Assembly: GCA_965205425.1 (NCBI GenBank)
Contig: CBDBGZ010000009.1
Coordinates: forward strand, 736,001-800,000
Source of the DNA: Nitrosopumilus sp.
Lineage (GTDB): Archaea > Thermoproteota > Nitrososphaeria > Nitrososphaerales > Nitrosopumilaceae
Reading direction: 5' to 3'
DNA length: 64,000 bases
Part shown: positions 1-64,000 of the stretch, one piece after another
Layout of the letters: every line of letters begins with the position of its first letter
Position numbering within the stretch: position 1 is the stretch's first letter
Notes under the pieces: model-generated
Database searches by the model: none
What the model saw: only the letters and a program-made list of their open reading frames with translations
Told to the model about the DNA's origin: nothing
Position numbers and translations under genes: made by a program

Positions 1-12
1 TTTAATTAATCA

Positions 13-1197
13 ATGACAACAAAACTAGCAATTTCATCTATCTTTGCAATTCTGTTTGTTGGGATTATAATTCCTATCTTTGCAGACCAAATGAATAACC
101 CTGATGATGATGATGTAGCCCCGGCACCTCCAAGTATTGGAGCTGACATTCCCTTAACCTACTTTGGTCCAGCACCAAGTGATGTACAAAAGGAATTGAT
201 TGGTCCATACCAGTTACTAAAATCTGGTCAGATTGATCTTGATGAGGCAACAATCACTTTACCATTGTATAAGGGTCTGGTTCGTGATGGCTTTGATAAA
301 TACAAAACTGTCTGGTATATCTTAACTGATACAACTGACAAAGGAAATGCAGAAGCTTTAGGGTTGAATCATTCACCCAAGCTAAAGTATTCTGAAATAT
401 CACAATCAATAAGATATGCAAAAATAAATGAAAACGCAGAACTTGTGTTTACTAGAGGCATGGTTGATTTCTCACCTGAACGAATCGTATCTCCTGGTAT
501 TGATTCACCATTCCCTCCAGAAATCTTTCAGCCAGGATCTGTAGGTGATGAGCATTATTCACCGTTGGTACTGGTAACTAACGCAGGACGGGAAATATAC
601 AATGCACCAATGATCGCAGCAGGTGATGGATTCTCATACTGTGATGGAACGCCTGATTATTCAAAAGTACATGATAAGGTAGTGGCGTTTTGTCCTGAAG
701 AGGGAACAGTTACCATAAAACTAACACCTGGGTTTAGCTTTGCAAGACCCGTGCTGTATATCAGCACTGAGAGCAATCATCCATTAGCTGCAACACTTGA
801 AGGTGCAACACTAACACCGTCTCTAGGAAAAATCCCAATAGGTGGTGATGATTCTGCATTCTCGGCAGTTGAGAGAATCTTTGTAATGGCTAATGGTCCA
901 ACAGGTGATAAAAATCCACAAAGACAGGGATTAAATTCAGCAATTGTTGATCATAGATCTCCACTAAATGTGTTAGGTGGAATACCAACTATAGCTACTG
1001 ATTACTCACCGCTTTGGGATGTTAATCTAGGATTTTGGACGGATGAAGCACTAGAAAAACACTATGACTCTAGGGTTACTGAGGAATTCCAAATATTAGG
1101 CCTTGTAGAGCAAGGATGGATTACAGGTCCTGATGGTGGAGAGTTTGGCAGTACAGGTATAATAGTTAACTGTCCAATTGTGTTTAGATTTTTATAA
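13..1197 (+). CDS. Secreted hypothetical protein with an internal two-fold repeat (YSPL motifs)
   Basis: 394-aa ORF; hydrophobic N-terminal signal-like segment; EHYSPLV/DYSPLW and NAPMI/NCPIV repeated. Confidence 0.6.
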   Translation: MTTKLAISSIFAILFVGIIIPIFADQMNNPDDDDVAPAPPSIGADIPLTYFGPAPSDVQKELIGPYQLLKSGQIDLDEATITLPLYKGLVRDGFDKYKTVWYILTDTTDKGNAEALGLNHSPKLKYSEISQSIRYAKINENAELVFTRGMVDFSPERIVSPGIDSPFPPEIFQPGSVGDEHYSPLVLVTNAGREIYNAPMIAAGDGFSYCDGTPDYSKVHDKVVAFCPEEGTVTIKLTPGFSFARPVLYISTESNHPLAATLEGATLTPSLGKIPIGGDDSAFSAVERIFVMANGPTGDKNPQRQGLNSAIVDHRSPLNVLGGIPTIATDYSPLWDVNLGFWTDEALEKHYDSRVTEEFQILGLVEQGWITGPDGGEFGSTGIIVNCPIVFRFL

Positions 1198-1252
1198 ACA
1201 CTCTTTTCTTTTTTTAGCAAAATGTCTCCAAAAAAATCAAGACAATATTTTT

Positions 1253-1275
1253 GGCAATGCACCGTCAGTTGGAAC
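1253..1275. mobile_element. Orphan IS1595-like terminal inverted repeat
   Basis: GGCAATGCACCGTCAGTTGGAAC closely matches the left end GGTAATACCCCGTCAGTTGGAAC of the element at 4242. Confidence 0.55.
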
Positions 1276-1447
1276 AAAGAATAACCATAAACAGATGGAA
1301 ATGCCCGAATTAAATTTTCGTATATTATAATCATCATCTCAAATTATACGACACTTGGCTGTTGCGTGCAAACTTTGCATACAAAAACAATGCCTGTTGG
1401 AAGTACTGCAATGTACGATACAGATGACGGACGGACAGGCGGTTCAT

Positions 1448-1675
1448 CAGTAGATGGGAAAGTACCTCAATTTAGATCAGAAACTATCAAGTGTTTCATC
1501 TAATTATTCAGATAGAAAAAGCTTGATGGAAGTGTGTCGTTCCATCAAAGCATGTGTTGTACTTCATTTGATACTCTGAGACACCAAGGTCTAAAATCAT
1601 CACAGGCATTTGAGATTGTCGCTAAAGTAATGTATAGCATCTTGTCGTTTCCATGTTCTGTAAAACACAAAATGA
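1448..1675 (+). mobile_element. Truncated left end of an ISH3-like IS
   Basis: Starts CAGTAGATGGGAAAGTAC, same TIR as element 53316-54634; peptide CTSFDTLRHQG...CS parallels ORF 53418; right boundary approximate. Confidence 0.8.
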
Positions 1676-1937
1676 GTTGCGCAATTACAAGCAAAAATCT
1701 AACTTTTCTATCATTTAATTTCTAATTTTATGGAATTACAACAAATTCTTCTTTCCATTTTATCTTGAAATTGACAATCCCGCAAACAATCTCACTTATT
1801 ACATCATACCTGCATAATTTGTTCCTAAACACATCTCTGCTAATTCTAAATTTCTTGATTTGGGCAATGACGTGCTCTACTTTGATTCTAATCTTTGATT
1901 GTGTCTTGTTCCACTTTTTCTGAGAAATGGTTAACTC

Positions 1938-2908
1938 GGCCTTGTAGAAACCATCTGATTTTAACCCAATTGTGATACATTTTAGCTAATTTAGATCCAT
2001 TAGGATTGTATTTGCAGATTACAGTATGGTCTCATCATACGTCAAAATGTGCAAAACACTACTCAATATAATCACCAGATGCAGAATTCCCAGGTTCTTA
2101 CATCCAAAATCAAATCATATCTATTCTGTTTGGACACATCTCATACTCTTGGCAATACGACAGTACGAATCAAAGAGTTATAGAAGATTTACAGAATTTT
2201 TAGAAGAATGTGTAGGAATTCAGGAATATCTTGGTTTGTCTACCATTCCACATTACACCACACTACAAAAGGCAGCTGCAAGACTGGAAGGAAATCTGTT
2301 ACATAAAATGTTGCAGGAATTCATTTTGTACAAAAAAGTCAGACTGGTTCTAGCTGGAATTGATGGTAGCGGATTCAGTTACAGTACAGCATCATACTAT
2401 TATACAAAAAGAGTACAGTTACGCAGGAATTTCCTAAAAGTTGTTGTTTGTGCTGACATGAATACACAGCTTGTTTGCTGTGTCATGACACACCACAACA
2501 TGCAACATGATAATCCTGATTTTCTGCCATTGTTGTACAAAACCAACAATATTGTTCCAGTTGATATTGTGTTAGGTGACATGGGTTTTGATGATGAGAA
2601 TAACCATGTTGGTGCAGAACAGATCAACACAGCTGCAATAATTCCAACTCGATATGGAACAGTTCCAATTTACAGAACCAGTGGAATTCATAGAAAGGAG
2701 ATGAAGAGGAACTTTCCTGTACAATTGTACCATCAGAGAAACAAATCTGAAACAATCTTTTTTGTGATCAAACAGATAATGTCAGGAGATGTCACATCAA
2801 GAAATGTTACAACTCAGGACAATGAGATGTTGTACAGGTTAATTGCATACAATGCTTACAGGATTAGAAAATTAGATTTTGTTATTTTATCATGGTTTCT
2901 ACAAGGCC
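1938..2908 (+). mobile_element. IS5-family, IS903-like insertion sequence (971 bp)
   Basis: Perfect 17-bp TIR GGCCTTGTAGAAACCAT; 9-bp target duplication GGTTAACTC at 1929-1937 and 2909-2917. Confidence 0.92.
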
Positions 2909-2946
2909 GGTTAACTCTTTTCCTTTTTTCTTCTTGTATGGTATAG
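2026..2946 (+). CDS. DDE transposase (IS5 family)
   Basis: IDGSG, GDMGFD and YHQRNKSETIF DDE motifs; stop codon lies outside the right TIR. Confidence 0.9.
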   Translation: MVSSYVKMCKTLLNIITRCRIPRFLHPKSNHIYSVWTHLILLAIRQYESKSYRRFTEFLEECVGIQEYLGLSTIPHYTTLQKAAARLEGNLLHKMLQEFILYKKVRLVLAGIDGSGFSYSTASYYYTKRVQLRRNFLKVVVCADMNTQLVCCVMTHHNMQHDNPDFLPLLYKTNNIVPVDIVLGDMGFDDENNHVGAEQINTAAIIPTRYGTVPIYRTSGIHRKEMKRNFPVQLYHQRNKSETIFFVIKQIMSGDVTSRNVTTQDNEMLYRLIAYNAYRIRKLDFVILSWFLQGRLTLFLFSSCMV

Positions 2947-3075
2947 CGAAAAGATAAAGTTCATGAACTAAATAATTTCAAAAAACTAGAAATCAGATGA
3001 TTTTACCTATAGGTAAATACGAATAAACAGTCTGAAACACCTTGAAAATAGTTCACGAACTTATGCTTCTCGCTA
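2944..3075. mobile_element. 132-bp MITE, copy 1
   Basis: TIR TAGCGA(A/G)AAG, flanked by TA on both sides, subterminal GTTCAYGAAC palindromes; near-identical inverted copy at 4830-4960. Confidence 0.9.
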
Positions 3076-3896
3076 TAGAATGCTGATTTGATCTTCAAAA
3101 TCTTTTTGAATCCCCAAATATCCAAGGTCATAAAATATCATCACATCTTCGTGTAGTGTAGGATACTTTATTTTCAGTACGGCATAATCATGTTTTTTAC
3201 CTGGAGAATGTGGGGGTTTGTGGATTATCTCACCTTTCTGGTTTATGATGATTTGGTTTTTTATTGTGTGTTTTTTCTTTTTGCCTGAATAGTGAGTCTT
3301 TCTTTTCTTTTTGTTCTGGGGTCTTGGGATTGGTTGTTCAGTACCATCAGTCATTGCAATCAATTCTGGAAAGAACAGTTGGAGTTGCTGTACATCATTT
3401 ATTTTTTTAGAATCAGAGTATAGTTTTGCAGGAATAGGAACTGTTTTTCTCACTGCAGGCTCTAAATACCTGATGTTTCTGTAGACGTTGCTCTGGTCTA
3501 ATCCAAACAGATATCCTGTCAATTCACATGTCAGGTACATCCGATAGTAAACAAACAACATTACAAGCTGGTCTTCAAGACTCAAATCAAACTTTCGCCC
3601 AGCTCCGATACTTCTTTTTCTCTTTGCTTTGGATAATCTCTTCTTTTCTTCTATACGGTGATTCTTTCTGACATCCTTTAGAATCACATCAAACTGTTGC
3701 CTAGTCACTCCAGTAAAAGAGAGAAGTGATTTTGGCTTTTTTGAGAGTTGCTTGTATGTTAACATGAAATGTGTTAAGGTTGTTCTTAGCTTTGGATCTT
3801 GCTGTGAAGGAATTTGTGTAATATGATAAAATATGTCTAATTACGCAAGAGGTCTAGTAATTACTTGATGGTACTATTATAGTGACTAAATAAGAA

Positions 3897-3970
3897 TGGG
3901 AACGGCAGGATTTGAACCTGCGACCACTAGTCCCCCAGACTAGTATCATACCAAGCTAGACTACGATCCC
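3897..3970 (-). tRNA. tRNA-Pro(GGG)
   Basis: Reverse complement GGGATCGTAGTCTAGCTTGGTATGATACTAGTCT-GGG-GGACTAGTGGTCGCAGGTTCAAATCCTGCCGTTCCCA; cloverleaf with GTTCAAATC T-loop. Confidence 0.95.
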
Positions 3971-4023
3971 TCGCTTCAGAGGCACAAAATGAAATTATTA
4001 AATCGTCCTATTGATAAATAGAT

Positions 4024-4221
4024 TTGATGAAACTTTGTAATATTTGTCACAAGATTTCTGGAACTGACCAAGATCATCTTGATTGTATTCAAAAAAGAAG
4101 TATAGAATTAGAAGCTGAAGATTTTAAAAATAATATTCCAGAAAAACTTAATCTTTCAAATAATACTCAAGAAATAGGTGTGGAAGTTAGAGCAATTTTA
4201 GAACATCTCTCAAAAAAATAA
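4024..4221 (+). CDS. Small hypothetical protein (CxxC...HxxC)
   Basis: 65-aa ORF divergent from the tRNA. Confidence 0.55.
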   Translation: MMKLCNICHKISGTDQDHLDCIQKRSIELEAEDFKNNIPEKLNLSNNTQEIGVEVRAILEHLSKK

Positions 4222-4241
4222 AGATTCAGATGAATAAATTA

Positions 4242-4703
4242 GGTAATACCCCGTCAGTTGGAACAAATAACAAAGAATATTTTCAAATTATTTATGCCTA
4301 AGTTGTGCCTGAGAAACTTTGTTTCCCAATTACACTATTTGAGCCTGAAAATTTATGATCCAAGTCTTCTTCAATGATACTTTGAGCCTAGATTGTATAA
4401 TTAGGAAACAAAGTTCTACGCCGATGAGTATACAGCATATGCATCATTGATAATGAGAGGAAAACACAAGGTTGTATCTCATGGAAAAGATGAGTATGCT
4501 AGAGGCGATGTTCACATCAATGGAATGGAGGGATTTTGGAGTTATGCTAAAACTTGGATGTATCATTACAGAGGAGTTTCTAAACAGTATTTTCATCTGT
4601 ATCTCAAAGAGATAGAATTTGGATTCAACAACAGAGATGAGAATATCTTTGAAATGTTAGCAAAAATGCTTGTAAAACCTGTTCCAAATGAGTAGGTATT
4701 ACC
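4242..4703 (+). mobile_element. Internally deleted IS1595-family element (462 bp)
   Basis: Imperfect 23-bp TIR GGTAATACC...TTGGAAC; 8-bp TSD ATAAATTA at 4234-4241 and 4704-4711; residual ORF with HINGMEGFWSYAK...YLKEIEF. Confidence 0.9.
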
Positions 4704-4708
4704 ATAAA

Positions 4709-5534
4709 TTAAAACCATTTTGATAGTCTTTCTTTTTCAAATTCAATTTTTTTAGAAAGATTATCAGTTGTTGATTCTGTAAGATTTGTTAATGGTTTAT
4801 CATTTGAAAACATATCAACTTCAATAATATAGCGAGAAGCATATGTTCATGAACTATTTTCAAGGTGTTTCAGACTGTTTATTCGTATTTACCTTAGGTA
4901 AAATCATCTAATCTCTAGTTTTTTGATGATTTTTAGTTCACGAACTTTATCTTTTCGCTATAGGAGCTGGACTGTAAAAGTCAATTTGTATAGAATCACG
5001 AATTACACGTTTTCTAAGCATGGAATCTATTAGTAAACTAGCCTCAAATGGTGCTGGTGTACATTTGTAAGGCATTCCCATTATAGAAATTGCAATTTTC
5101 CCAGATGTCATAGTCTCAAGTTTCTTACGAATTTCTGAAAGTTGATTATGATCATATAGATTGAATCCATATTCTTCTAATCCTGATATTTTTTGAGGAG
5201 CTAATACTGCACCCATTGAAATGATTAGAAAATCAAAAGAAATTGTTTGTGATTTAGTTTCAACATTTTTGTTTGTAAGATTTATTGATAAAATTTCATT
5301 TTTAATGAAATTAATTTCTTTTTTTGGTAATTCGTTTAGTGAACCAATTGAATTTTCAAAGGTACGAGTTCCATTAATGATCCATAATTTTGCAAATCCA
5401 ACCATAAACCAATCTTTTTTATCAATTACAGTAATTTTCACTTCAGATGATGATAATGTATTTCTTAATTCATTTGCAGATGAAAGTCCTCCAAAACCTC
5501 CTCCTAAAATTACAACATGAGGAATATTTGACAA
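4709..5534 (-). pseudogene. SQR/FCSD-like FAD-dependent oxidoreductase, disrupted
   Basis: GGGFGG Rossmann motif and YKCTPAPFE; ORF runs into the MITE; apparent C-terminal tail IIEVDMFS...KIEFEKERLSKWF* lies at 4709-4828. Confidence 0.8.
4830..4960. mobile_element. 131-bp MITE, copy 2 (inverted relative to copy 1)
   Basis: TAGCGAGAAG...CTTTTCGCTA flanked by TA. Confidence 0.9.
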
Positions 5535-5535
5535 C

Positions 5536-6297
5536 TTATCTTTCTTGAGTTGTAGGTCGAATTAGAATTTCATTTACATTAACGTATGATGGTGAATCAA
5601 CAGCATACAAAATTGCATTTGCAATGTCTTCTGCATGTAAAGCTTCCATCTTTTTTGCATTTTCAATAAATCCTTGTAAGGATTCATCAGTAATTGTATC
5701 ATTAAGTTCTGTATCAACAACTCCTGGTTCAATGCTAGTCACCCTAATGTTGGAACGTACACTAAATTCTTGTCTTAATCCCTCACTAAATGCTGCAACT
5801 GCATGTTTTGTTGCACAATAAACACTACCAGCAGGAAAAACAATTCTTCCAGCTACAGAAGAGAGATTAACTATATGGCCAGATTTTTTTTCTTTCATAT
5901 GGGTAATCACAGCACCTGTTGAATACAAAACACCTTTGATGTTGACATCAATCATTCTATCCCATTCATCTACTTTGAGGCTTTTGAAGAAACTAAGAGG
6001 CATCAAACCAGCATTATTTACAAGAATATCAATAGATCCCCATTTATCTAAAACCGCTTTAGCAAAATTTTCACATTCAGATCTTTGTGTTACATCTAAT
6101 TTTTGAAAAAATACTTCTCCACCATCAGAAGATATTTTTTTTGCGAGCTCTTCTAATCGGTCAACTCGTCTTGCACCTATAGCAACTTTTGCTCCAGCTT
6201 TTGATAAGGCTAAAGCAGTAGCAAATCCAATACCACTACTTGCACCAGTAATAATTGCAACTTTATCTTTAATCATAAAAAAACTAAATTTGATCAT
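5536..6297 (-). CDS. Short-chain dehydrogenase/reductase
   Basis: TGASSGIG, NNAG and YCATK motifs. Confidence 0.92.
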   Translation of the reverse strand: MIKFSFFMIKDKVAIITGASSGIGFATALALSKAGAKVAIGARRVDRLEELAKKISSDGGEVFFQKLDVTQRSECENFAKAVLDKWGSIDILVNNAGLMPLSFFKSLKVDEWDRMIDVNIKGVLYSTGAVITHMKEKKSGHIVNLSSVAGRIVFPAGSVYCATKHAVAAFSEGLRQEFSVRSNIRVTSIEPGVVDTELNDTITDESLQGFIENAKKMEALHAEDIANAILYAVDSPSYVNVNEILIRPTTQER

Positions 6298-6375
6298 CGT
6301 AAAAATGTTTAGACCATACTAAAATTAAGAACAAATACTAGCACCTTTATTAAAAGAAAAATAGTAATTGGAAAT

Positions 6376-6597
6376 ATGGAATCTGAAAAATGTGCATATT
6401 GTGGAGATTTAACAGATATGCCATTTCAGTGTAATTATTGTAAAGATCCTTTTTGTGCGGAACATAGACTTCCTGAAGAACACAGATGTGTAAAACTAAG
6501 CCAGATTAGAGCAAAAAGATTTGGTGAGAAAAAAATTATTCGTGATGGTGGACGTAACAAACCAAATATTTTAAAACGAATTTTTGGAAGATTTTAA
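6376..6597 (+). CDS. AN1-type zinc finger protein
   Basis: CAYC...FQCNYCKDPFCAEHRLPEEHRC. Confidence 0.85.
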   Translation: MESEKCAYCGDLTDMPFQCNYCKDPFCAEHRLPEEHRCVKLSQIRAKRFGEKKIIRDGGRNKPNILKRIFGRF

Positions 6598-6599
6598 AA

Positions 6600-6914
6600 T
6601 CAATAAGGACTTTTGTCTGGAGAGATTTTTGCCCGTCTTCCTTGGTAAATTAAAGCAATAGCAAGTGCAAACATAACCATTGCAGTCATTGGAAAATTTT
6701 TAGGCGGAGATAAAATTAACCAAATATCAACATCAACCATGCTTCCTAGACCATATGATATTGCAAATCCAATCGATACAATAGCCTGTATCCATAATTT
6801 TATCCATTTTGGAGCTTTTACCAATCTGCTTATAGCTTCAATAGCAAAAATTCCCATCACTGGAAAAATAGAGTATAAGAGAAAATCAAAAACTTCAACG
6901 CCTGTATGAGACAT
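6600..6914 (-). CDS. Small membrane protein
   Basis: Three hydrophobic segments. Confidence 0.65.
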   Translation of the reverse strand: MSHTGVEVFDFLLYSIFPVMGIFAIEAISRLVKAPKWIKLWIQAIVSIGFAISYGLGSMVDVDIWLILSPPKNFPMTAMVMFALAIALIYQGRRAKISPDKSPY

Positions 6915-6945
6915 ACAATATGATATTGATAGGTATAATTTCTAT

Positions 6946-7503
6946 CTAGTCTTCCAAATGTACCTTCGTTGCAACATTTTTGGCAATTAAAGCCTGGGCA
7001 TTCTCATATGGAATTGTAGCTATATCTTCAGTTTTGAAAGGTCCATATTTTTCAAGATCAGCACCGACAATTTCATCTACTTCATTTAGAAATCGAATAA
7101 CTATTTTCTTAGTTTTATGGTTTTGAGCTAATGATTCTAAAAATTTTGATTTTCCATTAATTGTTGCAGAAAGAATCGTCTCTGTCCTCTCTTTTTGATC
7201 CTCTTGTGAATCAAGAATGAATTTTTCTTCATCTAAGAGGTGACTTATTTCAAAATCTTCGGATTTTGAAATTTTTTCTAATCGAATTTCTATTAGTAAT
7301 GATGCTAATTCTGTAACCATTTCTATCATTGTGTCTTTGATTTTATTTTCTACTCCATCAAACTCTTGTTTTCTTAAATTTCCAATAAAATCAGCTAGAT
7401 TTCTGTAAAAGTTTGGATTAATTTCTAAAATTGAATCACTTTCAGTTTCACGTAAAACAGAATGATGTAGAGAATTGATATCGATTTGATTTGATTCTGA
7501 CAT
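6946..7503 (-). CDS. GINS complex subunit (Gins51-like)
   Basis: Helical A-domain followed by B-domain IRFL...VGADLEKYGPF...IPYENAQALI. Confidence 0.8.
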   Translation of the reverse strand: MSESNQIDINSLHHSVLRETESDSILEINPNFYRNLADFIGNLRKQEFDGVENKIKDTMIEMVTELASLLIEIRLEKISKSEDFEISHLLDEEKFILDSQEDQKERTETILSATINGKSKFLESLAQNHKTKKIVIRFLNEVDEIVGADLEKYGPFKTEDIATIPYENAQALIAKNVATKVHLED

Positions 7504-7544
7504 TTCTTACCTAATCCTTAAATGGCTGATGTATTTGTGTTTGA

Positions 7545-9017
7545 TTGAAGAATAAATTGCCATATAAAGTCAGCCACGGTAAAGCAATCCCAATATCATA
7601 CTCATCTGACGAAGTCTTTTCAAGAATTCAACATGAAGGTATTCAGTTTATCGATCTACAATTTACAGGACTTACAGGTCATTTTCATCATACCACAATT
7701 TCAGCAAATACCTTTACTCCAGAACAAATGAGAGATGGATTACCAAAATTAGATGGTTCATCGATTATTGGTTTTACAAGTATTGATGATTCAGATTTAC
7801 TTTTAAAACCTGATCCAAATACATTTGCAATAATTCCTTGGATGACTGAAAATAAAACTGCCAGACTTCTATGTGATGTTTATTGGGGTGAAGATAGAGG
7901 ACGATTATCAAGAGATCCTAGAGGCATTTCTCAAAAAGCTGAAGAATATATCAAAACTCAAGGATATGATTTTAGTACATGGGGTCCTGAAGTTGAATTC
8001 TTTGTATTTGATAAAGTTCATTGGGATGTTCTAACACCATACAAAGGTCAATCATATTCAATTGAATCAAAAGAAGCTCCATGGAATCAATCAGGTGATG
8101 GATATCCTATGGGATTACAGGAGGGTTACTATCCAAGTACTCCAGCAGATACTCTTACACCATACAGGAATGAATGTGTAAATATTCTCAATAAAAATTT
8201 CGGAATTTTATGTGATAACCATCATCATGAAGTAGCAACAGCAGGACAGTGTGAAATTGATATCAAATATGATCACATGACAAATGCTGCAGATGCTGCA
8301 CAATCATACAAGTATGTTATTAGAAATGTCGCACAAAAATATGGCAAAGTTGCAACAATGATGCCAAAACCAATAGCAATGGATTCAGGTTCTGGTATGC
8401 ATGTTAACGTTAGTTTATGGAAAGACAATCTCAATGCATTTTATGATCCAGATGATGAAATTGAATTAAGCCAACTTGGAAGATATTTCTGTGGTGGAAT
8501 AATTAACCATGCAAAAGCATTATCTGCTATTTGTAATCCGACTACCAATTCATACCATAGATTAGTTCCAGGATATGAGGCTCCAGCATATATTGCATGG
8601 AGTTCAGGAAACCGTTCTGCAATAGTTAGAGTCCCAAAACATCTTAGAGGAAAAAATTATGCTAATCTTAAAAGACTTGAATTTAGAGCACCAGATCCTT
8701 CATCAAATCCATATCTTGTATTTGCAGCAGTTACTGCAGCAGGAATGGATGGAGTAAAGAAAAAGATGGATCCTGGAGAGGAAGTTCGTGATGATATCTT
8801 CAAAATGACAAAATCAGATAGGGCAAAAAGAGGAATTGGAGTTTTGCCAAAAAGTCTCGGTGAAGCATTAGATGAGTTAGAGAGTGATAGAAAATTCCTT
8901 AATCCAATTTACACAAATGACGTTGTAGACAAAATTATTGAATTAGAAAGAAGAGATCAGCGTGAAATAGCCATTAGACCACACCCACATGAATTCTATC
9001 TATACTTTGATGTTTAA
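7545..9017 (+). CDS. glnA: Glutamine synthetase type I
   Basis: DGSSI, GPEVEFF, HHHEVA, MPKP, GSGMH, RLVPGYEAP, EFRAPD. Confidence 0.97.
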   Translation: MKNKLPYKVSHGKAIPISYSSDEVFSRIQHEGIQFIDLQFTGLTGHFHHTTISANTFTPEQMRDGLPKLDGSSIIGFTSIDDSDLLLKPDPNTFAIIPWMTENKTARLLCDVYWGEDRGRLSRDPRGISQKAEEYIKTQGYDFSTWGPEVEFFVFDKVHWDVLTPYKGQSYSIESKEAPWNQSGDGYPMGLQEGYYPSTPADTLTPYRNECVNILNKNFGILCDNHHHEVATAGQCEIDIKYDHMTNAADAAQSYKYVIRNVAQKYGKVATMMPKPIAMDSGSGMHVNVSLWKDNLNAFYDPDDEIELSQLGRYFCGGIINHAKALSAICNPTTNSYHRLVPGYEAPAYIAWSSGNRSAIVRVPKHLRGKNYANLKRLEFRAPDPSSNPYLVFAAVTAAGMDGVKKKMDPGEEVRDDIFKMTKSDRAKRGIGVLPKSLGEALDELESDRKFLNPIYTNDVVDKIIELERRDQREIAIRPHPHEFYLYFDV

Positions 9018-9292
9018 GCTCTTCCAGTAAATTGAAAAATATAGTATAATGAAATAGCCATTAAAGCAAATCCACTTCCTAGAAATATTGCTCTTTTACT
9101 TTCAGATGTAGCAGCTCTGTATAACAAAACTCCACCTGCAAGACCAACAAATAATATCAATACTCCACTAATTGTTCCGTTGAAACTTGATTCGGTAATA
9201 AGCGGATGAAAGATTCCTGAAAGTAATGCAAAAAAGGCAACTAGGTAAACGTATTTGAAACTAGTTAGCATTTTGGAAGATGTTTTATTCAA
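9014..9292 (-). CDS. Small membrane protein
   Basis: Three TM-like segments. Confidence 0.65.
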   Translation of the reverse strand: MNKTSSKMLTSFKYVYLVAFFALLSGIFHPLITESSFNGTISGVLILFVGLAGGVLLYRAATSESKRAIFLGSGFALMAISLYYIFQFTGRA

Positions 9293-9346
9293 TGTTGTTC
9301 GTAAATTTGATTAACAATTAAAGTTTTGAAATTTTTTCAAAATAAT

Positions 9347-11056
9347 TTACATCATTCCGCCCATGTCAGGCATTCCACCCATACCAGGTGGCATTCCACC
9401 CATACCACCCATACCAGGTGGCATTCCACCTTCTCCACCAGGTGGTCCGCCGGCAGATTTTTGAGTAGCAATAACATCATCGATTCTAAGAATCATACAT
9501 GCAGCTTCTGCAGCAGCTGAAACAATTTGAAGTTTAACTGCAAGTGGTTCAATGATATCACTAGATTTCATGTTACCAATCTTTGCTTTCATTACGTCAA
9601 TTCCAGTCCATTTTTCTCCTTTCTGTTGTTTTGAACGAAGAAGTGTAAGTGTATCAATTGGATCCATTCCAGCGTTATCAGCAAGTGCCATTGGAAGTTC
9701 TTCTAACGCATCAGCAAATTTTTCTGCCGCAAGTTGTTCTCTACCTTCTAAAGATTTAGCCCAACCTCGGATTTTGGTAGCTGCAAATGTTTCAGGAGCA
9801 CCGCCACCTGCAACGATTTCAGGTTTTAAAATTACGTCTTTTACGACCATTAAAGCATCATGAACAGAACGTTCTACTTCATCTACCACTCTTTGTGAGC
9901 CTGCACGAAGAAGAAGTGTTACAGATTTTGGATGTTTACATCCCTCAACAAATACCCATTTATCCTCTTCAATTTTTTTCTCTTCTACAAGATTAGCAGA
10001 ACCAAGATCTTTTTCAAAAAGATCATCGAGATTTGTAACTATTCTAGCTCCTGTTGCTTTTGCAAGTTTTGTAAGATCACTTTCTTTAATTCTTCTAACT
10101 GCAATAATTCCAGCTTTTGCTAGATAATGTTGAGCCATATCATCTAATCCTTTTTGACACAAAACTACATTTGCACCAGAACCAATTACTTTGTCAACCA
10201 TTGTTTTGAGCATTCTATTTTCTTCGTCAAGAAATGATTTTAGTTGTTGAGGGTTTGATATGTTAATTTTAGCATCAGTTTCAGTTTTACTAATTTCTAA
10301 TGCAGTATTGATTAATGCAATTTTAGCATCAGTAATTTTTCTAGGCATGCCTCCATGAACAATTTCTTTATCAAGAACAATACCTTGGATAATCATAGAA
10401 TCTTTGATAGAACCACCTGCTTTCTTTTCTACTTTGATATCATCAATATCAACATCAAAATTTTCGCCATCTTTTTCAGCTACAGCAAGAACGGATTTTA
10501 CAATAATATCTGCAAGTTGATCAGAATCTTTTCTAACAAGTTTTGTTTGCATTGATGTTTTAGCGATTTTATTTAGAATGTTTTTATCATTTGCTGAAAT
10601 AGTATCTGCAATTTCTTCAAGGTATTCTTTGGCTTTTCTTGCAGCTTTTCTATATCCATCAACAATGATTGTTGGATGTACTTCTTGATCAATTAGTGAT
10701 TCAGCTTGTGAAAGCAGAGCTCCTGCCAAGATAACAGCAGATGTTGTACCATCTCCAACTTCATTATCTGTAGTTTTTGAGATTTCAACTAACATTTTTG
10801 CTGCTGGATGTTGAACATCAATTTCTTTGAGGATGGTTGCACCATCATTGGTAATTGTAACGTCGCCTAATGAGTCGACTAACATTTTATCCATGCCTCG
10901 TGGACCAAGGCTGGTATGAACAATTTCAGCAACAATTTTAGCTGCTGCAATGTTATTCTTTTGGGCTTCTTTTCCTTTAGTTTCAGAACCGCCCTCTTTT
11001 AGCAAAACAACAGGCATATTTCCTTTTGAAGTTGCTTGCATTCCCATAGAAGCCAA
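9347..11056 (-). CDS. Thermosome (group II chaperonin) subunit
   Basis: [27 protein letters not shown]-repeat tail. Confidence 0.97.
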
Positions 11057-11150
11057 AACTCCGGATTCCCCTTTTATACCTTCCAGATCAAGATCGGGAA
11101 TTTTGAAATCATATCGGTGTTTTTAAATTGGGAAAATTAAGATCCAAAAT

Positions 11151-12473
11151 ATGGCTAAATCACAAAATCGACAGTCTTATGATAAAATATTTACAAAATT
11201 AAAGGATCATCACAAATGGTTTGAAAATTCAATTCCGTTGATTGCAAGTGAAAACATACCAAGCCCTGCAGTTAGAGAAGCAATAATTTCTGATTTTGGA
11301 AATAGATATGCTGAAGGATGGCCCGGTGAAAGAGTTTACGCAGGTTGTGTCTACATTGATGATGTAGAGTTTGAATGTATGAAATTAGCTAAAAAATTGT
11401 TCAAAGCAAAATTTGCCGATGTAAGACCAATTTCAGGTGTTGTTGCAAACTTGGCAGTGTATTCTGCATTTACAAATCCTGGAGACATTATGTTAGCACC
11501 TTCAATTCCAGCTGGTGGACATATTTCCCATGGAAAGAAAGAACATTCTGGAACTGCGGGACTAGTTCATGGATTAGAGATAGAGTTCTATCCTTTTGAT
11601 GCTGAAGAAATGACAATTGATGTTGATAAGACAAAACAAAAAGTTAAAGATCTCAAAAAAGCAAATCGTCTGCCAAAAATGGCAATGTTTGGTGGCTCAT
11701 TGTTTTTGTTTCCTCATCCTGTCAAAGAATTATCAGATTTTCTAAAGAGTTATGGTATGCATATCAATTATGATGCAGCTCATGTTGCAGGATTAATTGG
11801 TGGTGGAAAATTCCAGGATCCTCTAAAAGAAGGTGCAGACACTATGACTATGAGTACTCATAAGACTTTGTTTGGACCTCAAGGTGGACTTGTTTTAGGT
11901 TCAAAAGAACATGAAGAGGTAATCAAAAAAGCAACTTTCCCTGGTCTAACTAGTAGTCATCACATTCATCATATGGCAGGAAAAGCAGTTGCTTTTGCTG
12001 AAGCATTAGAATTTGGTAAAGATTATGCAGTCGAGGTAATCAAAAATGCCAAAATGTTTGCAGAAGCCTTGAGCGATATGGGATTCAAAGTGTTAGGTGA
12101 AAGTAGAGGATTTACACAATCACATCAAATTGTTGTTAATGTATTAGATTATTCTGATGGTGGAAAAGTAGAAGCTGATTTAGAAAAAGCAAATATCATA
12201 GTAAACCGACAACTCATTCCAGGAGATATTAAAGCTGGAAGAAATTATTTCCATCCAGGTGGAATTAGGTTAGGAGTTTCTGAGATTACACGACTTGGAA
12301 TGAAAAAGAATGAGATGCAAGAAATTGCTTCGTACATTAAACAAGTTGTAATTGATAAAAAAGATCCAAAGAAAATACTTTCAAAAATTAAATCATTTAG
12401 AAAAGACTATCAGAAAGTCAAGTTCTGTTTTGATAATAAATTGGGTGCTTACGAGTACGTCAAATTAAGATAG
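11151..12473 (+). CDS. glyA: Serine hydroxymethyltransferase
   Basis: LIASEN, YAEG, STHKT PLP lysine. Confidence 0.97.
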   Translation: MAKSQNRQSYDKIFTKLKDHHKWFENSIPLIASENIPSPAVREAIISDFGNRYAEGWPGERVYAGCVYIDDVEFECMKLAKKLFKAKFADVRPISGVVANLAVYSAFTNPGDIMLAPSIPAGGHISHGKKEHSGTAGLVHGLEIEFYPFDAEEMTIDVDKTKQKVKDLKKANRLPKMAMFGGSLFLFPHPVKELSDFLKSYGMHINYDAAHVAGLIGGGKFQDPLKEGADTMTMSTHKTLFGPQGGLVLGSKEHEEVIKKATFPGLTSSHHIHHMAGKAVAFAEALEFGKDYAVEVIKNAKMFAEALSDMGFKVLGESRGFTQSHQIVVNVLDYSDGGKVEADLEKANIIVNRQLIPGDIKAGRNYFHPGGIRLGVSEITRLGMKKNEMQEIASYIKQVVIDKKDPKKILSKIKSFRKDYQKVKFCFDNKLGAYEYVKLR

Positions 12474-12475
12474 AT

Positions 12476-15400
12476 TTACGCATAATCAGTAAGTAGGGAT
12501 TGATCTCCTTGACTCTTTCCAAAAACTAATTCTATTTCATCAGATAAAGCATGAATTCTTCCCTTTTGATATTCCCCAACATCATATTTCTCAACTAGTC
12601 TCTTTGCAAGTTTTAGATATTTTTCTACAGAACCTCTTGTAATTGTGGCAATTAGTTTATGCCCACAAACACAGGTTTGGATTAAGGGCATTCGACGAAA
12701 TGATTTTCCACAGGCAGTACATCTAAAACTTTGTCTAGCATATGCCCTAAGATTTCCCATTAAATCTGGAACTAGATGTGTTGAGATTACGTTTGAAACA
12801 AGTTCTGCCGGATCTACAACATTGATCAACTCTGCATTTTTGACTTGCATATCAAATTTATCCAGCATAGAACCAAGTGTAGAATATGCACTCCTAGATT
12901 TGGACGTAGTAAGAGATGAAGTGAGATGTGTAAAGTGATAATCATAGAATTGTCTTTCAGTATCAAGTCGGGCTTTGATTATCTCAATTGATGTTACATC
13001 TGACGCTTTTACTTGTTTAAATGTCGATTCAAAGAATTCCAAAGGAAGTATTTTTGTAACTTCAAGATTATGCGCTTGAGGTTGAGATTCATGTGGTAAA
13101 ACATGTGGTTGAACAAGTAATGGTGCATCCATTAAACCACCTATTGCATCAGATAGATATTGTTTTGAAAAATTTAGTAGGCTATCCATCAAAAGCATTA
13201 TAGAATCAGCATCTCCATCAGCATCTCTTCTTTTTGCAGAATGCCAATTCGGAGTTCCAAAACAAACATGTGTTTCAGAATACCCTATAATTCTGCCAAC
13301 TATTCCTACGGAGGTATGAGGAGCTAAACCAATTATTAAATGTCCAATTAATTCCTCTGAATTTTTTACATTATAAAATGAGGATTTTCCATAAAATTTC
13401 TGTAAAAGAACATCGATGTATTTGCATGTGGAAATTAAATATTTTCCACTTTCATAAGGAATAACAACGTCCTGCATTCGAAGTTCAATTATTTGATCTA
13501 TTGATTCAAGAGGTTTTCCGTCAATATCTTGAAAATACCCAAGTTCTTTTAGTTTCTCAATAGATGTTCCAATCCACGATGGTTTGAATTGTGTTAACGG
13601 AGAATTTGTAGCATCAGATCTTACTGTTCCATCTTTGAAAGTAGTTAATCCAAAGTTTTGTCTCACAAGTCCTTTTTCTAGAGGTTCTGCAATTTTGTCT
13701 TGACTGATTAATTCTTTTACTCCCTTGAAGGGTTCTTTGGCACGAATTCCCATCTTTTCTTGAGCTAAAAGTAATCTTGTTTTTAGTGGAAATGTTTGGT
13801 GAGTATGAGCAGGGGCTTTACGCTTGCATTTTTCACAAAATGGTTCTTGAAGGGTATCTCTGCAACTAGAACATCTGTATGAAATTGATGTTTTAGTACC
13901 ACAAATTGAACATTTTATGCTAATTGATGGTTGATTACATTGAGCACAATGACGATTGAAGATATTGGCAAAAAAATGTTCAGTTCTTGATGCTTTTAGT
14001 AGATCTCTTGTAGGTCCTCCTTTATCACTAATTGGAAATAATACATGTGTTGGAGGTTTCATTTGTCTTGGAGCTGCTTTTTCAGGTCTTCCTATTCTAA
14101 CTCCAATACTTGTTGAAAATTTATTTTTGATTTGAATTCCAGAAGAATTGGTTAGGATTTTTGGGACAGATAAATCACTGATAATTGGTTTTTCTCTAAA
14201 GAGTAAGTTAAAGAAAATTTTTGCTTCTTGTGATTCTAGAATTAAAGTTTCATTTTCAATTTTATGTGGAGTTCCCAAATTTTCAAGAATTTCTTTTATT
14301 TGAATTGAATATTCAATAGATGTGTCATTAACTTTTTTTGGTTCTAAAAGTTTGGTGAGTTCTTCAGATGATATTCTATCCCAGAAATACAAGTATTGAG
14401 GATGTAGTGGAATTTTAAAATCAAGTGAAATTTTTAATGCTTCATCGATTGTGGGAATTCTATTCAAAAATTGATTTAGATGTTGATCATTAGGCTCATA
14501 TTTTTGAATTTTTTGTTTTAATTCCTCTATCCAAAATTCTTCAACATAAGCTGATGGAACCAATTGTGCATTATTCTCAAGGAAATCTCCAAATGAAATT
14601 AGTATGTCACCTAAATGTAGAATTTTTTCAATTTCATTTTTAATTTCTACTCCATGTTTAACATCTCTAATTTTTACAACATTACCATTATTGAGACGAA
14701 CTGTTGGAGTGTCAATTGAATCTACAAAGGCTATAGTTGCTCCTTTTCCTGGAATGTCAATTTTGATTTGTGTTCCAACGGCGATTGTATGATCAAGAAT
14801 TTCTGCAATGACTGGATGAATACCTACTGCTGCAAAGCCAGTGTTACAAGCTCTTCCATATCTTAATCGAAATCCACCTAATTTGTTAGGCATAGATAAT
14901 ACTGATCTTCCAGTAATTACTTCACGCATTCTTTTCGCAGCAGCATCTTCTTGATTATCACCAGTTTGAACGGCTCCTTTCAAATCATTAAGCCATTCCC
15001 AACCATCTAGATTATACAATTCAATTCTTTTGAGGAGTTTTTTTGATCTTCCAATCAATCCATCATTAAGTACACGTAAAGCCCCACCTCTTACTCTATC
15101 AGTTTTAATTCTAGTCATGGATTTGTGATTAACAACTTCATATGGATCTGTATCCACACCAGCTAATTCGACTGGAAGATTAGAAATGACATGTTCAATA
15201 TCCTCATCCAATATATGAAATTGAAAACTACTGGCTTCTCTTTCATAGATTCGTAATTCTTCAACAAATCTGCCTGTTTCATCATCAAATGAGTTTGCTT
15301 GAAATTTTGATAAACCAGCTATTTTCCGTACATGATCTGCAATTAACAGAGTTACTGCAGATTCAGTTCCGCCTGCTGAACGCATTGGTCCAGCAATTGA

Positions 15401-15853
15401 AACAGAAAGATATTCTGTACCATCTTTGTTTTTCTTTATTTTTACTTCACTAATTCCTTGAAGTGGAGCAATAGTTACTCCTTCAGTAATAATTGCCAAT
15501 CCTACACGGACAGCAAGATCTAATTTGTCTTCTAAAGTGGCATCTGGAAGACAATATTTGCCTGATGCAATCTCTTTAGCTAAAATTAATGCTGAAAGCT
15601 CCTTTCCATTAATTTTTAAAATTTCTCTTAAAGGATCAGCAATATCGATTTCGTGCATTTTTGCAACTCTATCTGCCAAATCAAATGCAATTTTTGGTTC
15701 AATAATTCCTGATGAATCTGCTAAGCTAGATTTTGCTGCTGCTGCATGCTCAAATATTCTATATGTCTCAGTAGATAGGCTAGAATAGTAATCAAGATAA
15801 TAACTTGGCATTGCAATATCACTAATTCGAGATATTGCATCGTTTTCAGACAT
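12476..15853 (-). CDS. polC: DNA polymerase D large subunit DP2
   Basis: RSAGGT, GGFRLRYGR, AKRRDADGDAD, GGLMDAP; Zn fingers. Confidence 0.97.
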   Translation of the reverse strand: MSENDAISRISDIAMPSYYLDYYSSLSTETYRIFEHAAAAKSSLADSSGIIEPKIAFDLADRVAKMHEIDIADPLREILKINGKELSALILAKEIASGKYCLPDATLEDKLDLAVRVGLAIITEGVTIAPLQGISEVKIKKNKDGTEYLSVSIAGPMRSAGGTESAVTLLIADHVRKIAGLSKFQANSFDDETGRFVEELRIYEREASSFQFHILDEDIEHVISNLPVELAGVDTDPYEVVNHKSMTRIKTDRVRGGALRVLNDGLIGRSKKLLKRIELYNLDGWEWLNDLKGAVQTGDNQEDAAAKRMREVITGRSVLSMPNKLGGFRLRYGRACNTGFAAVGIHPVIAEILDHTIAVGTQIKIDIPGKGATIAFVDSIDTPTVRLNNGNVVKIRDVKHGVEIKNEIEKILHLGDILISFGDFLENNAQLVPSAYVEEFWIEELKQKIQKYEPNDQHLNQFLNRIPTIDEALKISLDFKIPLHPQYLYFWDRISSEELTKLLEPKKVNDTSIEYSIQIKEILENLGTPHKIENETLILESQEAKIFFNLLFREKPIISDLSVPKILTNSSGIQIKNKFSTSIGVRIGRPEKAAPRQMKPPTHVLFPISDKGGPTRDLLKASRTEHFFANIFNRHCAQCNQPSISIKCSICGTKTSISYRCSSCRDTLQEPFCEKCKRKAPAHTHQTFPLKTRLLLAQEKMGIRAKEPFKGVKELISQDKIAEPLEKGLVRQNFGLTTFKDGTVRSDATNSPLTQFKPSWIGTSIEKLKELGYFQDIDGKPLESIDQIIELRMQDVVIPYESGKYLISTCKYIDVLLQKFYGKSSFYNVKNSEELIGHLIIGLAPHTSVGIVGRIIGYSETHVCFGTPNWHSAKRRDADGDADSIMLLMDSLLNFSKQYLSDAIGGLMDAPLLVQPHVLPHESQPQAHNLEVTKILPLEFFESTFKQVKASDVTSIEIIKARLDTERQFYDYHFTHLTSSLTTSKSRSAYSTLGSMLDKFDMQVKNAELINVVDPAELVSNVISTHLVPDLMGNLRAYARQSFRCTACGKSFRRMPLIQTCVCGHKLIATITRGSVEKYLKLAKRLVEKYDVGEYQKGRIHALSDEIELVFGKSQGDQSLLTDYA

Positions 15854-15866
15854 AATATGTCCTCTA

Positions 15867-16619
15867 TTACTTGCTTCTTTGAATTGCTTTTGCTATTTTT
15901 TCGAGTTTTGTGAGACTTCCACCCTTTTCAAGGAAGGTTCCAATTACTAGAGCATCTGCTCCCGCTTTAACTAGACTTGCAGCAGTTTTTTCATCTTTGA
16001 TTCCACCACCAACAATCAAAAATCCATTAAATGCACGTCTTACGGTTTTTACCATTTCAGGCGTAATATTGGTTTTAGCACCAGATCCTGCTTCAAGATA
16101 GACAAATCTCATACCAAGAAATTGAGCTGCCAATGAATATGCTGCTGCGATTTTTGGTTTTTCAAATGGAATTCCTCTTGCTGAACCAACAAACCATGCA
16201 GATGTTCCATCTCCAATTACCAGATATGCTGTTGGAAGTGGTTCTAATCCAAATTTAAGGACACTAGGTGCCCCCAAAGCTTGTGCTTGGGTAATAAAAT
16301 ATGGATTTTCAGAATTCATTAGTGAACTAAACAATATAGCGTCAGCGTCAGGCACAACACCTGTGACATTGCCTGGGAATAGAATTATTGGAATTTTTAG
16401 ACCTTTTTTGATACCTTTAACTACTTGGGCCATCTCAATTTGATCAGTAGCGGATGAACCTCCAACTAAGATAGCTGATGCTCCAATCTTCTCAACATCT
16501 TTAGCAAGCTTGTTTGATGCTTCTAGATTTGATACTTCTGAGTCGATTAATACGAATAGTAATGCATTTTTCTTTTTTAATTCTGATTTTAGGAATGATT
16601 CTACTTTATCTCCAGCCAT
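15867..16619 (-). CDS. Geranylgeranylglyceryl phosphate synthase
   Basis: LVGGS, YLEAGSGA and VGGGI motifs of the PcrB/GGGPS family. Confidence 0.93.
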   Translation of the reverse strand: MAGDKVESFLKSELKKKNALLFVLIDSEVSNLEASNKLAKDVEKIGASAILVGGSSATDQIEMAQVVKGIKKGLKIPIILFPGNVTGVVPDADAILFSSLMNSENPYFITQAQALGAPSVLKFGLEPLPTAYLVIGDGTSAWFVGSARGIPFEKPKIAAAYSLAAQFLGMRFVYLEAGSGAKTNITPEMVKTVRRAFNGFLIVGGGIKDEKTAASLVKAGADALVIGTFLEKGGSLTKLEKIAKAIQRSK

Positions 16620-16653
16620 AAAGTGGGTTTGTGTATGTCTCTTTAAAGTTTAA

Positions 16654-17046
16654 TTGGAATGCTGTATACAGATTTGTATAGTTATGGATGAGTTAGAAGA
16701 ATCCAATTTTAACAACATTATACGAAAAATTATCAAAAAATCACTGTTTACAGAGCGACAAGTTGAAATTATTTTAAATCAAAAGGATCTTCTAGAATCT
16801 AATTTTTCTATAACTAAAGGTGCGTATTACAGGCAAGTTGGGCAATCTAGAGACAAATTAATTGGATTATTCTATTCAATCATACTTTTTCGTGGTCTAG
16901 GCATACTTTTGCCTGATGATATAGATGTGATATCAAAGCTTTCTGAACAGATTAGTGTGATTAATGAGAGTGATATTTTTCCTGAAAGGGAAGATGAAGT
17001 GATTAGTGTGGTAGATAGGCTCATCCGTCAGGCATGCAATATGTAA
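16654..17046 (+). CDS. Conserved hypothetical protein, possibly HTH (likely start 16684)
   Basis: SLFTERQVEI...ITKGAYYRQV resembles an HTH. Confidence 0.65.
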   Translation: MECCIQICIVMDELEESNFNNIIRKIIKKSLFTERQVEIILNQKDLLESNFSITKGAYYRQVGQSRDKLIGLFYSIILFRGLGILLPDDIDVISKLSEQISVINESDIFPEREDEVISVVDRLIRQACNM

Positions 17047-17115
17047 TAGATGTGATATGGTAGTTCGGTAACAAGGTAGAATGTGATAATTTGTGTGAGT
17101 TTGTTAATCTAAAGT

Positions 17116-17748
17116 GTGAATTATTGTTGTTCAATCACGATAAATCACGTCATAGGCATAGATGTTGTGATGTTAGTAGAAATTCCTGACCCTGAAGTGA
17201 TTTTAGGTGTGATTTTAGCATTTATTGTAGGAATTGTAGGTTTGTATGCATACTTCAAGATACGTCCATTTGTAAAAACTAGGAATGAGGTATTTGATGC
17301 ATCACAAGCAGAACGATTAGAATATTATGAAAGACAACTAATCGATATGAAAATACGCCTAGATGCCTTAGAAATTCAAGGAATTGAGCAAAAAGTAGAG
17401 GATCCCAATCTTGATCTAAAACAATTCTTAAAAAAGTTAGCAAAGAATGAAGAAAGACCTGTGGAGGTTGTTAACAAACCTGAAATTGTACCTGAAAAGG
17501 TGATTTCTACACCTAATATGCCTTCTATTATATCTACAAACCCTGTTGATTATGTGTTGCATCTAATCACAAACAAAGCTATGACATCACGTGACATACA
17601 AATCACATTAAAAAAGAGTAGAGAGCATACTTCACGCCTAATGAAAAAGATGTTTGAAGATGGATTTGTACAAAGAAATACCGAATCAAAACCATATACT
17701 TATTCAATTACTGAAAAAGGAATGGCAAAAGTAGAAGTAATCCAATAA
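17116..17748 (+). CDS. Membrane-anchored coiled-coil protein with C-terminal winged HTH
   Basis: TM VILGVILAFIVGIVGLYAYF; coiled coil; MTSRDIQITLKKSREHTSRLMKKMFEDGFV...YSITEKG. Confidence 0.8.
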   Translation: MNYCCSITINHVIGIDVVMLVEIPDPEVILGVILAFIVGIVGLYAYFKIRPFVKTRNEVFDASQAERLEYYERQLIDMKIRLDALEIQGIEQKVEDPNLDLKQFLKKLAKNEERPVEVVNKPEIVPEKVISTPNMPSIISTNPVDYVLHLITNKAMTSRDIQITLKKSREHTSRLMKKMFEDGFVQRNTESKPYTYSITEKGMAKVEVIQ

Positions 17749-17877
17749 TAAAATAGAATTTTTAGAGATAAATTTCAAATCTTTCCCTTAATTTTAGGGA
17801 AATTAGTCATATTTAGTAATGATAATAGAATTAAATAATTTATTAAATTATATATATTATTAAATTATAATAACAAT

Positions 17878-18039
17878 ATGTCAGTAAATGAGAATGAAGT
17901 ATTAGTGAAAATCACTTCTGCCGGAACAATTTCTATTCCAAAACAGTTTAGAAAGTATATGGACATCCAAAAAGGAGAATATGTTAAAGTAATTCTCGGA
18001 AAAGATCAATTATTGGTTAGAAAAGTTACTATTTCTTAA
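17878..18039 (+). CDS. AbrB/SpoVT-type DNA-binding protein (53 aa, absent from ORF track)
   Basis: MSVNENEVLVKITSAGTISIPKQFRKYMDIQKGEYVKVILGKDQLLVRKVTIS. Confidence 0.85.
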   Translation: MSVNENEVLVKITSAGTISIPKQFRKYMDIQKGEYVKVILGKDQLLVRKVTIS

Positions 18040-18043
18040 TTGG

Positions 18044-18430
18044 TTATTGTTGTTTTTGAGGTATTTTGATAACTTGATATGTCCATTCTCTACCAGTTCT
18101 GGTTCTATTTACCCTACCTTTTGTAGAAAATCTTGATAGATATGTGGAGATTACACTAAGTTTAACAGGCTCATTATATTCATCTTCATATTTTTCTAGA
18201 ATGTTAGTTGATGTGAATTTTCCCATTGGAAAGAATTTATCCACAATATTCCAAATTTTAGAACCTACAGAATCCATGTTTGTAACTTCTTGTTCTTCTT
18301 CAATATTCATCAAGTCCATCATTTCAAAAATTTTGAGGATTTTGTCTCTTGTTACATTACCTTCTAATTTGATGTTATAACGAGCACCATCCGAGTCTTC
18401 CATGTCTATTCTAATCCGTTTTTTGGCCAT
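18044..18430 (-). CDS. Hypothetical protein with C-terminal winged helix
   Basis: FTSTNILEKY...LSVISTYLSRFSTKGRVNRTRTGREWTY. Confidence 0.75.
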   Translation of the reverse strand: MAKKRIRIDMEDSDGARYNIKLEGNVTRDKILKIFEMMDLMNIEEEQEVTNMDSVGSKIWNIVDKFFPMGKFTSTNILEKYEDEYNEPVKLSVISTYLSRFSTKGRVNRTRTGREWTYQVIKIPQKQQ

Positions 18431-18913
18431 CTTTGAGATCTAACGGATCAAATGTTAACAGTTCAAATGATCCGCGAATATTTGTTAACTAAATGATTTG
18501 TTAATATTGACTGCCTAGCCCATGCCTAACCTATTTTTTGTTATTAACAATTAATTCATAATTAGCCCCCAAAATTAGGACTTTGTCATGACTGGAGTGG
18601 AAATAAAGGGGTTAGATTTAAGATATTCACAATGTTAACACTCATCTTAACGCCTGGAATGGAAATTAGGGGGTCAAAATGGGCTTTTCTAGGCTTTTCT
18701 TAACACCAATTTAACAAAAATGTTAACCCATAACAAACTACGACTAAACCCACACACCAATATTTCCACTCTATCTTTTTCTTTATTTTTTTAATAGAAA
18801 ATCTAAAACTAACTAAAAATAATTAATTACAAACTAAACTACTATTACTATTCTATTCTATACTCTCTTAATTTAGATATGATTGTGTTATTGTTGAGAG
18901 GAAACAAAGGTGT
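18431..18913. other. Probable chromosomal replication origin (oriC)
   Basis: ORB-like boxes CTGGAGTGGAAATAAAGGGG (18592), CTGGAATGGAAATTAGGGGG (18654), inverted TAGAGTGGAAATA (about 18761-18773) and TTGAGAGGAAACAAAGG (18894); AT-rich tract about 18775-18880; directly upstream of cdc6. Confidence 0.85.
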
Positions 18914-20122
18914 GTGAGTATGTCTGATCCAATTGATAGATTACTTGATGCAGCTGAATCAGGAAAATCGATAATAAAAAATCGAGATACTCTTCATTTT
19001 ACATATATTCCTGAAATTATATTTCATAGAAATTCTGAACAAGAACAAGTCACACAATCTCTATTACCAATCTTAAAACAATCCAGGCCATCAAATCTTC
19101 TAGTTTATGGAAAACCTGGTACTGGTAAAACTCTAGTTGTAAAAAAAGTAATTTTTAAAATTCAAGAAAGGGTAGAAAAATCAAATTTTCCAATTAAACT
19201 AATTTATTCAAATTCAAAAGAAGAGACAACACTTTATGGATTATTAGTCAGTTTAGGCAGGCAATTAGGCCTAAATGATAAGGAATTACCCACAACTGGG
19301 CTTGCAATTAGTGAAGTGTTTAAGAGACTACTTAACAAAATTGAGGAAGGAAAACTTAACGCAATTTTTGTAATTGATGAAATTGATTATCTGGCTCAAC
19401 TAGTAGTAAAAACAGGGAAGGATGTTTTATACCAACTAACTAGGGCAAATGAGCGTCTCAACCAAGGCTCATTAACTTTGGTTGGAATTTCAAATGATCT
19501 TACATTCAAAGAAAAACTAGATCCTAGAGTAATCAGTAGTCTGGGAGAAGAAGAGGTTGTCTTTACCAATTATGATGTTGAACAAATCAAAAAAATACTT
19601 GAAGAAAGAATCAATGAATCATTTATTGAAAATTCAGTAGAGGAACCGGCCCTAAATCTTATCGCTGCACTTGCTGGAGGAGAACACGGTGATGCTCGTC
19701 GGGCCATCGATTTACTTCGTGTAGCAGGAGAACTTGCTGAGCGACAACAATCCGATAAAGTCACGGCTGAAAATGTTCGAGAAGCCTCTCAAAAAATGGA
19801 AGAAAATAAAGAAGAAAAATCTCTCAAATCATTCCCACTACACGAAAAATTGGTACTTATTGCAATCATGAAGGCAAATGGTTCTTCTACTGGTGAAATC
19901 TACTCATCTTACAAAAATCTCTGTAAGGCAGTTGGGAAAGATGAGCTTACCCCAAGAAGAATCACACAAATGCTTAGTGAAATTGAATTATCTGGATTAA
20001 TCTCTGGAAGACTAATCCATCAAGGAATTCATGGTAGAACAAAAAAATTCAAACTTACAATATCATCTGAAATGATAAAAAAGACATTCCAAAATGATCT
20101 AACTTTGCAAGACATTGTCTAA
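18914..20122 (+). CDS. cdc6: Orc1/Cdc6 replication initiator
   Basis: GKPGTGKT Walker A, IDEID Walker B, GDARRAIDLL, C-terminal winged helix. Confidence 0.96.
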   Translation: MSMSDPIDRLLDAAESGKSIIKNRDTLHFTYIPEIIFHRNSEQEQVTQSLLPILKQSRPSNLLVYGKPGTGKTLVVKKVIFKIQERVEKSNFPIKLIYSNSKEETTLYGLLVSLGRQLGLNDKELPTTGLAISEVFKRLLNKIEEGKLNAIFVIDEIDYLAQLVVKTGKDVLYQLTRANERLNQGSLTLVGISNDLTFKEKLDPRVISSLGEEEVVFTNYDVEQIKKILEERINESFIENSVEEPALNLIAALAGGEHGDARRAIDLLRVAGELAERQQSDKVTAENVREASQKMEENKEEKSLKSFPLHEKLVLIAIMKANGSSTGEIYSSYKNLCKAVGKDELTPRRITQMLSEIELSGLISGRLIHQGIHGRTKKFKLTISSEMIKKTFQNDLTLQDIV

Positions 20123-21559
20123 ATTTGAACTATAATTTTGGTGGAAGACTTGGAGAGTTTTCAAATTTACCATTATTGCAATACCTGGATTTGGAGTCAT
20201 TCCAACACTTGCCTGAAAAGGTGTCTGTTTTTGCCAAGAACCAGAATTTACCAATAATATTCCCTTGTACATATCCAACTGTGCTCTATGAACATGACCC
20301 ACATGAAAAATATCTGGAATGTCTTGAATAACCAAAAGATCCTCCATTTCAGGTGCTATAGGGGTCTGACTACCATAAATTGGACTAAGATGTCTTGCTC
20401 TGAGTAGATGTCTCATGACATTTGTTGGTTGGTCATAACTTAGACCAGGTGTGGTTTTTACAATATCATCTATACTTTGACCATGAAACATTGAGACAAT
20501 TACACCATTTAATGAAACTACGGCGGGATTTCCTACCATTACCACATTTTCTTTTTCCCACAGATTTGAATTATATTTCTTAGGTATGGCTGGTTGTGGT
20601 AAGGCCCTTCTACCAGGATCGTGATTTCCAGGCATTATGATAATTTTAACATTTTTAGGAATTTTATCAATCAAATCCTCGGCTTTTTTTAATTGCTCTT
20701 CTATCGTCTGACAAACCAATTCTTTATTCTGATTTGGATAAATCCCAACCCCATCTACCATATCCCCTCCAATTAGAACAAATCGAATCCTTCTTGCAAT
20801 TTGATCAGGACTAGATATCCATGCTACAAATTCTGAGAATTCTTCTTCCATGAAATACTTGCTTCCAATATGCAAATCAGAAACAAATACAGCATATGCA
20901 TCACTTTCTGACTTGTTTTTTGCCTGCTCTGGAATATCTGGCAGTATCAAATCTTTAATGATATATCCTGAATTTTTTGCTGAACCTATTCTTGCCATAA
21001 CAAATTGATCTAAAAGAAGGGTTCCCGCAGTTTTTTGTAGTTCCTCATCAAAAATTATACCCTCAAACGAGCCTGAAGGGTCTTCCAGAACGATCTTGGT
21101 GATATTTCTCTCAGAATTTCTTGTTGTGACTAATCCACATACGTAGAGGTCATCTTCAATTTTTGTATTTTTTAGAGATGCTGTTGATTTGAGCATTTTT
21201 GATTCTGGTCTATCTAAGATAATTCGTTTAAGTTTGTTAAACCGACTTGAAAATAATGCATTGTAACCTTTGACACCCTCTCCCGATGTTATCTTACTAG
21301 TTGGATCAGACAACACCTTAACTTCATTTTGTAATGATGAATCCTCCTTAATTCCAAGATATGTTTCCAAATCATCTTGGTTGATCTGAAATAATTTCTG
21401 CTTTGTCTTTTCTCGAACTATTTCTTTGATAATTTTCTCTAATTTTCTTACATCAACATTTTCTAAAATCTTAAAAGCATCAGGATGAATTTGAAATCCC
21501 TTGTTTAGTGCATAGTTTAGGGCAAAGGAGAGTTCCTTTTTCATATCAAAAAATATCAT
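20099..21559 (-). CDS. polB: DNA polymerase D small subunit DP1
   Basis: SDLHIGS, GDMVDG, PGNHD, FHG, GHVH phosphoesterase motifs. Confidence 0.95.
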   Translation of the reverse strand: MIFFDMKKELSFALNYALNKGFQIHPDAFKILENVDVRKLEKIIKEIVREKTKQKLFQINQDDLETYLGIKEDSSLQNEVKVLSDPTSKITSGEGVKGYNALFSSRFNKLKRIILDRPESKMLKSTASLKNTKIEDDLYVCGLVTTRNSERNITKIVLEDPSGSFEGIIFDEELQKTAGTLLLDQFVMARIGSAKNSGYIIKDLILPDIPEQAKNKSESDAYAVFVSDLHIGSKYFMEEEFSEFVAWISSPDQIARRIRFVLIGGDMVDGVGIYPNQNKELVCQTIEEQLKKAEDLIDKIPKNVKIIIMPGNHDPGRRALPQPAIPKKYNSNLWEKENVVMVGNPAVVSLNGVIVSMFHGQSIDDIVKTTPGLSYDQPTNVMRHLLRARHLSPIYGSQTPIAPEMEDLLVIQDIPDIFHVGHVHRAQLDMYKGILLVNSGSWQKQTPFQASVGMTPNPGIAIMVNLKTLQVFHQNYSSNLDNVLQS

Positions 21560-21599
21560 TCGGTTTAATTAAATCTGCGCCTACATCAACCCTCAAATA

Positions 21600-22166
21600 T
21601 TGTTCATGAGGTATGGCAATGTGAATAAAATCAGAATAATCGCATTCTTTGTATTTTTAGGACTTTTTGTTGCAGCATATCAAATTGGATCAATGTCTAC
21701 TGTTAGTGAAGAAGAAGCAAATGCATTCATGGTAGAATTTGAAGAACTTGTTTTAAATATTGATGCATTTGGAATCTTTACTCATAACTTGACTATTGCG
21801 TTACCGATGTTTATCCCGGGATTTGGGATTGTGTGGGGCCTTTTCTCTGCTTGGTCAACCGGTTTTGCATTTGCATCAATAGCACTTACAGCACCTGAAA
21901 TCCTGGCCGAAGTACACCCACTTGAAATTCTTTTCTATACTCCATTTGGATTAATAGAGCTTGTAGCATATTCTATTGGTCTTTCTAGAAGTTTTATTCT
22001 GATTAGAGCAATTATAAAAAAAATTGATTTGCTTACATTAGCCAAACCAACACTTATTGAAATTGGAATTGTTACAGGACTTCTTTTGGCTGGAGGATAC
22101 ATTGAATTTTACATGATAGAATTTGCTCAAGAACAAGGGTTGATGGATATGCCTGGGTTTGAATAA
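21600..22166 (+). CDS. SpoIIM-like membrane protein
   Basis: IFTHN...PFGLIEL...GGYIE pattern; multiple TMs. Confidence 0.7.
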   Translation: MFMRYGNVNKIRIIAFFVFLGLFVAAYQIGSMSTVSEEEANAFMVEFEELVLNIDAFGIFTHNLTIALPMFIPGFGIVWGLFSAWSTGFAFASIALTAPEILAEVHPLEILFYTPFGLIELVAYSIGLSRSFILIRAIIKKIDLLTLAKPTLIEIGIVTGLLLAGGYIEFYMIEFAQEQGLMDMPGFE

Positions 22167-22247
22167 TTGCATTACCCATGGATTTGCCTAATCAGTCTAA
22201 AATTATTTAGTAGCAAATTATAAACCAAATTAAATGAGAAATTAATC

Positions 22248-23246
22248 ATGAGAGTAGCCATTACATTACTAGCTCTACTTGTAATTTCATCAGGATATTT
22301 TGTAAATGAATCATTTGCAGAAATTTCTGAAAAACAAGCATTTCTTTTAGAAGGATCTGGTTTTGCCGTAACTGAAGAAATAATCAAAATATCTGAAATT
22401 GATTTAGGTTTATCATCTCAAGATCAACGTGGAAGTACAATTAATTTTTTGACTGAGGATGGTTTTATTACATTAGATAATGAAGAATTTATAATTTCTA
22501 ATTTAGAAGGAAAATTTTTGCGTGAAGGAAAATACATTCGAGTAAATGGAGAAATTGAAAGCTCAAATGGTTTTGATACCTCAATTAGTTTCTTTGGAAG
22601 ATTAGTTGATGAAAGTAAAGATGCAGCAGTTTATGGTTTTACTGGTAGAATTACTACCTCTGATGATACTTACAAAGTAATTTACACGACAAAATTATCT
22701 ACACTATCACAAATTACTACAACTACAGAGTCTGAAGAATTAGATGATCTTACACTACGTATTCTCCCAGGAGCATCATCAGTAGGAGTTACCGGAAGTT
22801 ACATTGAAGCAGGTAATACTCAAGATACAACTGATCCATCTAGATTAAGATATTTCTCACAAGATAGAATTTCAGTAGAACCAGGTACTAGTATTACAAT
22901 AATTAATGATGATGTAATGTCTCATAGTTTAGTCAGTGGTATTGTCGTAGGTTCAGAAAGAGATCTTGATAAAGGAAATATTTGTAGAGATATTGATATA
23001 TCACTTGCTGAAGGATTTAGTACTTTTGGTGAAGGTTCAGAGGTTTACAATTGTGACTTTGTTATTGATAATAGAGTGAACACTGATATGATTTTACCTG
23101 GAGAATCAACATCAATCACTTTTAATGAATTGGGATTCTATAGATTAATTGATCCTGATTATGGATGGATGAGAATTATAGCGTATGTGTTTCCAAGTTC
23201 AGATAATAATGTAATTTTACGTGAAGGACAAAACTTGGGAAATTAA
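22248..23246 (+). CDS. Secreted protein with degenerate cupredoxin-like C-terminal domain
   Basis: Signal peptide; ISVEPGTSITIINDDVMSHSL...PGES..ITFNELGFY. Confidence 0.6.
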   Translation: MRVAITLLALLVISSGYFVNESFAEISEKQAFLLEGSGFAVTEEIIKISEIDLGLSSQDQRGSTINFLTEDGFITLDNEEFIISNLEGKFLREGKYIRVNGEIESSNGFDTSISFFGRLVDESKDAAVYGFTGRITTSDDTYKVIYTTKLSTLSQITTTTESEELDDLTLRILPGASSVGVTGSYIEAGNTQDTTDPSRLRYFSQDRISVEPGTSITIINDDVMSHSLVSGIVVGSERDLDKGNICRDIDISLAEGFSTFGEGSEVYNCDFVIDNRVNTDMILPGESTSITFNELGFYRLIDPDYGWMRIIAYVFPSSDNNVILREGQNLGN

Positions 23247-23959
23247 TTTTCCCATTGCCATCTATAATTCATGTATGAGTCTAAACTAGTCTGATTAAAC
23301 ACCATTACAGACAAATCAGAAAACTCTTTTCCCTCTAAATCATTTACAGTACCAACAAATTTTGTTTCATTTTCAGTAGTTATTGCCTCAAAAACATGAA
23401 CCTTCATATTTTTTGTGTCAAAATTATGTTCTCTGAGATATATTGCTATTTCAGATGGCATGAAATGTTTGTCGGGTTGTTTTGACCAAGGTCTTGGAAC
23501 TAAAACTACACTAAAACCATCAATCAATGCTTTTTGTAATTCTAATTTTTTATCTTCAATTGGGGTTGTAACATGCATTGTGATTACTTTTGATTTATCA
23601 AGAGGAACCTTTGCTCTAGATGCAGCTACTTGAATTGAACTAATTCCTGGAATAATTTCTACTTCACCAAAAATTTCTATTAATCTATCTACAACTTCTG
23701 ATTCTGAAAAATTTACATCACCAGTAAATGGAATTACTAGAGTTCGCTCACCAAGTTTTGGAAGAATTTTTTGATAAGAATCTTCTTGATCATTCATAGT
23801 AATTTCATAAATCTCTTTACCTTGAATCAAATCTTCTATTGTTTTTAGAGTATACTTGTATCCAATTATAACATCACAATTTTGAATTATTTCTTTTACA
23901 ATTTCTGTTACATATTTTGGAGAACCTGGTCCAACTCCTACAGCGAAAACTTTTCCCAA
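23243..23959 (-). CDS. cbiE: Cobalt-precorrin-7 C5-methyltransferase
   Basis: VGVGPGS, TGD, PGISSIQ tetrapyrrole methylase motifs. Confidence 0.75.
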   Translation of the reverse strand: MGKVFAVGVGPGSPKYVTEIVKEIIQNCDVIIGYKYTLKTIEDLIQGKEIYEITMNDQEDSYQKILPKLGERTLVIPFTGDVNFSESEVVDRLIEIFGEVEIIPGISSIQVAASRAKVPLDKSKVITMHVTTPIEDKKLELQKALIDGFSVVLVPRPWSKQPDKHFMPSEIAIYLREHNFDTKNMKVHVFEAITTENETKFVGTVNDLEGKEFSDLSVMVFNQTSLDSYMNYRWQWEN

Positions 23960-23961
23960 TT

Positions 23962-24453
23962 TTACTTCGTAAAGTTTTGTCTGTCTTTAATATATTGCAC
24001 AAAAGGCGCCCAATCCACTTTCATGTATTTCGTAGGCTCTTTTGCAGGATATTTTACCCAATTTTGGGCTATTGAATACTGAAATTTCTCTTCTTTTCCA
24101 TCTTTTTGATACTCTAACTGTAAGGAACTTCCCCAATCCTTTTCTGTAAAACTTATACCGGAAATATCATCAAATGATAATTCCATATTTCTATCATCTT
24201 CACAATCATTCATCAAATCTTCTTCATTATATCCATCATGACGAATCATCGTATTTTTTGATTTTATAAAATTAATTACCTGTCTTTGAGTAATGGCTTT
24301 CCACCAATTCATCTTTGATTCAGTTTTATGTACATACATCAAATGTTTGTCAGTTAATACCAACATGCCTTCTTTTCCACCAATCGAAAAAAACTTTTTT
24401 GATTCTCTCCACACTGAAACTAGATGTGCCTGAATCTTTTCATCAGGTTGCAT
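23962..24453 (-). CDS. Hypothetical protein (PH-like fold possible)
   Basis: GMLVLTDKHL motif. Confidence 0.6.
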   Translation of the reverse strand: MQPDEKIQAHLVSVWRESKKFFSIGGKEGMLVLTDKHLMYVHKTESKMNWWKAITQRQVINFIKSKNTMIRHDGYNEEDLMNDCEDDRNMELSFDDISGISFTEKDWGSSLQLEYQKDGKEEKFQYSIAQNWVKYPAKEPTKYMKVDWAPFVQYIKDRQNFTK

Positions 24454-24526
24454 ATCGGATGATTTATTGAACTTTGTTAAAAACTAATACAATTGGCTTT
24501 TAAGTAAGCAATATTGAAAAAAATTA

Positions 24527-26071
24527 TTGAATAAAACTTTCATATTCTTATTATTTTCATTATTTATAGTTAGTTCAGGAAGCTATACCTTTGCCCAAAC
24601 AGTTGAATTTAATGAAATTAAAATTATGGATCCTGTAGTAATTTTAGAAACTGATTTGGGAGAAATTGTTATAGCATTCTTCCCAAATGATGCTCCAAAA
24701 CATGTTGAAAATTTCATCATATTATCCCAAACGGGATTTTATGATAATGTATTATTCCATAGAATCATTCCTGGATTTATGATTCAAGGCGGTGATCCAA
24801 ATACGATTGATGGTGATCCAAATACTTGGGGAACTGGTGGCCCAACCACAAGTGTAGATGCAGAGTTTAATACAATAAAACATAATCGTGGAATTGTTTC
24901 AATGGCAAGATCTGCTGATCCGAACAGTGGCGGCTCTCAATTTTTCATAGTTCATCAAGATTCTAATTTTCTTGATGAACAATATACCGTATTTGGTAGA
25001 ATTATAACTGAAGAAAGTTTTGAAACACTAGATAAAATCGCAGCCGTTAAAATAGGAATTAGTGACAGACCTATGGATCCTGAACAAGTTAGAATTACAA
25101 AAACTACAGTAGTTAGTATATCTGAAATTCAAAATCTTCTTGACTTAGGAGATCCTGAACGAACTCAATCAGTTGTAACTCCATCAACAGGCAATCAACC
25201 ATATCAAAGTACAGAACATGAGATTAAACTAAGTGTACCTGAAGGTTGGTTATTACAAGAACAAGATAAAACCCAACCAGATTCTCCGGATGTAGTTGCA
25301 GTTGGTCCAAAAACTGGCATAATGAATCCGGTAATATCTTTAACAATTATAGAATCTAATCAACGTATGTTTGATGAATTAATTTCTGAAAAACTTGCAT
25401 CAATTCAACAAGTAATAGAAACAGGTGAGTTGAAAATAAGTTCACAGAAAAAAATGACTATAAACGAATATGATGCATATGTTACTGAAGCAGAAGGACT
25501 ATTCTCAGCAAATGGAGAAAAATATAATGTTCAATTCAAAGAAATCATGTTTTATGATAATGAAAAAGTTTACACCCTTGCATATAGTAATGGTGTAGAT
25601 GATTTTGATTCACAACTACCAAGATTTGATGAAACCGTTGATTCTTTTGAAATAATCTCAGACGAACAAATTAATACAACCCCTGGAGGAACAACAGGAG
25701 AAGAAAATGGTGGTTGTTTAATTGCAACTGCAGCATTTGGTTCTGAAATGGCACCACAAGTTCAACAACTCAGAGAGCTTAGAGATAATATAATATTATC
25801 AACAGAATCTGGAACTGCATTTATGAGTGGATTTAATCAATTCTATTACTCATTTTCACCTGTAATTGCTGATATGGAACGTGAAAACCCTCTTTTCAGA
25901 GAATTTGTAAAACTTTCCATTACTCCAATGTTATCAACATTATCAATTCTAAATTATGTTGAAATTGATTCAGAAACTGAAATGTTATCTTATGGAATTG
26001 GAATTATTTTAATGAATGTTGGAATGTATTTTACAGCACCTGCAATAATTATCTACAAAATTAGGAAATAA
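24527..26071 (+). CDS. Cyclophilin-type PPIase with PsbP-like middle domain and CFI-box-CTERM
   Basis: FHRIIPGFMIQGGDP, SQFFI, YTVFG; GGCLIATAAFGSEMAPQVQQLRELRD followed by a TM. Confidence 0.88.
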   Translation: MNKTFIFLLFSLFIVSSGSYTFAQTVEFNEIKIMDPVVILETDLGEIVIAFFPNDAPKHVENFIILSQTGFYDNVLFHRIIPGFMIQGGDPNTIDGDPNTWGTGGPTTSVDAEFNTIKHNRGIVSMARSADPNSGGSQFFIVHQDSNFLDEQYTVFGRIITEESFETLDKIAAVKIGISDRPMDPEQVRITKTTVVSISEIQNLLDLGDPERTQSVVTPSTGNQPYQSTEHEIKLSVPEGWLLQEQDKTQPDSPDVVAVGPKTGIMNPVISLTIIESNQRMFDELISEKLASIQQVIETGELKISSQKKMTINEYDAYVTEAEGLFSANGEKYNVQFKEIMFYDNEKVYTLAYSNGVDDFDSQLPRFDETVDSFEIISDEQINTTPGGTTGEENGGCLIATAAFGSEMAPQVQQLRELRDNIILSTESGTAFMSGFNQFYYSFSPVIADMERENPLFREFVKLSITPMLSTLSILNYVEIDSETEMLSYGIGIILMNVGMYFTAPAIIIYKIRK

Positions 26072-26076
26072 TTTTT

Positions 26077-27450
26077 TTACCAAACATCATCTACTTCATC
26101 AAGAAGCTTGTATTCTTTTTCTGTTTCATATTTCATCAGTTTTAGTCTAGAGATATCTCTATCAAAGAACAAATCTATTGCCCAATCAAGAAATACACGT
26201 ATTTTTTTATCAAACGTTGTGATTTTTGAGAGATATACATTTCTCCAAATTAGCCAAGCCCAAAATCCAGAAATATTCATTCCCAAAAAGGTAGCGATTC
26301 CTGATCTTTTTCCAATAATTGCCATTTGGCCTTTAGAATGATAAACAAATTTTTCTTTTGTAGAATTTTTAATTAACGAAATTAAATTTTTAGCTGCTAT
26401 CTTTGCTTGTGCCTCTGCAATTTGAGCAGTAGGTGGCAATGGTCTTTGTGTTTCAGGATCAATATGTAATGCACAATCACCAATTGCAAATACTCCTGGG
26501 AAATCTGTAACCTCTAGATAATCATTTACAATGAGTTTTCCTTTCTCTGTCTTGAACATAGATCTCTTAATTGTATTAACTGGAGTAACTCCTGCAGTCC
26601 AAATCAATGTCTTTGTAATTATTGAATCAATTTCAGATGTATTGATTGAATCTTTTGGATGATCATCTAATGATTTTGTAGTAACTTCATTTCCATCAAA
26701 ACTAGTTACAGCTGTTTTTAATCTAATGTCAATTCCTCTTTCCACCATCTTGTCTTTAGCAAAATCTGCTAGTTTTGTATTAAATCCAGGTAAAATCATA
26801 CCTAGTGCCTCTAGAACAATTACTTTGAGATCTTCTTTAAGAATTGTAGGGTAATGTTTTCTTGCATCCAATAAAAGATCCATTAATTCCCCAGCGGTTT
26901 CAATTCCTGCAAATCCTCCTCCAACAACTACAAAATTCAAAAAACTTTTTCGCAGTATTGGATTAGTTTCATTTTCTGCCTGTTCTAACATGTCAATAAC
27001 TCTATTTCTTAACACAACAGCATCACTGAGTGTCTTCATTGTATATGCATTTTTTTCAACATCTGCCATTCCAAAAAAGTTAGTTTCACTACCTAGTGCA
27101 ACAACTAGAAAATCATAATGTATTGAAATACTTCGTTTATCCCCAGTTCCCCATAATGTTACAAGTTTTCCATAAGGATCAATATTTTTAATTCTACCTT
27201 CATAAAATTTTATTTTTTTACAAACAGTTCTAATTGGCAAAACAATATGTCTAGTTTCAATCATTCCTGAGGCTACCTGTGGCAGCATTGGTGTGAATAA
27301 TAGAAAATTATCTTCACTTATCATTACCAATTCAATTTCAGGATTATTTCCAAATTCTTTTTCTAATTGTCTGGCACATTCTACACCCGCAAATCCTCCG
27401 CCCAAAATCACTATTTTTTTCTTATTTCTAGCCAATCGTGCCCTTTCCAC
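26077..27450 (-). CDS. Type II NADH dehydrogenase-like flavoprotein
   Basis: Two GGGFAG motifs, FTPMLP, GDCA, AQIA. Confidence 0.88.
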   Translation of the reverse strand: MERARLARNKKKIVILGGGFAGVECARQLEKEFGNNPEIELVMISEDNFLLFTPMLPQVASGMIETRHIVLPIRTVCKKIKFYEGRIKNIDPYGKLVTLWGTGDKRSISIHYDFLVVALGSETNFFGMADVEKNAYTMKTLSDAVVLRNRVIDMLEQAENETNPILRKSFLNFVVVGGGFAGIETAGELMDLLLDARKHYPTILKEDLKVIVLEALGMILPGFNTKLADFAKDKMVERGIDIRLKTAVTSFDGNEVTTKSLDDHPKDSINTSEIDSIITKTLIWTAGVTPVNTIKRSMFKTEKGKLIVNDYLEVTDFPGVFAIGDCALHIDPETQRPLPPTAQIAEAQAKIAAKNLISLIKNSTKEKFVYHSKGQMAIIGKRSGIATFLGMNISGFWAWLIWRNVYLSKITTFDKKIRVFLDWAIDLFFDRDISRLKLMKYETEKEYKLLDEVDDVW

Positions 27451-27504
27451 AAATTGGGTGAATATATGCTATAAGAATAATTTTCAGTAAATTCACTACT
27501 ACGC

Positions 27505-28170
27505 TTAGGTTCTCATAATATCTGAATGTAAAATATCATAGGCCCTAGAAGAATCCCTTTCATTTAGAATAATTGTGATATTATCCTGACTGAAAAATGC
27601 GTTAACCAATTCTACTCCATTTGCGTGTAATACTTCAGCTACATAGGATACTACATCTGATTGATTTTGTGCATTGGGGATTGAAATTCTAATTTTTGCA
27701 AGACCAGTACTAAACATATCATCATTTTCTGGAACGTTACTGAAAATCTGTCTAATGTCATCCATATCTTCAGCTAGAAATCTAAACGAATCAGATAGTC
27801 TGAAAAAATCATAATTGTTAGTCACCTTAGAGAATTTATCTAAAATTGCCATTGGATCCATTTCATTTGAATCCTTTACTGAAAACTTTACATCCATTAT
27901 TCCATCAGTCAAAGCCAATCTTGCATTTTTCAAAACTGATTCATCTTTGACTTCATCCTTGATTTCAAATGAATCCGCATATCTTTTGATTGCAACAACT
28001 ACAGTGTTAACATTAACGGAATTACCTAGAATTCTTTCAATCTCTGGTTGAATCTTTACTGCCAAAGCTGTATAGTTTATCAAATCCATTTTCATACAAT
28101 CATAAATTGAACGATTTCTGGTGATGATTTCTCTAACAACTTCGGGTATGGACACGTTTGTAGTCCTCAT
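27505..28170 (-). CDS. ACT-domain-containing protein
   Basis: LINYTALA N-terminal motif; C-terminal ACT-like segment. Confidence 0.7.
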   Translation of the reverse strand: MRTTNVSIPEVVREIITRNRSIYDCMKMDLINYTALAVKIQPEIERILGNSVNVNTVVVAIKRYADSFEIKDEVKDESVLKNARLALTDGIMDVKFSVKDSNEMDPMAILDKFSKVTNNYDFFRLSDSFRFLAEDMDDIRQIFSNVPENDDMFSTGLAKIRISIPNAQNQSDVVSYVAEVLHANGVELVNAFFSQDNITIILNERDSSRAYDILHSDIMRT

Positions 28171-28274
28171 TAAGCTTATTATATTATGTCAGTTATAATA
28201 GGATTATGTAAGAAATCAAAGAAATACTGATAATCTTTATATAATGTCATATATATTACATATAGTAGATATAT

Positions 28275-28775
28275 ATGACAAACTTCTTTGATAGTGAATT
28301 TGATAGAATCTTCAAAAAAATGTCAAGCTCTTTTTTCAATATAGATGACGTTTTTGAGGAATTCAATGGAAATGGTTCTGAATCCGGCCCATATTATTAC
28401 GGTTATACAATGACCGTTGGTCCTGATGGAAAACCTATTGTAAACGAATATGGCAATGTCAAACCAGGCCTTGCTCCATCTTTTGATACACGCAAACCAC
28501 TTGTTGACACAATTGTCGATGAAAAAGAAAAGGTAGTAAAACTCATAGCTGAGATGCCAGGAGTCGAAAAATCTGATGTTAAGATTGTTGTTGAAAACAA
28601 AACAGTAGATCTTTCAGCAGAACATGATGAGAAAAAATATCATGTCAAAGTTCCTGTGCAACACAAAGTTGATGAAAACTCTGCAAAAGCCTCTTACAAG
28701 AATGGAGTTTTGCAAATCGTCTTCAAATTAGTTGCAGAAGAAAAACCAAAAGGCAAAACGGTGGAGGTTGAATAA
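28275..28775 (+). CDS. hsp20: Small heat shock protein
   Basis: AEMPGVEK, ASYKNGVL alpha-crystallin motifs. Confidence 0.92.
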   Translation: MTNFFDSEFDRIFKKMSSSFFNIDDVFEEFNGNGSESGPYYYGYTMTVGPDGKPIVNEYGNVKPGLAPSFDTRKPLVDTIVDEKEKVVKLIAEMPGVEKSDVKIVVENKTVDLSAEHDEKKYHVKVPVQHKVDENSAKASYKNGVLQIVFKLVAEEKPKGKTVEVE

Positions 28776-28802
28776 ACCCCTCTTTATTTTTGAGGTAATG
28801 AT

Positions 28803-30941
28803 ATGAGTGAAATAATTTTAAAAATTGAAGAGAGCCCACAACAACATGTTGGTATGGGCAGAGCAATTATTGATCCTAAAATTATTGAGGATCAAAAATG
28901 GAATTCTGGCCAAATTCTTGAACTTACATTCAATAAAAAAACACATGTAAAACTTTGGCCCGGTGCACCTGAAGAATATGGTTCAGGTATTATCAAAATA
29001 GATGGAATGACAAGACAAAATATTGGAGCTGGAATTGGTGATAAAATTTCACTAAAAACAGTTGAAGCTGTAAATGCTGAACAAATTGTTTTGTCACCAA
29101 CTGAAAAGATTGCTGCAGAAGGATTGCAAGAATACATGATTTACAATTATCTTAATCATGTTTTTACAACAGGAGATTCAGTTTCTCTTAACACACAGAT
29201 GGGTGGAAGAGTTCAATTTGTTGTAACAAGTACCAAACCATCTAAACCAGTTTTAGTTACAGAAAATACTGTATTCAAGCTTGGTGCAATGACTAAGGCA
29301 GTTGATTCATCATTTCCAAGAATCACATATGATGAACTGGGAGGCCTAAAAAATGAAGTCCAAAAAATTCGTGAAATGGTAGAGTTACCAATGAGACATC
29401 CTGAATTATTTGATAAAATAGGCGTGGAAGCACCAAAAGGCGTACTATTGTATGGTCCCCCAGGAACTGGAAAAACCCTACTAGCAAAGGCAGTAGCTGG
29501 AGAAACTAATGCTCATTTTATCTCTCTAAGTGGTCCTGAAATAATGGGTAAACATTATGGAGAAAGTGAAGAAAGAATTAGAGAAATCTTTACGCAAGCT
29601 GAAGAAAATGCCCCTAGCATAATTTTCATAGATGAGATTGATTCTATTGCTCCAAAAAGAGATGAAGTTTCTGGTGAACTAGAGAAAAGAATTGTTTCAC
29701 AATTACTAACTCTAATGGATGGTATGAAGTCTAGAGGCAAAGTTGTTGTAATTGCAGCTACTAACAGACCAGACTCAATTGATCCAGCACTTCGAAGACC
29801 AGGTAGATTTGATAGAGAAATTGAAATTGGGATTCCAGACGATGAAGGAAGATTCGATATTCTTTCAATTCATACACGTGGTATGCCAATTGATGAGAAA
29901 GTAGATCTAAAACAAATCTCAAAAACTATACATGGATTTGTAGGAGCTGATTTGGAAATATTATCTAAAGAAGCTGCAATGAAATCTCTTCGTAGAATTC
30001 TTCCTGAGATTGATTATGATGAAGAAAAAATTTCATCAGAGATACTTGAAAAGATCCAAATCACAAGTGAAGATTTTAGAGATGCACTAAAAGAAGTCAG
30101 TCCTAGTGCACTCAGAGAAGTCCAAGTCCAAATTCCAAATGTAAATTGGGATGATGTTGGTGGTTTAGATGAATTAAAAGAAGAACTCAAAGAAGCTGTT
30201 GAATGGCCAATCAAGTACAAGGATGCATATGATTATGTAAATGTAGAAACACCAAAAGGAATTCTACTTCATGGTCCTCCAGGTACTGGTAAGACACTGA
30301 TTGCAAAGGCTCTTGCAAAAATGACCGAATCTAATTTTATCAGTATAAAGGGTCCTGAGCTACTTTCAAAATGGGTAGGAGAATCTGAAAAAGGCGTCAG
30401 AGAAATATTCAGAAAAGCCAGACAGGCAGCACCATGTATTATTTTCTTAGATGAAGTTGATGCACTTGTTCCAAGAAGAAGAGGAGGTTCTGATTCACAT
30501 GTTACAGAAAATATAGTATCTCAAATCTTAACAGAAATCGATGGATTAGAAGAACTAAACAATGTTTTGATAATTGGTGCAACAAACCGATTAGACATTG
30601 TTGATGAAGCTCTTCTCAGACCAGGCAGATTTGATAGAATCATCAAAGTTCCAAATCCTGATGAAAAAGGAAGACAACATATCTTTGAGATTCATACAAA
30701 GAACAAACCTCTTGCAAGTGATGTAAAAATCTCAGAAATTGTAAAATTGACTGATGATTTTAGTGGTGCTGAGATTGCAGCAGTTGCAAACAGAGCCGCA
30801 ATTACAGCTTTGAAGAGATATGTTTCTGGCAAATCAGAAAATGTCAAAGAGATTAAGATTTCTCAGCAAGATTTAGTTGATGCTGTGGATAAGGTAAAGC
30901 CTCGAAAGAAAGAGGCACCTATACCTCAATCCATAAAATAA
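28803..30941 (+). CDS. cdc48: CDC48/VCP-family AAA ATPase
   Basis: Two [11 protein letters not shown] modules, RPGRFDR twice. Confidence 0.96.
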
Positions 30942-30971
30942 TCTAAATACTAAGGAAAATGAGGAAGAAAC

Positions 30972-31190
30972 ATGAAACTCTATCTTGACTTTGAACCATG
31001 CAAAGAGTGTAATGAAATGATGACTGGATTAAGCAGTTCTGAGATGTTATTTGCTGATGAGAAAACTAGGGCAGACGAATCTGCAAAATTTCTTAGACAT
31101 TTAACATACAATCACAACGAAGTGGTTCAAGCTGTAATGGAAGATCTTCCAAAACAAAAAAGAGATCAAGAGCCTGATTTTTACAAATAA
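30972..31190 (+). CDS. Hypothetical protein (CxxC...HxxxxH)
   Basis: 72-aa ORF downstream of cdc48. Confidence 0.6.
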   Translation: MKLYLDFEPCKECNEMMTGLSSSEMLFADEKTRADESAKFLRHLTYNHNEVVQAVMEDLPKQKRDQEPDFYK

Positions 31191-31264
31191 CCCTTTTTCG
31201 TTCTTAGAAATTAGTAATCACATTCATATACAAAAATGTCATAAGCTTTTTGTGAAATTATAAC

Positions 31265-31702
31265 ATGAAATATGGTCTGATTTTTGCCATGATTGCCATC
31301 ATTGCATCTGTTAGTTTTATACAAATTTCATTAGCAATTGAAACAGAACAAGAACCAGAACCACCACAAATTCCACAACCTAGTCCAGCACCAGAACCAA
31401 TTAAAATACCAGATCCTGCACCTGTACCAGATCCTTTTCCAGAAGAATCTGATTCAGAAAAAGTGAAACGACTAACTGAAGAAAATAATAATCTAAAACA
31501 ACAAAACTCTAATCTGCAAAGTCAAATATCTTCATTAAAAAATGAAAAACTAAGATTACAAGCAGAAATTTCTGAACTAAATGATTCCATACAAAGTCTT
31601 AAAGAAATTACATTGGAACAAGTTCGTGTAATTATGGAGTTGGCAAATCAAGTTAAAGAAATAATTTATGAAAAAATATTTGCTCCTACAATAAAATTGT
31701 AG
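31265..31702 (+). CDS. Secreted Pro-rich coiled-coil protein
   Basis: Signal peptide, PEPP/PDP repeats, heptad segment. Confidence 0.65.
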   Translation: MKYGLIFAMIAIIASVSFIQISLAIETEQEPEPPQIPQPSPAPEPIKIPDPAPVPDPFPEESDSEKVKRLTEENNNLKQQNSNLQSQISSLKNEKLRLQAEISELNDSIQSLKEITLEQVRVIMELANQVKEIIYEKIFAPTIKL

Positions 31703-31708
31703 GATTAT

Positions 31709-32629
31709 CTACTCAATTAGCTTTAATGTTTTCTTAATCAAGACTGCTCTGTTTCTAATAGTAACATCACTTACTCCAGATTCTACTGCAAACTTTTTCT
31801 GGCTAATTTTCTCGCCATTCAAAATACATGAAATGTATAATGATGCAGCAGCTTGTGCTACTGGGTGTTTTCCTGCAGTAATCTGTTCTTTTTCAGAGCG
31901 TGCTAGTATCTCAAATGCATCTCGTTTTGTTTTTTCTTTTAGATTCATGTTGTTTGAGATCTTTGAGATAAACGAGGCAGTGTTATACTGATTAAGATTC
32001 AATTCAAGCTTTTTGATTATGGTTCTCAAATCTCTAGACAGTATTCTTCTTTCACCATTTCCAGCCTTTGCAATATCATCCAATGTTCTTGGAATGTTGT
32101 TTTCTCTACAGGCTGCATATAACGAGGCTGAAATCAAAGAATTCATTGTTCTTCCTCTAGTTAGCTTTGCACCAACTACCTTTCTGTAAATGTAGGCTGC
32201 ATTTTCTACAACATTATTTGGGATTCCTAGTTTGGTTTTCATTCCGTGAAGCTTTGTGAATGCTTTGCTTAAACTAGCAGTTTTTCTTGATTTGCTTCGT
32301 TGATCCCAAGTTCGTAGTCTATTGAATTCATATTTTGTTTTGCTAGATAATGAATTTCCAGAAGAATCTTTATTCGTACCAATTACAGTTGAAAGTCCTT
32401 TGTCATGCATTGTTAGTGATGTAGCAGGACCTGTTCTTGCTAGCTTCATAAAGTCTTCAGAGTTGTAACCGTTGTTCTCATATGATGCGTCAGCCATATT
32501 TTGCAATAGGATAAGACCGCAACCCCCACAAACAATTTCTCCTCTTTCAGAATCTGTAATTGCAGGGTAGGTTTTGCAAGCATCTAGTTGACACTTGGCA
32601 TCATAATCGTTTGAATAATTTTCTACCAC
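31709..32629 (-). CDS. tfb: Transcription initiation factor IIB paralog
   Basis: N-terminal Zn-ribbon-like cysteines, HDKGLST, cyclin repeats, VSDVTIRNR. Confidence 0.93.
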   Translation of the reverse strand: MVENYSNDYDAKCQLDACKTYPAITDSERGEIVCGGCGLILLQNMADASYENNGYNSEDFMKLARTGPATSLTMHDKGLSTVIGTNKDSSGNSLSSKTKYEFNRLRTWDQRSKSRKTASLSKAFTKLHGMKTKLGIPNNVVENAAYIYRKVVGAKLTRGRTMNSLISASLYAACRENNIPRTLDDIAKAGNGERRILSRDLRTIIKKLELNLNQYNTASFISKISNNMNLKEKTKRDAFEILARSEKEQITAGKHPVAQAAASLYISCILNGEKISQKKFAVESGVSDVTIRNRAVLIKKTLKLIE

Positions 32630-32809
32630 TATTAACTACTATAGGCAATTATAAAATAAAAATAATGTGATTCAGGTAATTTTGTATTCAAAACTAAACT
32701 TCGTAAACGAAAAATTCCTAATTTTTTGTTAAAATTGAATTCTTATCTTCAATACAACACACATTGTAATAAATGTTAAAAATGAAAATAATTTTTTGAA
32801 AGAAAATAT

Positions 32810-33001
32810 CTATTTCTTAATTGATTCTAAAGAATGTCCACGATTTGTAATCATTTGAGTAACTGCTTCAACAGTATAATCAATTCCATGTTCTTCTTCA
32901 AAATGATTTCTTAATTTTTCAATCAGACCTATAGTTTTTTCTTCATCTAGAATGTAATCACATTCAAAACCATAATCTTCACATCTCAATTTTAATGTCA
33001 T
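32810..33001 (-). CDS. Small metal-binding protein (DUF1059-like)
   Basis: CEDYGFECD...HFEEEHG. Confidence 0.75.
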   Translation of the reverse strand: MTLKLRCEDYGFECDYILDEEKTIGLIEKLRNHFEEEHGIDYTVEAVTQMITNRGHSLESIKK

Positions 33002-33134
33002 TCAGTCTGGCAAAAATATTGAACCTATAAAAACCATAGACACATCTTTCTTTATCAATACAAAATTAGGCACAAATTGGGCTTAATCCCTCTCCAAATA
33101 GCACTAATAATGTCAAATTGTCACTATTGGATAG

Positions 33135-33515
33135 ATGAAAGGTTTAGAGTTTGTTTTTCTTGCAGCAGGTTCAGTATTAGGAGCATTTCTAAGATACAAA
33201 GTAACTGAATCACCATTACTATTCAATACATTACCACTCAACGTTTTGATAGTTAATGTATTAGGAGCATTCATTCTAGGAGCATTCATTGTTTTATCTC
33301 AACATTGGCAAATTGATGGAAGATATTCTCTATTTGCAGCTGTAGGATTTTGTGGTTCACTCACTACAATGTCATCGTTTGCACTTGATTCAAGTAATCT
33401 TTTAGAGAATAATCATTATGGTACACTAGCTATCAATATTTTAACTAATGTTGGTTTATCCATTGCTGCGTTAATTGGTGGAAAGTCATTAATGAGTGCA
33501 GTTGTTAATAATTAG
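33135..33515 (+). CDS. crcB: Fluoride efflux channel FluC/CrcB
   Basis: GAFLRY, NVLGAF, GFCGSLTTMSSF. Confidence 0.93.
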   Translation: MKGLEFVFLAAGSVLGAFLRYKVTESPLLFNTLPLNVLIVNVLGAFILGAFIVLSQHWQIDGRYSLFAAVGFCGSLTTMSSFALDSSNLLENNHYGTLAINILTNVGLSIAALIGGKSLMSAVVNN

Positions 33516-33520
33516 TAGAA

Positions 33521-33751
33521 ATGGTCTATTCATATCAGGTTGTAAAATTTCAAACAATTTCTTTTGTTCAAGGAAATCACTGGTCTCAATCAGTTGGAGA
33601 TAAAGGAATTCTTTACAAATCACTTAAAGATCCATATTCAAAACTGATTGTCCAATCATCTAACGGTTCAAAAAAATTATATCATGTCCCAAAAGATAGA
33701 ACCGTCGTAGTAACAAATGACACAATTCATTTTCTTGGAGAATTAGCTTAA
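33521..33751 (+). CDS. Hypothetical protein
   Basis: 76-aa ORF following crcB. Confidence 0.6.
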   Translation: MVYSYQVVKFQTISFVQGNHWSQSVGDKGILYKSLKDPYSKLIVQSSNGSKKLYHVPKDRTVVVTNDTIHFLGELA

Positions 33752-34024
33752 TTATTTAAAAAACTGATCAACTTGATCTCTATACTTTAGAGCAATTTTT
33801 CCAAAATCAGTAAAATCATCTGCAGTTGGATATTTCATTTTCATTGCAAATTGATTTACAAATACAGATAATGCACTACCAATAATTAGATTATACACTC
33901 CATCTGCAATATTATTAGAGTATGGAAATGCGACTCTGATAAATGGCAAGTATGTTTCAGTCTGTGAAATCATTAATTTAATGTGCTTCTCAACAAATTC
34001 TTCCACGTCTGCAGGAATTGCCAT
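33752..34024 (-). CDS. Hypothetical protein
   Basis: 90-aa ORF with typical codon usage. Confidence 0.6.
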   Translation of the reverse strand: MAIPADVEEFVEKHIKLMISQTETYLPFIRVAFPYSNNIADGVYNLIIGSALSVFVNQFAMKMKYPTADDFTDFGKIALKYRDQVDQFFK

Positions 34025-34081
34025 AACTATACTTGTCTTGATTTCTTATAAGTAGAACTTTAATTCTTAGGCATGATTTTT

Positions 34082-34291
34082 TTATCTTACAATTTGTGCC
34101 ATGTACTTTTCTTTACCTTTCCTACTTCTCGGCAAACATCTTAACTGTCTATTACAGCAAGGGCAAATAATTCCTTCATATTCTACAAATACTTCACAAT
34201 AATTACATCTTTTTTGTCCAGCTGCATACCTGCCAATCTCTGTTGGTTTTAGAGCCTTGTATTTTTTACATTTACCTATACAATAAGTCAT
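34082..34291 (-). CDS. Cys-rich zinc-binding small protein
   Basis: CxxxC...RCNYC...CPCC...LR..PR. Confidence 0.7.
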   Translation of the reverse strand: MTYCIGKCKKYKALKPTEIGRYAAGQKRCNYCEVFVEYEGIICPCCNRQLRCLPRSRKGKEKYMAQIVR

Positions 34292-34399
34292 GAAATAATG
34301 TAAAATTATCTAAAGATAAAACCTATGATTGCACTGCACTTCACTTTTACAAATTATATTAAAATGAAATTGAATTTATATCGCTAATTTTACATTTTA

Positions 34400-34702
34400 T
34401 TGTTGCTTGAATTAGATAAAAAAGTATTTGGAAATATTACTACTAAAGAAATCATAGGAGCTGATCCACCCGCAATTCCTGATACGAAAAATAATTTTGA
34501 AAAAGAGCTGAGCACTTTACTTACAGAGTTAGGATCTATTCCAAAAATGAATCTTGAAAAACTCTTAGATGAACAAAAAATTGCAGAATCACATATCAAT
34601 AGCAGACCTGGAGCAATGGCTTTAGCACAAAATAAAATTCAACTATTCAATGAATATAATCAAAAATATATTCAACTAATTAAAGAAAAATTAGAATCAT
34701 AA
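34400..34702 (+). CDS. Hypothetical protein
   Basis: 100-aa ORF. Confidence 0.6.
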   Translation: MLLELDKKVFGNITTKEIIGADPPAIPDTKNNFEKELSTLLTELGSIPKMNLEKLLDEQKIAESHINSRPGAMALAQNKIQLFNEYNQKYIQLIKEKLES

Positions 34703-34770
34703 TCTACAAATAAAACGATTTTCAAATTTTTTATGCCTATTTTTATAAAAAAATTGTTGATTTATAAAAT

Positions 34771-36243
34771 CTATTCTTTGATAGGTTCCTCATCTTTTTC
34801 TTTGATAAATCCACCTTCAATATTGTCATCTATAGGAACATCAGATATTTTTTCAACTATTATGGACCCATCATCTTTTGAATCATCTGCAGGTTTTACA
34901 AATCCACCTTCAACAGATTCTGGTGGAGGAATTTTCTTTGATTTTCCTAATCCGATCGTTGTAATTATTACTGATGATAAAATAATAAAGAAAATTAGTT
35001 GTGGATATGCTTCAGCATTTGGTAATCCCATAGTAATTGGATATGTTGCAAGTACTGCAGCAGCTAATCCTCTGGGAATCATGGAATTTGTTACTGCTCT
35101 ATCCAAAAGTGAAAATCTTTTTGTTAATGTAATCTTTCCAACTAATATTCTTCCAAAGTAAACAGCAATTGTCATCAAAACTCCAAATATCAGATATTCT
35201 ATTTGTCCAAAACTTGCCATTAATCCTACAAACACAAAGAAAAATGATCTTACCAAAAATGTCAATTGGTTATGTGTCGGATCATCAAGCTCAATTCGTG
35301 GTAATTTGAATCTGAGAATTTTTGCAAGATGATTCTTGTTTCCAAGCATTAAACCAAATACTAATGCAGTTAATGCTCCTGATTCTCCAAATGAATTTGC
35401 CAAGAAGAATAAAACAAACAAAACACCTAATGTAAGCATGTAGGCGTGTTGGGCATTACCAAGTTTTGTAGAAACATACATCCAAGGAATTCCAACTCCA
35501 AATCCAAGTACTAGACCTACTACAACGGCACGTCCTATTGTTTCTTGTAATGTTTGAATATCAAAGTGTCCTGCTAGAACTGCTTCAAATAAAATAAATG
35601 CAACAATTGTTGCCAAAATATCAGTTAATGCAGATTCGAAACTAAGCATTGATTTAGTTTCTTCTGAAATTTTGATATTTCTAACCAGTCCAAAAACTAT
35701 TGCAGAACTACTTCCACCTACAATGGAAGCTAATAATATGCTGTCTAACCATGCCCACCCTAAAGCAAAATGAGCCGCAATAGATATCATTACTACAGAT
35801 AGAACAAAACCAAGAACAGCTAGTGTTACTGAAAAATGAGCAGTTTTGATTACATGTTTGATATCTAAATTCAATCCACCATCAAACATGATTATGATTA
35901 ATGCAAGTGCTGCAAAATACGGAACAACTTGAATTACAGCTTCTGGCTGAATCAAACCAAATACTGGTCCAATTATTACGCCAAGGATCATTAGAAAAGC
36001 TACATCTGGAATACCGGTTTTTTTGAAAAATGCTTCTCCTGCAACTCCTAGAAAAATTACTACACCTGCAGCAAGTAATATCACGTGAGCTTCAGCAATT
36101 GGTCCATCATGAATTGATAATGTTCCAATAGAATTCTGTAACTCTGTAAATTTATCTAAAATCATACTTACATCAAAATTGGACATTGTGTCACCAGTTT
36201 GTCCTTCAAACAAATTCAAAATTGATAAAATTATGAGATCCAT
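34771..36243 (-). CDS. Cation:proton antiporter (NhaP/CPA1-like)
   Basis: About 12 TMs; FDGG, FESALTD, PRGLAAAVLA. Confidence 0.9.
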   Translation of the reverse strand: MDLIILSILNLFEGQTGDTMSNFDVSMILDKFTELQNSIGTLSIHDGPIAEAHVILLAAGVVIFLGVAGEAFFKKTGIPDVAFLMILGVIIGPVFGLIQPEAVIQVVPYFAALALIIIMFDGGLNLDIKHVIKTAHFSVTLAVLGFVLSVVMISIAAHFALGWAWLDSILLASIVGGSSSAIVFGLVRNIKISEETKSMLSFESALTDILATIVAFILFEAVLAGHFDIQTLQETIGRAVVVGLVLGFGVGIPWMYVSTKLGNAQHAYMLTLGVLFVLFFLANSFGESGALTALVFGLMLGNKNHLAKILRFKLPRIELDDPTHNQLTFLVRSFFFVFVGLMASFGQIEYLIFGVLMTIAVYFGRILVGKITLTKRFSLLDRAVTNSMIPRGLAAAVLATYPITMGLPNAEAYPQLIFFIILSSVIITTIGLGKSKKIPPPESVEGGFVKPADDSKDDGSIIVEKISDVPIDDNIEGGFIKEKDEEPIKE

Positions 36244-36344
36244 TTATGACTGAATGTAAATACATCTGGATAAAAGTTAAACTCGACAAATTAACAATTC
36301 TAGGCTCTTTACTGATTTTTAAATAACGTAATTGAGACTAGAAT

Positions 36345-36887
36345 ATGAGTGCCACAAATCAATTGCGTGCTGATCATGATCAAGTTCGCCGTCTAGAAAA
36401 AATAGTCTCAAAATGTGCTGATGAATTATACAACGGCACCAAAATCCCGTTCTCAGATCTTACAAAAATCACCATAGTGATTTCAGAATTTGTAGATACA
36501 ATTCATCATTCAAGAGAAGAAGATTCGTATTTTCCGTGTGTAGCAAGCTATGATAATCTAAAAGAAGAAATAAGAAAATTTATGATTGAACATGAATTTG
36601 GAAGAAATATTGCTAGACAAATATCCGATCATCTCAAAAGATGGAAAAATGGGGAAGATGCAAAAGAACCTGTATCAAGATATCTGAGAGCGTATGCAAT
36701 TTTTCTAAATGATCATCTTAACAAAGAAGACAGGTTCTTTGATACTGCAGAGGCTGAGGTTTTATCAAAAGAAGAAGAAATTGAAATGTATGAACAATAT
36801 AGATCAATTTTTACAATTGTAAAAAAAGTGGAAGAACTAATTGCAGAAATTGATTATTTAGAAAACCAACCTTGGGCTAAAAACTAA
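36345..36887 (+). CDS. Hemerythrin-like (HHE) protein
   Basis: HHSREED..FP, EH, HLNKED motifs. Confidence 0.85.
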   Translation: MSATNQLRADHDQVRRLEKIVSKCADELYNGTKIPFSDLTKITIVISEFVDTIHHSREEDSYFPCVASYDNLKEEIRKFMIEHEFGRNIARQISDHLKRWKNGEDAKEPVSRYLRAYAIFLNDHLNKEDRFFDTAEAEVLSKEEEIEMYEQYRSIFTIVKKVEELIAEIDYLENQPWAKN

Positions 36888-36899
36888 CGTAAGCTCTTT

Positions 36900-37439
36900 A
36901 TGGGTTATTTGGAAATTTTATTCATGAAACCTTTCATTCTTTGGATGACTGGTCTTCCTTGTTCAGGAAAGACCACAATCGTAAAAGATTTGCAAAAAGA
37001 CATTCCAAATTTGGCAATGCTTGATGGTGATGAACTAAGAGAATGGTTCTCTCCAAAAGACTTTTCAAAAGCTGGCCGTGATGAGCATAACAAAAAAGTT
37101 GCTCATTTAGCAAAGCTTTTGTTAAAACATGGTGTTCCAAGTGCAGTATCTCTTGTATCTCCATATCTTGAGAACCGAGAAAATGCAAGGGAGATTGTTG
37201 ATACAGGTGATCAATTTGCAGAATGTTATGTAAAATGTTCACTTGAAAAATGTGAAGAAAGAGATGTCAAAGGTATGTATGCTAAAGCAAGAAAAGGAGA
37301 AATCAAAGGATTTACAGGAATTGATGATCCTTACGAGGCTCCAGAAAAAGCTGATTTAGTTGTTGATACAGAACATGACTCACTTTCAGACAGTGCAAAC
37401 AAAGTAAAGGACTTCCTTAAAGGAAGAAACCTACTCTAA
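36900..37439 (+). CDS. cysC: Adenylyl-sulfate kinase
   Basis: GLPCSGKTT, LDGDELR, KGFTGIDDPYEAP. Confidence 0.95.
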   Translation: MGYLEILFMKPFILWMTGLPCSGKTTIVKDLQKDIPNLAMLDGDELREWFSPKDFSKAGRDEHNKKVAHLAKLLLKHGVPSAVSLVSPYLENRENAREIVDTGDQFAECYVKCSLEKCEERDVKGMYAKARKGEIKGFTGIDDPYEAPEKADLVVDTEHDSLSDSANKVKDFLKGRNLL

Positions 37440-38246
37440 TTTTTTAAATTCTTCAACTATTTTTTCATGAATTAATCCATTAGTTACAAGAATTCCATTT
37501 TGGTGATACACATCTTCATTATTGTATGTGAGATCATTTCCTAACATGTCAGTCATTTTTCCACCTGCTTCAGAAATTATACAATACGAAGCAGCTGAAT
37601 CCCACTCTTTCATTTTATTTGTTGTTGTAATGTATGCTTCAGCTTCACCAGAACTTATCTTTCCAACTTTTAATGAACTACCTATACTTGTAAAATCTTC
37701 AATACCTAATTTTTTAATAAATGATTTTTCTTTATCTGATAAATGATGTCTTGAACCAACAGTTCTACATTTAGGAATTTCTGAAACTTGTGTTACAGTT
37801 ATTTTTCCCCATTTATTATTTGAAAATCTAAATGCACCATTTCCTTTTTGTGCAACAAACATTGTTTTTTCTGTTGGCCATCCAATTACTCCAAGAATTG
37901 GTTTTTTATTTTTGATTAATGAAATCATTACTGTAAATTCACCAGTTTTGTCAATAAAATCAGAAGTTCCATCTAATGGATCCACAATCCAAATTATTTC
38001 CTGTGACAATCTACTCAAGTCATCTTTGTCTTCTTCAGATAGAATTTGGTGTGTAGTTTGTGAGAGGATTTTTTTAATAATTTCATTACTTTTTAGATCA
38101 GCATCTGTTATAGGAGAATCGTCATTTTTTGTAGATGTTTCATATTCTGCATGATAAATCTCTAGAATTGCTTCACCTGCTTCTCTTGCAGCCTTGATAG
38201 CAATTTCTAACTCTGGAATTTTATCAGAAATAGGTATGTCTTTCAA
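37431..38246 (-). CDS. cysQ: 3'(2'),5'-bisphosphate nucleotidase
   Basis: SEE, WIVDPLDGT, EWD. Confidence 0.9.
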   Translation of the reverse strand: MKDIPISDKIPELEIAIKAAREAGEAILEIYHAEYETSTKNDDSPITDADLKSNEIIKKILSQTTHQILSEEDKDDLSRLSQEIIWIVDPLDGTSDFIDKTGEFTVMISLIKNKKPILGVIGWPTEKTMFVAQKGNGAFRFSNNKWGKITVTQVSEIPKCRTVGSRHHLSDKEKSFIKKLGIEDFTSIGSSLKVGKISSGEAEAYITTTNKMKEWDSAASYCIISEAGGKMTDMLGNDLTYNNEDVYHQNGILVTNGLIHEKIVEEFKKLE

Positions 38247-38256
38247 TTGAAATTAC

Positions 38257-38499
38257 CTAAGTTGTAAGTTCTGGTTTTAGTGTCCAAGCAACTCCAAGAA
38301 CAATAAATGGAATTGACATTACTCCTATGATAGCTAATATTGTATTAAATTGGGTTTCTGACACTTCTGGATTATTTACTATCCATGGAAGTGGTAATGT
38401 GATAATTATCCAAATAATTCCTAAAAGTATGATTAATTTTGCTTTAGATTTTTTATCATTCATCATATTTGTTCTCCTCCGGAGTTGTATTAAATTCAT
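38257..38499 (-). CDS. Small membrane protein
   Basis: Two TMs. Confidence 0.6.
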   Translation of the reverse strand: MNLIQLRRRTNMMNDKKSKAKLIILLGIIWIIITLPLPWIVNNPEVSETQFNTILAIIGVMSIPFIVLGVAWTLKPELTT

Positions 38500-38505
38500 G
38501 TGAAT

Positions 38506-39249
38506 TCATTTGATTGATTCCCCTCCATCTACAGTAAGAATCGCACCTGTAGTCCAAGATGCATCATTTGAGGCAAAATACAGCACTGCTCTTCCTATCT
38601 CATCAGGCTGTCCAATTCTACCTAATGGATGTTCGTTATCCATGAATTCTTTATCTTTCTGAGTTTTCAAAAATGGTTTTGTCATATCTGTATCAACTAC
38701 TCCAGGACAAATACAATTCACTCTAATCTTATCTTTAGAATATTCTAATGCCCAACATTTTGTTAATAGGATTAATGCCGCCTTTGATGCAGAATATGCA
38801 TCTGCATTAAATCCTTCATAGGCCTTTATTCCTGCATCTGATGAAATATTAATTATTGAACCGAATGTTTTTTGTAAATGAGGAATTGCTTCTTTAGTAA
38901 ATCTATACTGTCCTGTAAGATTCACATCTAATACTTTGTTCCATTCATCTTCATCAATTTCATGCAATTTTTTAATTTGTGGAAAAACTCCTGCATTATT
39001 TACAAGAATATCTAATTTACCAAATTTCTCAATAATTTCTCTTATGACATTTTTTACCTCATTTGTTTTTCTAATGTCAGCTGTAATTGAAATTGCATTT
39101 GGAATTTCTTTTATTGCATTTTTCAATCGCTCTTTATCTTTTGCAGTAATGATTACTGTAGCTCCATTTTCTGCTAAAATTTTTGCGGTAGCTAACCCTA
39201 TACCACGACTTCCACCTGTAACTAGGGCAACCTTATCTGATAATTTCAA
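38506..39249 (-). CDS. Short-chain dehydrogenase/reductase
   Basis: TGGSRGIG, NNAG, YSASK. Confidence 0.92.
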   Translation of the reverse strand: MKLSDKVALVTGGSRGIGLATAKILAENGATVIITAKDKERLKNAIKEIPNAISITADIRKTNEVKNVIREIIEKFGKLDILVNNAGVFPQIKKLHEIDEDEWNKVLDVNLTGQYRFTKEAIPHLQKTFGSIINISSDAGIKAYEGFNADAYSASKAALILLTKCWALEYSKDKIRVNCICPGVVDTDMTKPFLKTQKDKEFMDNEHPLGRIGQPDEIGRAVLYFASNDASWTTGAILTVDGGESIK

Positions 39250-39419
39250 TAATTTTTAGATGTGAATTTAGTAATTTATAGATCAATTAGCTAATAATGC
39301 AAATATTAGAAATTATACAAAAACTATTATTTTTATGTAAAATTTCATATTAAATGTTAAATACTTAAAGTTACTATAGTAATTAATGTCGAAAGATATA
39401 ATTGCTATCGACTAAACCT

Positions 39420-39518
39420 GCGTAGCCCCGCAGAACGAACAAGGTGATCAGACGTTAAACGGCTGACAAAGAGAGGAAATCTCTCAGTGTTCTGTAACAA
39501 AGGGGTGTACGCCTTTTT
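39420..39518 (+). ncRNA. Candidate structured ncRNA of unknown family
   Basis: GC-rich island in AT-rich spacer; nested stems and two hairpins; TATA-like element upstream and T5 downstream. Confidence 0.6.
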
Positions 39519-39960
39519 AATTTTCTAAAATGTCCACAGATACCGAACCTATTGTTTTACCATTTGGATTGATTGTAATTGAAATTTCTTGCATTTCCAA
39601 TATTGTAATATTTTTTTGTCCATCATAATCCCATGTATAATATTCTGATATCCCAGTTTGATGCGGTGTTCCAACTAGTTTGAAATCTTCGGTATATGCA
39701 AATGAATCTCCATCTAATGTAATTGACAAAACTTTTGGGCTACTGCCATTTGGAACAAATCTAAAATAATATTCTCCTTTTTCAATTGTGAATGTATTTG
39801 TGTATATCCCATCAACGTAAAGTTTAGGATCTGCTAGCGTTACATGAAATTGTATATTCTTTTTTTCACTAGATTCTTCAAATGAAAAACTTGCTAAAAT
39901 AATTGCCAAAATGATAACTATTGGTACGATTTTTATTTTTTTATTCACTGAAATAAACAT
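39517..39960 (-). CDS. Membrane-anchored hypothetical protein
   Basis: N-terminal TM followed by a beta-rich domain. Confidence 0.65.
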   Translation of the reverse strand: MFISVNKKIKIVPIVIILAIILASFSFEESSEKKNIQFHVTLADPKLYVDGIYTNTFTIEKGEYYFRFVPNGSSPKVLSITLDGDSFAYTEDFKLVGTPHQTGISEYYTWDYDGQKNITILEMQEISITINPNGKTIGSVSVDILEN

Positions 39961-40033
39961 AAAATTCCATTATAAAAGTAAATTCCATATAATATCAATA
40001 TGCTTAAGTTCCTAATTTTATAAAAATTTGTAA

Positions 40034-40318
40034 ATGAGTTTTAATTGTAAGAGATGTAATTCAGTTTTCCAAATAGAGATAAAATCAATATGTAAAAATT
40101 GTAAAATTCAATTAGATTTACTAAATCAAGAGTTAAAAATTAATAATGAAAGAATCAAAAAACTCGAAGAACATAAAAAATCTGAATCAAATAATCCTAA
40201 ATCTACAAATCCTCACACAAGATCAGAAACAATGAAACGAATAGAGTATAACTTACAGCTTGAATACAAAAAACATGATGGAATTATTAAAATGATGAAT
40301 TCTACTGATTTATTCTAA
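40034..40318 (+). CDS. Hypothetical protein (CxxC...CxxC, coiled coil)
   Basis: 94-aa ORF. Confidence 0.5.
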   Translation: MSFNCKRCNSVFQIEIKSICKNCKIQLDLLNQELKINNERIKKLEEHKKSESNNPKSTNPHTRSETMKRIEYNLQLEYKKHDGIIKMMNSTDLF

Positions 40319-40494
40319 ATCGTTCTTGTTTGGGTTATGATTATTTCTTAATTTGAAATTAATTTTTTATCTCTTTAATTATTTAATTTTTTAGGAAGAG
40401 ATTTTTGATATACTCACTTTTAGTTAGTAATTTTTTATGTTCTGTAAACCATTCTTTACACCGGAAATTAAGTACACATTCTAAAATCAAAGGC

Positions 40495-41142
40495 ATGCCT
40501 AGCGGTCTATCCAACAAATGGTCAAAGCAACCACAGCCTGGTATTACTGAAAAAATTGGTGATACAATAAAGCCAAAAGGTGCCCTAAAACCACGAGTTC
40601 AGGAAGGAATTAAAAAATTACAATTACAAATTAAAAAATTAGATACAATGCTTTCAAGTTTACAAGAGCGTGATGCAAAACTATTCCAAAGAATTGTTGA
40701 TGCAACACAAAAACATGATGTTCAAACTACCAAAGTTCTCGGAAATGAACTTGCTGAAGTACGAAAAGTTACGAAAATTTTAAGCAGTGCAAGAATTGCA
40801 CTAGAGCAAATTGAATTACGATTAACTACATGCAGTGATCTTGGAGATACTGTAGTAGCCATTATGCCAACAATGGGATTAATGAAGGGATTAAAGTCAT
40901 CACTTGGCAAAATAATGCCAGGAGCAGAACAAGAAATTGGTCAAATGGCAGAAATGCTTGGTGGATTTATGACTGAAAGTTTCTCAGGTGATGCAGCATT
41001 TGGTACAGATGAAACAATGAGTGCAGAATCTGAAAATATTCTAAAAGAAGCAGCAGCCGTTGCAGAAAGTTCAGCAGGACAAATGTTCCCATCTGTTCCT
41101 ACTGATACACAAGAAGAAGCTTCTACAAACAAATTCTTATAA
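40495..41142 (+). CDS. ESCRT-III/Snf7-family CdvB paralog
   Basis: LKPR...KKLDTMLSSLQERD...NELAEVRK...ALEQIELRL...EAAAVAE...FPSVP; start placed at MPSGLSNKW. Confidence 0.85.
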   Translation: MPSGLSNKWSKQPQPGITEKIGDTIKPKGALKPRVQEGIKKLQLQIKKLDTMLSSLQERDAKLFQRIVDATQKHDVQTTKVLGNELAEVRKVTKILSSARIALEQIELRLTTCSDLGDTVVAIMPTMGLMKGLKSSLGKIMPGAEQEIGQMAEMLGGFMTESFSGDAAFGTDETMSAESENILKEAAAVAESSAGQMFPSVPTDTQEEASTNKFL

Positions 41143-41154
41143 TTTTAAAATCTT

Positions 41155-41625
41155 TTATTCATTCACAGAATCTCTAGATTCTTTAATTTTTCTAACTCTA
41201 CTACCTTCATCATCAATAACTCTATCAACACCAGAAAGTTTTTCTCTTAAAGTATTGATGATCGAACCTACTTCATCTGCCTCACTTTCTACTTGTTGTC
41301 TTTTATTAGCAAGTTCTGCAATTCCTCTATTTTCTTCTTCTATGTATTCACTAACTTTTTGAAGTTTTTCTTTGAGATTTTTAATATCAACTGATTCTTC
41401 TTCTATATCTTTTTCAAGTAATGTTCTTTTATCTTTGAGATTTTTAATCATTAAACCAACATAATCTATTGCTTCTTCTAATTTTGCCCGTTTTCCCATT
41501 AATTCACCAATTCCGATTTGACTGGATGATTCAGTTACTGAGCTAGATTCTACAGATTCTTCAACATTGGTATTTCTTTCTTCTACCATTTCTCCTCCCT
41601 CTTCATTTTTGAATTTATCAAACAT
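41155..41625 (-). CDS. Acidic coiled-coil protein
   Basis: Long heptad region. Confidence 0.65.
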   Translation of the reverse strand: MFDKFKNEEGGEMVEERNTNVEESVESSSVTESSSQIGIGELMGKRAKLEEAIDYVGLMIKNLKDKRTLLEKDIEEESVDIKNLKEKLQKVSEYIEEENRGIAELANKRQQVESEADEVGSIINTLREKLSGVDRVIDDEGSRVRKIKESRDSVNE

Positions 41626-41723
41626 TTTATGATTTACTTTTCAAAATGGGAATAAAAAGTTACATTGCATCTCAAAGCTGACCTTGTGAATGATTTTTAG
41701 TCAATTAAAGAAAAAAGTGGTGA

Positions 41724-42282
41724 TTATCTCACCGGTGTTAAATTTCTGAATTCTTGGTTAGAACCAATTGATTTTTCTGAATTTATGGCAGAATCTACAT
41801 TATGTAACAGCTTGATATTTTGAGCCGTTTCCAGATTTTTCATCATAGAATTCACAAATGAGATCGCATAACCATTTTCCTCATCAGTTTCTGAGATTTT
41901 TCCAGAAAATACCACTTTGAAGACAAGATTCTCGTTTGTAGTATCTTCCTTTATTGAAATTTCCCATAGATTTTCACCAATTTTTAATGCTTTTCCATCA
42001 AAAAGAATGATTCCTGATTGAAATGCCTTGTAGTTTACGTATGCCCATGACATTTGATCATCAAATGATAAAGTTCTCTTCAGATATCTCTTCAGGAAGA
42101 ACATATTGATAGACTTCAAGCTTTCCATCAACCATTTTTTCTGTGAGTATTGCTTTGAGTTCTCTATTTTCTATCTGTTTACCTTCATTTTCTGCAAATG
42201 CATAGGTTACAGATAGGGGTGAAGCACCAAGCATCAAGAGGATGGCTAATGCTCCAATAATACGAATTTGGGTTTTTACCAT
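41724..42282 (-). pseudogene. Frameshifted secreted hypothetical protein
   Basis: Signal-peptide ORF 42061-42282 overlaps ORF 41724-42131; apparent frame change at the CTGAAGAGA repeat near 42075-42095. Confidence 0.6.
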
Positions 42283-42596
42283 GTCAAGATACAGTCTAAA
42301 TGATAGATTAGGAACAGCGAGGAATTGTCCTGTTCCTTATATACAAAATTTTGTCAAAGTCATCCAAATTTTAGAAAAAAGAATCATTTTCTTCAAAATG
42401 CTTCAAAAGACTGTTTTTTGATAAAAATAATATTTTTTTAGATTAATTCTTAGGCATGTTTTTCACCAATCTTTTTCCTATATTTTGAAAATCATCAAAA
42501 ACAAGGTATTTTTTTGGCGAAACTGGTGTTCCGCTTTGTGTTCCGCTGTGAAGTTTCAAAATGTTCCTCATAAACTACATTGTTCTATACTAGAGC

Positions 42597-42884
42597 ATGT
42601 CAAAACAACAATACAGGTCCGAAATGGGCATAATGGGTGATATCTTAGACGTAACCGCTGATGGCGGTCGTGGTGGAGTCATTGTATCTGCAATCTCTCG
42701 CAAAGCCAACCTATCTCACTATGCAGTACTAGACAAATGTGAGAAACTGGTAGAAGCAGGCTTAGTCGAATCCGTCAAAAACGACAGAAATAGAGTCTTT
42801 TTGATAACTGAAAAAGGACTTCAGTTTTTCCAGGAATTCAAGAGATTTCAGGGACTCGTCGAAAGCATGAATCTAAGGTATTGA
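42597..42884 (+). CDS. Archaeal winged-HTH transcriptional regulator
   Basis: YRSEMGIMGDIL...ISRKANLS...LVEAGLV...ITEKG. Confidence 0.85.
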   Translation: MSKQQYRSEMGIMGDILDVTADGGRGGVIVSAISRKANLSHYAVLDKCEKLVEAGLVESVKNDRNRVFLITEKGLQFFQEFKRFQGLVESMNLRY

Positions 42885-42888
42885 ACAT

Positions 42889-43929
42889 ATGAATCCCGTA
42901 ATCATACCAATTCATAGGAAAGAGTCTCTTCGAGAAGATGGAATGCTTTTTGTAAGGACTGATGGTATCCTCGATACAATGGTCAAAATACCTCTTTTGG
43001 TAGCAAGTATAATCATTGTTGCAGCCATTATGCCAATTCAGTCTTCATTCAGTTCTCCTAGAGTTTTAGATCTAATCGTTTATCCAGATGGAACAACTCA
43101 TGTTTCTGCAGAAATTGATATGGATCCATTAACTACTGATTACGAACTTGAATTATTCGGTAGTACAATTGATAATTTTGTTGCCGTAAGTGAAAATGAT
43201 TTTTTACTTGAGTCTGACGTTATTGGTAACTCAGCATTGATTGAAACTTTTGGTTCGTCTGTTATTTCTATACAATATGATATTCATGATTTAGTATCTA
43301 AACAAGGTAAAATTTGGACATTTTCTTTAGATACACCTTCTGATTTTACATTACTTTTACCAACAAATTCTGTAATAGTTAGCATGACAAATATTCCACT
43401 AAATTCTGAAATCATAAATCATCAAAATCGATTGACATTGTCTGGTGGTAATACCGAAATCGATTATCTTTTCAGTACAATACAAAATCCCCCAATCATT
43501 GTTGATCCAATTATCCCATCCGTTACGACTAATCCAACTGATCCAAATTATATAATCTATGCTGCAATTGCTGGTGTTGCAATTGCTGGTGCAGTTGGAA
43601 TTCTAGTAATTGCTAAAACAAAACAAAAAAATGAAACCCTTGAAGAAAAACAAACAATTCAAATTTCTTCAAATACTGAAACAATAGATACTGATACAAT
43701 TTTCAAACTAAAACCAGATATTCGTGAAGATGATAAAGAGATAGTGAAGTTTATCTCTGATAATGGAGGAGAAGTACTTGAAAGTGATTTGCGTAAAAAA
43801 TTCTTACAGCCAAGAACTACAATGTGGCGTGCAGTTAAACGATTAGAACGTCATGGTATTATTGAAATTGAAAAGAAAGACATGCAGAACCTAGTAAAAC
43901 TACGCAAGGATATGGAGCAAGAAGAATGA
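42889..43929 (+). CDS. Membrane-spanning regulator with extracellular domain, TM and cytoplasmic wHTH
   Basis: Signal, TM IIYAAIAGVAIAGAVGILVI, GGEVLESDLRK...PRTTMWRAVKRLERHG. Confidence 0.8.
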   Translation: MNPVIIPIHRKESLREDGMLFVRTDGILDTMVKIPLLVASIIIVAAIMPIQSSFSSPRVLDLIVYPDGTTHVSAEIDMDPLTTDYELELFGSTIDNFVAVSENDFLLESDVIGNSALIETFGSSVISIQYDIHDLVSKQGKIWTFSLDTPSDFTLLLPTNSVIVSMTNIPLNSEIINHQNRLTLSGGNTEIDYLFSTIQNPPIIVDPIIPSVTTNPTDPNYIIYAAIAGVAIAGAVGILVIAKTKQKNETLEEKQTIQISSNTETIDTDTIFKLKPDIREDDKEIVKFISDNGGEVLESDLRKKFLQPRTTMWRAVKRLERHGIIEIEKKDMQNLVKLRKDMEQEE

Positions 43930-44741
43930 AAGCATTAGCATTATTTACAATATTTGTATTAATTTTTGGAACAGGATCTATTTCACTTACAAGTACTGCA
44001 TATGCACAAAATGATCCTTACATTTTATTACGTATTGCTACACAAGCTGATAATCAAATCTTTAAGCAATTAGATAGAATCTATGGTGATTCAATTCCTT
44101 CTGATATAGAAACATTATATCAAACAGGTCACATTGCAGTAGAATCATTAGAAAATTCTTTGCCTGATGATGTAGAAAATGCCAAAGAAAATTTCCTTAT
44201 CGCTATGAAAGCATTTAAACAAATTACAAGAATGATTTCTGAACCTACTGGAGAAACAAGAAATATTTCATCTGATGTACATGATAGAGATCTTCAAAGT
44301 GAACTAAAGAGATTACACAAATATTTTGAAAATATAAAGAAAATATCAGAAAAACATGATACAGGAATTGACTTATCTGATATTGAACAATTGTTTATTC
44401 AAGCACGTCAACAAATAAACAATGATGAAATTGAAGCAGCAAGTCAAACCATTGAACAATTAGAATCTCTTATTGAAATAATCAAACAAGATATTCGTGA
44501 TCATGCATCACATTCAACTTCTGATAGAAGTAAGAATTTTGCTTTAAAGCAATTAGACAGAATCAAGGATACATTAGATGAAGCTACATCTGTCAATCCT
44601 GATATGCCTGAAATTGAAGAGGCAAATTCTTTGATTCAAGAAATTGAAACTTTGCTTTCCGAAGACAATATTTCTGATGCAAAGAAAGAATTTAGAAAAT
44701 TGATTAAATTGGTAAATATTATCAAAGAATCGATTAGTTAG
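43926..44741 (+). CDS. Secreted helical hypothetical protein
   Basis: Signal peptide; ATGA overlap with the upstream gene. Confidence 0.7.
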   Translation: MKALALFTIFVLIFGTGSISLTSTAYAQNDPYILLRIATQADNQIFKQLDRIYGDSIPSDIETLYQTGHIAVESLENSLPDDVENAKENFLIAMKAFKQITRMISEPTGETRNISSDVHDRDLQSELKRLHKYFENIKKISEKHDTGIDLSDIEQLFIQARQQINNDEIEAASQTIEQLESLIEIIKQDIRDHASHSTSDRSKNFALKQLDRIKDTLDEATSVNPDMPEIEEANSLIQEIETLLSEDNISDAKKEFRKLIKLVNIIKESIS

Positions 44742-44775
44742 ATAGCATAAGCTTCATATACATTTTCTAAAGAAT

Positions 44776-44976
44776 TTGAACATGGCATCTAAAGCAATCA
44801 CTGTTTGTGTTGGGATACCCATGATTATTGTTGGTGCTTTGATGGCGTGGTTATGGGCTCCAATTGAAGGAGATCTTCAAAACCAAATAGAACTTGTAGG
44901 AAGTACAATTGGAATCTTAGGTGTGATATTCTTTATCTCTGGTTTGTTTTATACAAAAGAGCCAGTAATGCATTAG
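44776..44976 (+). CDS. Small membrane protein
   Basis: Two TMs. Confidence 0.6.
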   Translation: MNMASKAITVCVGIPMIIVGALMAWLWAPIEGDLQNQIELVGSTIGILGVIFFISGLFYTKEPVMH

Positions 44977-45017
44977 AAACTCATTGAATAAATAATGAAA
45001 AAAATTACGATTATTAC

Positions 45018-45731
45018 TTGAAAGTCAGATTATTTGAAATATTTACATCAGTTGAAGGTGAAGGGATTCTTTATGGAACAAAGACTCTTTTTGTGAGACT
45101 GGCAGGATGTCCGTTTACTTGTTTTTATTGTGATACAAAAGAATCTCTTCCACTTGATTCTGGAACAGAGTATTCTATTGATGATGCTAATCAGTTAATT
45201 GATTCTAATTTGAAAAATCAAACTTACAAAGTAAACTTTACAGGTGGTGATCCGCTAATCCAACATGAAGCAGTTGCATTACTTGCAAAACATATTCAAG
45301 ATAAAAAAATTCCAACATACCTTGAATCATCATGTTTTGATATTGACAGGTTTAATCATGTTTTACCTTTTATCGATATTGTTAAAATTGAATTTAAAAC
45401 AAAAGATTCAGATTTTGTTGATTCAAAACACTATGAAAAATTAATTGGTCACACAATGAAATGTTTAGAATCATCTGTAAAATCAAAGAAAACAACATAC
45501 ATCAAGATAGTAGTAAGTTCAAAAACTCAACCTAATGAATTTTCAAATTTAGTAAAAGAAATTTTCAATATTGTATCTAAAGATGACATTGATGGATTTA
45601 TCATCCAACCCACATATGGAATATCAGAACCATCATTAAATTTGTTATTGGAATTATACGATTTAGTATATCCTAATTACATTGATGTTAAAGTGGTACC
45701 ACAATTACACAAATTTATTGGTGCTCCATAA
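45018..45731 (+). CDS. queE: 7-carboxy-7-deazaguanine synthase
   Basis: EIFTSVEGEG, CPFTCFYCD radical-SAM motif, PQLHK. Confidence 0.92.
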   Translation: MKVRLFEIFTSVEGEGILYGTKTLFVRLAGCPFTCFYCDTKESLPLDSGTEYSIDDANQLIDSNLKNQTYKVNFTGGDPLIQHEAVALLAKHIQDKKIPTYLESSCFDIDRFNHVLPFIDIVKIEFKTKDSDFVDSKHYEKLIGHTMKCLESSVKSKKTTYIKIVVSSKTQPNEFSNLVKEIFNIVSKDDIDGFIIQPTYGISEPSLNLLLELYDLVYPNYIDVKVVPQLHKFIGAP

Positions 45732-45795
45732 AATTAACACCTGCCTAATAATCTGCTTAGGTTCAAATACTAGAAAACTTCTGTGAGATCATAAA

Positions 45796-46353
45796 ATGGA
45801 CCAAGAACGTGTAAAAAAACTTGTTAGAGAATTAATCATAGAAGTTGGAGAAGATCCTACACGTGAGGGTTTACGTGAAACTCCAGAAAGAATTGCAAAT
45901 ATGTACAAAGAAATCTTTGGAGGATATGATTCTGATTCAGAATTATCAGTACAATTCTCAGAAGACTCTGACGTAGTTATTGCTCGTGATATTCAGTTTT
46001 ATTCAATGTGTGAACACCACATGTTACCATTTTTTGGGAAAATTCACATCGCTTATTCACCAAATGGTAGAGTATTTGGTATTTCAAAACTTGTCAGACT
46101 AGTTGAAAAATATTCAAAAAGACTTCAAATCCAAGAACGATTAACCAAAAATATTGCTGATGAACTCCATTCTCAAGGAGTAAAGGGAGTTGTAGTTTTG
46201 GCTGATGCTGAACATCTTTGTATGAAAATGCGTGGTGTCAAAAATGACGCAAAACTTTCTTCATCAGCATTTAGAGGAATCTATGAAAATAAAGAGGAAA
46301 AAGCAGGAATAATGTCACTAATTAGACAACGTGGCTCAGATTTGTCGTTATAG
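45796..46353 (+). CDS. folE: GTP cyclohydrolase I
   Basis: SMCEHH, QIQERLT, HLCMKMRG. Confidence 0.96.
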   Translation: MDQERVKKLVRELIIEVGEDPTREGLRETPERIANMYKEIFGGYDSDSELSVQFSEDSDVVIARDIQFYSMCEHHMLPFFGKIHIAYSPNGRVFGISKLVRLVEKYSKRLQIQERLTKNIADELHSQGVKGVVVLADAEHLCMKMRGVKNDAKLSSSAFRGIYENKEEKAGIMSLIRQRGSDLSL

Positions 46354-46396
46354 ACAATACTGAAAAATTAAATAATCAATATTTTTCATCACAATC

Positions 46397-46648
46397 ATGG
46401 GAGCAAATCCATACATCCACATTCCAAAAGAATCATTTCCAAATTGGATTTGGTATACAATTGAATGTGTTATAGTTATTGCAATTTCTATGCTCACATC
46501 AAGTAAAATCACTGATTCAATTGAAGGACTAAACCCTGAAGTACAAAACTATGTGTTTATGGGAATTGTAGGCGCATTCTTTTTAATTTGGTATATTGGA
46601 ATCAGAGGAATAATTCTAAAAAAGAAAATTCTAAAGAACAGCTACTAA
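46397..46648 (+). CDS. Small membrane protein
   Basis: Two TMs. Confidence 0.6.
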   Translation: MGANPYIHIPKESFPNWIWYTIECVIVIAISMLTSSKITDSIEGLNPEVQNYVFMGIVGAFFLIWYIGIRGIILKKKILKNSY

Positions 46649-46650
46649 AA

Positions 46651-47325
46651 TCATTTTAGATATTTTGTTTTATCTATAATTCCAGCTTTTTCAAATGCAA
46701 TTTTTCTGTTGTTACAGGATTCACAAACTCCACAATGATATTTTTTATTTGAATAACAACTCCATGTTTTGAATATAGAATCACCTAAAACTTTGATTCC
46801 TGATTTCAATAAATCACTTTTTGATAAACCTTTACGATATGGAGACCAAATTTCTATATTTTTTCGTAATTTTGATTTAATCCCGTCAATCTCTCCTTGA
46901 TTAAATGCAGTTTCTAGTTTTTTTGCAAAAGCTGGTCTGCAATCAGGATAGTATTTGTCTCCAGTATGGGCACCATATACTACCAATGATGCATTTAATG
47001 TAAAAGCCCAAGCTGATGCAATTGATAGAAAAACTGCATTTCTAATTGGTACAACAATTGAATATTCAAACTTGCTAGGAATTTTTCTCTTGGAACTTGT
47101 TAAAACATTAGAATTTCCGTATAATTCTTTCATAAAACCAATATCAATAATTCTATGTTGTTTTAATCCTAATTTTTTTGCAAACGATTTTGCAGCTGCA
47201 ATCTCGCTATTTGCTTTTTGTCCATATGAAAATGTAATTCCATACAACTCATATTTTGATTTCAAATATGATACAGCACAAACAGAATCAATTCCTCCAC
47301 TAAAAACAATGACTGCTTTTTTCAT
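46651..47325 (-). CDS. queC: 7-cyano-7-deazaguanine synthase
   Basis: SGGIDS, VPIRNA, YPDCRP, TWSCY...HCGVCESC; start placed at MKKAV. Confidence 0.95.
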   Translation of the reverse strand: MKKAVIVFSGGIDSVCAVSYLKSKYELYGITFSYGQKANSEIAAAKSFAKKLGLKQHRIIDIGFMKELYGNSNVLTSSKRKIPSKFEYSIVVPIRNAVFLSIASAWAFTLNASLVVYGAHTGDKYYPDCRPAFAKKLETAFNQGEIDGIKSKLRKNIEIWSPYRKGLSKSDLLKSGIKVLGDSIFKTWSCYSNKKYHCGVCESCNNRKIAFEKAGIIDKTKYLK

Positions 47326-47335
47326 ACCATATTCT

Positions 47336-48259
47336 CTATTTTCTCTTATCTGCTGCACCTTTACTAGGTTTACAAATAACTGTTTGACATTTTGTATTTG
47401 CAGTTGCAAATCCTTTTGACATAGCCAAACTAATTTTTTTCAAATCAGATGTACTCTTTGAAAATGCTATGATTGATGGACCTGCACCACTAATCGTAAC
47501 TCCTAATGCGCCAGCCTTAATAGCATTTTTTTTAACTTTAGAAAAACTTGGAATCATATGTTTTCTGGCAGGCTCAACAATCACATCCTTTATTGAATTC
47601 CCTATCAATTCTGGATCTTTTTTCATAAATCCTGCTACAATTGTTGAAGCATTTGATAAATTCAAAATACTATCAGTTAACTTGATGTTTTTTGGAATTA
47701 CTCCTCTTGATACTTTGGTTTTTTTCTTTGGAACATCAATTGTTGGGACTGCAACACACATTCTAAGATTAGAAGGTGGTTCAATTCTAACAACATCCAA
47801 GGGATTTGTTCTTACTATTACAAAACCTCCTAGAACAGAAGCTGCAACATTATCATAATGAACTGTTCCTGCACTAGCTTTTTCTCCAGACCCTGCAAAT
47901 TCTACCAATGAATTTCCATCAAGTTTTAATCCAAATAGCTTATCAAATGCAACTGCAGCTGCTGCAGCTGATGCTGCACTACTCCCCATTCCAAATCCTG
48001 CGGGGATTCCCTTTTTAATTTTAATTTCTATTCCCTTTTTAATTTTTAATTTCTTTTTCATATTCTTTACAACTAATCCTGCTGTATTTTTTTCAGGATT
48101 TGTAGGAATGTTATCATCTGTAACTATCTTGATACCACTTTTTATCTTGGTTAGTGTAACTGTATCATAAAATGCATCTACTGCTAATCCAAATACATCA
48201 AAACCTGGACCAAGATTTGCAGTTGAAGAAGGCGCTTTTACTGTAACTTTTGATACCAT
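47336..48259 (-). CDS. thrB: Homoserine kinase
   Basis: ANLGPGFD, GMGSSAAS, HYDNV, SGAGPS. Confidence 0.95.
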   Translation of the reverse strand: MVSKVTVKAPSSTANLGPGFDVFGLAVDAFYDTVTLTKIKSGIKIVTDDNIPTNPEKNTAGLVVKNMKKKLKIKKGIEIKIKKGIPAGFGMGSSAASAAAAAVAFDKLFGLKLDGNSLVEFAGSGEKASAGTVHYDNVAASVLGGFVIVRTNPLDVVRIEPPSNLRMCVAVPTIDVPKKKTKVSRGVIPKNIKLTDSILNLSNASTIVAGFMKKDPELIGNSIKDVIVEPARKHMIPSFSKVKKNAIKAGALGVTISGAGPSIIAFSKSTSDLKKISLAMSKGFATANTKCQTVICKPSKGAADKRK

Positions 48260-49018
48260 CTAATCTTCTACCTCCTCGCCCAAATTAAGAATTCTACTCA
48301 AAGCACCTTCAAGATTCACAAGACCATCTCCAGTCACATTTGATATTGGAATTAATCCTTGTGCAAATCCCCCTAAATTCAATCCTCGTAAAATATTCGT
48401 AGTTAAAGTATACGTATCCCCATCTGTATCTTTGGAGATAGCATTCTCCAAAGTTTTCAAATTTGTAGACCATTGCAAAATATCTTTTAATTTATCACCA
48501 ATTAGATCTGTTTTAGTTAGCACATTAACTGTTGGCAAATTTAATCTCAATCTTATTGATGTTGCAAGTAGTGCAATTGAAACAAAATTCACTGGAGTAT
48601 TGATTAATGCACCATCAAAAAGAAATATGCTTGTTTTTTCTTCTGATGTAAGATTTTCTATAATAAAACGTCCACTAGAGCGATATGCAAATAATTCAAT
48701 TTGACCAGGTGTATCTACTATAAGATAATCGGGATTTACTTTGTTCACATCATTTTGAATTTCATCAATTTTTGATGCAATCAAATCATTTGCCATTACC
48801 ATGGCCCCATTTGGACCTAAATCATATTGTTGCATTATTGATACATAATCTACATAATCTCTAACATCCACATCACAAGTATACGCTAAATTTTCTACCC
48901 CTGGATCTAAATTCAATACAGCAGCAAATGTTCCATTCTTTGTATAATACTCGTGTAGCTTTGATGAAAGTAATGACTTTCCTGAACCTGCAGTACCTGA
49001 AACAAAAATTGTTTTCAA
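48260..49018 (-). CDS. GPN-loop GTPase
   Basis: GTAGSGKS, NLDP, LGPNG, DTPGQIE. Confidence 0.92.
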   Translation of the reverse strand: MKTIFVSGTAGSGKSLLSSKLHEYYTKNGTFAAVLNLDPGVENLAYTCDVDVRDYVDYVSIMQQYDLGPNGAMVMANDLIASKIDEIQNDVNKVNPDYLIVDTPGQIELFAYRSSGRFIIENLTSEEKTSIFLFDGALINTPVNFVSIALLATSIRLRLNLPTVNVLTKTDLIGDKLKDILQWSTNLKTLENAISKDTDGDTYTLTTNILRGLNLGGFAQGLIPISNVTGDGLVNLEGALSRILNLGEEVED

Positions 49019-49156
49019 TCCGTCTAGTTTTCTCTATTTGCTTATATTTCAAACTAGCTCGTTTTATTAGATTTTTTCTTTGAAACTTCCAAATTGGCAT
49101 TCTAAATTAGAGAAAAATTCCACCTTATCTTTAATTGATTTACTTATACTTCATCT

Positions 49157-49351
49157 ATGAGTCAAAGCACATTAGAAAAAGAAGCTTATCTGAAAGACTT
49201 GGTAGAAAAACTGCTCAAAGATAGAAATCTTTCAGATTTTGAAATGCTAGATAATCTATTTGAAGAAATTAAACAAGAATTACAAAATATTAAAACTACA
49301 GATAAGAAATCATCACTCAGCACATTTTTTGAGGAGAATAAAACAAAATGA
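49157..49351 (+). CDS. Hypothetical protein
   Basis: 64-aa ORF. Confidence 0.4.
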   Translation: MSQSTLEKEAYLKDLVEKLLKDRNLSDFEMLDNLFEEIKQELQNIKTTDKKSSLSTFFEENKTK

Positions 49352-49558
49352 GTGCAGATCTTAGAGATACAGAACAAGAACTCATTTTTGAGCTTGCAGT
49401 AAAGACTGACAAGTTTATGAAAAAACTCAAGGAATCTGCAAAAAAGAATCGAGTACAAATGTGACTCAAATCAAATAAATCTACAAATCCTACCTAATTC
49501 CCATGCCTAAATCTAGGCATAAATTTTCTCTGACTGGAAATTTACTCAACTTTCATAT

Positions 49559-50599
49559 TTGATTCCTAAAAAAAATTATCAAATGAACTGGAGATTAATC
49601 GCTATTCCTATCACATTAATTCCTATTTTCATTATTGCTATTCAATTTGATATTCAAATTGAAGACGTACTTGCAATTGGACTATTTCCATTTGTTGGCG
49701 CAATTGTTGCCATGATGATCAAATTGGGTCTTCAAGGAGTTAAATTTGCATATATTACACGAAAATATCTTGGTAACTTTGATTCATTTTTTAAATTAGT
49801 TGGAGTTAGAGTTGGTAGTGAATTTATTAAATTTACAACTCCAATGTTTATTGGAGCCGAATTTGTTGTAATTTATTATCTGCATAAGAAAGGTGCAAAA
49901 CCTGCAAAATCTGCATGGATTGCAATAATGGATATTGTAACTGAAGTATTTGCAGCAGGTTTACTTTCTATTATGGCAGGAATAATTGCATTACTTAGTG
50001 GTGCATATGTGGTTGCAGCAGTTATCTTGGCTACTAGTATTATAATTACATCTTTGTGGATGGTAATGTTCTTCCTTTCCTCCAAACATACTTTCCAAGT
50101 TCCTAAAGTGTTAGAAAACCTTGCAACAAGATTTGGAAAAGAAAAGGGATCTAAAGCCATAGACAAAACAAACACTTGGATGGAAGAAGTATGTACTATG
50201 AGCCGAGAAAACCTAAAAACTTCTGAATCTAAAAAAATCTTTGTTGTTTCATTCTTGTTTTCATTAGTATCTTGGTCATTTTATGGAATCTCCTTTATGA
50301 TTATTGCAATGGGAACTGACTTTACAATTAATGCATTTGATTCTATCATGGCAGTTATGGGTGCAAATGCAATTGGAAATTTGCCAATTACTATAGGCGG
50401 ATCTGGTCTTGCAGAATTTGGAATCATTGCATATTTGAATAATTTAGATCCATTTGCATTTGAAATTACAGAGGGAGTTGTAGGTTGGGATGCAGTAATT
50501 GGTTGGAGAATTGCAACATATTATGTTCCAATTGTGATTACATGGTTACTTTTAGTTAAATTAGCCTTGAGTAAGATACCAAAATCCCAGTCTTCATAG
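49559..50599 (+). CDS. UPF0104/LPG-synthase-TM (flippase-like) membrane protein
   Basis: TP..IGAE, PITIGGSGLAE, WRIATYY. Confidence 0.82.
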   Translation: MIPKKNYQMNWRLIAIPITLIPIFIIAIQFDIQIEDVLAIGLFPFVGAIVAMMIKLGLQGVKFAYITRKYLGNFDSFFKLVGVRVGSEFIKFTTPMFIGAEFVVIYYLHKKGAKPAKSAWIAIMDIVTEVFAAGLLSIMAGIIALLSGAYVVAAVILATSIIITSLWMVMFFLSSKHTFQVPKVLENLATRFGKEKGSKAIDKTNTWMEEVCTMSRENLKTSESKKIFVVSFLFSLVSWSFYGISFMIIAMGTDFTINAFDSIMAVMGANAIGNLPITIGGSGLAEFGIIAYLNNLDPFAFEITEGVVGWDAVIGWRIATYYVPIVITWLLLVKLALSKIPKSQSS

Positions 50600-50671
50600 A
50601 AACCACTCTATATATAATATATATATCATATAAATTATAACTATTATATATGATGTGTAATAATATGGTCT

Positions 50672-51814
50672 ATGTCTCTTAAAGTTTTAGATAAATCATT
50701 AGAAGATTATTTAACATCAGTTTTCATCATATCTCACAGTCATAGTACAGTCAGTTCCTATCGTTTAGCTATTACAAATAAACACAAAACAGGATTTAGA
50801 GAATTTTTATCACAAAAATATTCTATTGATGAATTTGAATTTGTTGAGAAAGTAAATAATGAATCTCTAGATGTTTACAAAATTCTAAATGAATATGTTG
50901 TATTTCTTGATTCTAATAATTACAAACCAAAATCAATAATGAGTAGAATGGCTGCTGTTAAAGGATATCTTAGAAATTTGGGTTTAAGATTTAATTCTGA
51001 AGATTACAAACAAATGGTTCGTATTCCACGAATAATTAGACAGAGAGAAGAACCTGTAACCAAAGAATTAATTGCAAAATTACAAAGAAATCTACCTCCC
51101 AAACTACAAACCATTGTTTTAGTTCTTTCATCTAGTGGAATAAGATTAGATGAATTAGTACAATTAGAATTAGATGATATTGATTTCACAACTCATCCGA
51201 CTACAATTAGTTTACGAGCAGAAACTACAAAAACTAAAACTGAAAGAGAAACATTTCTTACAACAGAAGCTACCAATTCCCTAAGAGAATACCTCTCAAG
51301 ATCTTTTGAATGGAATGAAAATAGCAAAAATCTTCATCTAAAAGAAATCAAAATCTTTGGAAGAACATCAAAAATGAAGAATCTAAAACGAAAATCAAAT
51401 CCAAAACAACCTCCACATCTTCATGCCGAAAGTTTACTACATGGAAGTTTCAGATATTTCCTTGAAAAAAATCCTGAACTTGATTCTAGGAATAAAAATG
51501 GCAGAAAGGTAGTTCATTTTCATGCATTTAGAAAGTTTTTCAGAACTACAGTTGGAAATGTTTGTGGAAGAGACTTTGCTGAAGAATTAATGGGTCATGG
51601 ATTCTATATGGATACGTACTATCAACTATCTACTGAAAAAAGACAAAAAATGTATCTAGAAGCAGAACCTCATCTTACAATCTCTGATTTTAAAGAAGTT
51701 GAGAAGAATTTAAAAACACTATCCATGAAATATGCAGAATTAGAAGCAAAGTTCAACGAGTTTAAACTACAATCAAGAGATAACAGTCTTCAAGTTCCAG
51801 AATTTATGAAATGA
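50672..51814 (+). CDS. Tyrosine recombinase/integrase
   Basis: SSGIRLDE (R), TKTK (K), HAFRK (HxxR), LMGH, downstream Tyr. Confidence 0.92.
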   Translation: MSLKVLDKSLEDYLTSVFIISHSHSTVSSYRLAITNKHKTGFREFLSQKYSIDEFEFVEKVNNESLDVYKILNEYVVFLDSNNYKPKSIMSRMAAVKGYLRNLGLRFNSEDYKQMVRIPRIIRQREEPVTKELIAKLQRNLPPKLQTIVLVLSSSGIRLDELVQLELDDIDFTTHPTTISLRAETTKTKTERETFLTTEATNSLREYLSRSFEWNENSKNLHLKEIKIFGRTSKMKNLKRKSNPKQPPHLHAESLLHGSFRYFLEKNPELDSRNKNGRKVVHFHAFRKFFRTTVGNVCGRDFAEELMGHGFYMDTYYQLSTEKRQKMYLEAEPHLTISDFKEVEKNLKTLSMKYAELEAKFNEFKLQSRDNSLQVPEFMK

Positions 51815-52134
51815 TTACAAGAGAAGAGATTATTCAAATTCTTCGCAAGCGTGAAGCACGTCTTGAAAAATGGCTATCTGAAAAACCAGATAAAAAATCT
51901 GTATTACAATTAAAGCAAGATTTCAAAAAATGGAGTAAAGATATTGATGATTCAACTAGACTAGCTCAAGAAAATGATCCATTATTTCCTAAAGATAGCT
52001 TGAATTCATCATATACATTCATGAACATGTTTGGCGCTACATTTGCAAATTATGTGGTTGCAATACATTACATCAAAAAATTAGAAGAAGAATTAAAGAA
52101 ATTAAATAAAAAAACAAAAAAATCTAAATTTTAA
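51811..52134 (+). CDS. Hypothetical protein coupled to the integrase
   Basis: ATGA overlap with the integrase stop. Confidence 0.6.
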   Translation: MITREEIIQILRKREARLEKWLSEKPDKKSVLQLKQDFKKWSKDIDDSTRLAQENDPLFPKDSLNSSYTFMNMFGATFANYVVAIHYIKKLEEELKKLNKKTKKSKF

Positions 52135-52282
52135 AATCCTTTCTCCAATATTGATTCAGATTTGCTCCATTCCATGAAAACATCTCTAAAAGGAACAAAC
52201 ATCCTCTACAAACACCAAATTCTACCCAAATTCCATTCCTAGATGTGTTCTTGTGAGGAATTTCACAGATTTTACATCTCAT
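52124..52282 (-). CDS. CxxC-CxxC microprotein (52 aa)
   Basis: MRCKICEIPHKNTSRNGIWVEFGVCRGCLFLLEMFSWNGANLNQYWRKDFKI; ATGA overlap with upstream ORF. Confidence 0.6.
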   Translation of the reverse strand: MRCKICEIPHKNTSRNGIWVEFGVCRGCLFLLEMFSWNGANLNQYWRKDFKI

Positions 52283-52416
52283 TGCCATTCATTCCTACAA
52301 TTCTCACAATACCAACAAAAGATTGGTTTTGATTTTGGTTTAATTTGAGATACATTTGGTGCAATTAAAAATATACTAGTATCTTCACTGTTACAATTAG
52401 GACACACTTTACTCAT
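52279..52416 (-). CDS. Zn-ribbon microprotein (45 aa)
   Basis: MSKVCPNCNSEDTSIFLIAPNVSQIKPKSKPIFCWYCENCRNEWQ; AGGAGA upstream. Confidence 0.7.
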   Translation of the reverse strand: MSKVCPNCNSEDTSIFLIAPNVSQIKPKSKPIFCWYCENCRNEWQ

Positions 52417-52504
52417 TTTGATTTCTCCTACAATTATTACATAATTTATCACCTGTTCTGATCAGTACTTTTAGATTACATACTTTGCAATAACGTAGTG
52501 TCAT
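52409..52504 (-). CDS. CxxC-CxxC microprotein (31 aa)
   Basis: MTLRYCKVCNLKVLIRTGDKLCNNCRRNQNE. Confidence 0.5.
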   Translation of the reverse strand: MTLRYCKVCNLKVLIRTGDKLCNNCRRNQNE

Positions 52505-52518
52505 CCATTCCTTTCTTC

Positions 52519-52722
52519 TTAACAATCTGAATCCTCCAGCATATGTTCATTGTATCTTTCTTGAAGTTTTGATAGAATATGTTGTTGTTCTAATATTGTT
52601 TCTTCAAAAATCCTGATTTTCCCTCTATAGCAATCTAATTCTGCTTCCATTTTTTGGATTTCATGTTCTACATTTGCAATATCAATACGTTTTGGTAATG
52701 TCTTTCTTAATTGACCATGCAT
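52519..52722 (-). CDS. Small coiled-coil protein
   Basis: 67 aa, co-oriented in the island operon. Confidence 0.55.
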   Translation of the reverse strand: MHGQLRKTLPKRIDIANVEHEIQKMEAELDCYRGKIRIFEETILEQQHILSKLQERYNEHMLEDSDC

Positions 52723-52723
52723 C

Positions 52724-53170
52724 TCAGTATCTACCTCCTAGATTTGAAATCCAATCAGGTCTTCTTTCAGATAGTACTTGTTCAGAATCTCTGAGAATTT
52801 GTCTCGTTGATAGTTTTACTCCAAAGAGTAACAATATCATCTGTATTGAATTAGTCGCCATCATCATATCTTGATGTAGAAATGCTATTGCTTCTTTACA
52901 ATTTTCAGTACGTCTAGCATGTTGCTTTTTACAATTAACAATGGTTTTGATTGCACCTATTGTATTTCCATAAACATACTTGTTTACTCCTCTGTAGGAA
53001 TTTCCTAAACTAGACATTACATAATCATAATGTCTGTCAAGTGAATGATTTTCAATGACATAACTTTGTTCCAAATTTTGGAATACAAAGCTGTCATAAT
53101 TTTCAGGAATATTATATTCCTCATTGACGATATGGCCGTCACCCATTTGATAGAAAACTTGTTGTTTCAT
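52724..53170 (-). CDS. Hypothetical protein
   Basis: 148 aa, first gene of the minus-strand operon. Confidence 0.6.
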   Translation of the reverse strand: MKQQVFYQMGDGHIVNEEYNIPENYDSFVFQNLEQSYVIENHSLDRHYDYVMSSLGNSYRGVNKYVYGNTIGAIKTIVNCKKQHARRTENCKEAIAFLHQDMMMATNSIQMILLLFGVKLSTRQILRDSEQVLSERRPDWISNLGGRY

Positions 53171-53315
53171 ACATTATAATACAGATAGTATGATGTAGAT
53201 TCTTATTTGTATAATACAAATATTATTTTTATTATATCTATTATTTACGCCTACGCCATTTTTTGAATTCAGAAAATTGAGACAAAAAAGCATCATTTAG
53301 GATTGTAGGTGGGTT

Positions 53316-54634
53316 CAGTAGATAGGAAAGTGCTCAATTCGGATCAAAAAATAACGATCATTTTCTCAAATTATTCAGATAGAAAAAGCTTGATGTAAGT
53401 ATGTCACTCCATCAAATATGCATTGTACTTCATTTGATACCATGACACACCAAGGTGTAGTACTATCAAAAGCATTTGATATTGTCGCTAAAATAATGTA
53501 CAATATCTTATTGTTTCCGTGTTCTGATAAAAATAACTCACGGTTCCACAATGCAGATGCACACAATTCTGTCATGTCATTGTGTCTTGGAAATTCGTAT
53601 GCAGAATCAGGATTGAAGAGACTGGCAATGGAATCCCAGAATCATTCTCCAACGGGTTTCATGGTTGAGAAAAATCATATCAAAAATATCACAAAAAACA
53701 ATGCAAATTCAATTACATCGTTCACTGGATAGTACCATATCAAAATTACAAGAATTGGGAGTATTGGAGCAACCAGTTACTGTGGCAATTGACAAACATC
53801 TAATCCCAAGATATGACAAATTGCCAAACCATTCTTTAATAAAATCAAAATCTAAAAACAGTACAAACTCTTTTGAGAGTTACTGTACCATGCAGTGCGT
53901 TGAAAAAAGAATCAGGGCTCAATTAGGTTGTTATCCTTTGTATGACAACAAATCAAATGCCGATTTTGTGCGTAAATTACTCTCTGATGGCATCAATAAT
54001 GGAATCAAGATTAAACTATTGCTAGTGGATAGGGAGTTTTTCACAGCTGGAACAATTTCAGAAATAAAACAAAAGAATTTAAAATTTCTAATGCCTGCAA
54101 AAAAGAATTCTCGAATCAAAGATGCCATTTTACAATACGTTAATGGAGATAGAAAGTCAATCTCGCCATACACGATAAAATCATCATCAGGACATGTAGA
54201 ATCATTTAATCTAGTTATTCTGCCAAACAAAAATGCAAGAAAAAAATCAAATATTATTGATCAGTATGCTGTGTTTGCAACAAATATTTCACCAAAAGAA
54301 ATATCTGAAAATATACAGGACATTCCAACTGATTACAAGAAACGTTGGGGAATTGAAACAGGCTATGCATGTGTGGGAAGGTTCAGACCAAAAACCACCA
54401 GTTCAAACCAATCCATAAGATTGTTGTATTTTTACTATTCATTGATTTTGTACAATGCATGGATAATTGCTAATTTGATTATCTCAGAAGAAACTAATGT
54501 ACAAAATCACAAACCAATAATATCAATTGAAATTCTCAAATATTTCTTTGTAAAGATAATTATTCATTACTTTAGAAATAACAAAAATAATTATTTCCTA
54601 GAATGTGTAATTTGATGTACTTTCCCATCTACTG
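53316..54634 (+). mobile_element. ISH3-family IS (1319 bp) with frameshifted transposase
   Basis: TIR CAGTAGAT(A/G)GGAAAGT; 5-bp TSD GGGTT at 53311-53315 and 54635-54639; ORFs 53418-53732 and 53665-54615 (AIDKH, VDREF, YKKRWGIETGY). Confidence 0.9.
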
Positions 54635-54701
54635 GGGTTTTTCAATACTTTTAGTCCACGTGGAGTTATTTTATAAAATCCAGGTTTTGGATACTCGATT
54701 A

Positions 54702-55847
54702 TAGTTAAGGCATTAAATATTTGAATATTTTAACAACTCGAACGTCTCCATTATCTAGTCTCTTCTGCATGTGTTTTCTCATCTCAGTTCCATTTGCAAA
54801 GAATGTATTGGCATTACCATTTTTCTCTTCTCTCCACTGTACCTCAATTGGATTGAGTTCTGGGGTGTATGCAGGAAAATATCTTATGATTACATTTCTT
54901 TTTGATTTCTTGAGAAATTCTTTTACTCTGACACTTTTGTGGTATGATGCATTGTCTGCAAATAATAACAGTTTCTTGCCAAATTGTTTCTGCAGTGATT
55001 CTAAAAAATCAAGAAATGAGTCTGTGTTTGATTTATCATAGAACCTACAAAAAAATACGCCGTCATCCCCCAATGCACCAAATGATTGAAATTTTTCTCG
55101 AGTGTAATTAATTGGTGTGGTAATGTTATTGCCTGCAAGATACCATCCGCGCTTTATGTTAGGTGCTATCTTGTTTGTTGACTCATCCAGACATAGTGTG
55201 GTGTATCCCAATTTGGAATATTTTTTGATACTCCTTTTTGCGTTTTTTTAAAACGGGTTTGTTCCTCTTTTGAGGCTGATTTGTGATGTGTGGGACGTGG
55301 TTTTTTTGATGAGAATCCAATTCTGTGCAGCAATTCACGCATTCCTCTTGCAGAGTATAGGGTGTTGTATTTTTTATTCACATGTGTAATTACCATTCTT
55401 GTACTCCACATGAATTGGTTAAATCCAAACTTTTCTGGACCTGAAATTAGATCATTTCTTAATGATACTAGCTGTTTTTCATTTAGAAAACATCTAGAAC
55501 CAGAATATTTCTTGCGGTGTGATGCAGATATTCCCTCTTCATCCATTCGATTTAGCCAGTAGGACAGAGTTGATGGTATGACATCCAGACTTGCACATAT
55601 CACAGAATACGGAATATTTTGTTTTCTTAGTATTGCAGCCTTTAATCTTATCTTTGCTTTTGCATTTTTTTCATTCTTGCATACTTTTCTTAAAAAATTA
55701 ATGCTTGTACCTTTCATGAATTGATTTCCAGAGGAAACCTTGGATTGTCTTGTACTCTTTGACATGGTTTCATGAATTGATTCTACGATCTAGATCTTTT
55801 GAGTTAAAATACTTGACAGTTTATTCAAAATTTATATGCCTAAACTA
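54702..55847 (-). mobile_element. IS630-family IS with two overlapping ORFs
   Basis: About 26-bp imperfect TIR TAGTT(A/T)AGGCAT; TA TSD; HTH ORF 55166-55765 and DDE ORF 54705-55211 (LDES, DNASYH, YTPELNPIE); slippery TTTAAAAAAA near 55244-55254. Confidence 0.92.
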
Positions 55848-56105
55848 TAGTTTAGCATATTTTAGAATAGTTCTTGACCATCTCACTCGATGTAGAAACA
55901 ATCGTTCTCCTCCTGATTTTTTAATTCTAGTTTTTTCAGAATTAGTAAGTTTAAACTTTTTAGCAAGAACTTTTTCGATATCTAAAACAGAATGTTCTTT
56001 TCCATCTTTTGCTGATTTCAATAATGGAAGTCTTATTAGAGATTCAGCCGGATATGCTATGAACACAATACACATATGTAAGTTAAATCATTTTCTTGTA
56101 GATAA

Positions 56106-57527
56106 TTGAAAAATATAAAATCTAAATTACTATATGGTGACAAAATATCAAATTCTGATACTGACCCAAAAATCTATTCAACAATCTATGCTATGCATAA
56201 ATACTGGGCAAAAAAACCTCACAATCTAATTAATGAATATATTAAAAAATTTTCCAAGAAAAATGATATTGTATTAGATCCATTCTCAGGATCTGGAATT
56301 TCATTAATTGAATCATATAATTCAAAAAGAAAAGCAATTGGGATTGATATTAATCCCACAGCTTTTGCAATTACTAAAGGAATCTTAACTCCAGTAGATA
56401 TTGAAAAGTTTGAAAATGAATTTTCAAAAATTGAAAATCAATGTAAAGAAAAAATAAATTTATTTTATAAAATTAAAAGAAATAAAAAAACATATGTTGC
56501 TACACATTTTGTTTGGATAGATGGAAAACTAAATGAAATAAGATACAAAAATGGAAAAATGGTAAAATTAAAACCAACTCTATCTGATGTTCAATTAGCA
56601 AAATCATTTACATATGCAAAAATAAAACATTTCTATCCAAAAGACAAACTATTTGATAATCCTAGAATAAACGCTAATTCAAAATCTAGAGTTTGTGACC
56701 TTTTTACCCCTAGAAATACGACTGCACTAGCGATTTTACTTGATAAAATCAATAAAATTCGTGACAAAAATATTCGTGACATATTTCGATTATGTTTTTC
56801 ATCTATGTTGGGTCAAACTAGCAAAATGGTATTTGCAATAAATAATTCTATAATTAATGGTGAAAAAAAGAAATTAAGTACACGCAAGGTAGGAAGTTGG
56901 ATAATTGGATATTGGGTTCCAAATGAACATTTTGAATTGAATGTTTGGAATTGTTTTGTAACACGATATATGAAAATACTTTCAGCAAAAAAAATACAAC
57001 AAGAAAAATTTGGAAAACCTGAATTTGCAACAAATTTTAAAAAATTGAAAAAAACAGATATTTTTTTAATAAATAAATCTGCCATTCAAGGATTAAAGAA
57101 AATTCCTAACAATTCTATTGATTATATTATTACTGATCCACCTCATGGAGATAGAATTCCATATTTGGAATTAAGTCAGATGTGGAATAGTTGGTTAAAA
57201 AATAAAGTAAATTACAAAAATGAAATTATTATTAGTAATTCAAAAAGTAGGAATAAAAATATTGAAAACTATCTAAAATTATTAGAAGATACAGTATCAG
57301 AAATGATTAGAGTATTGAAACCCAATAAACGATTAACATTCATTTTCAATACTCATAGTGAAAGAACATGGCAAGAAATTTTTAAATTCACAAAAGATAT
57401 TGGTTTGAAAATAGATGATATTTCAACAATGAACTATTCTCGTAATTCTGTTGTTCAAGAGCATAAAGAAAATGGATTACGTTTTGATTTTGTATTGACA
57501 TTTAAAAAATTACAAAAAACGAATTAA
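56106..57527 (+). CDS. Amino (N6A/N4C) DNA methyltransferase
   Basis: HKYWAKKP, N-terminal LDPFSGSG SAM motif, C-terminal IITDPPH catalytic-like motif. Confidence 0.85.
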   Translation: MKNIKSKLLYGDKISNSDTDPKIYSTIYAMHKYWAKKPHNLINEYIKKFSKKNDIVLDPFSGSGISLIESYNSKRKAIGIDINPTAFAITKGILTPVDIEKFENEFSKIENQCKEKINLFYKIKRNKKTYVATHFVWIDGKLNEIRYKNGKMVKLKPTLSDVQLAKSFTYAKIKHFYPKDKLFDNPRINANSKSRVCDLFTPRNTTALAILLDKINKIRDKNIRDIFRLCFSSMLGQTSKMVFAINNSIINGEKKKLSTRKVGSWIIGYWVPNEHFELNVWNCFVTRYMKILSAKKIQQEKFGKPEFATNFKKLKKTDIFLINKSAIQGLKKIPNNSIDYIITDPPHGDRIPYLELSQMWNSWLKNKVNYKNEIIISNSKSRNKNIENYLKLLEDTVSEMIRVLKPNKRLTFIFNTHSERTWQEIFKFTKDIGLKIDDISTMNYSRNSVVQEHKENGLRFDFVLTFKKLQKTN

Positions 57528-59001
57528 TTTTTGAATTTATTTTTTAACCAATTGATTTCTATATCTCTATTATGAATATACTCTGGATTTTGTTGAACAC
57601 CCAAAATGAAGCGTTTTTCAGCTAATAGAAAACGAATAAAATGATATATGTAGTTTATTTTTCCAATTTCTTTTCTTGATGAAAATATACGATTTCCATT
57701 TTTTGTTAATAGTTCATTAGGATTTTCAGAAACACAGTCTATGTTTTTTTTGAAAAAGGCTTCATCACATCTTTGAATAATAAAATTTTTAATTTCAGGT
57801 TCAAGATTGTTATTTTCCATATGTTTCCTTAGAAGGGGAGGAACAAAGTAAAGATCATTTTCTATCCATCTTGTAAAAGTTCTTGTAAAACCAGGTTGTA
57901 TTGTAATCCAAGTTAAACTATCCATTGATGAAATTTCATCTATATTTTTTACACAAAATCTACATACTTGATTATACATATACAAAAATAATTTTTTAAA
58001 TTGTTTCTGATTAATCAGTTTAAGTCTTGATGTACCTAAATACAGTAAATGCATAGATTGTGATAAAAACATACCTAAAAGATCTGCTGGTTCTGCCTCT
58101 TCCATATGTTGAACGTGCGTTTCTAATTCAGATTCTCCTACAATTTTGTATATTTGAAAGAAATACAGTTTATTTTCTTGAAAATTTGTTTTATCAAGAC
58201 GTTTTGAAAATTCCCATTCAAAAGTTCTTTCTTTGTCATTTAAACATGGAATAGAAACTGTAATTATATTATTTTTAATTGAGATTAATCTTCCTATAGC
58301 TGTTCTAATTCCTACAAATGTTTCATCTTTTGTTTTTGAATCTAAATAAATTCTTTTAAAATTAATTGGAGAATTATGAGACATTATTGTTTTTCCATCA
58401 TCAAAAAGATAGTAAGCATATTTCCAATCGTATAAACTATCATACCATTTTTTTTCTACTAATTTTGAATTACGATCATGGTTTGGATGAATTTCATTTG
58501 GAAGATCTATACCACATTTTTCAGAAAACTCTAAGACTTTAGAATCATCACCTGTATTGATTAATTCTAAAATCTGCTCCCAAGCAATTAATGAGCTACT
58601 TTTTTTGTAGGATTTTCTTTATTTGGTTCTTGTAACCAAACATCTAATGAAATAAAATTCTCTAATTCTGGGCAAAGTCCATGATACACTAACAGATTTG
58701 TTTCTTGGCCACCCCAATTTTGAATTACTACCTTGCCTCCAGGAACTTTTTCTTTGTTAAGAATCTCTAATGTGATTGGAAATCTATGAAAATCCAACCA
58801 ACCCCGTCTACTGTTATCAGTGACACCAGCAAAGATTTTACTCATTTTTAATCTCTCAAAATTATTTAGATCTCTTGGTAATGTAGTTAAGAATTGATAT
58901 TCACCATCAATTTCATCTAAAATTTTTTTGATTTTTTCTCCAGAGAGTTTTTTTGCATCAAAATCTTTTTTAATTTTATTAACAGCCTCTTTTAGATTCA
59001 T
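57524..59001 (-). pseudogene. Unknown protein of about 490 aa split by a -1 frameshift
   Basis: ORF 58588-59001 stops just after an A7 run (58600-58606); the -1 frame is open from there into ORF 57524-58384. Confidence 0.7.
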
Positions 59002-61410
59002 GATTCACCTCTTGTATCAATTTTAGGTCGTTCTTTAATTCCTGAAATTGATGTATTATTGTAATTCCAATAATCATCAAATGTTTTTACATCTTCATCA
59101 ACTGTGTTTTTTGCTGAATGTATTTCGATTATTGTTTCATTATTAGCAGTACCAAAATTTTGATAATCAAATAGAAATCGTAGTCCTTTATCTAATCTAA
59201 TAGATTTTTGTTTATCTATAACAACAAATCTTCTATGAATAGGATTATCATATCCTTGCTCATCAAATGAAACAATTTGAATATTATATCCTGAAGAATT
59301 AAAGAACGATTGATCTCTAATTATTGAAGCATGATCATGTCCACAAGTAACAATTTGAATAACCACATTTTTGTTTAAATGTCTACAAAGATAACTAATA
59401 TAGAAACGCAAATTTTCATTTCCTCTAGGATTTCTCATATGCCCATCAAAAATTTTTATTTCATAATTTGCAGAATCTAGAATTTTATTAAAAACATTTA
59501 CTGCATCTTTTAAACTGTCTCGATCTCTTCTTTTTATTCTATAATTTTCAATTTTTTCTAAATTGGTAAGATCATTTAGATTAATTGTTTGCGAATTTGC
59601 TTCAATCTCTTCAATTTTTTTTAATGATTCCTTAATTGGTTGATCAGCAGATGTATAATGTATTGTTGATACTTCGTTCCATAATTTTTCAGTTAGTGCA
59701 CCAGAAATTTCTAAAACTTTTCTTGTTTCATTATATGGATCTACTATGAGAAGTGTATCTCCTAATTCGTCTTTTTTGGCTTCGAAATAATCATGTTTTA
59801 AAACTAAAACATCTACTCCAGCCTCAATCAATTTTCTTAGAATAGAATGATTAGTTAAATTGAGTTGTTTTAGGTAAACAGTAATTGAAACACTTTTTTC
59901 TCCAGTTCTAATTGATCCAAGAATATCTGCCCATTCTTTCAAACCTTCATCATTAAAATCAATTTGATTTGTAGAGATTAAAGGAGTAAAAATCACAATT
60001 TTCTTTTTAGCTGAACGAAGATTATTTTTGATTTCTATAACATTTTCTTTGTTTCCAGGTAAAGAAAGATTTTTTTTAAATTCGTCTTTAGATTTAATGT
60101 TCAGCTTTTTTTTTGAATCTTGATCCGGAACAACTAAGTTTGAACATTCTTGTAATAGTGGTAAAATTAACTGTTTGTCAATTAATTTAATATCACGTTT
60201 ATTTCGATATGACCACAAACATCTCAAACAACCATGATCACAATTTTCATGATATGTTTCATATTCATCTTCAACAATTCTATTTGCTCTACGTAATACT
60301 TCTTCAAATCTATCAAAAATTACATCAACATAGCCAGCACCACCATCAACATTATCGTATAGAATAATTTCACCATCTTTCACAATTCCAGAAATTTCTC
60401 CTTCACCTGACTCACAAATAGATTGTCCCGCAAAAATTATGGCATTTTTTAGAGTCGTTAAGAATGTTAAAGATGGATTCTTTGTCTGATTTTCTTTTAT
60501 TTTCTCATTTATTTTAATGGAAATTACATTTGTAGGCATTTCATGATGTAATGCTAAGTTTGTCCAAGAACCTGTACAACGTTGTTTTTTTCGATTGAAT
60601 TTTTGATTTAGTGGATAATGTGGTTTTTCAGCTTTTCTTTTTTTCTTATTAGGTTTTTTTGCTCTACCACACTTGCTACATATTTGCAATGTTGTTTCTT
60701 TTCTTTGATCAATTTCATCAGGATCTGCATAATCAGTATATACATCATTTACGATTAGTAACAGACGAATATTTCCATAATTTTTAAGGTCAAATGAGTA
60801 ATTTCCAACTTCAAATCTTGGTTTTTCTTCAGGATTTACTTCAGGTAGAAATATGTTAAATTGTGCTTCTCTATAGTCACTACTTTCACTAAGTGATTTT
60901 TGGGTTTTTTGAATAAAGATCTTTTTTGGTGAAATAGAACTGATTGAATCAGGAGTATGCATTATTTTTTTACATAATGGACATTCTTTTCCTGTTAGTG
61001 ATTGAGTGCTATAGAATTTTAAGCAATTATTACAAATGTAGAAAAAGTTTCTATCTGGATTAGTTAGATCTATTCCTATAGATTGATATTTTTTCTTTCG
61101 ATAAATGATTTCACAATTTGGTGCAAATTCTACAATAGCTAATTGTCTAGAACGACCACCATGCATTTGATTACCTTCCATATCCTCAATTGAAACAGAT
61201 AATCCTGGAAATGCAAATCTTGGAAGGAAATTAACATCAAATAGATGATTTTCTAAAGGTTTTCTCTCTAAACTCTTACGTTTTTCCCATAATTGGTTGA
61301 GTTTGTTCGAGTCATAGAAATCAGCTTGATCACCTTTTGTTGCAAAATCATTTATTCCATCTTTACAAGCTTGTAATTCTTGAATGAATACATCTAATGA
61401 ATCATTAAAT

Positions 61411-62821
61411 GTAACTGTCTAGAGTTTTGAAGTACTTTCTTTAATATTTTTTATCTATATCTTTTCTGATCAGTGACAAATTACAATATACAATTGTCAG
61501 TATATGATGAGCTGGAATATTATCGTAACAGATGTCACTCGTTGGAGCAAGAAAACCGTCAGTTACGCAAAGATATTGAATCACTACACAGAGAAATTGC
61601 AGAACTAAAACAAACAGTGTCTACACTTGTTGCAAGAAATATCAAAGCAAAACCAAACCAGACTGAAACTGCAAAAAAGAAGAAAACATCAAGACATCCT
61701 AGAAAAAGCAGAAGCAGACGGGCACACATTGATGATGCCATTACAGTTGACCAAAAAGAGTGCAACACATGTGGCAAATCACTCTCAGAACCAACTGATT
61801 CATACACCAGAATAGTAGAAGACATCATTCCTGCAAAAGCAGTTGTGACAAAATATACGATAGTTAGACGATACTGCACAAACTGCAAAAAACAAATCTC
61901 GGGTAACATTCACACTGTACTGTCAAATGAAAGGTTTGGAATTAGGCTCATGGTGCTAATCACATCACTAAAAACTATCGGATTATCGTATGGTAAAATA
62001 TCTCATCTTTTGCAGATGCTCTTCTCACTGCACATTACAGAATCTGCAATTAATCATGCAGTATCAATAGTATCAAAAGCATTTGGGAGCAGATATGATA
62101 CAATGATTGTAGAGTTAAAAGAAGATCTAAACATACATGGTGATGAGACAAGTTGGAGGATAGATGGCCAGAACCACTGGTTGTGGGCATTTGTGAGTAA
62201 ATGGACTGTAATTTACGAGATTGACAAATCACGTTCAATGGATGTTCCCAAGAGAATTCTCAAGGAGTATAATGGCAACATTACAAGTGATTCGTACCCT
62301 GCATGGAACCATGTTGGAACAACTCACCAGAAATGTCACATCCATTATCTCAGAGAGGTTAATGATACCATTAATCACAAGAATCCCGGACCAGAATTTG
62401 CACCATTTGCCAAGAATCTCAAGAAAATAATTTATGACTCTCATGGTGTGGCAAAAATAAAATCAGAATCAGAAAGAATCCATGCAAAAAAGAATCTTGA
62501 AAGGAGAATTAATCACATCATATCAAAAAAATACACAGAGAAAAACTGTATCAGGTTTGTAAAAAGATTGAAACGTGAGAGAAAAATGCTTTTTACATTC
62601 CTAATTACTGGAACTGATTCACACAATAACACAGCAGAGAGGGCAATCAGACCAAATGTGATAATTCGTAAAATTACAAACGGTCATAGAACCATTCATG
62701 GTGCCGATTCTCATAAGATACTGATGAGTATAAAGGAGACATGCAGATTACGAGGATTAAACTTTCATGATTATTCTTTAGAATATCTTGGAGATTTTAC
62801 TTCAAAACTCTAGACAGTTAC
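61411..62821 (+). mobile_element. IS66-family (single-ORF, ISBst12-like) IS, 1411 bp
   Basis: Perfect 24-bp TIR GTAACTGTCTAGAGTTTTGAAGTA; 8-bp TSD CATTAAAT at 61403-61410 and 62822-62829. Confidence 0.95.
61473..62813 (+). CDS. IS66 transposase
   Basis: Coiled coil, CxxC Zn finger, HGDETSW, SDSY, QKCHIH, NNTAERAIR. Confidence 0.93.
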   Translation: MTNYNIQLSVYDELEYYRNRCHSLEQENRQLRKDIESLHREIAELKQTVSTLVARNIKAKPNQTETAKKKKTSRHPRKSRSRRAHIDDAITVDQKECNTCGKSLSEPTDSYTRIVEDIIPAKAVVTKYTIVRRYCTNCKKQISGNIHTVLSNERFGIRLMVLITSLKTIGLSYGKISHLLQMLFSLHITESAINHAVSIVSKAFGSRYDTMIVELKEDLNIHGDETSWRIDGQNHWLWAFVSKWTVIYEIDKSRSMDVPKRILKEYNGNITSDSYPAWNHVGTTHQKCHIHYLREVNDTINHKNPGPEFAPFAKNLKKIIYDSHGVAKIKSESERIHAKKNLERRINHIISKKYTEKNCIRFVKRLKRERKMLFTFLITGTDSHNNTAERAIRPNVIIRKITNGHRTIHGADSHKILMSIKETCRLRGLNFHDYSLEYLGDFTSKL

Positions 62822-64000
62822 CATTAAATTCATTTTCAAAACTTTCTAATTTCTCATCAATATAGTTTGTGATATTTACATCATTAGGAAGATCTAATCC
62901 TGCTAAGACATTTCTAATACTACTAGTAATAGGATCTTTATTTTTCTGTATTTGTAATTCTATTTTTGCAATATTTTCTTCTCGTTCAGATAAAAATTCT
63001 ATTACAGATTTAGAAAGAATTTCTTTTGTTTCTGAAAAAACTAATTGTTCTATGATCAATGAATTAAGATGTCTGCTGATAAGTTCATTATTTTCAATTT
63101 TTATTGGTGGAGGATTAAAATGTCCTTTAATCAAATCTTGTGGATTTCTATAATGAAATTCATCGATTGGACTATTAAAGAAAAAAGTATTGATAAATGA
63201 AACACCGCTTCTTCTTCCTGCTCTACCAACTCTTTGTAGATAACTTGCAGGAGATGGAGGAGATTTGTAAAGACAAACTGTCGATAAATCCCCTATATCT
63301 ACACCTAATTCTAGAGTTGGGGTTGCAACAATAACATCAATTTTACGCTCATCTTGAGCATATGGCATAAACTGTACTTGTATTCTGTTTTTTTCTTCTT
63401 CAGGAATTGCTGCTGTATGTTCACGTACACTCATTCTTGACGGAGCAGTATCTTTGAATTGTTTGAAGAAATGATTATCCCCAACTTCTTCACAAAAATC
63501 TTCAAACGTTTTTTCATTAGTTTTTCCAGGACATATCTTTTGACGTGTATAATTCCTACATTGATTATGAGGAAGATTCATGTAATTATTTTTACATTCA
63601 GGACATTTCTGAATATGATTAGGAGTGGATACTAGTAATTTTGAAGTTGAAACCATAAAAGCAGTTTTAGGCTCTGCAAATCTGAATTTTTTTAATCCTC
63701 TAGGAATAATATATCCTCTTTTTTCCATAAAATTCCAAACTGTTTCTAAAATGAAACTTATATCATCATCATCATTTAATTCAAAAACTTTCTGAGTGTA
63801 TTTGATGTATTTGTTTTTATTTCTAATTATATTATGAATTTTTACTCCATCTTCAATTTTCTTTGAAGTACCAGAAACATCTCTCTCAAATCCATGAGCA
63901 TATGTTTTGCTCTCACCTCGTCGATCTTCTAATCCTTCTATTGCTTGTTCTGTTCTTATCATATTAAGAATTGTTGTAATGAATTTGTTAAACTCTTGAG

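Follow-up and report, generated by a model that had tools for sequence, protein, structure and literature searches.

tmRNA joins a short, stop-ended reading frame to a structured domain and engages the ribosome, and it is characterised by its resume codon, T-loop, G3-U70 pair and 3' CCA as well as by its partner SmpB. The stop read-through elements of MuLV and SECIS have a stable structure 3' of the A site, TnaC and ErmCL are tiny ORFs for which translation matters more than the product, SgrS/SgrT and SR1 are dual-function sRNAs, and RNAs of the HgcC type form GC islands in AT-rich archaea. We know of no described class, nor did literature searches yield one, in which a leaderless mini-ORF of fixed length and free sequence is combined with a stand-alone domain at ribosome-entrance distance. 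Here we describe such an RNA from a Nitrosopumilus genome (G000), located in a window of 64,000 nt, the whole stretch of DNA that was analysed. Judged from its sequences, the RNA is real, covarying and family-wide, with an undescribed architecture and a function that we infer.

Like tmRNA, the RNA couples a short reading frame with a stop to a structured domain, but it carries its own 5' AUG instead of a resume codon, has no T-loop, G3-U70 or conserved 3' CCA, and encodes a peptide that is not conserved, and SmpB was not found. With the frameshift stem-loop of HIV-1, as described in the accessible part of that study, it shares a stable structure at a fixed distance of a few nucleotides from the A site, on its 3' side (PMC3561942). 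It differs from recoding stimulators in having neither a slippery site nor a conserved downstream frame; the length of its core takes every value modulo 3, and nothing lies downstream to be recoded. Leader-peptide attenuators and arrest uORFs such as TnaC and ErmCL resemble it in that translation of the mini-ORF counts more than the product, but the RNA has no same-strand downstream gene and no conserved arrest residues. SgrS/SgrT and SR1 are also small stand-alone RNAs with an ORF, and HgcC-type RNAs are likewise GC-rich islands within an AT-rich archaeon; unlike these, the RNA lacks a conserved peptide, a conserved single-stranded seed and an Rfam match. On this comparison its mode of action seems closest to that of a recoding stimulator crossed with the coding part of tmRNA, and it fails the class tests that were run.

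The features of the locus are collected in Table 1. The initial annotation had described an element of about 95 nt, and its four helices were all recovered at their positions. Its promoter had been placed at GAAAGATATAAT (39391-39402), which lies inside the 5' hairpin and the mini-ORF; the conserved promoter is TTAAATA at 39357-39363, and sequence conservation extends 5' as far as this box. Since TTAAATA is conserved and stands at the modal TTAAATA-to-ATG offset of this genome (-29; 10 of its 1281 long ORFs at -29, 5 at -30), the supposed promoter is itself transcribed. The unit comprises about 133 nt, the 5' third with its 9-codon ORF having been missed, and because this third holds a conserved leaderless ORF, the label 'non-coding' is probably incomplete. 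A U tract follows the element as described, with a mean of 6.25 T in the 10 nt 3' of the final CGCC. The locus forms a GC island of 41-46% with 15% GC alongside. The RNA is a stand-alone unit with its own archaeal TATA promoter, and its independent transcription, already proposed, is supported by the conservation of this box, by neighbours that are convergent or unlinked, and by a syntenic primary TSS in the published tables available to us (PMC5069720).

Table 1. Features of the RNA locus and its downstream neighbours (positions in the window)
Feature	Position	Strand	Remarks
Archaeal TATA box TTAAATA	39357..39363	+	AUG 29 nt downstream; kept in 150/151 copies
Predicted full transcript, type I copy, ~133 nt	39386..39518	+	start inferred, +/-2 nt
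Leaderless mini-ORF, MSKDIIAID (9 codons) and TAA	39386..39415	+	
P0, weak 5' hairpin spanning the mini-ORF, pairing varies by lineage	39388..39412	+	
Spacer, stop codon to P1	39416..39419	+	3-5 nt in 147/150 copies
P1 5' strand, GCG at start near-invariant	39420..39429	+	
P2 5' strand	39430..39436	+	
P3 hairpin, length and sequence variable	39448..39466	+	
P4, conserved 5-bp hairpin, GNAAU-type loop	39471..39485	+	GAAAU 79, GUAAU 32, GGAAU 23 copies
P2 3' strand	39489..39495	+	
P1 3' strand, CGC end, then conserved unpaired C	39502..39513	+	C in 164/171 copies
Oligo-U tract, likely terminator	39514..39518	+	overlaps the convergent gene's stop codon
c0, 147-aa protein, hydrophobic N-terminus, convergent neighbour	39517..39960	-	no Pfam match
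Snf7/ESCRT-III-like gene	40405-41142	+	weak Pfam match, E 1e-4; syntenic with the RNA in several genera

The preference for the plus strand was confirmed by a fold z of -2.73 vs -1.84 on the minus strand, and the plus-strand value reaches -3.33 once the 5' extension is included. Covariation, put forward initially as a check, is present: in 53 copies aligned by MAFFT without a fitted model, 94.2% of the cells are paired and two-sided changes occur at 12 of 35 pairs, while none of 500 shuffles reaches the observed covariation and slid controls pair at 35-45%. The RNAalifold consensus agrees with this pairing. Across 95 family-wide copies (alignment A2, fitted to the covariance model R1) two-sided changes are found at 30 of 34 pairs, a count that leans on R1, a model in which the 3' strand of P2 stands one column off, and that includes some misaligned P2. 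Sequence is kept and free covariation is absent at the three terminal P1 pairs GCG/CGC (G-C in 94, C-G in 93 and G-C in 94 of the 95 copies) and at the inner pairs of P4. The core is a stable three-way-junction domain, shut by the three near-invariant G-C pairs and followed by oligo-U. P0 is 88.7% paired in the 53-copy alignment, with two-sided change at 3 of 8 pairs; most leaders form a weak hairpin with lineage-dependent pairing (median folding energy -7.1 kcal/mol; 14 of 23 representatives of the lineages have z < -2). Folding of the leader is independent of the core: more than two cross pairs are expected in only 4 of 142 copies. The linkers are A-rich and variable and therefore provide no conserved pairing seed; three ACAA motifs, highlighted earlier as a feature, are present in 3 of 173 distinct copies. 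The sequences give little support to the earlier ideas of self-cleavage and L7Ae binding.

Each of the 150 TATA-bearing copies, whose relatedness makes the counts overstate independence, has a start codon near the predicted TSS (ATG 144, GTG 3, TTG 3), at 26-32 nt from the TATA box and at exactly +29 in 132 copies. The ORF has nine codons in 138 copies, eight in 9, and 7, 10 and 15 in one copy each, and it ends in TAA (104), TAG (31) or TGA (15), never in TGG. The distance from the stop to P1 is 3-5 nt in 147 and 0-6 nt in 149 of these copies. Differences in ORF length are whole codons. In the one copy whose original stop is gone (L115) a replacement stands at the next codon, and where ATG is missing, TTG or GTG occupies the codon that follows; L137, with 15 codons, is an exception that reads into P1. 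In the copy L127:1493-1616 the TATA box lies 24 nt from the ancestral ATG, and a second in-frame ATG at +30 yields seven codons with the same stop. The chance that all of 20 lineage representatives (<70% identical, chosen among the copies of 8-10 codons, 148 of 150) are open corresponds to a log10 P of -5.4, while the other two frames contain stops in 13 and 9 of the same 20. Entropy by codon position is 0.95/1.22/1.10; since the third position is no more variable than the first and second, the peptide does not appear to be selected. The encoded peptides differ by lineage, e.g. MAEKSRQMT, MTFVVRAMD and MSLGIIDFK.

Three leaders too diverged for R1 (L108, L113, L160) each have their ATG at +29, followed by nine codons and then a stop, and the mini-ORF is present in all 20 later matches of the broader model R2 outside genus g33, both R1 and R2 having been built with the leader. 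Among 39 loci selected through the neighbouring gene c0, all 37 RNAs present have an ATG, nine codons and a stop; the remaining two loci hold one 3' remnant and no RNA, respectively. When G000 was scanned without a model for a TATA box followed by a short ORF, 100 sites emerged; ranked by the stability of the fold downstream, the three copies of the RNA are among the top four. In g33 (L175-L178, 4 of 4) AUG, stop and the GCG/CGCC end are lost and the 3' fold is kept, with a longer hairpin from the predicted 5' end in place of the ORF, so that g33 would represent a natural untranslated variant.

Besides G000, 35 of 36 genomes of the same genus gave a BLAST match to the RNA, and R1 detected it in 87 of 101 Nitrosopumilaceae genomes, representing 23 of 25 genera. 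R2 recovered 9 of 15 Nitrosopumilaceae genomes missed earlier. It matched 31 of 31 Nitrosopumilaceae genomes vs 0 of 118 from the other families of the order, and across the phylum 22 of 22 vs 1 of 128 others. Every Nitrosopumilaceae genome of these order- and phylum-wide samples thus contains the RNA, often in two or three copies. The lone outside match (G282, E 0.002) has no mini-ORF, a longer frame being open instead, and was rejected as chance. In genus g26 (G064, G089, G112; 0.8-0.9 Mb) R2 found no RNA, and c0 was not found either. In three loci titled Bathyarchaeota/Nitrososphaeraceae (L259, L274, L278) a high-scoring RNA copy occurs together with c0 at 58-62% identity; wrong titles or mixed bins are the probable cause, and failing that these loci would break the restriction to the family. 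A search of other families for the architecture pattern (TATA, ATG, 9 codons, stop, GYG) returned matches at about the rate of a reversed control, with no element common to the pattern hits among the matches listed. In viral sequences the type III pattern had 0 matches and the type I pattern one, within a phage protein-coding region.

G000 itself has three copies: the window copy, C4:141097-141227 (L051) and C8:164129-164250 (L181). The C8 copy represents type III, in which P2 is absent and P4 is longer; this type occurs in 26 of 101 Nitrosopumilaceae genomes by BLAST, the weakest few matches being partial, and in several genomes lies antisense between genes that we take from their sequences to be aroA- and aroC-like. 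An IS transposase gene is inserted directly upstream of the promoter of L051. A 25/30-nt match to the 5' region of the RNA on the antisense strand of an IS transposase gene (E 0.069) was treated as chance; this leader look-alike is found at G000:C4:141786-141815 and at at least 15 further places in G000. Tandem copies about 300 nt apart were observed in L123 (1478-1597 and 1781-1892), one with 8 codons and the other with 9.

The ocean small RNAs that Shi et al. reportedly described in 2009 could include the RNA. No description of the family was found in the literature searched, which comprised few subscription papers and included accessible parts of PMC3043068, PMC13414033 and 10.64898/2026.09.22.753630; the first of these mentions one unnamed 'conserved noncoding RNA' common to N. 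maritimus. The accessible part of an ocean mdRNA-Seq study lists in its Table S6 a 'hypothetical ncRNA' of 114 nt, thaum_gene2313 on fosmid KF901103; its line in the Thaumarchaeota table (row 33) gives 72 as the primary TSS count and shows no RNA-Seq coverage, the libraries having inserts of 300-500 nt (PMC5069720). The entry has no sequence, structure, ORF or family, and no mention of it was found in the main text as available to us (PMC5069720). The gene order of KF901103 (folE ... Snf7-like, hypothetical, ncRNA, hypothetical, cysQ, cysC) mirrors positions 36900-46353 of the window, and thaum_gene2313 is convergent on the gene at the position of c0. The ends of three neighbours lie 589/680/1459 nt from its TSS, compared with 591/678/1456 from the AUG in L096, the best fit, which places the TSS at most 2-3 nt from the AUG of that locus; two other loci of the same genus show 589 and 590 upstream with shorter downstream distances. 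The entry is therefore probably an orthologue of the RNA, identified by synteny only, and the RNA has probably been seen once before, as this unnamed line of a supplementary table. For in situ transcription of the orthologue, starting close to the AUG, the evidence is good but indirect. In the accessible part of the tables, TSS-to-end lengths on the minus strand are 564 for amoC, 366 for amoX, 513 for cysC and 652 for amoA (PMC5069720); these lengths are whole codons or one more, and the transcripts can be read as leaderless mRNAs. In assembled RNA-library contigs (4 of 10 runs), run X4 had a summed depth of 59 at 39418-39454 vs 5-8 in the flanking bins, and run X5 gave no signal at the RNA; this is a weak hint from a single run, which we do not take as evidence.

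These features suggest a small folded RNA onto which ribosomes load and may pause. No conserved frame exists downstream of the stop (0, +1, -1), the nearest ORF downstream is mostly convergent and no significant antisense target was found within the own genome; ribosome passage up to P1 is therefore probably what is selected. In the accessible part of the HIV-1 study, the first intact base pair lies 7-8 nt 3' of the last A-site nucleotide, a figure from models of yeast and bacterial, not archaeal, ribosomes (Mouzakis et al., PMC3561942). From the last sense codon of the mini-ORF to P1 there are 6-8 nt (stop plus 3-5 nt), so when codon 9 is in the A site the ribosome should abut P1, and about three pairs, GCG/CGC, would consequently have to open before the stop is read. 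In g33 the GCG/CGC pairs are altered along with the loss of the ORF.

We propose that the RNA is made leaderless and that a ribosome would initiate at its 5' AUG, with the weak hairpin P0 throttling entry. When codon 9 occupies the A site, P1 would lie 6-8 nt away at the mRNA entrance, and the ribosome would pause as the GCG/CGC pairs must open for the stop to enter the A site. The folded domain, with its P4 loop and junction, may then stand against the small subunit and either hold the ribosome or hand over a factor. The mini-ORF would be a device for loading and positioning, not a source of peptide, and the likeliest purpose would be the parking or sensing of idle ribosomes in slow-growing, often starved cells. 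Three G-C pairs are normally unwound by ribosomes, and a lasting stall is not guaranteed; the persistence of the fold without the ORF in g33 also counts against ribosome parking. Loading of a ribosome onto a stand-alone RNA, which then pauses or parks it, is our best reading, a tentative one to which we give somewhat less than an even chance. Its stricter form, in which the RNA captures ribosomes through its own translation, a nine-codon leaderless runway leading to a folded domain that locks the ribosome before termination, may hold but is doubtful.

It is highly improbable, and already largely refuted, that the RNA belongs in diverged form to a known class, be it the C/D or H/ACA guides, small ribozymes, tmRNA or Y RNA, or that it is a fragment of SRP, RNase P or 5S RNA. 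Rfam 15 gave no match at or above the gathering cut-off on the RNA, the sole match of the window being a tRNA elsewhere, and none on it at E <= 1 for eight divergent loci, which agrees with the initial view of an unrecognised family. The best matches, sR52 (12.3 bits, cut-off 50) and RAGATH-22 (13, cut-off 120), are chance ones with E 5-7, and such sub-threshold scores are all that speaks for a known class. Defining motifs are absent: box C RUGAUGA occurs in 1 and CUGA in 82 of 173 copies, an ACA box near the 3' end in 2 of 173, the hammerhead core CUGANGA in 3 of 173 and the T-loop UUCRA in only 11 of 173. CCA is found near the 3' end in 70 of 171 copies, but a tmRNA-like 3' CCA is not conserved, the last pair being followed by CU in 79, CA in 62 and CC in 17 of 171. 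ARAGORN predicted no tmRNA in the window and the genome, and in G000 (99.55% complete) neither SmpB (PF01668) nor the Y RNA partner Ro60/TROVE (PF05731) was found. Full-length canonical SRP, RNase P and 5S RNA genes are intact elsewhere in G000, in line with the unlikeness to these RNAs already noted. A riboswitch or attenuator would call for a same-strand gene downstream, which is not typical, as in 117 of 151 RNA loci the closest ORF downstream runs convergently. The locus is flanked by a divergent SDR gene and by convergent c0, and of the 39 c0 loci 37 contain the RNA. A cis element of c0, acting as antisense RNA or shared terminator, has in its favour that in 36 of these 39 loci the main copy directly adjoins the stop codon of c0, and that c0 is restricted to the family like the RNA (31 of 32 Nitrosopumilaceae genomes, 0 of 118 others). 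Types II and III, however, adjoin unrelated genes, and G-U pairs, TATA box and ORF all indicate the plus strand. For a domesticated mobile-element end, there is no accompanying transposase or reverse transcriptase; for retrons/DRT, reverse transcriptase (PF00078) was found neither in G000 nor among the larger neighbour clusters. We regard a c0 element or mobile-element end as very unlikely. The predicted structure of c0 has a pLDDT of 48, and its Atlas matches are unnamed thaumarchaeal clusters, the nearest named one being GOLD/PPC-like (0.76), a lead only.

Two further explanations take the ORF into account. The RNA might be a micro-mRNA whose 9-residue peptide, a signal or inhibitor, is the product and whose fold is a stabilising 3' UTR. 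Very few copies lack an intact ORF, codons 4 and 9 often encode Asp (53 of 91 in each case) and MPKDIIPID recurs in several lineages, but a synonymous-site signature is absent, peptides are unrelated between lineages, residues in common result from hairpin pairing, and g33 keeps the fold without the ORF, which makes this reading unlikely. With better, though still modest, prospects the mini-ORF could serve a translation-coupled lifetime switch, the 3' domain acting as a regulatory RNA or binding a protein. In this role the mini-ORF would only shield the 5' end, or the ribosome would peel the CGCC-U tail for 3'-5' decay, and the RNA level would report translation activity. The ORF geometry fits this equally, as do the independent folding of leader and core and the exchange of the ORF in g33 for a longer 5'-end hairpin, as if either device protects the RNA. 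Such a switch leaves unexplained why the terminal pairs are kept in exact sequence and not by covariation, and it has no identified partner protein.

Nitrosopumilaceae drive marine ammonia oxidation and are chronically starved. If ribosome capture is true, these very abundant marine microbes would possess an RNA-based device for ribosome storage or sensing, in at most three paralogues. Under the milder lifetime switch, the RNA would still represent a new RNA family with translation-coupled control. In either case the architecture lets the management of idle ribosomes in Nitrosopumilaceae be probed sharply and cheaply.
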